Positions 1-64,000 of a stretch of 64,000 nucleotides of DNA are shown here, in pieces. The notes beneath the pieces are model-generated. The model searched no databases and was not told the DNA's origin. It worked only from the letters and a program-made list of their open reading frames with translations. A program made the translations under genes and the position numbers. This DNA comes from Mytilus californianus (taxonomy: Eukaryota): assembly GCF_021869535.1 (NCBI RefSeq), contig NW_026262734.1, forward strand, positions 101,680,001 through 101,744,000. Reading direction: 5' to 3'. Position 1 is the stretch's first letter. Each line of letters starts with the position of its first letter.

Positions 1-690
1 TCAAAAACCAAAACGGAAAACGAAAGTGTTTTCATTTTTCGTTTTTGATTTTTCAAAAACCAAAATGAAAATCAAAAGTGTTTTCGTTTTTCGTTTTTGA
101 TTTCACTAAACAAGAAAAACCCCTACATTTGTACATTTGTATTCAATGTCTGTATTTTGTTCTATCTAATTCTTGTTTTACGTTGTACAATGTTTTCCTT
201 TCTTTTCACATAGCCATCGGTACCCCCCGGTGTAATTTAACTTTATGTAGACAGAATAGACCGCCTGACTTATGATTTGAACTAAGGTGATTAATGAATC
301 AAAGACTTTCAAATTTTCTTGTTTTTATCTATAATAAGATGTAAAATGACTATATTTAAATATTAAATGAATCACAAATTTAAATAATACAATGAAATAT
401 TATATAAAGATGGTAAAAATAAAGCGATTGATTACAACATCACATTAACAAGGGAGGTTACTACTTATCTGATAAGAAAACTAGCCCTGCACAGCGGTTA
501 TCAGATCAATAGTATTTAAATCGGAGATAATGTCGACGAATGGAAAAGACTTATCAATCTGAACAATAATGATGCATGATCTTTACTTTTCAGTTTTGAA
601 AGGTAAGTAATCTAAGATGATTAGAACTGATGACCTAGATCCATCTGTAAGTATTAGTACTTTTACACGAACATTCACGACGATAATCTG
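1..690. repeat. Left arm of a long inverted repeat (partner 5172-5979); runs off the window start
   Basis: Bases 1-593 are the reverse complement of ~5255-5851 at roughly 90% identity by eye (e.g. CAGCGGTTATCAGATCAATAGTATTTAAAT vs ATTTAAATACTATTGATCTGATAACCGCTG). Weaker similarity continues to ~690 / ~5172 (TTACACGAACATTCA vs TGAATGTTCGTGTAA). Confidence 0.95.
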
Positions 691-849
691 TTTTTTTTTT
701 AATAAGATCGTTTGATTGAAAAACAAATTTCCGAAAGTTCACAATTCAAAATGGGATTAGCATTCAATCATTTTGCCATTCGGGGTCTATTCGTGATGAC
801 TTTTACTCCTTTGTGAAGGCTACATGTATATGGTGACTTATACTAGAGG

Positions 850-1035
850 TTACGGAATAGGAAAAATGGGCAAAAAATATAAAGAATAGAGAACATGGAC
901 CAAAAAATAAAGAAAAAAGAATAATGCGGTGTTTGAATATAAAGAATAGAGAATAATTGGCAAAAAGTATAAAGATTAGAGAAAAATGGCCTAAAACATT
1001 AAAGAATACAGAAATGAAGGACCCCAATCCAGACC
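850..1035. mobile_element. Fragment of a MITE-like element with internal AGAATAGAGAA repeats
   Basis: Repeated AAAGAATAGAGAA units ending ATTAAAGAATACAGAAATGAAGGAC...CCAGACC; the same organisation occurs at 40922-41158. Confidence 0.6.
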
Positions 1036-1914
1036 ATTATACTAGTTGCCTATACCAACGTTTCTGTCTCCAGTAGATTGTTATTGGTAATCATACGTTT
1101 TCTCTTTATTTTTATGACTATCAGTTAAGACGTGAGCTTCAATAATTTGCCAGCATATAGTTACTTAACTTCTTTTGCTCTTGGTGACAAAATGGAAAAA
1201 TATTATTAATTTATTGCGTCCGAAGCATTTTTCTGGTTTCATCTTTATCAGGAGGGTTAGGCGGGGAAAAAACAACAGTACATTTCACCTGTTGGTACTG
1301 TAGCGTCACTCTTCTTTCATTTTTTGTGCCTTTTTTTTCATTTACGCCAGGTTAGACTTTTCATTTTCAAAACCTGTCTATCCCCCACTACTCCCCCGTG
1401 CAAAATAATATAATTTTATTAATGGTGACCCTTTTATGATTAACAATAATTGAAAAAAGAAAACATATATGGCATACAGCAACCGACGACAACAACAGAA
1501 TTAAAGGCTCCTGACTTCAAACAGGCCAATATATTCGAGTGATACTCCCCAACTTATACCTGGGTGGTGTAAAAATCAGTTCATAAGAACAGAGTTGTCT
1601 TTCACACGAAACCACGTAAAACATCGGTAAATAGTTACTTCGGTATAAATGATCGAGAAATTAAGAAGGTAAAAAACAAAACAAATATAAAAATTAAGAC
1701 AGTACTCATGCAATAACTACAACTTGGATACAGTCACTTTGTTCAGTTAGAGTTTGATTTTGACAATTATTTTGCAAATCACCATAGATTTCCGATAATT
1801 GTTCTGCATAAAACCCTATGGGGAAGCACATTGACATAGTTTTCTAAACGTTTTTTGGAATCGAATGACATTGCATAGTGTTGCAACCTGTCATGTGAAG
1901 ATGTGCATAAAATT

Positions 1915-2222
1915 GCGAAGGTTATGGGAACTTCGGTCTGGTCAAACCAAAGATTTTAAAATTGTTTTTGCTGCTTCTCTACAAGCACGCGGCATTACTA
2001 AGTAAAAGCAGAGACTGGTCCGCTCGGAGTCAAAATATTGAATCCGCGTGGGATAACATGTCTTCCTGCGAAATATAACATCACGAACTAGCACGTCCGG
2101 CTCAGCGTGTTGGTCTAATCCAAAGCAAAGTTAATAATTTATATTGCAATAACATGTTCTCGTCCTGAATATGCATTTAATTTGCCACTGGACATTAAAA
2201 GCCATCCATCATTACCATCTCA
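1915..2222 (+). mobile_element. Degenerate tRNA-derived SINE, Meta/MESC-domain type
   Basis: GTCAAACCAAAGA...GCTGCTTCTCTACAAGCACGCGGCATTA...GACTGGTCCGCTCGGAGTCA...ACATGTCTTCCTGCG matches the recalled molluscan Meta-SINE central domain; second copy at 42505-42840. Confidence 0.7.
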
Positions 2223-2269
2223 GGCACAACCTTGCATAAAAGAGTGATTTTGCGGTCGTATAATGATAT

Positions 2270-3190
2270 AACGTTTGTCGTCGTCGTCCGAAGACATTTG
2301 GTTTCCAAACAATAACTTGAGTATACATGTAAGTGTTTGGATCTTTATGAAATTGTACCACAAAGTTTCATACCATATAAGGAAGGTTGGAATGGATTTG
2401 AGGGTTATTATTCCAACTTTGTAGGAATTACGGACCAAAAACAAGCATTTTTCTTGTTTCAGGACAATAACTTAATTATAAGTATATGGATCTCAATTAA
2501 TTTGTACAACAAGGTTCCATACTTCATAAGGAATGTTCTGACTGATTTTGGTTGTTATGGTCCAAAACGTTAAAGAATTACGGACAAAAAAATCGATAAA
2601 AAAAAAACTAGGATTTTCTGGTTTCCGGACAATAACTTAAGTATAAGTCTAAAATGAATCCTTTTAAGAAAAAGGATTTAAAAACAATACTTTTCTTATA
2701 CTTTTCATAAGTTTTTCTTCATTTCTTGACCAATTTCAATGGGGTTTCATTCAAAGTCTTGAATTCTTGGGTTTTTTTATATGCAGAATCTCACCGTGTA
2801 TTCATAGATTCTTATTTTGGGGTCCGTTTTCAATTTGGTCCACATGAAGGTCCAAAGGGTCCAAAATTAAACTTTGCTTGATTTTAACAAATAAAATAGA
2901 TTATTAGGGTTCTTTGCTTTGATGAATCTAACCGTGTATTTAGATTTTTGATTTTTGGCCCGGTTTTCAAATTGGTCCACATTAAGGTCCAAAGCGTTCA
3001 TAATCAATTTTAGTTTGATTTTAACAAAAATTATATTCAAGGGGTCTTTTAATTGCTTAATCTACGCATGTATTTGTATGTTGAATATTGGATCATGATA
3101 GATAATATATATAATTTCATTTTTAACATCGGATGATCGTGAGGGCATTCCGGTGTTATGTTACCACAGACATTTATGCCCACGTGACTT
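2270..3190 (+). mobile_element. HINE/DINE-like non-autonomous element with internal satellite-like tandem units
   Basis: GTC microsatellite at 2277, then two to three ~160-bp units (GGACAATAACTTAA...AAGAATTACGGAC), then ~137-bp units (GGTCCAC at 2837 and 2974). The 137-bp unit recurs inverted at 37540-37720. Confidence 0.65.
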
Positions 3191-4137
3191 GCGTTTTTTG
3201 ACTGATAACCGAACGTATTTCGTATAATTACGCGGATATCATGGAGTGCAAAATAACACTCCTTATTGCTTGTTATATATTAATTTCATCAATAAATATT
3301 CATGAAAATGATTTTAAGAACATAGATAAATGAGATGAAAATGTTTTGTCGTGAGAAATATATATCTCAATAACAAATCAAGGATATCGAAAATTTGTGT
3401 TAACGCATGCGGAAGAATATCTCAAGAACGTTTTGCAACAAACTCGGGAAAATATGAATGCCTAATCAAATCCAATCTATTAGAAAAAAAATCTTTAACT
3501 AAATTCTTAGTACACGTATCGCAACTCAATGTATGTTCTCTATGGTTCTAACAAGATAATGGTAATTCTTAAACAGATTACAAAACTATAAACGCCTAAT
3601 GGGTCTGCAAATAGTCCAAAGCGGAAATTTTTTAAAAGATTTTGGCTACGTCTAAGTAGTTATCGTCAAAATGAATAAACAAAAATAAAATAGTTAACCA
3701 AACCAAAAGTCTTTATTTATTTCAAACCAGGGTCATTTACAAAAAGTCTTTCAATCTTAAAGTTTACTTAGATTCATAGTACCATATCCCAAAGTGTACA
3801 CTCTAAGGGTTTTATAATATGATCGCTTAATTTTAAACGTATCATCAACTTGCAAACGCTTAAAGATAGCTCAAAATCGCGATTTTTATAAATTTCTGCT
3901 TTTTAGTATTTATTCCTAAAATGTATAAGAAGGTCATCGTTAACCAAATCCAAAATTGTGTTAGAAGCAAAGCTATTAATTGTCTTTCGGACACTAATTC
4001 ATTTTGGCTATCGACGGCCTTCGATGCCAAATTTGACAAAAACATGTAAAGCAAATTTGTATCTTCAACAGCATGCAAGATGTAACGCTGAATAGCATTT
4101 TGAGTTTATGGAAATTTATGTGTAAAATTGTTAAGAT

Positions 4138-4335
4138 AAAATTGAGAATTGAAATTGGGAATGTGTCAAAGAGACAACAACCCGACCAAAGAGCAAAAAA
4201 AAAAAAAAAAGACCAAGGCCACCAATGAATTTTCAACACAGCGAGAAAATCCCGCACCCGGACGGGCTTCAGCTGGCACATGAACAAAAATGTGTACTAG
4301 TTCAGTGAAAATGGACGTCACACTAAACTCCGAAA
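4138..4335 (+). mobile_element. High-copy dispersed repeat (AAATTGAGAATGGAAATGGGG family)
   Basis: Near-identical ~200-bp copies at 26599-26802 (+) and 44155-44367 (-). Confidence 0.85.
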
Positions 4336-5171
4336 CATACAAATGAACTAAAATTACTAAGAAAGATATTTTAAATATATAATTTAAACTTTTTTATATT
4401 ACATTTCAAGTATGATAAAGATATGAAAAACACATTTTGGACCCTATGAGTGAAGAAAAGTTAATGAGAATTAGGCTCTAACCTTTTGCAATTTTGTATT
4501 GCAATGCATTCAACAGAAATATATAGCACTAAATAGTATTTTGATTTCAGGGAAATATGTAAAACATTGTTACAATATATAACGTCATCTTCAATTTATA
4601 ATGTGCAGACCGATTTTAGATTTTGACTCAATGAGTGAAATAAGTCCAGGGAAAATTGGCCTCGTAACTTTCAAAGTCCCCCCTCCCCCTTGTTCCTGAA
4701 AATTGGAGGAAAGCCACATGTTTCTCAAGTGCCTGTGCTTTTGGCTATTTCTGTGGTTGACCCAAAATGCTGCCAACAATTAAGTTTCGATGCTTTAGTG
4801 CTTGAAAAAAAATGGTCCAACAAGTTCACAGTTATGAATGATTATCAAAACATCTGTATTGTCATCACGCAAAGTCAAAACGAACAAAATAAACCACCAA
4901 TTATTGAGGCAAAACAATAAGATACTGATCAAACTCAATTAGTCTTACAACCTTATGTTTTGTTATTTGCGACTTAATAAAAAAAAATCGTAGCATTTTT
5001 ATCACATATTTCATATTTTGATATAAATCAAGTAAGGCGGGAAGTACAATAATGTGCCGAGCATCGTGATAGACATCTTCTTTTTGACTGCTTCTTGGTG
5101 ACTCTTAAGATGGCCTCCTAAACCTCGACTTGGAGTGTGAACTTTTTTATAAATAATCTAAATAGCGTATA

Positions 5172-5979
5172 CATATTACCGTCTTGAATGCTGAGCTTGA
5201 ATGTTCGTGTAATATTGGCTGATTGGCCTCAGTCATCATGCAATTCTAATAATCTTAAAAGTAAAGATCATGCATCCTTATTGTTCAGATTGATAAAGTC
5301 TTTTTCATTCGTCGACATTACCTCAGATTTAAATACTATTGATCTGATAACCGCTGTACATACTTTAACGACAGGGCTAGTTTTCTTATCAGATAAGTAG
5401 TAACCTCCCTTGTTAATGTGATGTTGTAATCAATCGTTTTATTTTTACCATCTTTATACAATATTTCATTGTATTATTTTAATTTGTGATTCATTTAATA
5501 TTTAAATATAGTAATTTTATATTTTATTATAGATAACAACAAGAAAATTTGAAAGTCTTTGATTCATTAATCACCTTAGTTCAAATCATAAATCAGGCGG
5601 TCTATTTTGTTTACATTAAGTAGATAATACACCGGGGTTCCGATGGCTATGTAAAAAGAAAGGAAAACATTGTACAACGTAAAACGAGAATTAGATAGAA
5701 CAAAATACAGATATTGAATCCAAATGTAGATGTTTTTCTTGTTTAGTGAAATCAAAAACGAAAAACAAAAACACTTTTGATTTTCATTTTGGTTTTTGAG
5801 AAATCAAAAACGAAAAATGAAAACACTTTCGTTGTCCGTTTTGGTTTTTGAGAAATCAAAAACGAAAAACGAAAACACTTTTGTTTTTCATTTTGGTTTT
5901 TTAGAAATCAAAAACGAAAAATGAAAACACTTTCGTTTTTCGTTTTTTGTTTTTGATATTTCAAAACGAAAAACGAATG
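5172..5979. repeat. Right arm of the long inverted repeat, with an outer domain of 52-bp tandem units
   Basis: Reverse complement of 1-690. AAATCAAAAACG recurs at 5749, 5801, 5853 and 5905 (52-bp period); the arm ends near AAACGAATG at 5979. Confidence 0.95.
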
Positions 5980-5997
5980 GACGCAAATATACACGGA

Positions 5998-6545
5998 CCT
6001 TCACCTTCCCGATTGTGAACTTTCCATTTCTATGTAGCAACATTCCAGCAGGGCCTGCATATGGAACATATAGTTCCCAGTTAATACAATATTCTAGAGC
6101 TTTCATTTCCTGTCAGGCCTTCCTTGATGGTGGGTTGCTGCTTACCAGGAAGCTATTAAACCAAGTGGTGAAGTTTAAATCATCCCTTTGAAAATTTTAC
6201 GGACGCCATCACGAGTTGGTTGAAGGTTATGGAATATCTGTTTCACAAATGACGACGAATATGTTTTAATATTCGTAGCCATTATCCAATCCCCTTTTCC
6301 TGGAATGTGACCTACCGAATTAGATATATTACCGTGTTTGTACTCACTTGAACAAACAACGGATGAAATATAGGGAATAGGACCCCCATTTTTTGGTGGG
6401 GTTCGTGTTGCTCAGAGTTAGGTTTTCTATGTTGTGTTTTGTGTACAGTTAGTATGTTTTTTGGTCATTTTTTAATTTTTTTGTCATGGCATTGTCAGTT
6501 TGCTTTCGACTTGTGTGTTTGGATATTTTTTTGGTATCTTCCACT
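5998..6545 (+). mobile_element. 5'-truncated Penelope-like (Naiad-type) retroelement, RT C-terminus and 3' UTR
   Basis: Encodes degenerate FPIVNFPFLCSNIPAGPAYG...RKLLNQ...FYGRHHELV and ends in the GGTGGGGTTCGTGTTGCT 3' motif shared with the copies at 21870-23490 and 50650-52738. Confidence 0.9.
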
Positions 6546-8031
6546 TTCACAAGAAATGTACATTTGAGATATCATTTATTAGTCAAAACAATTTACCATG
6601 ACGAGTATACAGATATAGGAAGATGTGGCATGAGTGCCAATGAGACAACTCTCTATCCAAGTCACAATTTGTAAACCATTTTAGGTCAAAGTACGGCTTT
6701 CCACACGGAGCCTTTGCTCACACCGAACAGCATAATTCACTTCTAAATATTTATTATGGAAATATACCTCAGCCTGTACGAATTAAATATTAAGTATTAT
6801 ATAAGTAAATAATTGTTCATTGTTTTGTTTATCTATCACACAGCTTTTGTAGGGAGTACTGCTTTTATCCGATTGTGATTGTATGATATTTTACGTTTTA
6901 TTGTTAGCGTGTTTGCTGAGCGGGATCAAAAGGAAGGTTGAGATCAAAGATAAAGAACGGTGCAAGAGATAAAAAAACCCACAAAAATAAGATTTTTAAT
7001 AAAGAAGCGTTATGATGCAATTTGAATAAGACTAACAATTGCTGAGAGTTATCATAACAGTGCGTTGTCTGTTCAATGAGTACATTTTTGGTATTTACAA
7101 AATCAATCAGTTCAAATAAATATTTCTTGCTATTTAAAATAATTTCTAGCATTGAATTCGCTTCGATTGGCGTAACAAGCAACTTTATAACCACAATCGA
7201 AACAGTTGAAAGAAACTCTTTTCGAAATAGGGAGTAATGATAAAACGTCATACCATCGAGAGATGGTGTGCTTCTACAGAGGAATCGAAAATTGGGATTT
7301 AAAACATTCTATTGATGTTCGTATGCAATGCCTTCAATTTATTTTGTCTTAGATTTTGTTTGTCTCGTTTGTCTCATACTGTATATATTTGTATATATTT
7401 GTCCCTCCTTTTTTCAGTGCTATTTATTTTGGTGTGTTCTAGTGTTGTTATCTATTTTCCAGGCTTCTTTTTCAGTTTAAATTTCTTGGTATAACTCAGT
7501 TAAGTCCTCACTTGGGATAATAATTTTTAACCTTGTGATTGATTCCGTAAGTTTTATATTGATGTATTATGTACTAAAGCTACATGAGCATTTTGAAATT
7601 AAGTTTTCATTCGAATTTAATCATTTAATTAACATAGGATTATGTGCGATAAAACCCAAGTATGGCCCCTATTTTAAACTTTATTTTCAAATTTTGATGT
7701 ATTGGCCATTATCGCTATTTTGTGTATTTTTCCTTTAAATTTTTTGGTGACAATTTGTCATATCATGCTACTCGCTTGAGATAAAAATATATTAACAGAA
7801 ATTAAGGGCGCACGTGACATTGTCAATGTAAACATCAACGACGTCATAGGCAAAATAACGCCCTTTGATGAGATTGAGATAATGTATAATTATCGCAATG
7901 TATCATAGTTTTCCTGAGACAAAGTTGACCTAAGTTGGCTTTGGCTATTACTTTTAGATCCTTTGTGATCAGTTAGCTCTTTAGCTGTTTCAGTTCTCAT
8001 ACATCATTGGCTTTCAAATATTCGGCATTGA

Positions 8032-8073
8032 GTGTTCCTGATGAAGGTAACTCCCGAAAAGCGATTCGGATGC
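8032..8073 (+). ncRNA. Minimal type I hammerhead-ribozyme-like motif inside a short dispersed repeat (~7925-8090)
   Basis: GTGTTC-CTGATGA-AGGTAACTCCC-GAAA-AGCGAT-TC-GGATGC: core boxes CUGAUGA and GAAA and a UC site are present. Stem I is 6 bp with G-U pairs and stem III is 2 bp with a GCGA loop, but stem II is only GG/CC behind an A-C mismatch. Confidence 0.5.
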
Positions 8074-8638
8074 ATATATAAAGTATAATTTTTTTTAGAA
8101 ATGACTTTAATGGAAAAACGTATTATATTTTGAAAATGTACGTAAAACCCTTCTTTTTATGACGTCACAATTACAAGTGTATGCCTAATTGTCGTTGAAA
8201 TCCAGAAGATTTTGTCAACTTTCACAAACATCGCTATTTTCGACCTAATGTTGATGTTGTTGACAAAGCTATGTAAGAAAAGCTCATATTTCACTTTCTC
8301 ACATATTTATGCATAACCTTTAATCACTTTTCATCTTGAGATAATGGACTAATTGTTTAGAGCAAAAAGGGCCCTTACCGAACATACTCCTTTTTATTAC
8401 TATCAATATTAAATTGACGATTAAATAATTTTACAGCAAACACTTGATTGCATGCACATATTGAATTCAAAGGAACAAACATCAACGTTTCGATATTTTT
8501 TATATTATTTTTCGGAAGGCACTTTTATCAAAATTTGATGGGTTGTGTTTATTTAAGACAAATAGCCTTAACAATTATACGAAATAATCTATGAAAATGT
8601 TATACATGGCGAGGTAAGATAAAAAGTGCCTTCTGACA

Positions 8639-8639
<1 letters not shown>

Positions 8640-8672
<33 letters not shown>
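8640..8672. repeat. C33 homopolymer within a MITE-like remnant
   Basis: 33 consecutive C. A nearby inverted pair GAAGGCACTTTTATC / GATAAAAAGTGCCTTC and a TIR-like end TTTCTGGAATAGCCCTAA flank it. Confidence 0.9.
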
Positions 8673-10229
8673 ATACATTAATTTCTGGAATAGCCCTAAA
8701 CATTACAGACTGTCAATCCTCGCCAAAAGAAATACATGGACAAAGTAAAAATGAGGTATCAATAACTTTGTCGAGATAACCAAACTGTCTTTGAGTTATT
8801 CTTTGACCCGATGAAACATGATATATTTCTTATATTGCATTTTACTGTTTGCCATAAATCGCCCAAAATTATCATTTTCAGCATTTTATCATTTTAATAA
8901 TTCATAACGATGATGTCACAACAAAAATTACCTTCGGTCGCCCTTCCACTATGTACTAGTAAATTTTCTTTGAAAATGAGATTTGATAAATGAATGGGAA
9001 TAATACTTCGTATAAAATTAATTGATAATTTATAATTTTGTAATATAATTACTGCTTAATATTCAATGTCGTCATTATCTCAGTCCATGTTTATAAGTAT
9101 TTTTTGATATATAGTTATTTCAAACTATACAAAAACAAACCAGATTAATGAAATCAATTTTTATTCACTGCTTATTATAAGTACAACGCTATAGGTGGAC
9201 CCACCAGTCAACTGTTGTTCGAATGATATACCACTGTAAACATACCGAGGACTCTATAATTTCTGCAATGTTCATAAAAAATAAATCCATGTTACTAACA
9301 ACACAAATACAAACAAATCCAGTCGATCAAAATACCAGTCTCTCGAAGAAGTGCGTAGAATAATATATATAAATACATACACTACGTGTGATCAAGTATT
9401 TGACATAATTTTGTCAATGAAAACCGTGTTAATTTATTCATATTTTATTTATGTGATTTAATTTTGTTTTTATATGTACATTATGGATGATGGTTTTAAA
9501 TATTGATATAAATATGTCTTTTTCTTTACCCTGAAAACTTAATTGATAAATTTTGATACAATTTAAGCATAACATTTTAAATCATATATAGAAACATTTT
9601 AATATAATTTTTATTTTGAATTCAATATTTACATTAACTCTATAACGTTTTTCAGTACAAACTGTTGGATATAATTTTTATTTGCTTGACATTATGTTTT
9701 ATATGCTTTGTGCATGTTGGCGAGTGTTTTGTGTTCTATTCTTGTGAAATTTGCACTTAAATGTTTCTAATTATACTGCGTAAAAAGCGGACGAATTTAT
9801 AAATGTTCCAGTGAAATCTGAGTAAAAGTTATGCCAGTACGAAATTGTTACAACAGCTCCTTTGAACATTTATCCTGCAACCAACCAAGATGCAAGATTT
9901 TTCTTTGAAGCTGTCTTCAGTTTCTTTCTGCGCTTTAATATTGAGCAAATGTAATGTGAATATTTCTTTTTGCGTACAGTTCGTTTTGAGACAACTATTT
10001 GGATTTAAACAACTAAACCTTAAATTGCCGGGTGTAAATTACAGGATATGTACATTGTCTTTTCGCTTTTCGTCATGTTTCTAAAGCGAAATAGATTTAA
10101 TATTTTCCGACAATGTACATATATTGTATATATACAACATACAATAAGGCACGTACTAAGAACGATAACTTTTATTATCTAATAGATCTTTAAAGCCAAT
10201 ATAAATGATTCATTCAAATTTGATTAATG

Positions 10230-12570
10230 AGGACATGATATTTGGTATTAATTGAGAAAGCACACACAGTTGAAGTAATAACTCAGGCAGTCAACGGGGA
10301 TTAACAGAAAAAGTGACATAGACAGATTTAGACGAGATACTCAATGAATGCTTTATCAAGGACTAAGATCTTAGTTGCCTTTATTTAATTGAAAGATAAA
10401 TCACATTTTGAAAAGGAAACATACAAAACAGTTGATGAATTTAGAGTTGAATCAGCAAAGTTAAGCAAGAGCATATCATAGACAAACCCATAAGTGAAAG
10501 GCAAAGTTAAACTAATCTTCAAGAAATCAAAAACAAAAAAGAATGCAAAATCAGAGCCAAATTTGAAAGCAGTTATACTGCAGATTAACACTTGATAAAC
10601 GAAATTAGAGACAATTGCTTCGAGATTCACAGGTGATCTAGGATACTTAGGTGCTCAGGGATACCTAGGTGCTCTGATATATTAAGGCAATTCGGGATAC
10701 ACAGGTGCTTCGGGTTACTCAGGTGTTCTGGGTAAGCAACCATTTTATAGGACGAGGCTTCTGAAGTAGTAATAGAGGACAAGGCAGAGGCAGATGTTTC
10801 ACCTCTACATACAACAAAAAGAACTTGAACCAAACCAACTATTTAAGCAACGACATCTTAATCGTATGTAGGACAATTGCAAGATGTTGCAGGGTAACAC
10901 ACGAAAAAATGGATTTTATTTAAACTATGCGAGGCCGATTACAAAAACGTCCCGACGACCGAAAACAAGCATCAATTTTGCTTTGATAAATAGACTCTCA
11001 CCTGGACGTTTAGGTGCACAAACAGAATCTGAGGCAAGTATACGGGACATCACCATTAAACAATTTTGTACAATGGATCAACCGTTTCAACAATATGTAG
11101 ATCATTTCAATAAAAGTATTTAGACAACATTGAAATTCAGGCTTTAAATACTATATTCATAATTGAATATGCCGCCGGAGGAACAATGCTATCTTATGAT
11201 GGTTTAATAGAAAAATACATCAGCTTAAATAATATAGGAGGACCACATACATGTATTTTACTTATGGTTCCAGATAGTCCTTACAACAACCATGTACCGT
11301 TATTTCTAAGAACAAATATATATATTTCAATAATGGAAACCTGTATATGTGAAAACGAATAAAAAATGTTGCAGGCATCAATATTCGGACTCCGTAGTGT
11401 ACATCATTTAAAAGTATTTAACTTGAAAAAAGGACCTTGTTAGGAACAACCACCGCTTACCTATTTTAAAGTTTGATGAAGATACCAACACAATTCTACC
11501 AAAAACTGCAATGTTATGTATCAAGCTACGTAGATAAAGAACTTCCGTATTTTAATAATCCAGTTATGTTGTTTGTCTTTTGGTCTTTTTTTCTTTTTTT
11601 GCCATTGCGCTGTCAGTTTATTCTTATGAGTTTGAATGTCCCTTTGGTATCTTTCGTCACTCTTTTATGATACATCCAACTAAAGGTTTCATTATACATC
11701 TGATTTAGACTTAACACCCTCACTTATTGAGTATAGATTTCACAAAAATCTTGAGGTCCAGTTGATCTTAGAAATGTAACAACAAAACTTGTGAACGTTC
11801 AGCCACATATATGTACTATGTGAAATAATCATGTATCTTTACAGGACAATACTGAAACAGAAAACTTGAATTAACTCCATTAATTTTGAACTGCTAATTT
11901 AACAACTCTGTATTACTCCGATATAGGACTGCAACTCAGACATGGGTCATTCTATTCTATATTGTTCAACATAAAATAGAATGCTTGTTTGAAATTGTCA
12001 AAGGTAAATGTACCTTCTTCAAACCAAATGTTATATATGTAGGCCACACAGTGTCAGATGAATAAGTAAAACTGACCAAGATAAAAGAGATCAAAATTCA
12101 GAATTGATCAACAACGAAAACGCTAGAGGCAATTAGACAATTTAGTGGTTTTGCAGGATATTACTACAGATTTATTTGAAATTTAAGTCTGATCTTTGAA
12201 CCTCTAATGGACTTAATACCAACACCAGCGTAACATAAAAAGAAAAACCATAATAAACTAATCTTTGACATGGAGAAAACAAACTTGCTGCTGCATTTCG
12301 ACTATTAAAAAGTAAACAAACAAAAATTAAAGACAATTTAAATAACAGCACCGATTTTGTGATATGTTGACTATACATAACCCTTTAAATTATACACAGA
12401 TGATAGCGGTTTCATGATTACCAACAACAAGACGGACAGAGTAGGATTAGAGAAGATGCATGTGAAAGATAATCTAAATTAGAAAAATAACTTTTCGGCA
12501 CACAAACTAGAATTGTTAAAACTTAATTGTTTGGTTTGCGGTAAATTTCAAAGGTACATCTATGAAAATA
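10230..12570 (+). mobile_element. Highly degenerate Gypsy/Ty3 LTR-retrotransposon internal relic (gag C-terminus, protease, RT thumb, RNase H)
   Basis: Broken plus-strand translations: gag-like KDKSHFEKETYKTVDEFRVE, RGQGRGR and a decayed knuckle (VCRTIARCCR); protease-like NGSTVSTICRSF..YLDNIEIQAL..IEYAAGGTMLSYDGLIE (~11085-11215); RT thumb KCTFFKPNVIYVGHTVS...IRQFSGFAGYYYRFI (~12005-12180); RNase H PFKLYTDDSG and FSAHKLELL (~12385-12520). Many stops and frameshifts; the RT core is missing. Confidence 0.75.
10632..10737. repeat. 18-bp minisatellite, about 6 units
   Basis: Units of the form GGTGCTCAGGGATACCTA. The plus strand reads GDLGYL GAQGYL GALIY* GNSGYT GASGYS GVLGKQ; the minus-strand ORF 10627-10833 reads PEHLxx repeats. 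Confidence 0.85.
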
Positions 12571-12983
12571 AGGGGATGTGTTAGGATTGTTAATGAGACA
12601 AATATTTACTTAAAGACAAAGGGTATCAAAACAACAGGTCACAGTACCACATTTGTAAATGAGAGAAAGTCACATTTTAATCATTTCGATTTTTAAATAC
12701 ATTTCTGTAGACATGATTGTGGGAATGATGAAAAGATGATTTTATTTAATTCTATAAATATTTATTAATTTAATCAGTCATATTAACGGAAATAAAACAT
12801 ACCTTTAGTTTTCTGTTCAATATTTTATTGTTGTTGTTAGTCTTTTCTTTATTTTCCTTTTGGTGTTGTCTGTTAATATTCGACACGAGACTTTTGATTG
12901 TCCCCTAAGTATCTCCCTTTTCCTTTTAACATCGAACCTATTTCTTTCTTTGCAGTTAAAGCTTGATATATTCAATTTATATG

Positions 12984-14871
12984 TAGTGTTTCCCCCAAGC
13001 ATGTTTAGCATGGATAGACGCCATGCCCTATTTAAGTGACGCCATACCCTTTTTTTGTCTTAATAAATGACGCCATGCCCTTTTTTCACTTCTTTGGGTG
13101 ACGCCATTGTCTCAAAAAATGCCCTTTCTTCCTGTTTTCATGTTTTTGGCAAGTTTATGACCCTCAGCTAATTAACATTTACAACAGGTGTTATGAAGTT
13201 GTGATTACAGTTAATCTGCTTATCGCCATCGGATGGGTCACTAATCCGTTAATTATAAATAAACCTCATAATTGACCACCATAATAATTTGCCCCAGTAA
13301 AATCAGTCAGTGTGCATTTTAATTTCAATATTTCTCAAGGCCAATGACCACAATTTGCAGTTCATTTGAAAAAAATTGTTTTCCCCCGGACAGTTCGCTT
13401 TTTGATTTCAATATTTCTAAAACGATCACAATTTGCAGTTCGTTTGTCACAGTTTCGTCAAATGATCGTATTTTCGTGATCTTTGGTATAAAACGTTCAA
13501 TTTCAATAAAAAAGATAGAACTTTATTCAAAACGTTCAGAAAAAGTTTTCACGAGTCAAACAAGTGCTTCCTTTACTGTTTACGCTATACTGCGCATGCG
13601 TGAAAGTATTCCTATGAATTTATACTCTAAAATGTAAAATACGAAATTAATTTAGTTTAAAATAAATAGGAGAGACAAATATAGTTCTTACTAAGCACAT
13701 CATATTAACAAAAATGATAATTTACTGCTTTTTTTAAAAACGAACCAATCCGTAGATGAATCCGGATTCATTCTGAATTTATTATCTACTTGTCACTTCC
13801 CGTTTACATTTCATTTGTAAATCGAAAGTAAACGTGATCAATTCTCGATTAATTTACAATTTACAGTTATTAGAATCGTTCCAATAAGAATTTGTACAAA
13901 TCCTTGGTTCCAACTTTATGGGAATGAATTCTAAATATCGATCTAAATATTTTATAAGGATAATGATTATGCAGGGTAATAGTCTTACAAAGTTCTACAA
14001 GTTCATTTATATACTGTGAATCCTGGTTTTAAAAAAGGGGCCCAACTTTTGTTGATCAGAACTGTCCTCTGAACCTAATTGAAGTGAAATTTTGAACTAG
14101 ATTTTCAGATCTTATATCCTAATCTTCATATTTAAGTTCCACATCAGTCAATCATGTAATTACTGCCTAGTAAATTTATGCATTAGTCCTTCAAAGTCTG
14201 ACAAAGATGTATAGCTAGTATTATACATACATCCTTTGTCCCTTGCTGTTACCCGGAATAATGTTGATTTTCATCTTTATTTAAAGATGCATATACAATA
14301 TTATTTTGAAACAATACACTTGCTATCTTGAGTTCTAATAGACTATTTTCATATTACCGACTTTTGACTCCGGATTGTATAATTTGTCGACTGGCTACCT
14401 TGGACATCATGGTACCAAGTCAGGTAAGAGCAAGCTAAGGAAGTAAAACTAAGCGTTCAATCGGTACAATTTTGGGGGGAAATTACCTGCTTAACATTTT
14501 TTTTTCACTACAAAATAATCGGAAAACAATAAACTTTCCCCTCAAATTATACCGATGTTTGATTTTACTTATTTTGGTTGCTCTTACTTGACCGAGTACC
14601 ATAATGTCCAAGGTACCCAGTCGACAAATTATATAATCCGGAGTCAAAAGTCGGTAATATGAAAATAGTCTATTCCATCAACAACTGCCAGTCCATACTT
14701 TACCAATGCAATATGACAATTTATTGCCTTTCTTGTTTTCAGCATACTGTAGGTGCCCTTTTGTTAATTTTTCATACACTGTAGGTGCCCTTTTTATAAA
14801 TTTTTGCGCGCTCTTGATGCCCTTTTTCAATTAAGTTACCATGCCCTTTTTTTGTGATAGGGGAAACACTA
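12984..14871. mobile_element. Non-autonomous TIR DNA transposon (hAT-like termini), ~1.9 kb
   Basis: Perfect 12-bp TIRs TAGTGTTTCCCC (12984-12995) / GGGGAAACACTA (14860-14871). ATATG directly flanks both ends (12979-12983, 14872-14876). Four GACGCCAT motifs lie near the left end and four TGCCCTTT motifs near the right end. No ORF. Confidence 0.8.
14337..14674. mobile_element. Palindromic MITE nested in the 12984-14871 element
   Basis: Arms of ~145 bp; the outer ~75 bp are nearly perfect (AATAGACTATTTTCATATTACCGACTTTTGACTCCGGATT / AATCCGGAGTCAAAAGTCGGTAATATGAAAATAGTCTATT), with a loop of ~45 bp. Confidence 0.9.
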
Positions 14872-15339
14872 ATATGCATGCTTATACATAAATTATGGCA
14901 TTATTCATTTTTCAAGTTGTTTCAAACCGGACTCAAATCAGACACTGATGTCCTTTGCCACCACTTTAGCGTCCGTCATACGTCATGTTGTTTGTTTTAT
15001 ATGTATATGTCTTCTCTGATGACTGGATGATCTATACTGAGACAACGATAGCTTCCCACTGAACCTATTGTGATCACCATATAACGTGTTCACCTATTAG
15101 AGAAAGAAACCCGAAAAAATGTGTGTTAAATACAAACAATGGTTTAGTAGTTGACCGGTATTCAAATATCAAAAATCGATTATTAAGACAAACCAAGGTA
15201 ACAAACACAAACTGAATGAATCTAATGAAGTCGAAAAAAAACAAGGACGTTTCTGTCAACGAATCCACTCAGACAAAATACGACAATCGGGAATAGGACA
15301 CAATCGATAAAATTACAGATAAGACGACCATTTTCGTAT

Positions 15340-15470
15340 TTGAATAACTACGACTGCGAGAACATGTCGATAGTGAGTTGAGATACAGACATATTATATC
15401 GGTCAACCAATTCCTGATTGTGACTTAATATATGTAGTTTCAGTTTCAGTCTTCTTCTTTCTCATAACCG
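15340..15470 (-). mobile_element. Old Penelope-like RT C-terminal fragment
   Basis: Minus strand reads HNQELVDRYNMSVSQLTIDMFS, similar to HHELVDRYGITVSQMISDMF at the end of ORF 22173-23135. Confidence 0.55.
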
Positions 15471-16023
15471 TGTTGGAAGTTTTTGTGTAAACATCATTTT
15501 GTAAATGTCCCTTTTTACAACTACCGTTCCGATTTCACATGTTTCCATAACATCGTAGTTAAGATTATATTTTTGGATGTTTCAATTTGGATAATACGTT
15601 GATGATCGTCTCAAATTTCTGCATTTACTGACAATTTCCAAAGTTGCTCAAAATTCCAAAAAGTAAGGACTTGACCAGCTGAAGACTGATTGTCGACTCA
15701 CTCTGCGACGGAATTTCAATTTAATTCTCTCTGCCTTATATTCTAGTTTCAAGTCCTGACTTTAACATTGTGCATCTGATTCTCTGTCAATGAAAACAAG
15801 GCGACGGATCGTGTGTTGTTAGACTTGTCAAATATGTAAATTCAATTTAAACTGATGCTGAATGGAACCTGAATAGTAGTAGTGATGTCACAAAAGTGCA
15901 AAATGTGACATTTTGTAGCAGCCTTTGTGGTAGCTGCGGAACCGTAGCCCATTGGTCCTTATGATGTTTTTTTGATAATTTGCGGACCATAGAGCTACGG
16001 ATTTTTCCTATTTCAAAATGTTC

Positions 16024-17765
16024 GGAATTGCGACCCAGGTTTAGGTCGCACTTATTTCCAAATTTTTTATTATTTATCACCCTTGCATAGCTTGTCAATA
16101 TATACAGTTCGTTTCGTTAGATATTTTTCTATGATATAACGAACCTACATATGTTTGAATATTCATTTCCTTGACACTATTAATCAATTAACAAAATTGT
16201 ACAATCTTTACCAAGTGTTACATGTCACAGTATGTATAGTGTCCGGCTGGGATTTTTTTCGAGTGATTTGATCGGGTTTTTTCGAGTATGACCACGTTTT
16301 TTTCAAGTGAATATGATCAACAATGTAAACAAACCGACTTCGTTATCATACAAGGTAAGTTAGTATTCATGATAGAAAAATTCATCACCTCTACAATATT
16401 TTGTGTTCTAAAAGTTTAATTTAGATTTACAATGCTTTTATTCCAAAATATAGAATACAGCTATTTCTAAAAAGTACCAATGCAAATGTCAAAAGAAATG
16501 TATATTTGGAATCAATTTATTCTTAGATATACAAACACTTTATAAAAATTCTTGTTATTGCATTGAGAAGGACATTTTTAGAATAAATTAATTTTTATAT
16601 ATCCGTGTTTTTTCGAGAGCAGCCCGGGTTTTTTAAGTGCGGTCCAGGTTTTGAGTGATTAAGCAAAATTTCAACGGCTTAAAATGTTATATGTCGGTGC
16701 GATAACGTTTAAAAACAATTAAAAGGTTCAATTGAGTACTTTTCAAAACACGAAACTAATGATTTGAACAAGTTTGATAATACTGTAGTACGTACATTTT
16801 TGTAACACGTATATTCGTAAAACGCATCGTATATTGGAAAATATAATTGTTTGTTACATCTTATAAATTGCATGGACACTGGCATTGGTATATTTGGATA
16901 GATCAGACATGTCCACGTCCATGTAAATATGGTGTAAATTCAACAAGTCAACGCCCAGGTACACATGTTATATCGATTCAAATTTCGTTTTGTATACGTC
17001 TCCACCTATTTTTATTTTTAACCATTCTGAATCTCGTCGTGACGTCGTAAAAAACAAGAACAGATAACTCTAACAGGAAAACAGGTGTTGGTTTGTTTAC
17101 GTTGTATTTTATTCTATTTTTTGACTATTTGCATTAATACAAAAGGAAATGATAATTCTTCCAAGTAGTTTTAAAATTTCGTGTTAACTATAACACACCC
17201 GCGACGATCGCGGGTCCTTGACTGCATTTAAGTACCTACGCCTTATTTTTAGCCTGGACTTTTAGCATTCGTATTTTCATCTGATAAAGTCATGCTGATT
17301 ACAAGGTGCACAGTTTTCTCTGCTTTCAAAACCTTTATGTTTGAACCAGTCCTAGCTTTCTTACTACAACCTCTCTGGAAAATGCGTACCGATCCAGTGT
17401 GTTAAATGTCATCCTTTACACCATAACCCATGGTGGTGCTCCTCTTAAAGGAGGGAGATACAGAATATACTTACATACAACCGGAAACTTTATGTGACAT
17501 ATATTATTGGTATCAGTATCGGATTCGAGTTATCTTTTCTTTTGATTTGAATGATATCGAGACAAGATTAGAAATGGTTGAACAAAATAGACGGAGACAT
17601 ATACAAAAGGAAATATTTAGTTAATAGTGTCAAGGAAATGAATATTAAAACATAAATAGGTACGTCTTATCATAAAACGGACTGTATACATTGACAAGCT
17701 ATGCAAGGGTGAAGAATAATAAAAATTTTGGAAATTAGTGCGACCTGAACCTGGGTCGGTATTCC
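16024..17765. repeat. Inverted repeat pair (16024-16183 / 17621-17765) enclosing ~1.4 kb; possible long-TIR element
   Basis: GGAATTGCGACCCAGGTTTAGGTCGCACTTATTTCCAAATTTTTTATTATT...CCTTGCATAGCTTGTCAAT...ATTCATTTCCTTGACACTATTAA is matched in reverse by 17621-17765 with one ~15-nt indel. GGTTTTTTTCGAG subrepeats lie inside at 16250-16330 and 16600-16660. Confidence 0.85.
17197..17224 (+). mobile_element. Helitron-like 3' terminal hairpin
   Basis: Perfect 8-bp stem ACCCGCGA-CGA-TCGCGGGT followed by CCTTGACTG, where Helitrons usually end in CTRR about 10 nt after the hairpin. The terminus is imperfect and no 5' end was identified. Confidence 0.45.
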
Positions 17766-18117
17766 TCACAAAATATGAACAGCAAAACTGCTCCATCTAC
17801 TTTATGTCTTATTGACAGTATGATGAAACTGCGAAAAACAATGTTTGCTATGTACTTTCAAAATATTCAGTTGATTGGATATCAATATACTATAATAAAT
17901 AAATACATTAATAAAAGTCAATTAAAATCGTGTTCAAAATCTAATACTCCAATTTTGAATGTTATGTTGTCTGAGATTGATCAATAATTTGCTCCTAGAT
18001 TTGATGCATCTTGAGGGCTTGTTGGATATTATTAGCAAGTACATGCTATATAAATTTCGTTGCAATAACGTTCTTTCATAATAATATCAAAACTAGTGTT
18101 TTTAGTAAACATGTTGA
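17764..18117 (+). repeat. Direct repeat copy 1 (~354 bp; partner 19278-19631)
   Basis: CCTCACAAAATATGAACAGCAAAACTGCTCC...AGTAAACATGTTGA is repeated 1514 bp downstream at above 90% identity by eye. Confidence 0.95.
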
Positions 18118-19277
18118 CTTTTTCCTTTTTTTATCTAAACATATCGGCCCAAATCTTTTGATTTCTAAAGGACTTGCATTAATGAACATTCGCCGTTATT
18201 TGCTGAAAACGTGGTATATATGACAATAATAGTGCCACATAGGTTCTGATGGTAAATCATAGATATATATTTTCTTCTCAAAAAACAATCACTAGACGTT
18301 AGAATCAATATAAGAAAGACTATGGTTTGTTGTGGTGTGTGGACGCTGTAGAATGTGCCCCCGTGCTTGTGGTGTATGCCCATATATTTTACAGTTATGA
18401 GTTTTTGCATGTGATAGATCCACTTCATTTGAACTTTGGTGGATATTTGTATCAGTAGCAATCATACCACATTTTCTTATTTTAATATATGTCCATTGAT
18501 TTCAAATCAGATTAATATCCACCAGAGTGCAAATGACGTGCATGTACGGAACTATTGGTCACCGTATGGACTAAAAAATAGAGAAAAAAAAACAGCCAGC
18601 ATGACAAAATATACGATTTAAATGAGAATAACAAGGAGCTGATTTATGACAAAACAATTAACGATAAATATGAAAACAGCAGGCATGAACAGAATTGTAA
18701 AACTGAACTGCGCAATAGGCAATGTTTTGCTCTGACAGGTTTATTTGTATTTTATGTCGTTAAAAATAGAACATTCTTAATTCTATCAGACTTAATATGC
18801 GTAGTCATTTGGAAACCCTTCATACAGAATCATTATAAATGAATGCGGACAGTCGACCTCTTATATCTTTAGAAAGGATCAAAATAAGTAATCAAAATCA
18901 CACCATGATGTTATTGATGTCAAGATAAAATGAATCCTCAAACTATATAGTTTCTATTTACTGTACTTTTTTAAAAATGTTTGGCTGCTTCTATAGATAC
19001 CATATACTTAAATGCTAGCTGTTTATAATGTGCAAAGAATTAAAATATGAATATAACTGACGAGTCAGAAAATACATGGACCAAAATGAATTGAAAGAAA
19101 CAAGATTTCTTGAATATACACACAGAAGCAGATGATCAGTGAGTATCTAGAGATATTAAAAACACCTTTTGCTCGGAATCATTTTTCATAGTTGTCAAAT
19201 CACAAAAATACGAAGTCATGCTGAACTCCCCTTTATCTGGTTACGAGCTTTGCATGGCATGCCTGCTCTCGGTTACG

Positions 19278-19631
19278 CCTCACAAAATATGAACAGCAAA
19301 ACTGCTCCATCTACTTTATGTCTTGTTGACAGTATGATTAAACTGCGAAAAACAATGTTTGCTATGTAATTTCAAAATATTCAGTTGATTGGATATCAAT
19401 ATACTATAATAAACAAATACATTAATAAAAGTCAATTAAAATCGTGTTCAAAATCTAATACTCCAATTTTGAATGTTATGTTGTCTGAGGTTGATCAATA
19501 ATTTGCTCCTAGATTTGATGCATTTTGAAGGTCTTGTAGGATTTTATTAGCAAGTACATGCTATATAAATTTCGTTGTAATAACTGTCTTTCATAATAAT
19601 ATCAAAACTAGTGTTTTAGTAAACATGTTGA
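19278..19631 (+). repeat. Direct repeat copy 2 (partner 17764-18117)
   Basis: Same sequence as 17764-18117; the ORF track shows the shared peptide MNSKTAPSTLCL(I/V)DSM in both copies. Confidence 0.95.
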
Positions 19632-21109
19632 AACGCTGATCTAATTATGACAACAGCCAATGCGATGCATCAACAGATAATAATTGTCACAAGCAACAAC
19701 ACGGGTGTCATTAGTAAAGCAAGAGCTGCACATCAATAAAACAACTTTAAGTTTGGTGTTATGTGAACTGTTTGTGTATCTATTGTGTTGACTGTTTTAC
19801 TTACACTTTTTGTATTGTCACATTTGTCACGTCACATTTGCAATATGAACAGATTCGGTCTCCCATCTAAACATAAAACAATGAAATAAGATAATTCGCT
19901 TTACCTTAAGCAACATGAAATTTTTTGTTTACATTGTCCAAAAATGTAAACAATAATTATTTCTTGAAATGATTTGGCTATTATTTTTAGGTCCGTTTTG
20001 GTACCAGTCTTGTTTTACGATTCCAGTTTTCGATGAATCAAAACATAGGGTGAAATGAAATAGCCCATTTCTCAGAATTTATTTTTTTATTTCTTAGCTC
20101 AATGTTTTGTGTTTCATTAAATGTTTATGCTGAATTGAAACATCTATCTGGATGTAAAAATAATGTTGATTTTTTTAAGGACATCGACTCAAAGAAAGGG
20201 GAAGGATATTATGTTTACTGAATGTGATGCGTACTAGTAAAACAGTAAACAGAAAGTAAAAAAAATTAGCTTTAACTTCAAGGTTTCATAACTTTTTATT
20301 CTTCGTGCTATGAGGCCCCCCCCCCCCCTTTCCCCAATTCAATTCCATTTTCACATTACTACATACATGATATGTACATTGCAAAATTGGTCTATGTAGT
20401 ATTTTATTTTAAGGTTATTTTAAAGATCAGCTGTTTTGCATGTAAGCCTATGGAGCAACCAATTACAAGACTGCAACCTTTTTGTCATGTTTAATACATC
20501 CCTAAATTACCAGGTACCTGTGTCAGCATTACTTCAAAGTCTTTCGAAGAAAAAATAATTATTGTTCAGTGACATTTTGTTAGCATTCCATGTACACAAA
20601 GGAAACTTATTTGTCACAGTCTTACGGTAATCTTACCAAAACCGTTTTTTAAAAATAGAAAGAGCAGGTAAAATACCTTGATGTGAAATACGTCACAATA
20701 TCAGATATATAAAGGTAAGGAAATGTGGTAAAATGGCCAATGAAACAACTATCCACTAAACTAGCTTCAAATGAAGTGGCTGTAAGCAATTATACGCAAA
20801 CGTACGACCTTCAACAATGAGAAAACCCATACCTTATAGTCGGCTAATAACGAGCCTACATGAAAATTTGATACATGTAAATTTTTTTTTAAAAGAAATT
20901 ACAAAAGTAACATTGTAGCAGTTACATACAAGTTAATTGAGTAAAAACATGAAAGAACGGAGGGCCATGTGAACTTTTTCATCAACTAACGTAAGTGGTC
21001 CGTCGTCGTTCATTAACGTTGTTTTAAAAAAAATCTCTAAAACTACTGGGCCTATTTTAACCACACTGATTGCAATCATTCAAAGGTTTATCTTTATTGA
21101 CATTTTTTC

Positions 21110-21362
21110 CAATTTTGTCTATTTGTTTTCCTCACACATTGTTGTCAATAAACATGTAATGGAATTCTATGCGACTGTCATACAAGTGAGAGGTTTAGCT
21201 AGCTAACAAGGTTTACTCCACCATTTTCTACATAAAGAAATGTGTGTTCCAAGTCAGGAATATGACAGTTGTTTTCCATTCGTTTGATGTATTTGAGCTT
21301 TTGATTTTGCCATTTGAGAAGGACTTTCCGTTTTGAATTTTCCTTGGAGTTCGGTATTTTTC
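21110..21362 (+). mobile_element. High-copy dispersed repeat (CCAAGTCAGGAATATGACAGTTG family)
   Basis: Inverted copies at ~39165-39335, ~54135-54325, ~56515-56760 and ~58560-58650. Confidence 0.8.
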
Positions 21363-21869
21363 TGATTAAAGATTAAAGCTAATGTGTCCGATGATCCCAC
21401 CTGCTAACCAACATGTTCACTAAGGCTATAAATAGAACACGGGGTAAAACGCAAGTATTGTCCATTATATCTAAAACCGTTCTAGACAGAGACGACTTGA
21501 CTACGACAAAAATATTCAGAATGTTAAAATCTACCTACCATCTATGTTGATCAAGATTTATAGGAGGTATTGTCTTTAAAAAACAGTGTTAAACATTTTT
21601 TTCTAAGTAGACGAAGACACTGTTTACGTTGAAATTGATCATCATGGAAATATCATTAAAACGATCAACATGACTGAAATCGTCAGTCGACTCATTATAT
21701 GGGTTTCTCCTCTTGAAAGTTCAATTTACGATTTTTTTGTTTTTTTGTTGGGAGCTTTAGTCGAAAGCGTAAAAAGGTAATAACAAACATGATCCTCAGG
21801 GCAAGGTCTATAGATACAATATATATAGGTCAATATTTCGGTATGGCAAGTGACTTTTATAGATATAAG

Positions 21870-23490
21870 AAGGAAGAGGGACAAAAGATACCACAGGGAC
21901 AGTCAAACTCAGATATCGAAAACAAACTGACAACGCCATGGCCAAAAATAAAAAGACAAACAGACAAATCATAGTACAGATGACACAACATAGAAAACCA
22001 AAGACTAAGCAACACGAACCCCACCAAAAACTGGGGGTGATCTCAGGTGTTCCGGAAGGGTAATCAGATCCTGCTCCACATGTGGCACCCGTCGTGTTGC
22101 TTATGTTATTACAATTCCGGTAAAAAGTCTAATTCGGTAAGTCACATTCGTGAAAAGGGAAGGGTATTGTAGTTACGACATAAGGAACATATCCGATATC
22201 ATCTGTGAAACGGTTATTCCATAACGGTCAACCAACTCGTGATGGCGTCCGTAAAATTTACAAAGGGATGGTTTCAACTTCACCATTTGGAACTCTTGGT
22301 TTAATAGCTTCCTTGTGAGCAGCAATCCTCTATCAAGGAAATCATGATAGGAAACACAAGCCCGGGAATATCGTATCAATTGGGAGATATATACTCCGTA
22401 TGCAGGCGCTGCTGGGATGTTGCTACATAGAAATGGAAAGTTCACAATTGGGAAGCTGAAATAATCACTTTTGTCGTAAAGTTTTGTTTTCAACCGACCC
22501 TCATTGTCAATTTCTAGATGTAAGTCTAGATATGAGGCAGACTTAACAGTATCTGTAATATCCTTTATCTCTAGTTCGATGGGATAGATTCGTTCAACAT
22601 AGTCACCAAATTTTGTATTATTTAGTGAGAAAACATCATCTATATAGCGGAACGTAGAGTTAAAGGATATTGCTAACTTCTTATCTTTCTTCCTAAGAAG
22701 TTCCTGTATGAAGTCAGCCTCATAATAATAAAGAAACAAGTCGGCAAGAAGAGGGGCACAATTGGTTCCCATTGGAATTCCGACAGTCTGTTGAAAAACA
22801 CGTCCTCCAAACGTAAGAAATATGTTGTCAATCAAGAAATCAAGCATCTTGATAATGTCAGTTTCAGAGAATTTTTTGTTTGAATCAGAGTTATTCTTTA
22901 CAAAGTAGGATTTATCCCTCCCCATGACAAGATACTTGTATCTACGTTCGCCATTCTTTTTAATGAAACAAAGTAATACCAACTCTTTCAATTTGTCTTT
23001 TAGTTTGGAATGGGGAATACTTGTGTAAAGTGTAGAAAAGTCAAATGTTTTAATACTATTGCAAGATGAGAGAGTCTTAGATTGTATGTACTCTAAAAGA
23101 TCTTTGGAATTTTTTAGTATCCACATCTGATTCACGCCACCTCTAGAATAGGCAGTTTCACAATAACTTTGGAGCCCGGCTTTGATTGCTGATAAAACAG
23201 ATATTAATAATTTAGAAAGAGGTTTCGTGGAGCACTTGGAAGACCCAGCAATATACCGTTGTTTGTAAGGAACATAGAACAGATCTATGATCTATGATTC
23301 TCCAGGATTTCCTCTTTGGTAAGTTTCGTGAGGGTATATGCTGAGTTTCCAAGTGAATTGTCAATACCTAATTCATTTATCAAGCAGTTTATGTAATAAT
23401 ATTTACACACAAAAACGATGTTGTTTGGGGCTTTATCTGCGGGGACAACATATTTTTCATGGAATTAGATCAAGTGTCTAAAGATAAGGA
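21870..23490 (-). mobile_element. 5'-truncated Penelope-like retroelement, Naiad-type (RT without C-terminal endonuclease)
   Basis: RT ORF with TFDFSTLYT, GIPMGTNCAP and FRYIDD motifs; upstream VPADKAPNNIVFVCK; 3' UTR with the AGCAACACGA/TCGTGTTGCT closing stem. The ORF stops after the thumb with no GIY-YIG domain, as expected for N-terminal-EN PLEs. Confidence 0.93.
22173..23135 (-). pseudogene. Penelope-like reverse transcriptase, 320-codon open remnant
   Basis: ORF-track protein contains RT motifs A (DFSTLYT), B (GIPMGTNCAP) and C (YIDD). The upstream part is broken by a 74-nt deletion and a 7-nt duplication near 23270-23300. Confidence 0.9.
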
Positions 23491-23514
23491 AATGTCTACC
23501 ATTTTTGTTTTGGC

Positions 23515-23790
23515 GGAAACTATAGTAGATATAGAGAAAATTTAAACAACAAAAATGATGAGCAGAACAAATGTCAACGTGACTGAAATCGTTAGTCGAC
23601 TACATAGTAGGTTTTGTCTTTCAAAGACAATGTGTTTTTTTTTTAATTCTGCATAAACTACTCGTATAGTAGATAGAGATAAACTGAAACAGCAAAAAAT
23701 ATCAACAGGACAAGTATTTACTACTAAAAGGTCAACATGGTCGAAATCGTCATTCGACTCTTAATAAGAGTTTTTACCAAAAACTATAGG
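23515..23790. repeat. Degenerate ~145-bp tandem units; related sequence at 21480-21780 on the other side of the Penelope-like insertion
   Basis: TATAGTAGATA at 23521 and 23665; TCAAC(G/A)TG(A/G)(C/T)(T/C)GAAATCGT(T/C)A(G/T)TCGACT at ~23575, ~23732 and ~21665. Confidence 0.6.
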
Positions 23791-24277
23791 ATATATTCTT
23801 ATTTTATTTTATTTTTATACAGTTTGATGGAAATTTGCCAGATCATCAACATAGGCTCCTTTGCGCTCCTTTCACTTTCAGACAAAAACAATCTTTTACT
23901 TCGATCTAATTCGGTAGAAGTGTAATACTGAATAAAATTAATTCATTAGAAGTACATATTTAAGGCAACTCTCCAAAAACTATGTCTAAGATCTAGATTT
24001 GGATTTTGATATTCTATATAAAAAAGGTCAACTTTAAAATCCGTTATGTTTGACGTTGGTTGTATTCGTATTTTTTGTTTCACATATTAAACACTATTAA
24101 TAAGCTTTTAAAATCCACACCAGATCTCAAAAGGAGTTAACCAGAGCAAACAAAATATCAAGGTAGTAGAATTGTTGATTAGGCTGTATCGTTCGTCTGC
24201 CAAATATATAATTAAACATGAACTTAAAAAAAAATGATCGTCAAATATTCATTATTTTGTAAGGTATATACACGAAG

Positions 24278-24547
24278 ATTAATTGATTGATTGACTGGTG
24301 TTTAAAACAACTTTCAGCACTATTGTACTATTTCGTGGCGGTCAGTTTTTATTGGTAGAGAAGTCGGACTGTCCAGAGAGAATCACCGACCTTCGGTAAG
24401 AAAACTGACAATCCAATTCTATTAAGATTGGAGTCGAGCGCACCAACCACGTGCGGGATTCGAACTCACAACCTCATTATTGATACAGCTATACAGGCTA
24501 TTAATTAAGTAGTTCGACTAATTAGCCCACTCGGCCATCAAGGCTCC
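24278..24547 (-). mobile_element. tRNA-derived SINE, V-domain type
   Basis: Minus strand has an A box (TGGCCGAGTGGGCTAA), a B box (GAGTTCGAATCCC), a V-domain-like GGTCGGTGATTCTCTCTGGACAGTCCGACTTCTCTACCAATAAAAACTGACCGCCACG and a (TCAA)n tail. Confidence 0.75.
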
Positions 24548-26089
24548 TGTTCATACACGAAGAAGGTGTCTCATTTGATCGACAGATAACTGTTTAAGAT
24601 AATTTCGAAATACTTTCAGAAAATAAAAATGACAACAAATGTGGTAACTGCATTAGTTTTCTTCCTTTATAATAGAACAAGAAGTTACGCGCGGAATAGT
24701 TGTCTGACGAAAAATAAAAAAGGACCAATCGTATCAACTCATTACTGTCAAACGACTGCTGACCAAATACTAAGTCATTATGTCAAGTAGTTTTGCGCAA
24801 GTGCGAGGAAGATATGAGATGGAGGAACGAACGGTTGACCTGCAATATCGTATATGACAGAACGATACTATCAACCTGACTTATGATAAGCGTATATTTA
24901 TTTATCAAGGAGTTAATTTAAATAATATACACATGGATTAATTCATAAAAAATAAAATTTTAACCAGAAGTTCACCCCAAAAAACAACCAAAACCAAAAC
25001 AATATTAAAAAACTAAAAGACAAAAAAACAGAGCGATATTCACTTACTTGCATTTTCAAATTGAGGCAGATTAAATGGGTTGGGATAAATAAACTTAAGA
25101 AGAACAATCGTCAATTGGAGGTGATTTCTGTGCGTACTTTTCTATCTTAATATAAATAAAAGTACATAAAGTATGAACACCGATGAAACAGTCTTTCAGA
25201 TTGTTTGTTTATTTTCTGAATGAACACCAATAAAACAGTCGCACGGATTTAATAACACATTAAGAATTTAACATACTAATCTTTCAGATTGTTTGTTTAT
25301 TTTCTGATTTGTTTCTTGTTTTTGGCTATTTTTTGGATGAAAAAAATTTAATCCATTCATAGGCTATCCCTTGTGTGCAACCGTTTAATTTGAAATTATA
25401 CAATTTAAAGTACTTATGGGTTTTGGTCATTAGTTTAAATTCTAATTCGTTTTAAATGTTTCGGGAGTGCTGAGAACTTATGATGAATAAAAACACATTC
25501 TTTTGCCATGAAATCCATTCTACTCTTTTGGAATAAATTGTTTCATTCCTTGCATAACTTGGTACCTTTTCAATGCGTACTATAAGTATTTACTAATGCC
25601 ATTTCCTACCAGTATATAGAAACACAACTGTATGTTTTAATCTAGTTAGGGTACAAGGTTTTATTTGTAGATATTTACTCTAGTGTTCGGAAGCAGGCAT
25701 CATGTCTGTCATATTTGTTTTTTGTAAATTGTTTTGTAAATTATGCCGTTAGTTCTCTCAATTGAATTGTTTCATATTTTTCATGTCTGGGCCTTTTATA
25801 GCCGACTATACGGTATGAGTTTTTCTTATTGTTGAAGGTCGTACGGTTGCCTATAATTGCTCACATCCAGTTCATTTGAACTTTGGTGGATAGCTGTTTC
25901 ATTGGCATTCATACCACATCTCCTTATTTTTATATCAATATTATGACAAAAGAAGACAAATCATCTATCTGCCGCTTTAATATCAAATATGTTACAAGCG
26001 TAAAAAAATACATGTAAATAAAAACGAGATGGATTTAACAATCTTAAATTCTTACGAAATTAATTTTAAAAAAGATTGTAATATATTAA

Positions 26090-26580
26090 GGTTAACGCGG
26101 GTTGTATAAGCGATTACCTGTGTCTGAGCAGAAAGTTGATGAACCAGGGTTATGTCAAAGAACGTTGCGTCCTTTTTCTAAGAAAGTTCATCGGAAGATA
26201 CCAAGACCTTGGTGATAGATATTCCTTATCAACTTCACAAATAATACACGATGGTCTTAAAGTATAGCTTCTAGGTGTTGACGTTTTTTATCATCTTGAT
26301 TACGTGTTATACTGTTCTTTTTATTTGTCATTGTATATTTGTAACCTTTACTGTTTAGGCCATTTTTGATAATATCTTTTTGGCGTGGCTCTGTATTTAT
26401 ACATCCCGCCATTGTGTTATTGTGCTGTGGTCATTTTTTTGTATTCTTGTCTTTCATTTTTGCTGATGTGATTTGTCTATAGAGTGTCTATATGCTATTG
26501 TGTTTTTCTTTGTTGACATAGCTGTTTGTATTTATAGTGAATAAGATAAAGAAACAATGTTGACTGCTGTACCCCATTTT
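26090..26580 (+). mobile_element. Penelope-like RT C-terminal fragment of a second family plus 3' region
   Basis: Reads RKLMNQGYVKERCVLFLRKFIGRYQDLGDRYSLSTSQIIHDG, parallel to RKLLNQEFQMVKLKPSLCKFYGRHHELVDRYGITVSQMISD. Confidence 0.6.
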
Positions 26581-26598
26581 TTACATTTTTACCTATTA

Positions 26599-26802
26599 TG
26601 AAATTGAGAATGGAAATGGGGAATATGTCAAAGAGACAACAACCTGACCAAAGAGCAGACAACAACCGAAGGCCACCAATGGTTCTTCACCGGAGAAAAT
26701 CCCGCACCCGGAGGTGGTCCTCAGCTGGCCCTTAAATAAAATTGTTAACTAGTTCAGTGAAAATGGACGTCACACTAAACTTCAAAACATATAAATGAAC
26801 TA
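26599..26802 (+). mobile_element. Dispersed repeat (AAATTGAGAATGGAAATGGGG family)
   Basis: Near-identical to 4138-4335. Confidence 0.85.
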
Positions 26803-27029
26803 ACATTCAGCGGTTGCTTAAAAAACTATAGTTCTTTGGTCATCTGAATTTCTTACTTATTATCAGTAAAAGGGTAATAATATGTGATATATGGGATCCT
26901 TTTAAGGTATGTCCATCAGACAGCCAGGGTTCTCCTGACCTCGACCTCATTTTATGGAAAATCGATTTAGTTTACGTGATTAGGTCAATTTCTCAGGTAC
27001 AATAAGCAGAGGTTCAACTACTAGTATCT

Positions 27030-27300
27030 CTGTAGCCTGTCCCCAGTCAGTAGCCTGTAATACAGTGGTTGTCGGTTGCTGTTGTCATATTTGTTTTTTT
27101 CTGTTAATTATACTGTACATAAATCAGACCGTTAGTTTTCTCATTTGTCATTTCGGGTTCTTTATTAGTTTGCTGTGCGGTATGGGGTTTGCGAATTGTT
27201 CAAAGTCGTATGATGACCTATAGGTGCTTACTTCTACGTCATCTGGTCCCCAGATGGAGAGTTGTTGCATTGGCATTCATACCACATCTTCTTATTTCTA
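27030..27300 (+). mobile_element. Dispersed repeat (CCTGTCCCAAGTCAGGAGCCTGTAATTCAGTGGTTGTC family), partial
   Basis: Homologous to 27610-27942, 41830-42110 and 25700-25935; ends CATACCACATCTTCTTATTT. Confidence 0.75.
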
Positions 27301-27609
27301 TATATGTGGTGTATAAAACTCTGGTAAAGTATACATGGCCGTCCAGTAGGTTTCACTTGACTTTGACCTCATCGTCATGGTTCATTGGTCAATGTTAAGT
27401 TTTTTTGTTTTCTCAGACACTATGAGCAATAGGTCAGCTATATTTGGTGTATGGAATGTTTGTTAAATGCACATGGCTGTCTTTATGTATCATATGACAT
27501 AGACCTCATTTGCATGGATCATTGATAACGTTAAGTTTATGTGATGATTGTAGTAAAACCATTATCTTAAAAGACTTTCAGCATAATATCAATCGTGATG
27601 TCACCAATG

Positions 27610-27942
27610 TCCTAGGTTAGGGGGAGGGTTGGCGCCTTCAGACTAGTTTAATCCCGCCACATTCTGTATGTGCCTGTCCCAAGTCAGGAGCCTGTAATTC
27701 AGTGGTTGTCGTTTGTTGCTGTATATCATATTTTTTTTCGTTCATTACTTTTTCCTAAATCAGGCCGTTAGTTTTCTCGTTTGAATTGTTTTAAATTTTT
27801 CCGGGACTTTTATAGCTGACTATGCGGATTGAGTTTTACTCGTTGTTGAAGGCCGTACGGTAACCTATAGTTGTCATTTGGTCTCTTGTTGAGAGTTGTC
27901 TCATTGACAATCATATCACATCTTCTTATTTTTATACCAAGT
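27610..27942 (+). mobile_element. Dispersed repeat (CCTGTCCCAAGTCAGGAGCC family), near full length
   Basis: GGTTAGGGGGAGGGTTGG...ATCCCGCCACATT...CCTGTCCCAAGTCAGGAGCC...CACATCTTCTTATTTTTATA; several copies in the window. Confidence 0.8.
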
Positions 27943-29574
27943 GATATTTAAACTCAGAAATTGAAGACAAACTCATAACGCAATGGTAAAAAAACAAATT
28001 TAACGACCAAACGACAAACAACGGTCTATAAAACACGATATTTATGTATAGGATAAATGTAAATTGTACATATCTTTCTGGCAGGGTTCGTCTGACCTCG
28101 TCCTCATTTTCATTGTTCAATAGTCAATGTTGTTTTCCTGGTTGAAGCTACAATGTATTTCTCATATACTATAAAAAAAAAAAAATAAAAAAAATAGGTC
28201 AACAGTAATTGGAATATGTAATAATTGTAAGTTGCACATGTTTGTCTTTTAAAATGTGACTTGATGCAATACAAATGTTGTGAAGTGACTAAAGGCAAAC
28301 ACAAAACTAGAGTTAAAGATACAGAGCGAAAAACGTGAAGTGAGGACAATAGAAAAGTAACTCTTCAAAAAGCGATTATGGTGACAAAATCAACGTCATT
28401 AGCCATTCAATTTCAAAGGGATTTCGAAACCCAAAATATACATGTTTGCTTAAATAATACCTATAATTTAAAAGCATCACTCAAACAGAAGACTATGTAA
28501 TGACAATCCTGAACAACGCTTATATTTAAAAAATCTAAATAGCAATTAACATTATATTTTTATTTTTTCTCAAAAAACCACACATGTATACAGTGTATGA
28601 AAAGAGGACGGGATTCTGTTAACAATGAGTAGTAGGTTATTTGAATCAAATAGTGTTCGTCGTTGTTTGTCTTTTTTCTCTGTGTACAACGATTCTATTG
28701 GGAATCGGGTCAAACCTAATATGAACATGTAAGTATTGTAGATTGTAAACGTACTTCTCTTGTGATTGCGATGGGTATTTTTACATTTTTACCTATGTAG
28801 TAACATAGTGATATCATTTCAACGAAACTACTGTGAGACAGCTTCACAGAAATTTTTGAAAAACAAGTTGCTTTCTTTAAAAAAAAGAATAGCAACACGT
28901 GAACCTAAGACCGCTGACTGCCGGGTCCCCAAAGGATTGTTGCTGAATTTGTGTTTGCTTTTGAATTGAAATAAATGACTATGATTAGAAGTCAGTTGAA
29001 AGTGTATATTGGCATCTACTATTTGAATATACATTTTAAAGCTAGACTATTTTATTTAGTACTTGGGAATGTACATAATTTTCCCGATGATAACCCTTTT
29101 TCAAATCCCAATTTCTACAAACCGGATGACTTATGCAAATTGCACAAATTAAACCAATCGCAATATAAATTTATGCACTCAGCTTGCTTTATAATCTGGA
29201 ATTCTGCATGCATTTATTTTATCTATCATATCTTTATATTTTGCTTCCTGCATGGACCTTCATGTTCTCAACTCGTTATTGAAGCTGTCTTTGCTCATGG
29301 TAATTGTATAGATAAATCTAAAGTCCAATTTCCATGTGCAATGAAACCTGTGGCATGCAACTGATTGGGACATCTTATAAAGAGACTTTTTTTGGTCTAA
29401 TAAAACATCTCAAATTTTAAGGATTTCCTGATTTTACTTAAATCAATTCATATATTCTACAGGGAAACTTGGTTTTAATCTTAATATCTTAATTCAGAAA
29501 TTTTATGAATACCTGTACATACCCTCAAAATAACCAACTTATATAAAAAGGTATGTAGATATGAAAAGATACCA

Positions 29575-29690
29575 GAATTAAAATGATGTTCGCCAGACGC
29601 CAGACTACAAAAAAGCATCAGTGACACTCAAACGAAAAAAGTTAACAGGCCAAATAAATTACAAAGTTAAGGAATCTATTCCTTGGGTAG
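29575..29690 (-). mobile_element. Fragment of a hammerhead-bearing non-autonomous repeat with the core destroyed
   Basis: Minus strand CACTGATGCTTTTTTGTAGTCTGGCGTCTGGCG resembles the recalled CTGATGAGTCTTTTGTAGACGAAACGCGCGTCTGGCG, but GAAA is missing and the CUGAUGA box is altered. Confidence 0.4.
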
Positions 29691-31077
29691 ACAATCCTTA
29701 GCTTTGCGAAAAGGTCAACGTTTATTATAGGACAGTGACTCTAAAAAGAAACAAAAGAGAAACAGCTAGAGGTCAGAATACTGTAAGAAATGATGACCGT
29801 GCATGAAAGTCACATGCCAATCTCTTACAGCCGTGTCCTAAATTTAAATAAGAAAAACGAAAATACGCATTCACGAGTGAAATTAATATTATTGGAATTT
29901 TTGAGAACGCAAACCGATAGTGTGCGTTTGAAATAATGTGAATGTATCAAGACGTGTAGGATAGTTCGGCAACACAGTGAATACAATTTTCAAAACCGTA
30001 CCATAGTACAAATATGTAGATGTTATAAGGTTAAACTATTAAAACAAACAAACAACAATAGAATTGAAATTTTATAATAAACATAGTTTACGTTCCTGTT
30101 AGTAATTTTTTTCCGAAAATTTTTAATATATGTACATGTAGTATCAATAAACACAAACGTCAAGTATTTACGGACGGACATTTTATTTATCAAATGAATC
30201 TATTTCTAAATTCTACCATTCCACTATATGAATAGATTACATGTACTATACAAAATATAAGCAAAGACTTATAAATTCATACTAAAACAGTACAAAAAAA
30301 TTAACATTATGATAGTACTTAATTAAATTTTGTTTTGGTTATTGTAAATAATTATTACGTTTTTTTTTGTGAGCTGCAAGGATTTTAAATCTTTGTGAAT
30401 TGAAAACACACAAGTATTTTTATTCACGACCGTTTAAAATTTAAATATTTAATTAATTTATCATACTTTCCGTTTTATGGATATATTACAATACAAAAAA
30501 ATAAATAACAATCACTTATAAAACCTTACTAAAACGGTAGGAAATAATTAACGTAGAAATATAATTATTATTGTTAATCAACATTTTTTTTTCTGAAAAT
30601 ATTCTGACTTCAATTTAATATTTAGTTTCTACAGAAACATAAATACAGTTTATATTTTGTATATGTTTCTTTGATTTCTATTGAATTAATTAAATTGAAT
30701 ACTTTTGGTAATAATGTTATCTTTATGTTTTCCGATCTTATATACACATTTAAACCAGAATGCTCTATCCTTAGTCTATGATGAAAATACACACGTGGTT
30801 AAATCTTCAGACATAATTAGTTTACATGTTATCATGACAATGCACAATACCACGTTATAATTGACCTAGATACACACAGTGTACAGGGGTCGTTTTAAAA
30901 CAAATATAATTATGTTGTCATAATACTTATTTAGAAACTTTCACATCAAAGCGCTTATAAACATTCACATTATTAAAAACATATATGGTTTGTGAAAAGG
31001 CAAAAAGGTTCTTATATTTAAACGATTTATTGACTGCAACCTAGCCTTATTGTTTACTTTCCAATTTACTTTGATAG

Positions 31078-31681
31078 TGTAATGTCACGTGGTAGCCAAG
31101 CAAAAGAGGGACCGTATCAAAGACGTAGATAACTACCTGTATAAATGATCGAAAACTTTGGAGACGTTCCGAGAATTTCATTTCGACTTCCGGCCGAGAG
31201 ATATCGAGTGGCCCATTGACACATCAAAAACTCGCCAATATATAAGCGTGAACCCCCTGAGGCAATTAGAAGAATGCTAGTGGACAGAAATCTTTAGAAT
31301 TATGTAGCATTTATTGCCCTGATTTTTTGTTGACTGTTCTATACCGTATTTTTGACTTGACAATGCAATATCATGTACATGTATGATTTATGTGACTTTT
31401 ACTCAAGACTATATATCGTCTGCCAATTCAAGAATACCAAATTCTTCTGATCGTATTCCACTGTTACACAATGACGCAGGATGTTACTTGTTCACTAAAA
31501 TATTTTTTTTTCTATTAAAAACAATTGTTTTAAGTTTGAAATACAATGTATTTTGAAGTGTGTGGCTTATTGCGACTACCGAAGTTACGAACTGTCTTTT
31601 ATTTGTTTGGCTCCGACAACAAGGGTGACTCAGATACCCGTATATTGCAAGAGGGAGAACCAGATTACTGCCGTAGTAACA
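31078..31681 (+). mobile_element. Possible solo LTR
   Basis: Starts TGTAATG and ends GTAGTAACA, has a TATATAAG box at ~31240 and is more GC-rich than its flanks. The flanking 5-mers GATAG / GATTA match only 3 of 5. Confidence 0.3.
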
Positions 31682-32508
31682 GATTAGGATGAGGACACTG
31701 TCATAGCGATGATTTAATCAAAACTGGCTTTAAAATTGTTCATTTTTACAACTGGAATAAAATGTTTATGTTAATCACAAAATGGACGCTTTCGTTCAGT
31801 GGTGAGCCTTTTAAAACATCTCTAAAGTAGTAATTTTAATCAATATAAAGATGCAAAATGTGAAATTATAATTGTATAGTGGATTAGTGAAAAGTCAATA
31901 CCGAAGTGTGTTATCTTTTGAAAAGCTGAATATGAAGATCAAGTAACTATAAAATTTGCACCACAAATTCTTGTTAAAAAAATTCGTTCAACTTTGATAC
32001 GTTTAACTGAACATCGAAAAAATAATAAATTCAACTGTTATACTTGCTGAAAAAACTTGCTTTTATTATCTGCGTTGTCAATTTGTCGTCGACTTATGTG
32101 TTGTAGGATCCCTTTGGTATCTTTCGCCTCTGTTTTTATATTATTGAATATCCCTACAATAGTTCAATATTTATATAGAATGTACGTAAAATGTACCTAA
32201 AACTTTTTCAAAATTATCTTTTCTATATACCCAGTTCGTAGATTTTCCTTACACGTCGATATGTCGTCCCGTTGTGCAGGCATAAAACGTTGTTTTTTTT
32301 TCGACGTTTTTCAATACCAACACGGTAACACATTTGTCAATACATTCAGAACTCATTCAACAATTCTCAGAAAATAAAAGTGAAAATACATTATTTTTTT
32401 CGATTTTTAGTTTAAATTTTACATTCATCAGTTGTTTGCATAATCTGACTCGATTCATTTACTGTATCTTGACCGTAATGCATTGTGCTTATGTGCTTGA
32501 CAAACTAT

Positions 32509-33179
32509 CTAATTCATATTGTGTTCTGTGTCTTCCTCGTTCTCTTCGTCGTCCTCAACTTCAACAATGCCAAGACATTCTCCAAACCATCTAGCAAAGG
32601 TTCTCACCTGTTCTTGCAAAAGATCAAAACACATAGCTAATAGAGTTAATCCAAAGAGCAGATAAATGGCACATATAAACTGTTTTGGTTGACTTTGCCA
32701 CGAATCTAAACTATGCCCTGGGACAACATCACCGAATCCAATAGTCGACAAGGTGATGAAACAAAAGTAAGCAGACGTTAGTATGTCCCAACTAGTTTCC
32801 CATAAATGAAAAAGCAATGTTCCAATTAGTGTATACGTTATAACGAGTAAACTGCAAACAATTATGGGCACGTGCTGCGGAGGCGGCAGAGTACGAGTAG
32901 GAATATAAACTATTAATTTGTTCTCTTCGATTATAGTGCCATCTTCACCTTTGACCTTTTCATGGCGAATAGTTGTTTGTGGAAGTGGTAAAGCATGTCC
33001 AATGCCAAAATTCCGTTTATTTCTAACGACTGGTATCCTGTTATAAAAGATCTGAAATCCTTTTCCAAGAAGGGATCCAATATTTGCTAGACACAACAAT
33101 GTCAGTGGTATTCCAAAGAATGCATATATCATTGTAACAATTCTTCCCCATGCAGTTTTAGGTGTAATGTGACCATAAC
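32509..33179 (-). CDS. Two-pore-domain potassium channel (K2P/TWIK family), coding exon 2 (end of P1, M2, M3, P2, M4, C-terminus)
   Basis: Acceptor CAG at 33182-33180; the exon starts GT TAT GGT CAC, completing TIG-YGH. Then [22 protein letters not shown] (M2), [21 protein letters not shown] (M3), [15 protein letters not shown] (P2) and [22 protein letters not shown] (M4); stop at 32511-32509. Confidence 0.97.
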
Positions 33180-34540
33180 CTGTAAAGAAAATATGTTGAT
33201 GGTTATTGTTTGCTTAACGCAGGTAAAATGAATGATAGACAGATCGGAAAAGGTTCGCCTAAACTTGTGAAACCGAAAAGGATGCATCCTTCTGATTGGA
33301 TGCTATAATTAGTTATTGAAAAATTAATGGATTGCTTAATTGCCTAACATCCGGGGCAAATATTGCATGCATATTCAGAATGAGAACAAATGAACTATAA
33401 ATTCAAAAGTTATTTTCTACAATGGAGGTCGACAGAGAAGAATACCAGGAAATCTGACTTGTATATTGGATATGGACATAGTTTTGCCTATACGAGGCCT
33501 CGGTTTTAAGAATCTTATTCCCACAGGACCTGACTGCGTATTTATATATCCAGCACAGCCAGATGACATTCCTTTTTTTGGCATTTATTTCACAACCGTC
33601 GACAGGAAGAAGTCTAGGTGCCCAGAAAATTAAACACAAGTCATCCTGCGAAGTTGATCCCCTACTGAATACCAAATTAAAACATTTTCTGAAATGAATT
33701 TAAAAATACGAAAATGTGATAGGATTGCTGTAAGACAACTATCCATTACTATAGGTCACCATACAACCTTTAGCAATGAAAACAATCCATACATTTTAGT
33801 AAGATGTTGAAGATCCCGCCGTTACAAAATGTGAGACAATTAAAAAAAAACTTATTATGGTTATAACAAACGGGGAACGAATACGACAAAAAGCAACTAA
33901 GACAACCACTCAGTATTGCCAAAAATCACGTTTTGTTTTGGTAGATATGGATAAAAGAGTAAGATAATGGAAACTATTTCAAAGCTCATGTTATGCAGTT
34001 GAAACAATAATAGTTTTGAAATGCAATAAACACTACCTACAATTATTTACCAACACGCACGTTCATAAGTAACAAAACTTAGCCTGTCAGATATCAAGTC
34101 AAATATGTCATATAATTAAGCTAATATATATCATTATTATTCCAAAAGGTATTTTCTAAAAGCCACTTTGAGCAATAGACGACTTTTGAATTCGTGCATT
34201 TTCCCGTATACTTGCTTATGTTGTTACGTCAAAGAACGAATCGATTGTTCAATGACGTCATTTACTCAACTTGTTCTCGGGTCAACCAGTGTAACTCACT
34301 CATTAAAAAAACTCGAGATTGGTCTATATGAATAGACAAAGATATTGAGTAAATGTTAATTACACATCAACCCACATTCATAAATAGGCACTCAAATGTC
34401 ATTGAGTTCATCCGACGTCAACAGCCATGAACAATAGACAACTGTCTATCAATATGTCAAACAATTATACAGTATTGAAACACAATTGAACAAAAACAAC
34501 CAAAGGTCAACAATAGGTTTAAGATCCCTACTAATATATT

Positions 34541-34677
34541 AATAACACATAGTGGAGAGGGCGATAGAGCAGATTGTTACCCCGAGAGAACATTGTCAAC
34601 TGAGGCGAAGCCAAGGTTGACAATGTCTTTTCGAGGGATAACAGTCTGCTCTATCACCGTCTCATATATGTGTTATT
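34541..34677. mobile_element. Short palindromic (hairpin) MITE-like element in the K2P intron
   Basis: ~60-bp arms (AATAACACAT...CATTGTCAAC / GTTGACAATG...ATGTGTTATT) with a loop containing GGCGAAGCC. The adjacent 34682-34900 segment is bounded by TTATTATACT/AGTATAATAA; a partial arm recurs at ~35944. Confidence 0.85.
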
Positions 34678-35152
34678 TAATTTATTATACTGAATGTTCT
34701 GTTATTACTGTCTATCAAATTTCAAATTCAAAGTAATAAACTATGACGTCTTGTACATAACAATCATCCATATTTATTAAAACGCACACTTGAGCAAGCG
34801 TCTCCGTGAAGGACAATAGAGTATTTGCCATGGGATAGAGTAAATAGTTGCCCTTATTTTAACCAATCAAAATCTTGCATTTTGACATGAAGTATAATAA
34901 TGTCAATTATGGCATAAAATATGAGTAAATATAGGTCCCATGCAAAAACGATATTTGTTTATAAATTCTCATAACACTTCGGCGACATCCCTTACGTTTC
35001 CGTTGTTGCTTGTTATATATTTCATTACAACAACTCAACTGAAATATGCATCTCTTTTGGTTTCTGTACTAATTGATCATAACGCAGAAAAAGCCTCCAA
35101 AGTATTCGTTTAGTTGCAAAATAATGCAATTGGCTTGATTGAAACAAAAATA

Positions 35153-35283
35153 TTTCCATATACAATCCTCCGAATAAAATCATCAAACATGATAAGTCGG
35201 AAAATTTGACATTCTAGGTATCAAATTTTCCTACTTATCATATCATGTTTGATGATTTCATTCGGAGTATTATCTATGAAAAT
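35153..35283. repeat. Hairpin palindrome in the K2P intron
   Basis: CTCCGAATAAAATCATCAAACATGATAAGTCGGAAAATTTGA / TCAAATTTTCCTACTTATCA(TATCA)TGTTTGATGATTTCATTCGGAG with a loop of ~10 nt. Confidence 0.8.
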
Positions 35284-36055
35284 AATAATATTTTTATGTT
35301 ATAAGACCACCATTTCACCCACTTCAATTTAGAACATATGTAAAAGTATTCCTTTTTTTACAAAAATGGTGCTTTTGATGTCATTGTTTACTTAAACTTA
35401 CAAACAAATTTGCAGAGATTAAACTTTTGGTGAAAGAGAAATATATATAGACCATACATATGATTTTGCATTAAACATTTAGGATTAATGCGCTCCTTAG
35501 TATATTTATTTAAGATTTTCAGAAAACCAGAGGTTATCTTTAGTTGCGCTTGACTTCCCAACGGTGGTGTTTCGATACAAGACTTTGAAAATTGTTTGAA
35601 AATTGAAATATTGAAAGGTGATACATGTACAATTCCGAATCTACCTGTTTTGTTTGAAGTTAAACTTAAGATAAAATATCTAGAAGGCTGTGAATATTGT
35701 AGAATTTGGATGATTATATAGGGGTTTGGAATTGGAGGTATGACACCTTTAACGTACGAGTGATTCCGTAAACATTAGTGGGCATCAATTTAGAGCAAAT
35801 TTATAGATCTCTGTAGTTATAACATGGTCTATTATGCACGAACAAAAAAAAACACTTGTTCCTTGGAAGAGTCGTCCTGTGTGTTTGGTTTAGTTTATAG
35901 GACTCGTGTAAACATATATGCGTATAGTTGTAGTACTTATATCAATAACACATAGCTGAGTGGGTGACATAGCAAATTGTTACCCCTCTAAAATATAAAA
36001 AAGAAAATATTTTTGTCAGTTTAAATTTGTTAACTTAATCTTGCTAATGTTTTAC

Positions 36056-36719
36056 CTATTGTTGTAATAACTGTGACTGAATATAGCAAGGATCCAGTGA
36101 AAGACCAGTGCAGCTCACCCACAGCCTCATCTGAAATGCCATCCCATCCTAGTTCTTTTGTGGCTACGTAAATTTGCTTTTCAAAAAGGCGCAAAGTATG
36201 TTCCACCTGTCCTGTCCAATTTGGCTTCTCCAAAATATTAAAACGATATGTCGCATTCCATAACTCATTTAATGTCTCCTTTCTGAGGTTTGTAGTAATT
36301 AATCTACTTTGTTTTTCATTTCCTTGTTCCAAACTTTGAAAAATAATGGCACCGAGAATTGAATATCCTATAACCAGGCATGTCAGACCTACGTGAGAAA
36401 AAAGGAATATCAGAAATTTCTTCAAAAGTACTTTCCCCTTCCTTTTAATTTGTGCTGAATTTGGAATTTCTTTTTTGCCCTTTTCTTTCTCTGTCAACGG
36501 GTTGGTGACGTCATGGGTGTCGTCAACTGCGCATAAGTTGTTGTATGACGTCAAATTTGTTCTATTTATATCATGAGCTGATATATCACTTATGATACAG
36601 GTTTCATTTGATTCCGCAATTGACATTCCCAGCTTTTCCGAATCCTTCAGATCTTGTTTTGACATATCTGTAGTAACAAATGTGTCGTTTGAAATATCAG
36701 CAGAACAATCTTTCGTCAT
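36056..36719 (-). CDS. Two-pore-domain potassium channel (K2P/TWIK family), coding exon 1 (N-terminus, M1, cap, P1)
   Basis: First in-frame ATG at 36719, 13 nt after an acceptor (TTGCAG|G, exon edge 36732). M1 FLIFLFSHVGLTCLVIGYSILGAIIFQSLE and pore helix WSFTGSLLYSVTVITTI; donor ATAG|GTAAAA at 36056/36055 (phase 1). Joined CDS is 664+671 nt = 444 aa plus stop. Confidence 0.95.
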
Positions 36720-37384
36720 TTCATCTATCAACCTGCAACAAATATCAATGATTAAACTGTTCTGTTAGATATGGAGACTAACACGTGGATGCAGCATGAA
36801 CTGACCACGTGATCACTAAAAAATACCAAGGTATACAAAATAGGATTATATCATTTAGGTTATTTTCAGATCAACTGGTCAAAATTTCCCTGTTGTTAGT
36901 ATTTATCATGTTTACGATGCTGGAAATTTTAAATATGAACATATTAATTGTCAGATGCACAGTAGTTGCTATTTAAAGTATTGAATTGGTGTAGATCATG
37001 TCTTAAGTATGGGAAATGAGAATAGTATGTCTTTTCCCATCAAAACTGACATTTCAAACTATATATCAGTAAAATCATTCAGGGATTGTGTTTTTGTTTT
37101 GTTTACCCTTAAACAATGACATTTCATAATCATTCAAATGGTCCTACCAAAGAGCGTTTAGAAATTGGACTTTGTTCTCTATTGACTGTCATACTACAAG
37201 TTTGATGGACTATACATCGACCCTTCATGCAGACCATTAAAGCCGTTTGTCTTTTTTTTTTCTTTTTGCGATAGTTTTTCATAAAATAGTCAGTGGAGAT
37301 GGATACTTTCCCATTAGACAAATGCATTTGACATTCCTCATACCCAAAATATAATAAATTAGTTTGTATCATACAGTAATAAAA

Positions 37385-37720
37385 TGCTCCCGCGGAGTGC
37401 AGCTTGATACGACCACAGAGGTCGAAACCTGAACAGTTTGGGCAAGTATGGACACTACTTTCAAGCTTGAAACAGTTCTGAATTTGGATTGTGTTTAAAT
37501 ATTTGACTCATCACAAGTTTCTGACACAGAACTGTGCCCAAAAATGAAAAATCTAAATACATGTTTAGATTCAGCATATCAAAGAACCCAAATAATTCCT
37601 TTTTGTTTAAATCAAACAAAGCTTAATTTTGGATCCTTTTGGACCTTAATGTAGACCAATTTGAAAACCGGGCCCAAAATAAAAAAAATCTAAATACACG
37701 GTTAAGTTCAGCATACTAAA
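37385..37720 (-). mobile_element. HINE/DINE-like element fragment
   Basis: Contains the reverse complement of the ~137-bp unit at 2735-3090 (AATTTGAAAACCGGGCCCAAAAT, GATTCAGCATATCAAAGAACCC), next to ACGACCACAGAGGTCGAAACCTGAACAG. Confidence 0.65.
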
Positions 37721-39934
37721 AAAAAGTGAATTTCGTCTTTTTGAAACTTAACAGGTAATTATAAAAGTTAAAAAGTTTATATAAAACGTATTTGTATGGT
37801 TTAGGAGATTCTTCTGACACTCTGAAGGAGAGGAACATGATATTTTTGTTTTTAATTTAGCATTGTTAAAAGAAACTTGCATTTATTGACCATCTTAGTG
37901 CCGTTGTGTCATGTCTTTTTTCGACTCGAAGCGGCATGCCGTTTTGATGTTTGGTAAACCGCGCCTTTCAATCGATATTCAACTGGTCTTAAACCGGCAT
38001 CACCGGTGCACCGGCGAAGGAGTATCAAGCACCAGCAATGAGAAGATGACAATATTAATATGGTGTTATACTTTTATTGGTCGTTAGTGGTACACGAGGA
38101 AAAATATTAGATATAAGATGGACTGCTTCTAAGTCAAAACTATTTCAATCTATTCCTATAAAGATTTCTTGTTGAAGCGTTAGTTTGCTATCTCATTCAA
38201 GTTGAAGTATTTCCAAATATATCATTTTATTCTCACGACGAAAATGAAATAAGAAATATAATAGCACCATTTGATATGTTTTTCCCATTTTTTGCTCACC
38301 TATATGAAGTGTAGTAAAGTGCGAACAAATTAAAACCAGGAAACAGACGCAATTATTAAATCATACGTGTACTTCAAATTATCTTAGACACCGACTATTC
38401 TTTGTGTGGGGATAACATGGTTTTTTTTTCTTGAGACTGTCACGTTTCAACATGAATCATGAATAAACTATTTCCAATAGCAAACAAAACAAGACTTACA
38501 ATTTTTGTTCACAAACTTTTAATAGAATTGTATATTTTTTTTCACTTCTCTTCAGTATGAAATTATTTTTTCCAAGAAATTTCAACCCTCCACATCGCGA
38601 CTCCCCTTTTCCACACATATACACAATGGTGAAGGTTTGATGCCGTAAATTATTTTCCATACATTTGAATAGTTATAACACCGTTGATGCATCAAAAATG
38701 TACATTTAACACATCTGCAATATTATTTAATTACTTGTCGACGTTTTTCTTTGTTAACAGTAGATTAAGTAATTATTTTACGGATCTAAGTTTTCCTGGA
38801 AAATAATTATTATATTGATCATCTGAATCAACTGCACGTAGTGTTGCATTGAAGCGATCAATACTAAGAGGAAATGTAATTAAACATTCTCCTGACACCT
38901 CTACATGTATGAAAGTTATATTTGAATAGTGAAAAAAGTCATGTATTTTTAAACAACATCTCTTCACTGTGAAAGTCTGAATCTAAAATTAGAACAAACA
39001 GTTAATTAAGACGGTTCACATATTTTGGTACCTGTCCAAAGTCAGGGACATCACATTGTTTTTGATTTATTCATTTATTGTGAAGAATTTGTGTTTTTAG
39101 CAGATATTTTTTATTTAATGTCATCATAATTTAAAGACTCAGGATTTAATCTTTATTAAAAAGGCATAACAAAATTACCAAACTCCACGGCAAATTCAAA
39201 AAGGGGAAGTCCCTAAAAACTGACAAAGTCAAACGCTATCAATCAACGGAACAAGTGAAACACAACTGCCATATTCCTGCCTTGGTACAGGCATTTTTCA
39301 AAGAAAACGGTGGGTTAAACCTTGTTTTATAGCCATCATTGTTAACATCGGCTGTGTTATATATGTATTGATAGTGATTCCATTTCAAGGTCAGCAGTCA
39401 AAATTCACGATCGTAATATGAGTTTTGAGGTTAAAGCTTATAGACATCGTTTTATTTACACCAAATTCCCAATAAAGAGTGCTTTAACCCAATTTCTTAA
39501 AATGTTTACATCAAGAAAACAAGAGGTATGACTTGTGATTACCTTAATGAATTATATGGATGTCTATAGCATAACCAAAAGAATCAATTTCGTTCAGTTT
39601 TCTATTGACCAATTACCTAGCAAGGCCTCTACCATACTGGTAAGTGTCAATTTTGAGCAGTTTTCCGCGTACCCATCACCATTTTAGTACCTCTACTATA
39701 TAGAAAAGTATCAATCTCTATCAAATACTTTTCATTTTACACACATAAGTCACATGCTTACGTCAGAAATATAACTATGCAGGGTTGAAATCAATACAGC
39801 GTCGTCTGTTGCGGATCCAGGATATTAAAAAAGGGGGCTAACTAAGGCAACGTTAAGAAAAAGACTATGCACTAACCATATGTGGCTCAATAAAGGAGCG
39901 TCCCAATAAATCCGCGCATCTGGGCGTCTGCATT

Positions 39935-40720
39935 AAAACACCTTATGTCGAATACTCTTCAGACATCCGTTCATCCGTCATTATTCGGGTGTTTCTTGAT
40001 AACGTACGTCAAGTGCCAATCTTGATCAGACACCCGTTTAGCTAGCATCAAGTAGGTGTCTTGCATACCGTTTACGGTTAATCATTTTTAGATTTCTGCT
40101 TATTTATTCTCTGGCAAATGTCCCTAAATAGCATATCGTCTAATGCCATTCATAATCAGACATCCTCTTATTCAGCATCCAGCAGGTATGTCATATGTTA
40201 AATTAAGTGTCAATCTTGATCAGACTGCCGCTTATCCATTTTCCGGCAGGTGTCTAGTGCATACCGTTAACTGTCAATATTGATCAGACATTCACTTATT
40301 CATGATCCAGCAGGTGTCTCGTGCAAACCATTAAGTGTTTATCTTGATCAGACTTCCGCTTATCCATTCTCCGGCAAGTGTCTATTGCATACAGTCAAGC
40401 GTCAGTCTTGATCAGACTTCCGCTTATCCATTCTCTGGTAAGTGTCTATTGCATACAGTCAAGCGTCAGTCTTGATCAGACATCCACTAATCCATTATTC
40501 ATCAATTGTCTCTCTCATACCGCTTACGGTTAATCTTAATCAGTCTTCCACTTATCTTTTCTCTGGTAAGTGTCTCTAGAAAACATACTGCCAAGTGTCA
40601 ATCTTGATCAGACGTCCACTTGTCTATCTTTCAGCAGGTTTTTTTTCCATAGCGTTAACGGTTACTCTTGATCAGACCTTCGCTCATCCAGTTTCCGACA
40701 AATATCTCTAGCAAACTGTC
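39935..40720. repeat. Degenerate 64-bp tandem array, about 12 units
   Basis: Core TCTTGATCAGAC or a variant at ~39956, 40020, 40082, 40150, 40214, 40279, 40342, 40406, 40470, 40534, 40602 and 40667; the units at 40342 and 40406 are nearly identical. Confidence 0.92.
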
Positions 40721-40921
40721 AAAATATCCTTTTCTAGACACAGTAATTTTTGGATAATTAAACTAGTTTTGTCATGAAGGATATATTTTATACAGAAACG
40801 AGTCACCCTATTAAATAATCTTTATTAGAGAAAATAAACAAAATTGATCTGCAATATGAAGTGTAATATTAGCTTCGACATGATGACGTCTGTCGTCAAT
40901 TTTATGGTCGGAGTCTTTCAA

Positions 40922-41158
40922 TTAGGGTCTGTATGGGGTTTACAGAATAACGAATCTTCTGAAAAAATGAACTTTAAAAAATTTTAAATGGAGAAAAATA
41001 GGGAAAAAAATCAAGAATAGAGAGATATAGAGTGCTTAAATATATAGAATAGAAAATCAGATAAATATATGAAGAACAGAGAAAAATGACTTACAATATT
41101 AAAGAATACAAAAATGAAGGACATTTCCCCACCCTTAAACCCCACCCAGACCCCCTTA
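40922..41158. mobile_element. MITE with AGAATAGAGA internal repeats (possibly Kolobok-type)
   Basis: Imperfect termini TTAGGGTCTGTATGGGG / CCCCACCCAGACCCCCTTAA; the interior resembles 850-1035. Confidence 0.55.
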
Positions 41159-41829
41159 AATGGAATTAGAATACCGCTACTGTATTAAAAAAGATGCTAA
41201 CCTTAATTGAGATTTGAAGGACGGTATACAAATTTTCCAATGAAATGTTAATCCTTAAAATTTTAAGTAGATAACTAATTTCGCACAGAGCAATTCAAAC
41301 GTCTCGTGTAAGGCTCAGCACCTTTAAAGGTAGAAATAAACGCAATATATTGGTTTTAACCAAAATTAGAACATAATACACTATTTGCAAATCACAAAAT
41401 TGACAAAAATAGAAATAGAATCTCGCAAATGCCTACCTTACTTGCAATTGTTTGTAGTCAATTTTTCAACGTTGTATTAATTCCAACAATTGTGTCTGTG
41501 TTGCAGAGCATACCGATTATATATGAATATATATTTGTTTTTAATGATCATTTTCTAACATTTTGCAGTAGTAATTATATTGCCATGTATATTTTATAAC
41601 CTTAGTGCAGTTCCAATACATCAGAGAAATTAGTTACTAAGTTTCAGTATCGAGTTTTCAAAGCCTTTGGGTTCAAACAGTATTTGTCATTTAATAGTTT
41701 CAATTATTTTGCAGATAATGTCTCAGATTAAACAATATTATTATACCAAGTCCTGTCTATGGTTAGCTGAGTAAAAAAAAAAGTCACAATAAATCGTTAA
41801 AAATGTTCATATGTTGTACTTATACACCA

Positions 41830-42110
41830 CTGTCCTATGTAAGAAGGAGTGTTTGACGCCAGCAACCATGTTTAACTCCACCACATTATGTTTGTGCCTG
41901 TCCCAAGTCATGAGCCTGTAATTCAGAGGTTGTCGTTTGTTGCTGTATATCATATTTGTTTTTGTTAATTGTTTCGTACACAAATCAAGCCGTTACATTT
42001 GTCATTCCTGAGACTTTTACAGCTGACTGTCCGGTACGGGCTTTGCTTAATGTTGAAGGCCGTAAGATGACCTATAGTTATTAACTTCAACGTCTTTTGG
42101 TCTGTCTCAT
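41830..42110 (+). mobile_element. Dispersed repeat (CCTGTCCCAAGTCAGGAGCC family)
   Basis: Homologous to 27610-27942. Confidence 0.8.
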
Positions 42111-42504
42111 TAAAAATAATATTATCATATTAAAACAATAAATTTATAACACATCTTTGTATAAAAGTATATGCGCTTTTTTTCAAATGTCGATAAAAGA
42201 TAATGTTGTTTTAACAAGGTACCAAATAAAAATGTCTGACGTTTTCCAACAATGTTGACATAACAAGCTCCTTGTGATAAGTTACATGCAAATCGAAGTG
42301 GGTGTGGTTTCGTTTTCATCTGAATAAATGGTGAAAAGTTCTTCTCTTACAAATACTAGTAATTATTTCCTTACATTGTAGAAGAACTACACAAATGCGT
42401 ATACTCAACTGGTTTTTTTGGTAAACAAATCAGACGTATAATAAAATTCATGTGATAATTTTGTTCAAGAGTTAAAAATTTTTCTCGAGTGTTAACATTT
42501 TCGG

Positions 42505-42840
42505 TTGTCTCTTGGAAGCGTGACTGCCGCTAGTGTGATACGTCATGGGTACGATATCAGGCCAGTTCAAACCAAAGACTTGAAAGTTGGTAATTTCTTA
42601 GCTAAGCACGCGGTATAAGGGGTAAAAACAAAGAGTGATCAACCCTGAGTCAGAATGATGGTGACATGTCTTCCTGCAGCCGGTAACTTTGTGAACTTTT
42701 GCACTCAAAATCCGGCTCAACTTGTCTGTTTAGTACAAATCAGGGTTCATTTTCATATCACATCAACATGTTGTCCTAATTTACATGTTATCTTTGCTAA
42801 CTGGACGTTAAAACCCAATCCATTTATTTATCAATCGTAA
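42505..42840 (+). mobile_element. Degenerate Meta-domain SINE
   Basis: Homologous to 1915-2222 (TCAAACCAAAGAC, GCTAAGCACGCGG, GACATGTCTTCCTGC); ends in a TCAATC-type tail. Confidence 0.7.
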
Positions 42841-43285
42841 ACTTATTTCTAATATCAAATAAAATAAAATGAAATTAATTCGGACAATGTTTGTCTGCCC
42901 CGGTGTCCAAAAAAAAAAGAAAAAAAAGAGTGTTTCCTCTTGGTTCGAAAGAGCTGACACTTTGATTTTGGAAACACTTTGGATTGCCTGACGATCATCT
43001 TTGTAAACATTGATTTGATATATTCATCCCATTTAAAATATGAATGTTTACTTTGGTGAAGTTATACTACTTTAAATTCTCCCTCGCCCTGCTCGTCCGA
43101 ATTTAAAGTATTACTACTCTAAATTCAATTGGCGATAAACAAGACAAACACAGAAATAGGATTAGTTGCTCGCAGGAACATAGTATTTTCTCTTGCAATA
43201 CAATATTTTATTTTACTTAATTGTACTAATTTCTTTTATAAATACATGTAATAAACATAGCAGCAACTGTATATATACTAATTTT

Positions 43286-44030
43286 TAGATGGTGACGTTC
43301 CCTTGTCACCATCTTATAGTGTTTATATATCTCAACTTGTTCGATTCGCTCGTGTATGTAACAGCGTATTTGATTTTAACGAAAGAAATCTCTGTATTAC
43401 TGAAAAATTATTACACCAGGGTTTTCGATATCACAAACTAGTCAAAATATTTACTAGATTTTATCATCGGTACAAGGCCATCATTCGTAGATATAAATCA
43501 ACATGCAGACATCTTATACGTTCAGGTATCTCACACCCAATCTTTTATGGTAATATTCTTTACAAAGCACAAAAATGTCGGTATTCACCTCAAAAGCTAA
43601 CCAAACCTTAAAACAGACTTATTCAGAAGGGATATAGTTACGATACTGTTGTCAGGTCATTAAATGATTGCATATTTTGGTATTAATACTGATTCACTCA
43701 TAGGATCTTTGCATCGCATCGGAAATAAACATATTTATTCTAAAACCAGTTGTTGGCATGATACGGGTTATGTTCTTCTGAAATATTTTATGATGGTATG
43801 ATACTAAACCCCTAACGGGAGGGATTGTGCTTGATTTTCATGTGATGAAGACATAATCTTTCAATCAGTTTAATTGAGGTCTGGAGCTGGCATGTCAGTA
43901 ACTGCTAGTAGTCCTTTGTTAATGTATGTATCATTGCCATTTTGCTTAGTTTCTTTTGTTACCTATTCTGACATCGGACTCGGACTTCTTTTAAACTGGG
44001 TTTTACTGTGCGTATTCCTGTGTGTTTCTT
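43286..44030 (+). mobile_element. Penelope-like RT C-terminal fragment (third family) plus 3' region
   Basis: ORF 43303-43611 SPSYSVYISQLVRFARVCNSVFDFNERNLCITEKLLHQGFRYHKLVKIFTRFY parallels APAYGVYISQLIRYSRAC...RKLLNQEF. Confidence 0.85.
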
Positions 44031-44039
44031 TATTCTACA

Positions 44040-44367
44040 TTAGCTAGAGGTATAGGGGAGGGTTGAGATCTCACAAAACATGTTTAACCCCGCAGCATTT
44101 TTGCGCCTGTCCCAAGTAAGGAGCCTCTGGCCTTTGTTAGTCTTCTATGTTTTTTTTAATTTAAGTTCATTTATGTTATGCAGTTATGTATGACATCCAT
44201 TTTCACTGAACTAGTACACATTTTTATTTAGGGGCCAGCTGAGGCCCACCTCCGGGTGTGGGATTTTTTCGCTGCGTTGAAGACCCATTGGTGGCCTTCG
44301 GCTGTTATCTGCTCTTTGGTCAGGTTGTTGTCTCTTTGACATATTCCCCATTTCCATTCTCGATTTT
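44040..44367. mobile_element. Composite of two dispersed repeats (GGGGAGGGTTGAGATCTC head plus inverted AAATTGAGAATGG family)
   Basis: 44040-44150 has the CCTGTCCCAAGTAAGGAGCC head; 44155-44367 is the reverse complement of 4138-4335. Confidence 0.8.
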
Positions 44368-46547
44368 AATGTGAGCACCTTCGATACCAATACATTTAAA
44401 TGCCAAACTTTATATAGTACCATAAAACCCTACCCACAGAAACCGTCAAAACTTTTCTCGTGTCTTATGCATTTAACATCAAACTTTATAAATAGTAAGT
44501 ACTGTTGCAGAACTAGTATCATAACTAGTTATACTAGTTCCCATCTATATATAAGTACTACAAATAGCAAACGGGAAAACCCCAATTTCAATCGAAATGA
44601 AATATATTCAAGTCTGTAATATTAGTTACTACTTTTCATTTGATATTGTGATTCAAGAAAAAAAACATGTTTATTTTAGTTTTGGTAACAATAGGAAAAT
44701 TTAACGATTTTAAACAAATATTCGAAGAATTAAATGACTACTATAAGTACTTCTTTTATAATATTAATATCTATAATATTGATTACCTCTCATAGTTAAA
44801 CATTATATAATATTAATGCCTATAATATTGATAACCTCTCATAGTTAAACAGTTTTACTAGTAAATGTATGTGCACATATATGAAATTTATAAGTTTATT
44901 GTGTGTTTGATACACCGGACGTGGCTGCGTATTCATACACCATAAACAGCAAGAAGGACGCCCAAGAATTTGTTATACTGCCGACTGGAAGAAGACCAAG
45001 TTGGCCACATAACTATACCTTAGTTACATTGGGGTTAGCCTACCTGGAAAAAGGAAATCGATAAAATACTAAGAAAAATTCACTGTTTTTGACTTCAAAC
45101 ATAGTAAATTCTGAGTAAATATCGATCTGATCTTCTTGATAATAGGTTCTTTGGAAGAGCGTAACATTATTGTCCAAAGGAGTGATTAGGTTGCATGGCT
45201 GCAGATATTAATTTAAAAGAAGAAATGGATGATTACTATACTAGTTGAATTTAAGCGCGTTCGATTTAATTCAGTATAGGGTTTTTAATAAGTGAGAGAC
45301 ATGCTGCTGCTAATTAACGAATGTACTATCATTTAAATATGTCAATGTTCATTCAGTTCAATGTTTAAGGCCAGTCAGATACATTCTTTTCCAATTTCAG
45401 AAGTCTTGCCTATATGTCTATGATTTCTTTAACATTAAAAATAGCCAAAAGATAACTGAGTAAACAACCATAGAACAGTTTTAAAAGTTATAAATGCATT
45501 GATATTTAGAGAACAATTGGTATTAGACACCAGCAAAGATGACTTGTGAATATGAATATGTAGAAATACTCATTTTGACAAAAGAATGCCTTTGTGACTG
45601 CCTTTATACACAATATTATCCGATTTGAAAAACAATATTCTGTACCAAATGTGTGGCTGTGCGGGATGTATAAATACGCAGCCATCATAGGTAGAAACGA
45701 TGAAGTTAAACCAAATGCCTCGTTCAGTATAAAGTATCGGCTGCCTGTACGTAAAAGATTCCTTCAAACATATATTGAGGATTTCGCAGGTAGCTAAAAC
45801 AACACAGTTCATATTACAATTGTCGGGTTTCGTATTTCTTAATCTTTAGTTTCCTTATAGTGTTTTGTTAACTGTTGTTCGTATTATATTTTTTTTTCCA
45901 TGTTGTTTTCTATTTTCAAATAGTTGTTTTTGATAGCCCCTTTTAAATATTCCCCTTTTTTCAATTCAAAATCCCAAAATATCTTTAAAGTAATTGCAAA
46001 TTTAATGTATTCATATGAAAAACGAGAAGACAGCACTTTACAAAACTTTAGACAGAGAAAGTAATGTTTACCTTGCTACAGAAATAAAATAAATTAAAAC
46101 AGCACTATATGAAATACCTGCGTCCGAATCAGTAAATAAATTCTAATGCAGTTTGTTTGGAACGATAATTTTCATGGGACGTTGACAGGTATTTTGAAAG
46201 GTTAGATACCCACGTTCTTCAAGTCCGTAACTAAGGAAATCCACCATTTTGAATTCCGAATTTTTTGTGTGTAATTTCTCAGAAAATAAACAAAAAAATA
46301 AATTACTTTGTGCTTCAAAATTTTCCTTTTTGTCAATTATATTTAAACCATTCAGAAGCGTACGAAAAGTATACGTCTAGTGTTTATGTTTAACATCAGG
46401 AGTATACCTATGACGTCACATTATTAAGATGATAAAGACGTTGTAACAGTTTTTCGAACTTTTTCATTTATGGCATATTTAAGCCAAAATATTTATCAAA
46501 TGGAATTTATTTTAATATGTGGCATTAGAATGGAAATAACTGTATAT

Positions 46548-46682
46548 TATTTTAAGCTTAACCTCCGTAAAACTTGATTTTACTGTCGCAAATATCGGTT
46601 TACCTAGCTCCGTTACGCGTCGCTAGGTAAACTCAAATTGCGAGAGTACAATCTACGTTTTACGAAGGCCAAGCTTAAAATA
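46548..46682. mobile_element. Short palindromic (hairpin) MITE-like element
   Basis: TATTTTAAGCTT...GTAAAAC...GTTTACCTAGC / GCTAGGTAAAC...GTTTTAC...AAGCTTAAAATA with a loop of ~13 nt. Confidence 0.85.
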
Positions 46683-49039
46683 CAATCTCCTCTAGTTGGT
46701 CTTATTTTTTATTCTTTTTCAATGTTAGTTTGATTATTTGCATTTTCTTGAATTTTCTTCTATTTCAGAGGTACATTTTTTAATTTAATTTTTTTGGTTT
46801 CGTATTTTGCGTGTTTTTTGTTTTTTGTTTGTTTTTTAATTCTTCTTACATAATTATTATTTTAATTATCTGTTAATGTATACGTGTTTCTTATTGTCAC
46901 TTTTGACTTATTTTCTATTTTTTCATACCCAATATCTTTCTTATACTCTTCCGATTTCTTGTTTGGTTTGGGTTTTTTCTTTCAATTTGTGATATCAAAG
47001 CAGAGGTGCTGTCGAGTTTTATTCTAAACAATGCGGTACCGATAACATTTCAATTAAAAAAATCAACTTTGAATTTACATGAAGACAAAAAACCACCTTA
47101 CTTAATTGGCCATATAAAGATTATCACCAGGTAGTGTTTGTAAAAGACTTTTAATTCATGTACATCTTGAGTTTTGATATCAATATTAGTATGTAGACCA
47201 GATACTCAAATGACTGCTTTTGTCTATAAAATGCACAAATGAAATAAAAGTGTACCCTTTGATTTCATGTAAATCAAAATAAAATATTGCATTCCAGATA
47301 TGATTAATGTATAGCTTTCGTTACAATAAAAGTTAAAAAAAAGTATGTGTTTCTTCCTAATGACATATTTTAAAACCAGTCTATTTCCCACCTTCTATAT
47401 TGGAAGGATGGTTTGTCTTTGAGAAAGTGAAAGAGACCTATCTTTTTATATAAGATGCTTCTATACTCCACTTAGTGCATTCTTATACTGCGTGATATCT
47501 GTGTCGGTTACAATGTATACGTAAGTCGATGAAAACAACTTTATACATTTCATGCTTCCAAAAGGGTTAGTAATCTGTAAACCGTGAAATGTGGGTCAAC
47601 GTGTATAAGGTGCTGACATATTTTTCTGGGTAAAATTTGTATCCAGTTGTTACATTAGATTCATGCCACTAAGTATCTGAGATCACAACTGGGATGAACT
47701 CATAATCATAAGTCAATTGAAATCCAAAGTGACATTCCATTTGTTATATTTTTAGATGCAACCATTTGTGTATCCTCACATGACATTTCGTAATTGTAGG
47801 TCACTTGGTGTCTGATATCCTAACTCTCATTTAAAACTTGTTATTAGTCAGTAAAGCGTTTAATGGAATTCTTAGTGACCTACTGTCCGTGGAAGCTGCC
47901 TTACTTCTTAAGGTGCATCCGTACGCCAAGTTATTTGATTGTAAGTCACTTAGCATCTGAGGTCTGACTTGGATCTATATATTTATTGGAAGCAATACGT
48001 GTAGGTTAGTGAAAAATTTGTTTGAAGAATGTTGCTATACTACTTTGATACACTGTTGTTTGGCTGTAGGTCAATAAGGTTTTGATATCTAAACCTCAGA
48101 TGAATTACGGGATATCGATAAGTCACTGAACCAAGAAAAATTTAGCATTTTAAGTTGATTTTTGTGGCACATAATCAGCACTCTATTATGCATCTGTGCA
48201 CCTTGCAACATAAAATACCTTACATCGTGAAAAATAAGCCTTCAAAACAGACGAACAAACAAGTTCCAATCAGTTTTTAGTGTTTACAGTTTTCAAAATT
48301 AAAAGAAATACAAAGACAAACAAAGAACAGCATAGAAACGACCACTCTTATGATTTCTAGTTAACAAATTAATAAAAAAAGTAATTTTTAGATAAGGGAT
48401 CCATTTAGGTTATCTGCTTCATATTAGAGTGGTTTGTTTATATGTAAGAATATCTGACATTATTCTGAAAACTTCAAATTCTAAGATTGATTGCAACACA
48501 ATTTGGTTTCCCTTAACTGACTACAAGCTTTCAGAGTAGAGTTCTGCCTTAAAAATTTCCGATCATTTTAGATTAAGTACAAATGGCGTGAATTAAAGTG
48601 TAGGTCATCATACGGCCTCCCGGAATGAGCAAATCCCATACCTGTTAAGGCGAAATGTACGTAATTAACTACTCCACAGAATTTTTTTCAAACCTTACAT
48701 ATGGATTCTCTTTTGTAAAAATACATCAGAAAATAATATAAAAATGCGGATAACCGTTTTCGCTTTTCAGATACAAGTTGTTGAAATGAACAGCATGATA
48801 CGCAAAAACTACAAAGGATATATAGGGAAAATTAAAAAAAATTGGCAGATATTTTTACTTTATCAAGATTTTCTAAGTTGTTGGTCCACAGAATCTTTTT
48901 AAAACAAAAATGAACGACAAATCTATTGGTGCTTAGACAGTTCTTATCAACCGTACTAGTTTTCAAGCTATATCCTGTGGAAGTTTGATTTTTAGCGGGG
49001 AAAAAATAAAAAATACGGTATTGATAATTCACGCGCAAA

Positions 49040-50130
49040 CTAAACATATACCCTAACGACACTTAACATAGAGGAAATCCTAAATATTCATCAGTTCTAT
49101 GTTTCTTTGGAATTTCAACCAATTACTAAGAACTGGATCTTCCTTCACTGTATTGGATATCTAAATTATATAACTTCCCTCACAAAAACGTTATATTGCT
49201 TGGTCTACCAAGTGCTCCTCCAAACCTCTTTCTAAATTAACATAAACTGCATCAGCTCTCAAAGCCGGACTTAAGAGCAATTATGAAACTATTCAATCAT
49301 AGGGCGGCGTGAATCAGATAAGAATACTTAAACATTCCGGAGATCTGTTGGAGTACTTACAATATATGCCCTCCTATAATAGTATTTGAAAAATTAAAAT
49401 TTGACTTTTCTAAACTTTACAAAAGTATCCCTCATTCTAAAGTAAAAGACAATATGAAAGAATTGGTCCTCATTTGTTTCATAAAAAATAATAGCCAACG
49501 TAGATAGAAATATCTTGTCTTATGAAGGAATAAATTGGACTTTGTAACAAACCACTCTGATTCAAAATTAATTTCTCTGAAACTGATGCTTAATTCCTTA
49601 AATGAGATCATATTTGTTACGTTTGGAGTATTGAAAGTGTCTTTTAAACACACAACCAATAATTCAATTGGAACCAACTGTACTCCTTGTTTTGCTAACT
49701 TGTTCCTATATTCCTATGAGGCAGACTTCATACAGGAGCTTCTTAGGAAAAATAACAAGAATCTACAATCATTCTAACTTAATGGTCCGCTATAAAGGCG
49801 ATGTCCACTCACTAAATAGTTCAAAGTTTTGTGAAAATCTTAAACGCATCTATCCTCTCGAATTTGAAATAAAGGATACAACAGATACAGTTGAGTCTGG
49901 CTCATATCTTGACCTACATCTAAACATTGACAATGAGGGTCGGTTGTGAACAAAGCATTACGACAACAGATATGCTATCAGCTTCCCATTTGTGAACATT
50001 CTATTTCTATGTAGCAACATTTTAGCAGCGACTGCATATGGTGTATATAACTTTTATTTGATAAGATATTCCAGAGCAATGATTTCCATAATACAGGGTT
50101 TCTGCTTTCAAGGAAGCTATTAAACCCAGA
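49040..50130 (+). mobile_element. Strongly degenerate Naiad-type Penelope-like copy
   Basis: Fragments SIGTNCTPCFANLFLYSYEADFIQELLRK and IKDTTDTVESGSYLDLHLNIDNEGRL; many frameshifts. Confidence 0.9.
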
Positions 50131-50649
50131 GTTCAAACATTTAATTTTCTTTGTTGTCTTTTCTCCTATTAAGGTCCGGCTTTAATTTTTCCTAAAGCGA
50201 GCATAAACACGGGTTTTAAACCTTCTCTCAAATAAGCTGACTCTGCTATTTAAAAGATATTTGGGTGGAAAGTTATATTAGATCATGTTCTCTGTTTGGA
50301 TATTAGCATATTCAAGTCTTTTTTATCAAAAGATTTGTTTATCAAGGAAAACCCTTCGTAAATAAGTCATGACCAGAATTACTTTTCGGGCTGGAACCTT
50401 CATTTGCACTAAGTATTCCGATCTCCGTCGTCCTTGAGTGGATTTCTTTGTCAGGTCATGCAAACAAGCATGAAATTCTCACCCTAGGGTTTATGCATTG
50501 TGACCACTTATTGTTTTGTTTTATTTTATTTGTATCTTCTTTCTGATTTATGAGATAAGCTACCTATTAGTAAGGATAAGACACCAGAAAGTGACATTTC
50601 AATTCTATTTGTGTTGTTTTCTAGATTTTGATATCACATGCTAAAAACG

Positions 50650-52738
50650 AAATAAATGCATTCCTTAGTGAGCCTAAATCCATCAATAGGAAACACAACT
50701 TCAAAATACTGATGGATTCAGTCGAGGGTTATGCATGTTATGCCATGCAATGGGTTAAACGCGAGAAAGAAGACGTAGATACTCTTTCTGAATGGATTAA
50801 GGCTGTGCGGTCGTTGATACAAATCAGAATTAAGAAACTGAATGGGTCAATCAATACCAATGCTACGTCAATCTTTATAGACCAAAATGTTGTAAAACAC
50901 TTGTCCTACCTCCATGACAAATATGTTGTTGTTCCCGCAGACAAAGCCCCAAACAACATCGTTTTTGTGTGTAAATCACATTACGTTAACTGCTTGATAA
51001 ATGAATTAGGTATTGACAATTCACGTAGAAACCAAACATATACCCCCATGACACTTACTAAAGAGGAAATCCTGGATAATCATAGGTCTGTTCTATGTTC
51101 CTTTGTAATTTCAACCAAAGATGAAGAACTGGATCTTCCATTACTATATTGGATACCTACACTACATAAGTATCCTTACAAACAACGGTATATCGCTGGG
51201 TCTTCCAAGTGCTCCACGAAACCCTTTTCTAAATTATTAACATCAATTTTATCAGCAATCAAAGCCGGGCTTCAAAGTTATTGTGAAACTGCCTATTCCA
51301 GAGGTGGCGTGAATCAAATGTGGATACTAAATATTCCAAAGATCTTTTAGAGTACATACAATCTAAGGCTCTTTCATCTTGCAACAGTATCAAAACATTT
51401 AACTATTCTACACTTTACACAGGTATTTCCCATTCCAAACTAAAAGGCAAATTCAAAGAGTTGGTATTGCTTTGTTTCATAAAAAAGAATGGCCAACGTA
51501 AATACAAGTATCTTGTCTTAAGGAGGGATAAATCCTACTTTGTAAAAAATCACTCTGATTCAAACAAACAATTCTCTGAAACCGAAATTATCAAGATGCT
51601 TGATTTCTTGATTGACAACATATTTGTTACGTTTGGAGAACGTGTTTTTTCAACAAACTATCGCATTTCCATGGGAACCAACTGTGCCCTTCTTCTTGCT
51701 CGCCTTTATTCTTATGAGGCTGACTTAATACAGAAACTTCTTAGGAAGAAAGAAAAGAAGTTAGCAGTATCCTTTAACTTTACTTTCCGCTATATAGATG
51801 ATGTTCTCTCACTAAATAATTCAAAATTTGGTGACAATGTTGAACGTATCTATCCCATCGAACTAGAGATAAAGGATACAACAGATACAGTTGAGTCTGC
51901 TTCATGTCTTGACTTACATCTAGAAATTGACAATGAGGGTCGGTTGAAAACAAAACTTTACGACAAAAGAGATGATTTCAGCTTCCCAATTGTGAACTTT
52001 CCATTTCTATGTAGCAACATTCCCGCAGCGCCGGCATACGGAGTAAATAACTCCCAATTGATACGATATTCACAGGCTTGTAATTCCTATCATGATTTCC
52101 TTGATAGAGGATTGCTGCTCACAAGAAAGCTATTTAACCAAGAGTTCCAAATGGTGAAGTTGAAATCATCCCTTCGTAAATTTTACTGACGCTATCACGT
52201 ATCTTGTCACTGCCTATTCTAGAGATGGCGTGAATCATATGTGGATACTAAAAAATTCCAAAGATCTTTTAGAGTACATACAATCGAAGACTCTTTCATC
52301 TTGCAACAGTATTAAAACATTTGACATTTCTACACTTTACACAAGTATTTTCCATTCCAAATTAAAAGACAAGAACTTTTGGTTGACCGTTATGGAATAT
52401 CCATTTCACAGATGATAGCAGTTATGTTCCTTATGTCGTAACTACAATCCCGTTCCCTTTTCACGAATGTGACCTACCGAGTTAGACTATTTATTTGGTT
52501 TGTACTAACATGAGCAACACGACGGGTGCCACATGTGGAGCAGGATCTGCTTACCCTTCTGGAGCATCTGAGATCACCTCCAGTTTGTGGTGGGGTTCGT
52601 GTTGCTTAGTCTTTAGTTTTCTATGTTGTTTTTTGTGTACTATTGTTTGTTTGTCTTTTCTATTTTAGCCATGGCGTTGACAGTTTATTTTCGATTTATG
52701 AGTTTGAATGTCCCTCTGGTATCTTTCGCCCCTCTTTT
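50650..52738 (+). mobile_element. Longest Naiad-type Penelope-like copy (pre-RT domain, RT, 3' UTR), frameshifted
   Basis: ORFs 50628-51350 (VPADKAPNN, LYWIPTLHK, YIAGSSKCSTKP) and 51320-52189 (YIDD) overlap across a frameshift. The 3' UTR matches 21870-22170 in reverse; a ~180-bp internal insertion lies at 52200-52378. Confidence 0.93.
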
Positions 52739-53183
52739 AGATGTTCTAGAAAAGACCACTTATAAGCTATTCAAAAATAAAGATATATTGAAAAATAGGT
52801 AAAAAAATAACTAAAATATCGAACTCTATGGTAAATGCAAAAAGGGGATGTCCATAAAAACTGACACCAAACGTTGCAAACGTTGTTTTGTCATGGTGTT
52901 GTCGGTTTCTCTTCGATCTATGGATAATGATGGTCGCTTTTGTATCATCCCTCTCTTTTTATATAGCAAACTCGATATCTCGATTTGTCGACATACGGAA
53001 AATGCGACTGGCATAACAAATTATAAGTCTGGTATATTTGATGAGTTTTTTGTAACAGTCATGTGAATTAGGGAATTACAATTTCTTACAAGTAATTAAA
53101 TACAATGGATAGTTTGCGATTACAACTGTCTTCTATTGATTGTATAATTAAAGTTATATTGAATAAAAACTAGTTACTTCTTA

Positions 53184-53834
53184 TCATATAATAAACGTTG
53201 ACAAAACAAATAGTATTGAAATAAAACATAAGAGGAAGACACACTTAAAACACTTAAAATACCAATTTTCATGAACTCGGCCAACCTTGGTATGTTCATT
53301 TGATCTTGTTCGTACGATATGAGAATATTCCAAGAATGTAGAAGATCGACTTGTCTCATTAGAATATGGGTAGTCGGATGATCTAGAATAAGTTTTTAGT
53401 CCAGGGTTATACATATTCGTGCTATTTAAAGATTGATTATATATTTGGTATTGATTGTTTGCTCTTTCCTTTTTTAGCCGACGCCATGCTATTCCGCCGG
53501 CATTCCCTCGAACACGCACACACGATCCCTCGTTATACGTTGTAAACTTTATTGAATTAACTCCAAAGGTTTCATACACAGGAATGGAAGTTATCATTCC
53601 AAGTGCTTCCGCTTTTTTTGAATACCCAGAGTCTGCGATTGTCCTGTGTAAACCACTTTCCTTTCCACCAAATCACGTTTATTCTCGGAATACTCGTAAC
53701 TTTGGCTGATCCATTAATAAGATCATCTAATGTTTCTCCAATATATGTGTAACAATGGCTTGTTGACAATCCAAAAGTTTTTGAAATTGAATCCTGTGAG
53801 TAAAATAAAAAATTTCCGATGGCCTTAGATACAT
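53184..53834 (-). pseudogene. Frameshifted gene (or gene with assembly indels): N-terminal ParB/Sulfiredoxin-like DNRRL domain, low-complexity linker, C-terminal transmembrane anchor
   Basis: Acceptor TTTGTTTACAG, then ATG at 53834. Removing a 5-nt duplication (53801-53810) and one T from T7 (53613-53619) joins three ORF-track pieces into 214 aa: MYLRPSEIFYSQDSISKTFG...IGETLDDLINGSAKVTSIPRINVIWWKGKWFTQDNRRLWVFKKAEALGMITSIPVYE...CFKCVFLLCFISILFVLSTFII*. The domain identity is inferred from motif pattern only. Confidence 0.65.
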
Positions 53835-54984
53835 GTTTACTGTAAACAAAGTTAGTTTCACTTTTGGAACTTCAGAAAATACAAACATGTAACTGATAAC
53901 CGTTATCATTTTTTAAAGTTTATCAACGTGCAAATAATGTTATAAATAATCGATAATCAATTAATTCATATCAATTTCAAGCGATAGTTCTTAAGGACAT
54001 TTTTGAAGTACTGAACCTTTTCTGTTGTATTCTAATCTTTTCACAACTTTTAATTACATTTTTTTAAATTTTTTTTTTGTCGCTGAACTATCATTCATAG
54101 TCAAAATATGCTCTGGTACATCAACAATGTATAGCAAACATACCGAACTCCAAGGCGAATTCAAAAAAAGGAGAAGTCCTTAAAAACTGACAAATTCAAA
54201 CGCTATCAATCAACAGAACAAATGAAAACAACTGCCATATTTCTGATGTTTGTACATTCATTTTCCGAAGAAAATGGTGGGTTAAACCTGGTTTTAAAGC
54301 TAGCTAGGTAAACCTCCCACTTGTTCTTGCAAATGTTTTTCTGTTCAATGTGATGACATGTTGTAAGTTTCCTATTTTCTTTTACCGGTTGAAAACTGTG
54401 TCAATAACAGTGCATCATTGAAGACCTTCTAACAACTTGTTATACCCAAAAATGCGTTGTTTATTAAAAACATTGTTTATTTCCTACAGATTATTTTCTG
54501 ATGTACATCAACCCTTATATCTATATTTCAGCTTATCACCAACGATACAAAAGGATATAGAAGTAGGTCCCAGCTTCTGCTTCACGATATATAGATTCCC
54601 CATAAAGGCGACGTTTGAATTTATGTGATGTATGAATTTGCAAACGATTTTTTTTTTTATTTTGAATTAAGGTTGTAATGATAATCAACATTGTACTTAC
54701 GATCTTGGTTATGTGCACCAAAATCAATCACACAAAATATCTTTATTATTAGTTAGTATATCAAAGAAACAAAGCTTTTTTCTTATTGTTTATCTTCAAA
54801 TCTGTTCAAAGGTCATCCGATGTATTGAACTGAGAAGGAGTCATGCTCTCTTCACGTTCAACAACGCTTGCAATAACTCACCAAAATCTATTTCAAGATT
54901 TATACGTTTTTTTTATTGATTAACCTTTGTAGTACACACATATTTTATTTTGACTCATTTTGTCAAAATACTAGACTTTTTGAA

Positions 54985-55610
54985 GAATAACACAGGCATT
55001 TGACCATTTGGTGGAATAATATTTCAACAAATAATTGGATTTCAAAAAGGTGGTAAATGTGCATTCCTTCTGGTCGACTTGTTATTTGTATTTGCATGAA
55101 GCTGAATTCATTCAAAACTTTCACAAGGATCAAACGAAAGACACATCTTGACAAGTTCTTTGATTGCACGTTCAGATATGAATTCGAACGTGCTTTAAAG
55201 GTCTCCTCTATTAAACCAAAACATGTCTTGTCAGGTCAGCTTTTCATGTAACAATGAAGTAATATCTATGCATTTTGAATCTCAATCTAAATATCGCATC
55301 TCTTATTAATGTGTTTTTCTTGTTTTGAGGGTGGCCTTTATATACGGGTTTGACTACACCCAAAAACGTCACATAATGGAAACTACCGAGACTAGGAAGT
55401 CTGTTTCGTATCTGGATCTTTAGATGAATTTTAAGCAGGTGGACCACTACAAAATAGTATGTTAGGCAAAAGTGTCGATATTAATTGTACATTTTGGTTT
55501 TCTCATTTCTCAGGAGTACTATAATCTCTGCAAAAGGTATGTTGTTTACATGTCTCAGTTGATACGTTAAACGCTTGAATGTAAACATTATAACGAACTT
55601 TACTTATAGT
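54985..55610 (+). mobile_element. Very old Naiad-type RT fragment
   Basis: FGGIIFQQIIGFQKGGKCAFLLVDL...EAEFIQ parallels FGGRVFQQTVGIPMGTNCAPLLADL...EADFIQ; SVSYLDL at ~55400. Confidence 0.6.
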
Positions 55611-56514
55611 ATTGCGTTTCTAAATCACACAATCCATGTGACTGTGAGTAAGAAAAACTGAAATTAACCTTTTGCAAATTGTAGTCGCAATCACGAATTA
55701 TTTGATGAATTGTCTGTATCTAAACACACGAGACACGTTTTCGCGCCCTTAGATCCGAAGCCAACGTTGATAATGATGTCAAGTATTTAAATGATTTGAA
55801 AGTAACTGCAGTATGCAGAACTGCATGCTAATATATATAATATATATATTTTTGAGATTAATCAAATTAAATAGCAAACAAAAAGAAATGAAAATGTATA
55901 CAATACAAAACCCCTGAATGGCAAAAATAGTAAAACTCGTCAAGTCCATGAGAGTTATGTGTCTTTAATTGATCAATGAATAGGATGATATAATATGTAT
56001 ACTTTTGTGAAGGAATTTCATCTTTGACGTCACTGTGATATGTACTAAAAATATGGAAGATGGCATATTTGACCAATATTGCTCACTTTACTTATTGTAG
56101 AATTTCATATAAGAACCAAGTTCTTACCAAAAATAAACATCTTTGGAAAGTTTTAAGTCCTGAAGACGATTTGTAGGACAAAATGCAAAAAGTGTAAAGT
56201 TGATATTTGAAATACTACGTCTGATGTACATGTGTATTTAAGGGGCATTTGATGTCAAATTCATTTTTACCGATTCACTATAATTCTTATATTTGATTTA
56301 AAACATACTACAACGTATATTCAAATTAAGAAACAATTCACAAAACATCCGATGGTTATAACATGTATAATGTATCAGCATTTCGTGCGTATTTTAGACT
56401 AGATGTCGTCTATGTATCCATCGAGATGACCCCAAAGATTGCCGACGGTCATATAACCCGATATTAACAAATATAAAGATATATAGAGATCTCACTAGAC
56501 CATGTAGACGGTTT

Positions 56515-56760
56515 AAAAAATAATAAATTAACAAAAATACCGAACTCCAAGGAAAATTCAAAACGGAAAGTCCTTGATCAAGTGGCAAAATAAAAAACTC
56601 AAACACATCAAACGAATGGAAAACAACTGTCATATTCATGACTTGGTAGAGGCATTTCCTTATGTAGAAATGGTGGATCAAACCTTGTGTAAGTTTCATA
56701 GCTAGCTAACCTCTCACTTGTATGACAGTTGCATATATTGCCATTATATTGACAAAAATG
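56515..56760 (-). mobile_element. Dispersed repeat (reverse of the 21110-21362 family)
   Basis: AAAATACCGAACTCCAAGGAAAATTCAAAACGGAAAGTCC...ACCTCTCACTTGTATGACAGT is the reverse complement of 21170-21362. Confidence 0.85.
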
Positions 56761-56984
56761 TGTGAGCAAAACAAACAGATATGTTCCTTTGTTTTTTTGT
56801 GGTGTTATTTTGCTGTGCATGTAATGATTATGTGTCATGGATGGATACCCCATATCCTTGGTTTATCTATTATAATAGGTAAAAATGTCAAAAATTGGCA
56901 ATATGATAATCTTAATCACTATGAAAACAAATAACTATTTCAACAAAATGGGCATAAAGACACTCTATAGACAAAAATACCAAA

Positions 56985-57310
56985 AGGATAGTCACTCTTA
57001 ATTCGAAAACAAACTGACAATGCCATGACAAAAAAAACGACAAACGACCAAAAGATAGACAACGGTCTCCAAAACATAACATAGAAAACTACAGACTAAG
57101 TAACACGAACCACACAACAACGGGGATGATTTCATGTGCTCCGGAACGGTAAACAGATCGTGGTCTACATGTGGCATCCATCGTGTCGCTGATGTAAGTA
57201 CAAACCTGATGATTACTCTAATTTGATAGGTCACATTCGAGGAAGAGACGATAGTATTGTGGTTACAACAATTGGAACATATCCGTCGTCATCTGTGAAA
57301 CAGACATTCA
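56985..57310 (-). mobile_element. Naiad-type 3' end fragment
   Basis: Degenerate copy of the 3' UTR (GTGCTCCGGAACGGTAAACAGATC, ACATGTGGCA, GGAACATATCCG). Confidence 0.8.
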
Positions 57311-57604
57311 AAAAATATAATATAAATATATATGAATCTTAAATTAAACACATCTCAATCTACTTTGTAAAGGGTGAACATAATTAAACTAGTCATTTAT
57401 ACTAAACCATTCGTCTTTCTTTATTCTCTGATTCTCATACAAATAATACAGCCTGGAAAAAGAAAAAAAAAACTAGTGGTTTTACCTTTAAAACACATTA
57501 TCAATTGGATGTGTGTTATATATGTACGATTTAATATTGTCTGCATAGTTAATGCATTCTTTCTCATTACATAAAATAGCAAGTAATCATATTCTGAAAG
57601 GTTC

Positions 57605-57815
57605 CTTATGCGGATCACGATATGCTACCCTTCCAGAGCACTTGAGATCACACCTAGTGTTTGTTGGGGTTCGAGTGGCCAGTTTGGGGTTGTCTATGTT
57701 GTTTTTTTTTCGCCGTTGTTTTTTTTTCATGTATTTTTCCATGGCGTTTTCAGTTTGTCAGCGACTTGTGAGTTTGAATATTCTTTTGGTAGCGCATGCC
57801 TCTCCTTTAATTTCT
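57605..57815 (+). mobile_element. Naiad-type 3' end fragment, opposite orientation to 56985-57310
   Basis: TACCCTTCCAGAGCACTTGAGATCAC...GGGGTTCG...CCATGGCGTTTTCAGTTTG...GAGTTTGAATATT. Confidence 0.7.
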
Positions 57816-58063
57816 CTTTCAAACGATATATGTATATATTCTTCTTACACATGAAACATTCTAAAACTTTATACTTTATAACATCCTGTGGAAGTTTATC
57901 ATTTTTTTAAATTTACAATGCGAATGAGTTAATTTATATCGTAATCTATTTGGATAAAAGTTATGATGAAGAATATGTTATTAAAATGAAAAGAAGAACA
58001 ATCTTTCAGATTTCCCGTCAGAAACGTTACAATTTTATGAAAATAAATTACACATTTTACTGT

Positions 58064-58103
58064 ACCAGATGTGGATTTCGCCAATGAAAGTCTCTTCAGT
58101 TAT
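58064..58103 (-). ncRNA. Degenerate minimal type I hammerhead-like motif
   Basis: Minus strand ATAA-CTGAAGA-GAC-TTTCATT-GGC-GAAA-TCCACA-TC-TGGT: core boxes and an AUC triplet are present, with one mismatch each in stems I and II. Confidence 0.45.
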
Positions 58104-60323
58104 AATCTGGGCTAAAGTGTTTTATAACCAGAACCTAATAGAAACCTAATAGAAATGTTGAAGAATTGATATCATCGAAAGGGACCAAAAGTATTGCCAA
58201 ACCAATACATAGACAATAACTGTTTAGTGTCTTTAAATATCAGCTGTATTTGTACGAGGCGAAGAAACAGGTGTAATGCCAGCTTCAGCGAGCTATTACT
58301 CCTGTTTCGAGCCAAGGCTAGCGATATCTGTTGGGCTGTTAATGTATGATAAGACATCCAATTGCAGGATAAAAGGAAGATACATTACTTTATTTCAAAT
58401 AACGTTTTAGTTTATCAACATCAAATTTCAACAAAATATTAACCGTCTTTTTATGACAGGACCAAAAACTGAGTCACTGGGCTGGTGATACCCTCGGGAC
58501 TAACAATTCACAAGTAGAGGTATCGTTCAAGGGGTAGCAATCGCATTAAAAGGTAAAATTACAAAAATTCCGAACTCCGAGGAAAGTTCTAAACGGAAAG
58601 TCCCTTAGTAAATGGAGATTTCAAAAGCTCAAACACATTAAACGATACCTTAAATGCATTTCAATTGAGAAATGTTTTCCACTACACTTTGTTTTGTGTA
58701 AATATTTAATTTCTTTAATGATTTCCCAATATTTCATAATATTTTCAACTGATCATATTTATCAATAAAAAGTAGGTAAATAATATTTGATTTGCCATTG
58801 GCTGCATTATATAAACCTGCAAAGGAATCCGTAGATAGTGCATTTAATGTTGATATGTATTATTCTTATAAGACAATTAAAACATGCACAAAATAAGACT
58901 CACGTCCATAAGAGATCAAAGTGAGCAGACAAGGAACAATGCACGATAGATTCACAGCAACATAAATATAAAACAACATGAACGAAAGCAAGGCTCGGTG
59001 CTCCAGAAGCGTCAGCAGTTCATGTTCCACTAGTTACCCATGTCGTTTTACTCCTATTGAAATCCGTTTAAAGAATATATTTGCAATAAGACATCACACA
59101 ATAGATATTGGCAAATATCTATTTTCTTAACCTTTTATCAAACTATGATATATATTTGAATATGTAAATTGACCAATCAAAATGCATGACCCAAAAGAAA
59201 GTTGTGAACTAAAATAGTTGTGTAGACATCAGATAGACAAGATTGTTACCAACAGAAACAACAAAAACATTAGAAATATAATAATGAAAAAGTATTAATA
59301 AGATTTATTGAATAATTTCACGAAATTCATTACAATATAGATAGACAGAGAAGTCCATAACTGTTCTGGAGAACTATCAAGATCTGCTTTAGGGTAAAGC
59401 TAGAACTACAACTGCCCATGACTGTTCAAGGTTAGAACCGATTCCTAACGGTCTCAAGAGAACTATTATACAGAGTGTGTTATGGAACAGTTCTCTCGAT
59501 AGTTCCTGACAGATTTAAATAGGGGCAGGAACTAATCCCGATTATACATGTTATATTTGACCCAGACAACTTTAATTCAACGTGACATTTAAAAAATTGC
59601 CATAAAAAAAATCAATTAAAATGAATAAATAATTCATATTTGGAGAAATATAAACAATATTTTAGCACAACTATCAGGTTACCTGTACATATCTCATTAA
59701 AAATAAAGGTGAGAGTATTTATTATGAAATATGAAATTGGGAGATTAACCGTATTTGATGATGTACGGGCACCACGAGGTGATTAGGTCCCACAAATCTT
59801 CAAAAACAATTCTGTTGTCTCAATTCTAATATAACTTATAAACAAATCAAACATTTTACAATCATTTTCATGACTTCTGTGGGTGTGTGTACAATTTAAA
59901 ACAATCAATTGTGGAATTGATTCCCTGAAGGTTGAGGCGTTATCTAATCAGAATAAAAATTACAAACATTGTTGAATATCAATTCTAAATTGTAGATTCT
60001 GAAGTAAGGGCTAGTTCATAATCCATTGAAAAATGTGTCTCTCAAAAGCTTAAAGCATTATTTATTTTTCTTTACATTCGACGAAGTGTTTATTAAAACA
60101 AGTTACTTTTGACAAAGAATAAGATGGCTAAGATGTACATAAAGAGAAAATCATAAGTGAGATAACTGATCTTATTTAGAATGCATGTGCAAAAGATCAA
60201 ATCAACAATGTGTTCTGGTTTTTTTCAAAATTGTCGTTTTCATCATCATCATATACGTACTTTACAGTCATACTGAAAAACCAAGAATAACAAATTGTAT
60301 CATTTAAATATAAATTCGCTTAC

Positions 60324-60517
60324 TTTTTCACAGAGAAAATTTGCTAGTTTGTTACACCGAGTATCATCAAATTTTTTCCCTTTCCATATTTGAAGGCATT
60401 TCCGTCCACCAAACGGCTCACCAGGAGTCCACAGTGTATCCGTCAGTAGCAACTCTTTTCCAGAGGTTATCCACTGCCACTTCCCATTATTAAGTCTGCA
60501 TCCAAGAAACACGTTTG
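60324..60517 (-). CDS. C-type lectin domain, C-terminal-half exon (upstream exons not found in window)
   Basis: NVFLGCRLNNGKWQWITSGKELLLTDTLWTPGEPFGGRKCLQIWKGKKFDDTRCNKLANFLCEK has the WIG-like, W-x-W, W-x-P-G-E-P, C...D-x-x-C and F-x-C-E pattern. Acceptor TAG at 60520-60518 and possible donor AAA|GTAAGC at 60324/60323; otherwise it reads through to the stop at 60300. Confidence 0.8.
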
Positions 60518-60789
60518 CTATTTTGATAAATCTTTGAGTTATTGATGATGGTTAAAATGTGAATAAAACATCATTGTTCATTTTCTTTGATTATTTCTTT
60601 AATAATTCACTTATTTTTATATCGGTTAATTTATTGTTGTCCATTCTTGAAAATTCGCAATAATTAATGCACGCAATAATTGATGAATTTACAGAACTAG
60701 TATTTCAAAAAAATAGTTCTTTCGTTCGTTTCAGCCTTTTATTGATGTAAACTTCTCATTTACACCATTCATCATTACACATAAACTGT

Positions 60790-61165
60790 TGACACAGAGA
60801 ATAAATCATGATTAGGAGGTGGGCCATATAATCTCTATGGAAATGAGACTTGCAAATGCCAATACATCTGCATACTAAATAGCATTAGCTTAACATTAGT
60901 AGTTCATCTTAAACTGATCTAATCACAAACTTCAAAATATAGATTTAGCAAATGTTCAAAGGCCATGACTGAGGGGGCGGGACCATATAATTTCCGTGGA
61001 AATGAGATGTGCCAACGATTATACAACTGCATTCCAACTATCATTGACCTACCACTAATGGTTCCCCTTAAACTGACCTATTTACAAACTAATACATTGT
61101 TGACGCCATCGCCGTCGACTCCGGAAACAGCACGCCTAAGTTTCGCTTTTTTCTACTTCTTTGAC
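60790..61165. mobile_element. HINE-like fragment with two ~158-bp tandem units and a GCC microsatellite remnant
   Basis: GGGCCATATAATCTCTATGGAAATGAGA (60821) and GGGACCATATAATTTCCGTGGAAATGAGA (60979), both followed by TTAAACTGA; then GACGCCATCGCCGTCG. Confidence 0.6.
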
Positions 61166-62249
61166 GCGAGACAAAAACAAGACACTACCCAGTGTGATAT
61201 GAGTAATATATATTCACACTGGAAAAAGAAAAAAATCAGGCTATCACTATAAGAGACATGTTTTCATTCACATGGCTATTCCGCATAAACTTTTTTGCAA
61301 CAATAAAAATGAACTCTTATCCAAATAGACATTTTAGTCAATTCAACATTATTATACCATTTATCTTATGTTTTGGCTATACCTTATACCTTTTAGTAGT
61401 GGATACAATACTATTCAGCATTTAAAAGAAACAAATGTAGCATTTTATTTTTGTCATCTTACAAACTACTATCTTCGAAAGTCTTACAATTATCTGATAA
61501 ATTGATTTTACTTTTAGATTTTCCAATGCAATGTACATGATGAATAGATAACAAAAAAAGGATGGATTTTCATACTTTCTACTTTAAATTTTGTTTTTTA
61601 CACGATAATCTCAATCTAGATTTGTATCATGTTTCTGTAGGTTTCAAACGTCTGTATCTTTGACTTGCCAATCTTTTTTGCATAAACATTTTATTGAAAA
61701 TGACAATAGCACTTTTTTTAAACAATAACACATATTTTTATTCATATATTGCCTAGTATATAAATACCTAAGTAGCCCAGGCCAGGTCGCATACTTAGGA
61801 ACCCCTGTATTTTCAACAGCCTCACTCGACCGGGGGAAAAATCAATGAGTTCCAACTCCTATAGTTTTATATACATGTATTTTAATAACCAGTACAATAG
61901 TTTTTACCTGATGAGCATCATTGTTATACGTAATCATTATCGTATATCCAACACACTGACTGCCATGTGTTGATTTAACATTGAAAATTATATATATGAT
62001 TGATAAAAATATAATCTAAATTGGAAATTGTTGATGTGTTTGACACTAATTAGATTTTAAACTGTAATATACCCATGTATGGCTAATAAAAGGATAAATA
62101 AAAGGTGCGTGATGTACTAAGGTAGTATGAAGCATCATGATATATGTTGTAACTTACTATTATACATAATACAGTAATATGCACACACATATGCAAATAT
62201 CGAACACAATAAAAATATTAGTTTTCTTTCTAGTCAAAAATACTTAAAT

Positions 62250-64000
62250 ATTTTCACCAAGTTCATCCTAAGATACAATAATTTAAGATTATTACATATG
62301 GAATCGAACACACCTTTAGCTTAGATCAGTAGAACAAAGTATCCTTTCTTATATTTTTTCGATAAAGAATTCAACTTTCGCTCTGCATATATACTTTATA
62401 ACCGAGCATAGCAAGAGGAGTTTTAATCTGTTTTTCATTTGCATTTTAAGCAAAGCCCGTAGAGATTGCATATTCAGTTTAATTTCATCGAGTTTGCATT
62501 TATTACGTATTTTCCAAATAGTCAATCTAAAATAAAGTATTATTGCGTTTACAATTGAATTATCAGAATTATCTGTACAGATTCCTAATATAATATCGTT
62601 TTCAACAAGTGTCTCGTTATTTATTAAGTTACAAAGTTGTAAATTTCTGACAACTGTTTCTATCAATGGTTTAACATTGTTACATTGATAAAATAAATGC
62701 TCAAGAGTTTCAATTTTATTACTTTCATCACATAAGTGACCTTTTCCGTTATACATGTGCATTATTTGCAGTCTGTTTTAGTATAGATTGTCATATGCAT
62801 ACATTTCCATTGAAATTCTTTAACTTTTCTATTTAAATCCATTTTACTGAGATTTAGCCAAATGTTTTCCCAATATATACTACTAATAAAAAAAATTTTC
62901 AATTTGTTGGACACTTAGGGGTCTCAGTTCTGTTTATGGTTAACTGCAGAAATTTTAATGTCAAATATTTAATTTCAATGATTTTATTATGTGGATTTCG
63001 AAATTCAAAGTTTTCAGAAATTATGATTTTGTGGCTTTTTAAAGTGCGTTGAAAATCGTTATTTTTTAAAATTTGCAAGAGTGTTTGTGGTATGGAACTT
63101 TTAATTCGTAAGTATTCCAAAAATCAGTTACGTGTATCTGTTAGTTGTTGGTATATTTCATTGCGTGATTTAAAATCTTTGGTATTGTCGTCCCATATAT
63201 CACCAATAGTTTTTATTTGACTTTTTAAAAAAGAAGAATAGAACAAAGATTTGCCTTGAAATAAAATATTTGAGTTTTCAAATAATTGCAGTTTCTTTGC
63301 ATCTATTTCGCTAAACATACCCTGTATGATCCCTGTCAATTTTTACTACGATTGTAAAGCGCATTTGTAAAAATGTGGTACGGGTACGGTTTTGATATGA
63401 AGATCTGAAAGGTCAGAACAACTACACAAAAAAAGTTTATCTGCAAAATTCTTTTTATATTTTTTTAACCAAAATGTACCTTTCGCATTCCAACTAGATA
63501 ATGGTTTGTGTAATATCGTATATAATGATTTGATATATTGACTTTTTATCTAAATATCCCCATGCCCCCCTTTTTAACATCTTAACAACAAACCTTTCGG
63601 TCTACTTGATTCACTTTACCATCCCAAATAAAATCCCATATAGCACTTTAAAAATTTGGTGCGTCCGAAGCGCTCTTCTGGATAACTTCCATCATGCGGG
63701 AACACTCAAACCAAAGATCGGAAAGCCAAAACTGTATAAGTACTTGAATATAATGTGGAGCTACATGTATATGACTAAAAAGAATAAACACAAGAAAGAA
63801 GACAAATCCATCAAAGATCAATGTTTCTTGTGGGAGTTTGAAGACTTGCTTCTAAATAATTTCTACATTTATCAAAAGCTAATTTTGGAATAACATAAAC
63901 TGTGCCAATTTTACTTCATCAGAATTGATATGTTGTAAATCATGTCGATGCAACAGCAATGACTACTGATCTAATGTTACTTTCAAGAACTAGAAGTCCA
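62250..64000 (-). mobile_element. Degenerate L1-clade (Tx1-like) LINE, 3' part of ORF2
   Basis: ORF 62349-62762 contains the C-terminal zinc-binding motif (HLCD...ETLEHLFYQC...IILGI...IWKIRN). Upstream frameshifted pieces (SIPQTLLQIL, QIKTIGDIWD, VPVPHFYK) fit the post-RT region of Tx1-type ORF2. Confidence 0.8.

Follow-up and report, generated by a model that had tools for sequence, protein, structure and literature searches.

Tox-ParBL1, whose type member is NGK_2271 of Neisseria gonorrhoeae, was described by Zhang, de Souza, Anantharaman, Iyer and Aravind (2012, Biol Direct 7:18; PMC3482391) as a domain with a predicted ParB fold, an N-terminal serine or threonine, and an [NT][RT][RT] motif that is mostly N-R-R. 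In bacteria, the domain is the C-terminal warhead of polymorphic toxins of the Rhs, filamentous-haemagglutinin and HINT types; the immunity partners listed at that time were Imm-SUKH or Imm44, and members in "several metazoans" had already been noted (PMC3482391). A further toxin, ToxB, is a ParB-CTPase-fold ATPase of CdiA proteins, and mutation of the arginine in its P-motif results in the loss of both ATP binding and toxicity (bioRxiv 10.64898/2026.05.05.722872).

The locus studied here carries a copy of a bivalve gene family that, together with its bacterial homologues, fits the description of Tox-ParBL1, the likeness being drawn to that description and not to a named ParBL1 sequence. The bivalve proteins share with it the N-terminal serine, the N-R-R motif and the predicted ParB fold, and the bacterial homologues that we found occur in exactly the RHS, haemagglutinin and HINT warhead contexts, whereas no mussel protein of the family is itself a polymorphic toxin. 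Unlike in the 2012 description, the presumed immunity partner found here is DUF7660 instead of Imm-SUKH or Imm44; the arrangement of an N-terminal domain, a linker and a tail anchor or CaaX box, as well as the expansion in bivalves, is absent from that description. Like ToxB, the family includes HTH-less ParB-fold warheads of contact toxins with a small immunity gene downstream, and one bacterial homologue (L067) is likewise located on a CdiA-type protein. However, ToxB is bacterial only, differs in its motifs, and was discovered by means of Pfam PF02195, which misses the bivalve family.

The window, by which we mean the whole stretch of 64,000 nucleotides of Mytilus californianus DNA that was analysed, contains one single-coding-exon copy of this tandemly expanded, bivalve-wide family, twice frameshifted as assembled (Table 1). 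A preliminary description, prepared from the letters of the DNA, had joined three open reading frame pieces into one gene for a protein of 214 amino acids. Intact relatives confirmed the junctions, and a natural intact public protein, P0026, is 214 amino acids long; P0005 and P0024 are further intact public proteins of the same gene. The window pieces were searched separately and never fused, and all alignments and folds were obtained from natural intact relatives. We estimate a probability of about 0.75 for the account as a whole, namely a frameshifted family copy with a membrane-anchored ParB/Srx-fold domain, homology to bacterial toxins, intact alleles in the species, and a proposed nucleoside triphosphate chemistry.

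Table 1. Positions, within the window, of the features of the M. californianus locus
Feature	Position	Strand	Remarks
Broken coding region as assembled	53184-53834	-	ATG 53834-53832, stop 53186-53184; three pieces in two frames
First frame-A piece	from ATG 53834-53832	-	MYLRPSEIFY... (minus-strand translation)
Frame-B piece		-	contains ...YSQDSISKTFG...TQDNRRLWVFKK (minus-strand translation)
Second frame-A piece	to stop 53186-53184	-	starts AEALGMITSIPV..., C-terminus ...CVFLLCFISILFVLSTFII
ParB/Srx-fold domain (predicted)	53480-53834	-	about residues 1-118 of the intact protein; both breaks inside
SQDSI motif	53785-53799	-	Q at least 90% conserved in 140 family members
DNRRLW motif	53626-53643	-	start of helix 64-75, after beta-hairpin
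Break 1: 5-base tandem duplication, TAAAA (+) / TTTTA (-)	53801-53810	-	after codon 10
Break 2: one extra base in 7-base A/T run	53613-53619	-	between ...LWVFKK and AEALG...
S/N/T/Y-rich linker, predicted disordered, fast evolving	53244-53479	-	pLDDT 48-64 in L004 model
C-terminal hydrophobic tail anchor (predicted), CVFLLCFISILFVLSTFII	53187-53243	-	stop immediately after
Putative 3' splice site of 5'-UTR intron	53840-53855	-	possible branch point CTAAC, pyrimidine tract, AG
822-nt X9 RNA-seq contig of close relative	53005-53832	-	both breaks absent

The window piece gave 36 matches in this genome (at least 36 loci), with a cluster on C154 at 101.73-101.97 Mb, and the intact paralogues range from 214 to 990 amino acids. 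Relatives that carry names come from bivalves only, the genera and groups including Mytilus, Sinanodonta, scallops, Mya, Mercenaria, Ruditapes, Mactra, Dreissena and Magallana. In a full HMMER search, 299 cluster representatives passed E ≤ 1e-30 and 1403 passed E ≤ 1e-10, and these counts are used here; the count of 3028 at E ≤ 1e-3 was set aside, and we regard it as inflated by S/T-rich tails since profile searches of PDB sequences gave low-complexity matches. No model for the domain came from Pfam, NCBIfam or PADLOC when the window pieces, the intact paralogues and the bacterial toxin domains were scanned, the matches in the ESM Atlas were unnamed mollusc clusters alone (zero named clusters), and literature searches on ParB with sulfiredoxin in bivalves, on bivalve polymorphic toxins and on DUF7660 brought up no paper on the family. 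According to the preliminary description, no characterised animal protein was known to have such an architecture, and none was found. These hundreds of clusters in mussels, oysters, scallops and clams represent a conserved animal family without a studied member. Its very large size, like the CaaX anchors, had escaped the preliminary description. Bacterial contamination was rejected as an origin of the genes, which lie within contigs of >100 Mb, are AT-rich, occur in many bivalve genomes and have eukaryotic CaaX or tail-anchor ends.

According to structural models, the N-terminal domain of about 115 residues, which begins at residue 1, has the ParB/Srx fold. Two AlphaFold models of relatives have pLDDT values above 93 over the domain, and in both of them strands 50-55 and 58-61 are followed by a helix (residues 64-75) that begins at DNRR. 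All of the top ~49 Foldseek matches are ParB, Noc, KorB, Srx, SbnI, SerK or Atu1540. In an all-against-all VIA comparison with 48,161 chains, ParB/Srx proteins took 10 of the 10 top places (Z 7.4-3.4), unrelated chains reaching Z 3.0 or less. The top matches of both programs span residues 1-107. The fold proposed in the preliminary description is borne out in these models, and so is its proposal that DNRR stands in the place of GxRR: the motif starts the post-hairpin helix, where ParB has GERR and Srx has GGCHR. At the sequence level, hmmscan with Pfam ParB_N (PF02195) gave no match at E ≤ 10 in the window pieces and four intact paralogues, and nothing at E ≤ 1 in the mussel genome, with matches in 11 of 14 control genomes; PF02195 missed even the mussel sulfiredoxin, probably through split exons. 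Sequence profiles compared with PDB sequences reached no solved structure, all matches being spurious or of low complexity.

The CTP-dependent clamps ParB, Noc and KorB, which are among the top Foldseek matches, have the same N-terminal fold, and the arginine pair (GERR in place of DNRR) and the conserved upstream glutamine of the bivalve family recall their Box II and Box I. In contrast to these clamps, the bivalve proteins are predicted to be membrane-tethered and lack an HTH, a C-terminal dimerisation domain and a ParA-binding motif; no HTH, dimerisation domain or Pfam domain follows the N-terminal domain, and the model is disordered past residue ~130. They also have asparagine for the catalytic glutamate of GERR, and nucleotide might therefore be bound by the domain but not hydrolysed. 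The free serine kinases SerK and SbnI and the protein Atu1540 (2hwj) share the ParB/Srx fold and ATP-using phosphotransfer (VIA Z 6.1, 5.4 and 7.4, respectively), but they have extra domains, show 4-13% sequence identity and are not toxin-associated. Sulfiredoxin, in turn, is a small single-domain eukaryotic protein of this fold with no HTH, is among the best structural matches, and begins the same helix with its nucleotide-phosphate motif. The bivalve family differs from it in its predicted membrane anchoring, in being large and multigenic, with a probable separate bacterial origin, and in having DNRR in place of GGCHR, without the catalytic cysteine (an equivalence taken from model topology).

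Searches with tblastn using the family gave matches on plasmids (E 8e-7 to 1e-4), and comparison of the mussel and bacterial profiles by hhalign gave a probability of 99.4%, an E value of 8e-22 and 38% identity over 99 columns. The alignment that proved productive in scanning bacterial genomes consisted of three bacterial sequences, whereas a mussel-profile scan with a single pattern confirmed nothing, and phage records contained no family match. Upstream of the bacterial domains lie an Rhs core, Rhs_assc_core, RHS repeats, PT-HINT, PT-TG, or DUF637/haemagglutinin repeats. Judged from these sequences, true homology links the domain to the toxin domain at the C-terminus of bacterial polymorphic toxins of the Rhs, CdiA and PT-HINT kinds. 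This link to a bacterial toxin warhead is new here and was lacking in the preliminary description. In 32 of 38 bacterial loci the domain is directly followed by a DUF7660-like open reading frame, and the downstream genes match DUF7660 (PF24693) at E values of 1e-25 to 6e-28. DUF7660 is presumed to be the immunity gene of the bacterial toxin domains, and on the bacterial side these results pair it, as the likely immunity protein, with a toxin domain that had no annotation. A search of the mussel genome for DUF7660 gave no match, although this search was weak, the control also having matched nowhere. In a tree, bacteria and bivalves fall on opposite sides of one long branch; a transfer from bacteria to bivalves is the proposed direction.

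Among 140 aligned family members, the asparagine (N64), the second arginine (R66), the leucine and the tryptophan of DNRRLW are invariant, and the aspartate and the first arginine (R65) are at least 90% conserved. DNRR is also invariant in the bacterial toxin domains, as are the residues of the wider pattern Q...DNRR...K...N...R, and the SQDSI glutamine is invariant in four bacterial toxin domains. The conservation of DNRR, on which the preliminary description depended, thus holds both across the 140 members and in the bacterial set. Near the N-terminus, the serine of PSEI is the only one that is at least 90% conserved in the 140 members, the consensus there being YSQDSI; the serine of the bacterial RFSQ is conserved in three of four aligned domains and is replaced by threonine in the fourth (L040). 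Pairwise dN/dS values are mostly 0.2-0.35 in the domain and 0.4-1.0 in the tail, and in terms of such ratios the conserved domain residues are under strong purifying selection.

It might be argued that a small alpha/beta domain here resembles ParB/Srx by chance, with both its fold and its chemistry being new. The strength of the fold matches is indeed middling (Foldseek E 4e-3 to 1e-2; query TM 0.36-0.41, below 0.5; VIA Z below 8, the tool's middling range), and ParB_N gives no match at the sequence level. Nevertheless, two independent aligners applied to two models placed only ParB/Srx proteins on top, the conserved arginine motif lies at the phosphate-binding position of the fold, and for the matching toxin family an HHpred link to 1vz0 at 93% has been published (PMC3482391), so we consider a chance likeness improbable. 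Still harder to credit is that the family is a divergent sulfiredoxin paralogue repairing peroxiredoxins at membranes. The sulfiredoxins of Arabidopsis and human do rank with the best matches in structure (Z 6.7 and 5.4; target TM 0.54), and the family, like Srx, is single-domain without an HTH; yet the invariant DNRRLW occupies the place of GGCHR, whose catalytic cysteine has no counterpart, and the nearest relatives in sequence are bacterial toxin warheads, not Srx. The sulfiredoxin paralogue was rejected on the ground that no family member has the catalytic cysteine. A more serious rival, although still an unlikely one, holds that the domain is a domesticated pseudo-toxin, acting as a non-catalytic nucleotide-binding switch or a protein-binding module. 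The asparagine at the position of the ParB catalytic glutamate would agree with such a role, ParB, Noc and KorB are nucleotide-gated switches according to the titles of the matched structures, and the failure of the weak search to detect an immunity gene in the mussel is more easily explained if the domain is harmless. On the other hand, the bacterial toxin domains, which must act on a target, have the same invariant Q...DNRR...K...N...R, and these residues are under strong purifying selection.

The two breaks raise a separate set of alternatives. DNA alignment supports both indels named in the preliminary description: the five extra bases of the duplication are missing from all three aligned paralogues (L002, L003 and L004), and L003 and L004, which are intact, lack the additional base in the A/T run. 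In L002, the paralogue nearest to the window copy, the same additional base is present, together with a G-to-A change that lengthens the run and that the window copy shares. Contigs of public runs from three data sets (X1, X5 and X9) were aligned to the window. The additional base is absent in all three, at depths of 7.25/7.25, 12.6/12.6 and 11/11, respectively, and the duplication is absent in two of them (X1 and X9). A 941-nt X1 contig from the same species, spanning 53021-53967, differs from the window by two substitutions and lacks exactly the six extra bases, and the X9 RNA-seq contig, from a close relative, shows 27 substitutions and neither break. Intact alleles of this gene therefore occur in the species. 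In X5 none of the 6.2 depth at the duplication shows the deletion, the contig matching the window at 53779 and 53801, and X5 seems to carry the duplication. That both breaks are assembly errors, the reference animal having an intact gene, is possible but doubtful. Apart from its two substitutions and the six bases, the X1 contig is the window itself, the exact window form is found in no indexed run (best word share 0.90), and an additional base in the same homopolymer of L002 is what a systematic homopolymer overcall would give; against this, a 5-base tandem duplication is atypical as a consensus error, and the window form of the duplication seems to exist as DNA, because the X5 contig, from a separate study, matches there. 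The opposite reading, in which both breaks are real and have left a decaying pseudogene or null haplotype whose additional base was inherited from an ancestor shared with L002, we regard as somewhat less likely again. L002 has both the additional base and the run-lengthening change, stops are present in several other family members of the genome, and null alleles and presence/absence variation are common in bivalve gene families. The additional base is missing, however, from all the read sets, near-identical X1 included; ...FKKAE... is kept in intact orthologous proteins; the base of the window would have arisen after the split from L002, and the two events would therefore be independent; the downstream reading frame is open for another 142 codons; and dN/dS against the paralogues remains 0.2-0.5. 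Since no read set has the additional base and one seems to keep the duplication, we conclude that an assembly error or a private variant probably accounts for the former and that the latter is probably a real, segregating null allele. The earlier suggestion that the breaks may be assembly errors would accordingly hold for the homopolymer base but probably not for the duplication, and for the genome assembly this flags one gene in which a homopolymer error and a real null allele are both probable. The presence of the same base in L002 could, as a separate matter, point to a frameshift that was truly inherited and is no error of the assembly.

For the anchored family as a whole, we propose that a bivalve ancestor would have acquired the toxin domain, which was then domesticated and multiplied. 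The domain would face the cytosol from a membrane, the invariant arginine pair of DNRR would bind a nucleoside triphosphate, and the nucleotide may be hydrolysed, or its phosphate transferred, with the participation of the SQDSI glutamine and the aspartate and asparagine of DNRR. ToxB offers a precedent for an NTPase toxin with this fold. An enzymatic activity of the domain is what we infer, and the family may have a role in cell-autonomous defence. The toxin-warhead link offers a concrete biochemical hypothesis, that of nucleotide binding and turnover through Q...DNRR, and the family is a candidate case of an animal-domesticated toxin domain redeployed on the cytosolic face of a membrane. More speculatively, and with rather low confidence, the captured ParB-fold NTPase warhead may have given rise to polymorphic, membrane-anchored, cytosol-facing effectors of defence or regulated cell death, the nulls of which are under balancing selection. 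If this were so, the effectors might consume or modify nucleotides at organelle or pathogen-containing membranes, they would be restrained by tethering and expression control and would therefore need no immunity protein, and the null allele of the window would belong to a presence/absence polymorphism that such selection maintains.

As read from sequences and models, the family architecture is one in which a disordered linker joins the N-terminal domain to a transmembrane tail or a CaaX box at the C-terminus. There is no signal peptide, and nearly all members open with the domain at residue 1. Transmembrane tails terminate 33 of 133 representatives and CaaX-like boxes 20 of 133, a CC-x-I-L prenylation box being the anchor of other family members. 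The L004 model is disordered from residue ~130 up to a terminal helix (217-231), and the window protein ends in 19 hydrophobic residues directly before the stop, both of which agree with the tail anchor predicted in the preliminary description.

Raw RNA reads from the same species amount to only about two over the gene, so its expression there would be very low or tissue-specific. In the close relative, the depth of the X9 contig is ~11 across the gene and falls to ~0 in the unique flanking stretches (53908-54041 and 54310-55500), and an intact form of the gene is transcribed. The splice acceptor that had been proposed immediately before the ATG is present as a sequence signal: CTAAC...TTTGTTTACAG is located 5 nt upstream of the ATG, and this putative site is conserved in the paralogues L002 and L003.

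The window gene is divided into three pieces in two frames (see table). Its first frame encodes MYLRPSEIFY and then nonsense, the second contains ...YSQDSISKTFGLSTSHCYTYIGETLDDLINGSAKVTSIPRINVIWWKGKWFTQDNRRLWVFKK, and the first picks up again at AEALGMITSIPVYETFG... and runs to ...CVFLLCFISILFVLSTFII and the stop codon. The two breaks were located by aligning the DNA with L002, L003 and L004, three paralogues on the same chromosome, and together with translation this alignment showed the preliminary description of pieces, frames and breaks to be correct in every detail. L002, the nearest paralogue, lacks the +5 break in this alignment but has the +1 at the same A/T run. The three pieces were searched separately, with natural intact relatives used in place of the whole protein. 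Intact versions of the gene exist in public protein collections (P0026, P0005 and P0024), and P0026 has exactly the 214 aa predicted for the repaired product.

Features of the window, with positions in nucleotides
Feature	Position	Strand	Remarks
Window gene	ATG 53834-53832, stop 53186-53184	minus	three pieces in two frames, by translation
+5 break	53801-53810	minus	TTTTA/TAAAA tandem duplication, absent in L002, L003 and L004
+1 break	53613-53619	minus	A/T run one base longer than in intact L003 and L004
Interspersed repeat	52300-52970		very high copy number
Interspersed repeat	54042-54309		very high copy number
Retroelement ORF	50628-52189	plus	reverse transcriptase, ...FRYIDD... motif
Retroelement ORF	22173-23135	minus	reverse transcriptase, ...FRYIDD... 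motif
Large exon	32509-33132	minus	resembles two-pore-domain potassium channel
Large exon	36030-36731	minus	resembles two-pore-domain potassium channel

Public sequencing runs were compared with the window at both break sites. In X1 (DNA, same species label), a 941-nt contig spanning 53021-53967 differs from the window by two substitutions and lacks exactly six of its letters, a single base at 53613 and five at 53801. In X5 (DNA from a different study; the haplotype is more divergent) the single base is missing too (12.6 of 12.6 depth), and this run seems to carry the 5-base duplication, because the deletion has a depth of 0 of 6.2 at 53801 and X5 matches the window at 53779. X9 (RNA-seq labelled mollusc metagenome, ~97% identical) yielded an 822-nt contig over 53005-53832 with neither break, and its depth of ~11 over the gene against ~0 in the unique flanks argues for true transcription of an intact form in a close relative. 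In X21 (raw RNA reads, same species) expression is very low, since only about two reads fall on the gene. The suggestion that both indels might be assembly errors therefore survives in part: the +1, missing from all three data sets, is probably an assembly error or a private variant, whereas the +5, apparently present in one of the three, is probably a real null allele. The window locus is a broken copy, and an intact allele exists. Paralogue L002 (G000:C154:101948966-101952199) has minus-strand ORFs at 1483-1755 and 1080-1505, with 76% amino acid identity to the window gene, and is split by its own +1 in the homologous A-run (CCAAAAAAGCGG, where intact copies have CCGAAAAGCGG). The 141-codon frame downstream of this break is still open, transmembrane tail included. 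The +1 of L002 could be a systematic or recurrent homopolymer overcall in the assembled sequence, or a real slip that arose independently.

A piece of the window gene matches 36 places in the M. californianus genome, including a tandem cluster at 101.73-101.97 Mb of the window's own contig; other clusters lie on contigs C132, C143, C88 and C1. All intact single-ORF paralogues (214-328 aa) start M-x-L-x-P-S-E-I-x-[YF]-[ST]-Q-D-S-I and have I-G-E-T-L-D and D-N-R-R-L-W; their tails differ, and most have a hydrophobic tail at the end. Paralogue L009 (1483-2469, plus strand) ends instead in CCTIL, a CaaX box, and CC-x-I-L ends also occur in the public proteins P0018, P0019 and P0021. A transmembrane tail end is present in 33 of 133 family representatives, in support of the proposed architecture of N-terminal domain and tail anchor, and a CaaX-like box, mostly CC-x-I-L, in 20. 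With its extra Cys, this CaaX box may serve as an alternative anchor through combined prenylation and palmitoylation. The family proteins have a C-terminal anchor and no signal peptide, and the two different end devices argue that anchoring to the cytosolic face of a membrane is important for the family.

In L011 (811-1713, minus) and L036 (3134-3886, minus) a second, degenerate domain copy has GNKRLW or RNLSKLW where the first has DNRRLW. After this copy comes a conserved C-terminus, ...DRPWLT..DILQ.G..., which the public proteins P0047, P0048, P0052 and P0066 share. Members on C132 carry 650-870 aa of S/T/K-rich repeats C-terminal to the domain; L031, L032 and L033 (G000:C132:79.21-79.41 Mb) are 764-990 aa long, with the same N-terminal domain and many ~80-aa S/T/K-rich tandem repeats. 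Several copies neighbouring these three contain stops. Every protein returned by word-index searches is called uncharacterised and lacks a Pfam domain; the sources are Mytilus, Sinanodonta, scallops, Mya, Mercenaria, Ruditapes, Mactra, Dreissena and Magallana, plus unnamed metagenome contigs. In a full HMMER search the cluster representatives numbered 299 at E <= 1e-30 and 1403 at <= 1e-10, the count at 1e-3 being inflated by low-complexity tails. The domain is under purifying selection (dN/dS mostly 0.2-0.35), and the tails evolve much faster (0.4-1.0).

The ParB/Srx-like fold proposed for the domain is supported by two AlphaFold models, one of paralogue L004 (29 sequences; pLDDT >93 for residues 1-120, then a linker that is disordered and, at residues 217-231, a terminal helix) and one of P0025, the intact domain of the window gene itself (140 sequences; mean pLDDT 93.8). 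With both models, only ParB/Srx-fold proteins fill about the first 49 places of a Foldseek search of the PDB, among them Noc, ParB, KorB, sulfiredoxin, Atu1540, SbnI and SerK (best E 4e-3, probability <=0.99, query TM 0.36-0.41; TM 0.54 against Arabidopsis Srx). The same superfamily takes all top ten places in a Foldseek-independent VIA search of 48,161 chains, with Z of 7.4 for 2hwj (91 residues, 2.7 A), 6.7 for Srx, 6.1 for SerK and 5.7 for KorB, and <=3.0 for unrelated chains. The scores of these predicted structures are middling, yet the agreement is complete over residues 1-107. In both models DNRR starts the helix after a beta-hairpin, which we take to be the position of GERR in ParB and GGCHR in Srx. 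Pfam ParB_N found no match in the window pieces, four intact paralogues or the mussel genome. Sulfiredoxin itself was rejected because the catalytic Cys is absent, and a ParB clamp because the family has neither HTH nor dimerisation domain.

The main new result is the homology to bacterial toxin domains, as judged from sequence profiles. By tblastn of the L004 domain against plasmids, the best match was in Haliovirga abyssi (E 8e-7; 87% of the domain covered at 35% identity), with others in Sinorhizobium and Streptomyces (1e-4) and Bacillus toyonensis (0.1). Each match forms the C-terminal ~105 residues of a protein with a toxin-delivery module upstream: an Rhs tip (RYVDPSGH; Rhs_assc_core 3e-21), a PT-TG region or PT-HINT (1.6e-16). 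The matches in Haliovirga, Sinorhizobium and Bacillus are directly followed by an 83-84-aa DUF7660 protein (E 1e-25 to 6e-28); no such protein was recorded after the Streptomyces match. In hhalign, the mussel profile aligns to the bacterial one with a probability of 99.4% (E 8e-22, 38% identity, 99 columns), and the two have in common RFSQDSI...F, IP.I.V...G..[YF][ST].DNRRL and KFTT.N.G.S[VI].VR. Scanning 185,579 genomes of bacteria and archaea with a sequence pattern yielded 38 loci in Actinomycetota, Pseudomonadota, Bacillota, Planctomycetota, Acidobacteriota, Lentisphaerota and Verrucomicrobiota, whose long proteins contain RHS repeats and core, PT-HINT, or haemagglutinin repeats together with DUF637 (CdiA type). 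Domain and DUF7660 together show the signature of a warhead from a polymorphic toxin paired with its immunity protein. Because a DUF7660-like ORF comes directly after the domain in 32 of the 38 loci, DUF7660 (PF24693) looks like the cognate immunity protein of a previously unannotated toxin domain (L037-L040, L041-L078). A literature search found no paper on DUF7660 or on the bivalve family. On the H. abyssi plasmid pHIC (L037, 229557-241868) the toxin-immunity cassette lies inside a tandemly repeated ~6-kb module comprising a RelE/ParE pair, replication initiator, tyrosine recombinase, hypothetical gene, toxin tip and immunity gene, and an RHS core gene lies upstream of the array.

A quick maximum-likelihood tree groups 39 of 40 bacterial domains in a single clade (support 100), and a long branch separates this clade from all bivalve sequences; L077, a long-branch bacterial row, falls outside that clade. 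Such a tree is compatible with one old transfer, in a direction that the tree does not give. It is probable that the family represents an animal domestication of a bacterial contact-toxin domain, and the membrane-anchored architecture of such a domesticated domain has not been described before. The family fits the published description of Tox-ParBL1, a toxin domain of divergent ParB fold whose N-terminal Ser is conserved and which has a [NT][RT][RT] motif, mostly NRR; Tox-ParBL1 is carried by Rhs, haemagglutinin and HINT toxins and also occurs in 'several metazoans' (Zhang et al. 2012, PMC3482391). However, the immunity partner of Tox-ParBL1 is Imm-SUKH or Imm44, whereas the bacterial homologues here have DUF7660.

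Gln, Asp-Asn-Arg-Arg, Lys, Asn and Arg are invariant in mussel and bacterial domains. On a membrane and facing the cytosol, the domain would bind a nucleoside triphosphate through the Arg pair of DNRR, by analogy with ParB, Srx and ToxB; the last of these, a CdiA toxin, loses both ATP binding and toxicity when its P-motif Arg is mutated (bioRxiv 10.64898/2026.05.05.722872). The bound nucleotide might then be hydrolysed, or its phosphate transferred; an Asn stands where ParB has its catalytic Glu, and this leaves room for a nucleotide switch that only binds. Toxin ancestry, tandem expansion, fast-evolving tails and the likely null allele are circumstances that suggest an immune or cell-death role. 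Enzymology and immune role alike are offered as hypotheses. A DUF7660 search of the mussel genome found none, a weak test in which the control also had no match.

The interspersed repeats on both sides of the window gene reach summed contig depths of 1e4-2e6 in DNA runs and are abundant in RNA reads too. The exon at 32509-33132 has an Ion_trans_2 match (1.7e-17) and TIGFGD. The retroelement copy at 22 kb matches Pfam RVT_1 below threshold (24.7 bits), and that at 50-52 kb lies directly downstream of the window gene.
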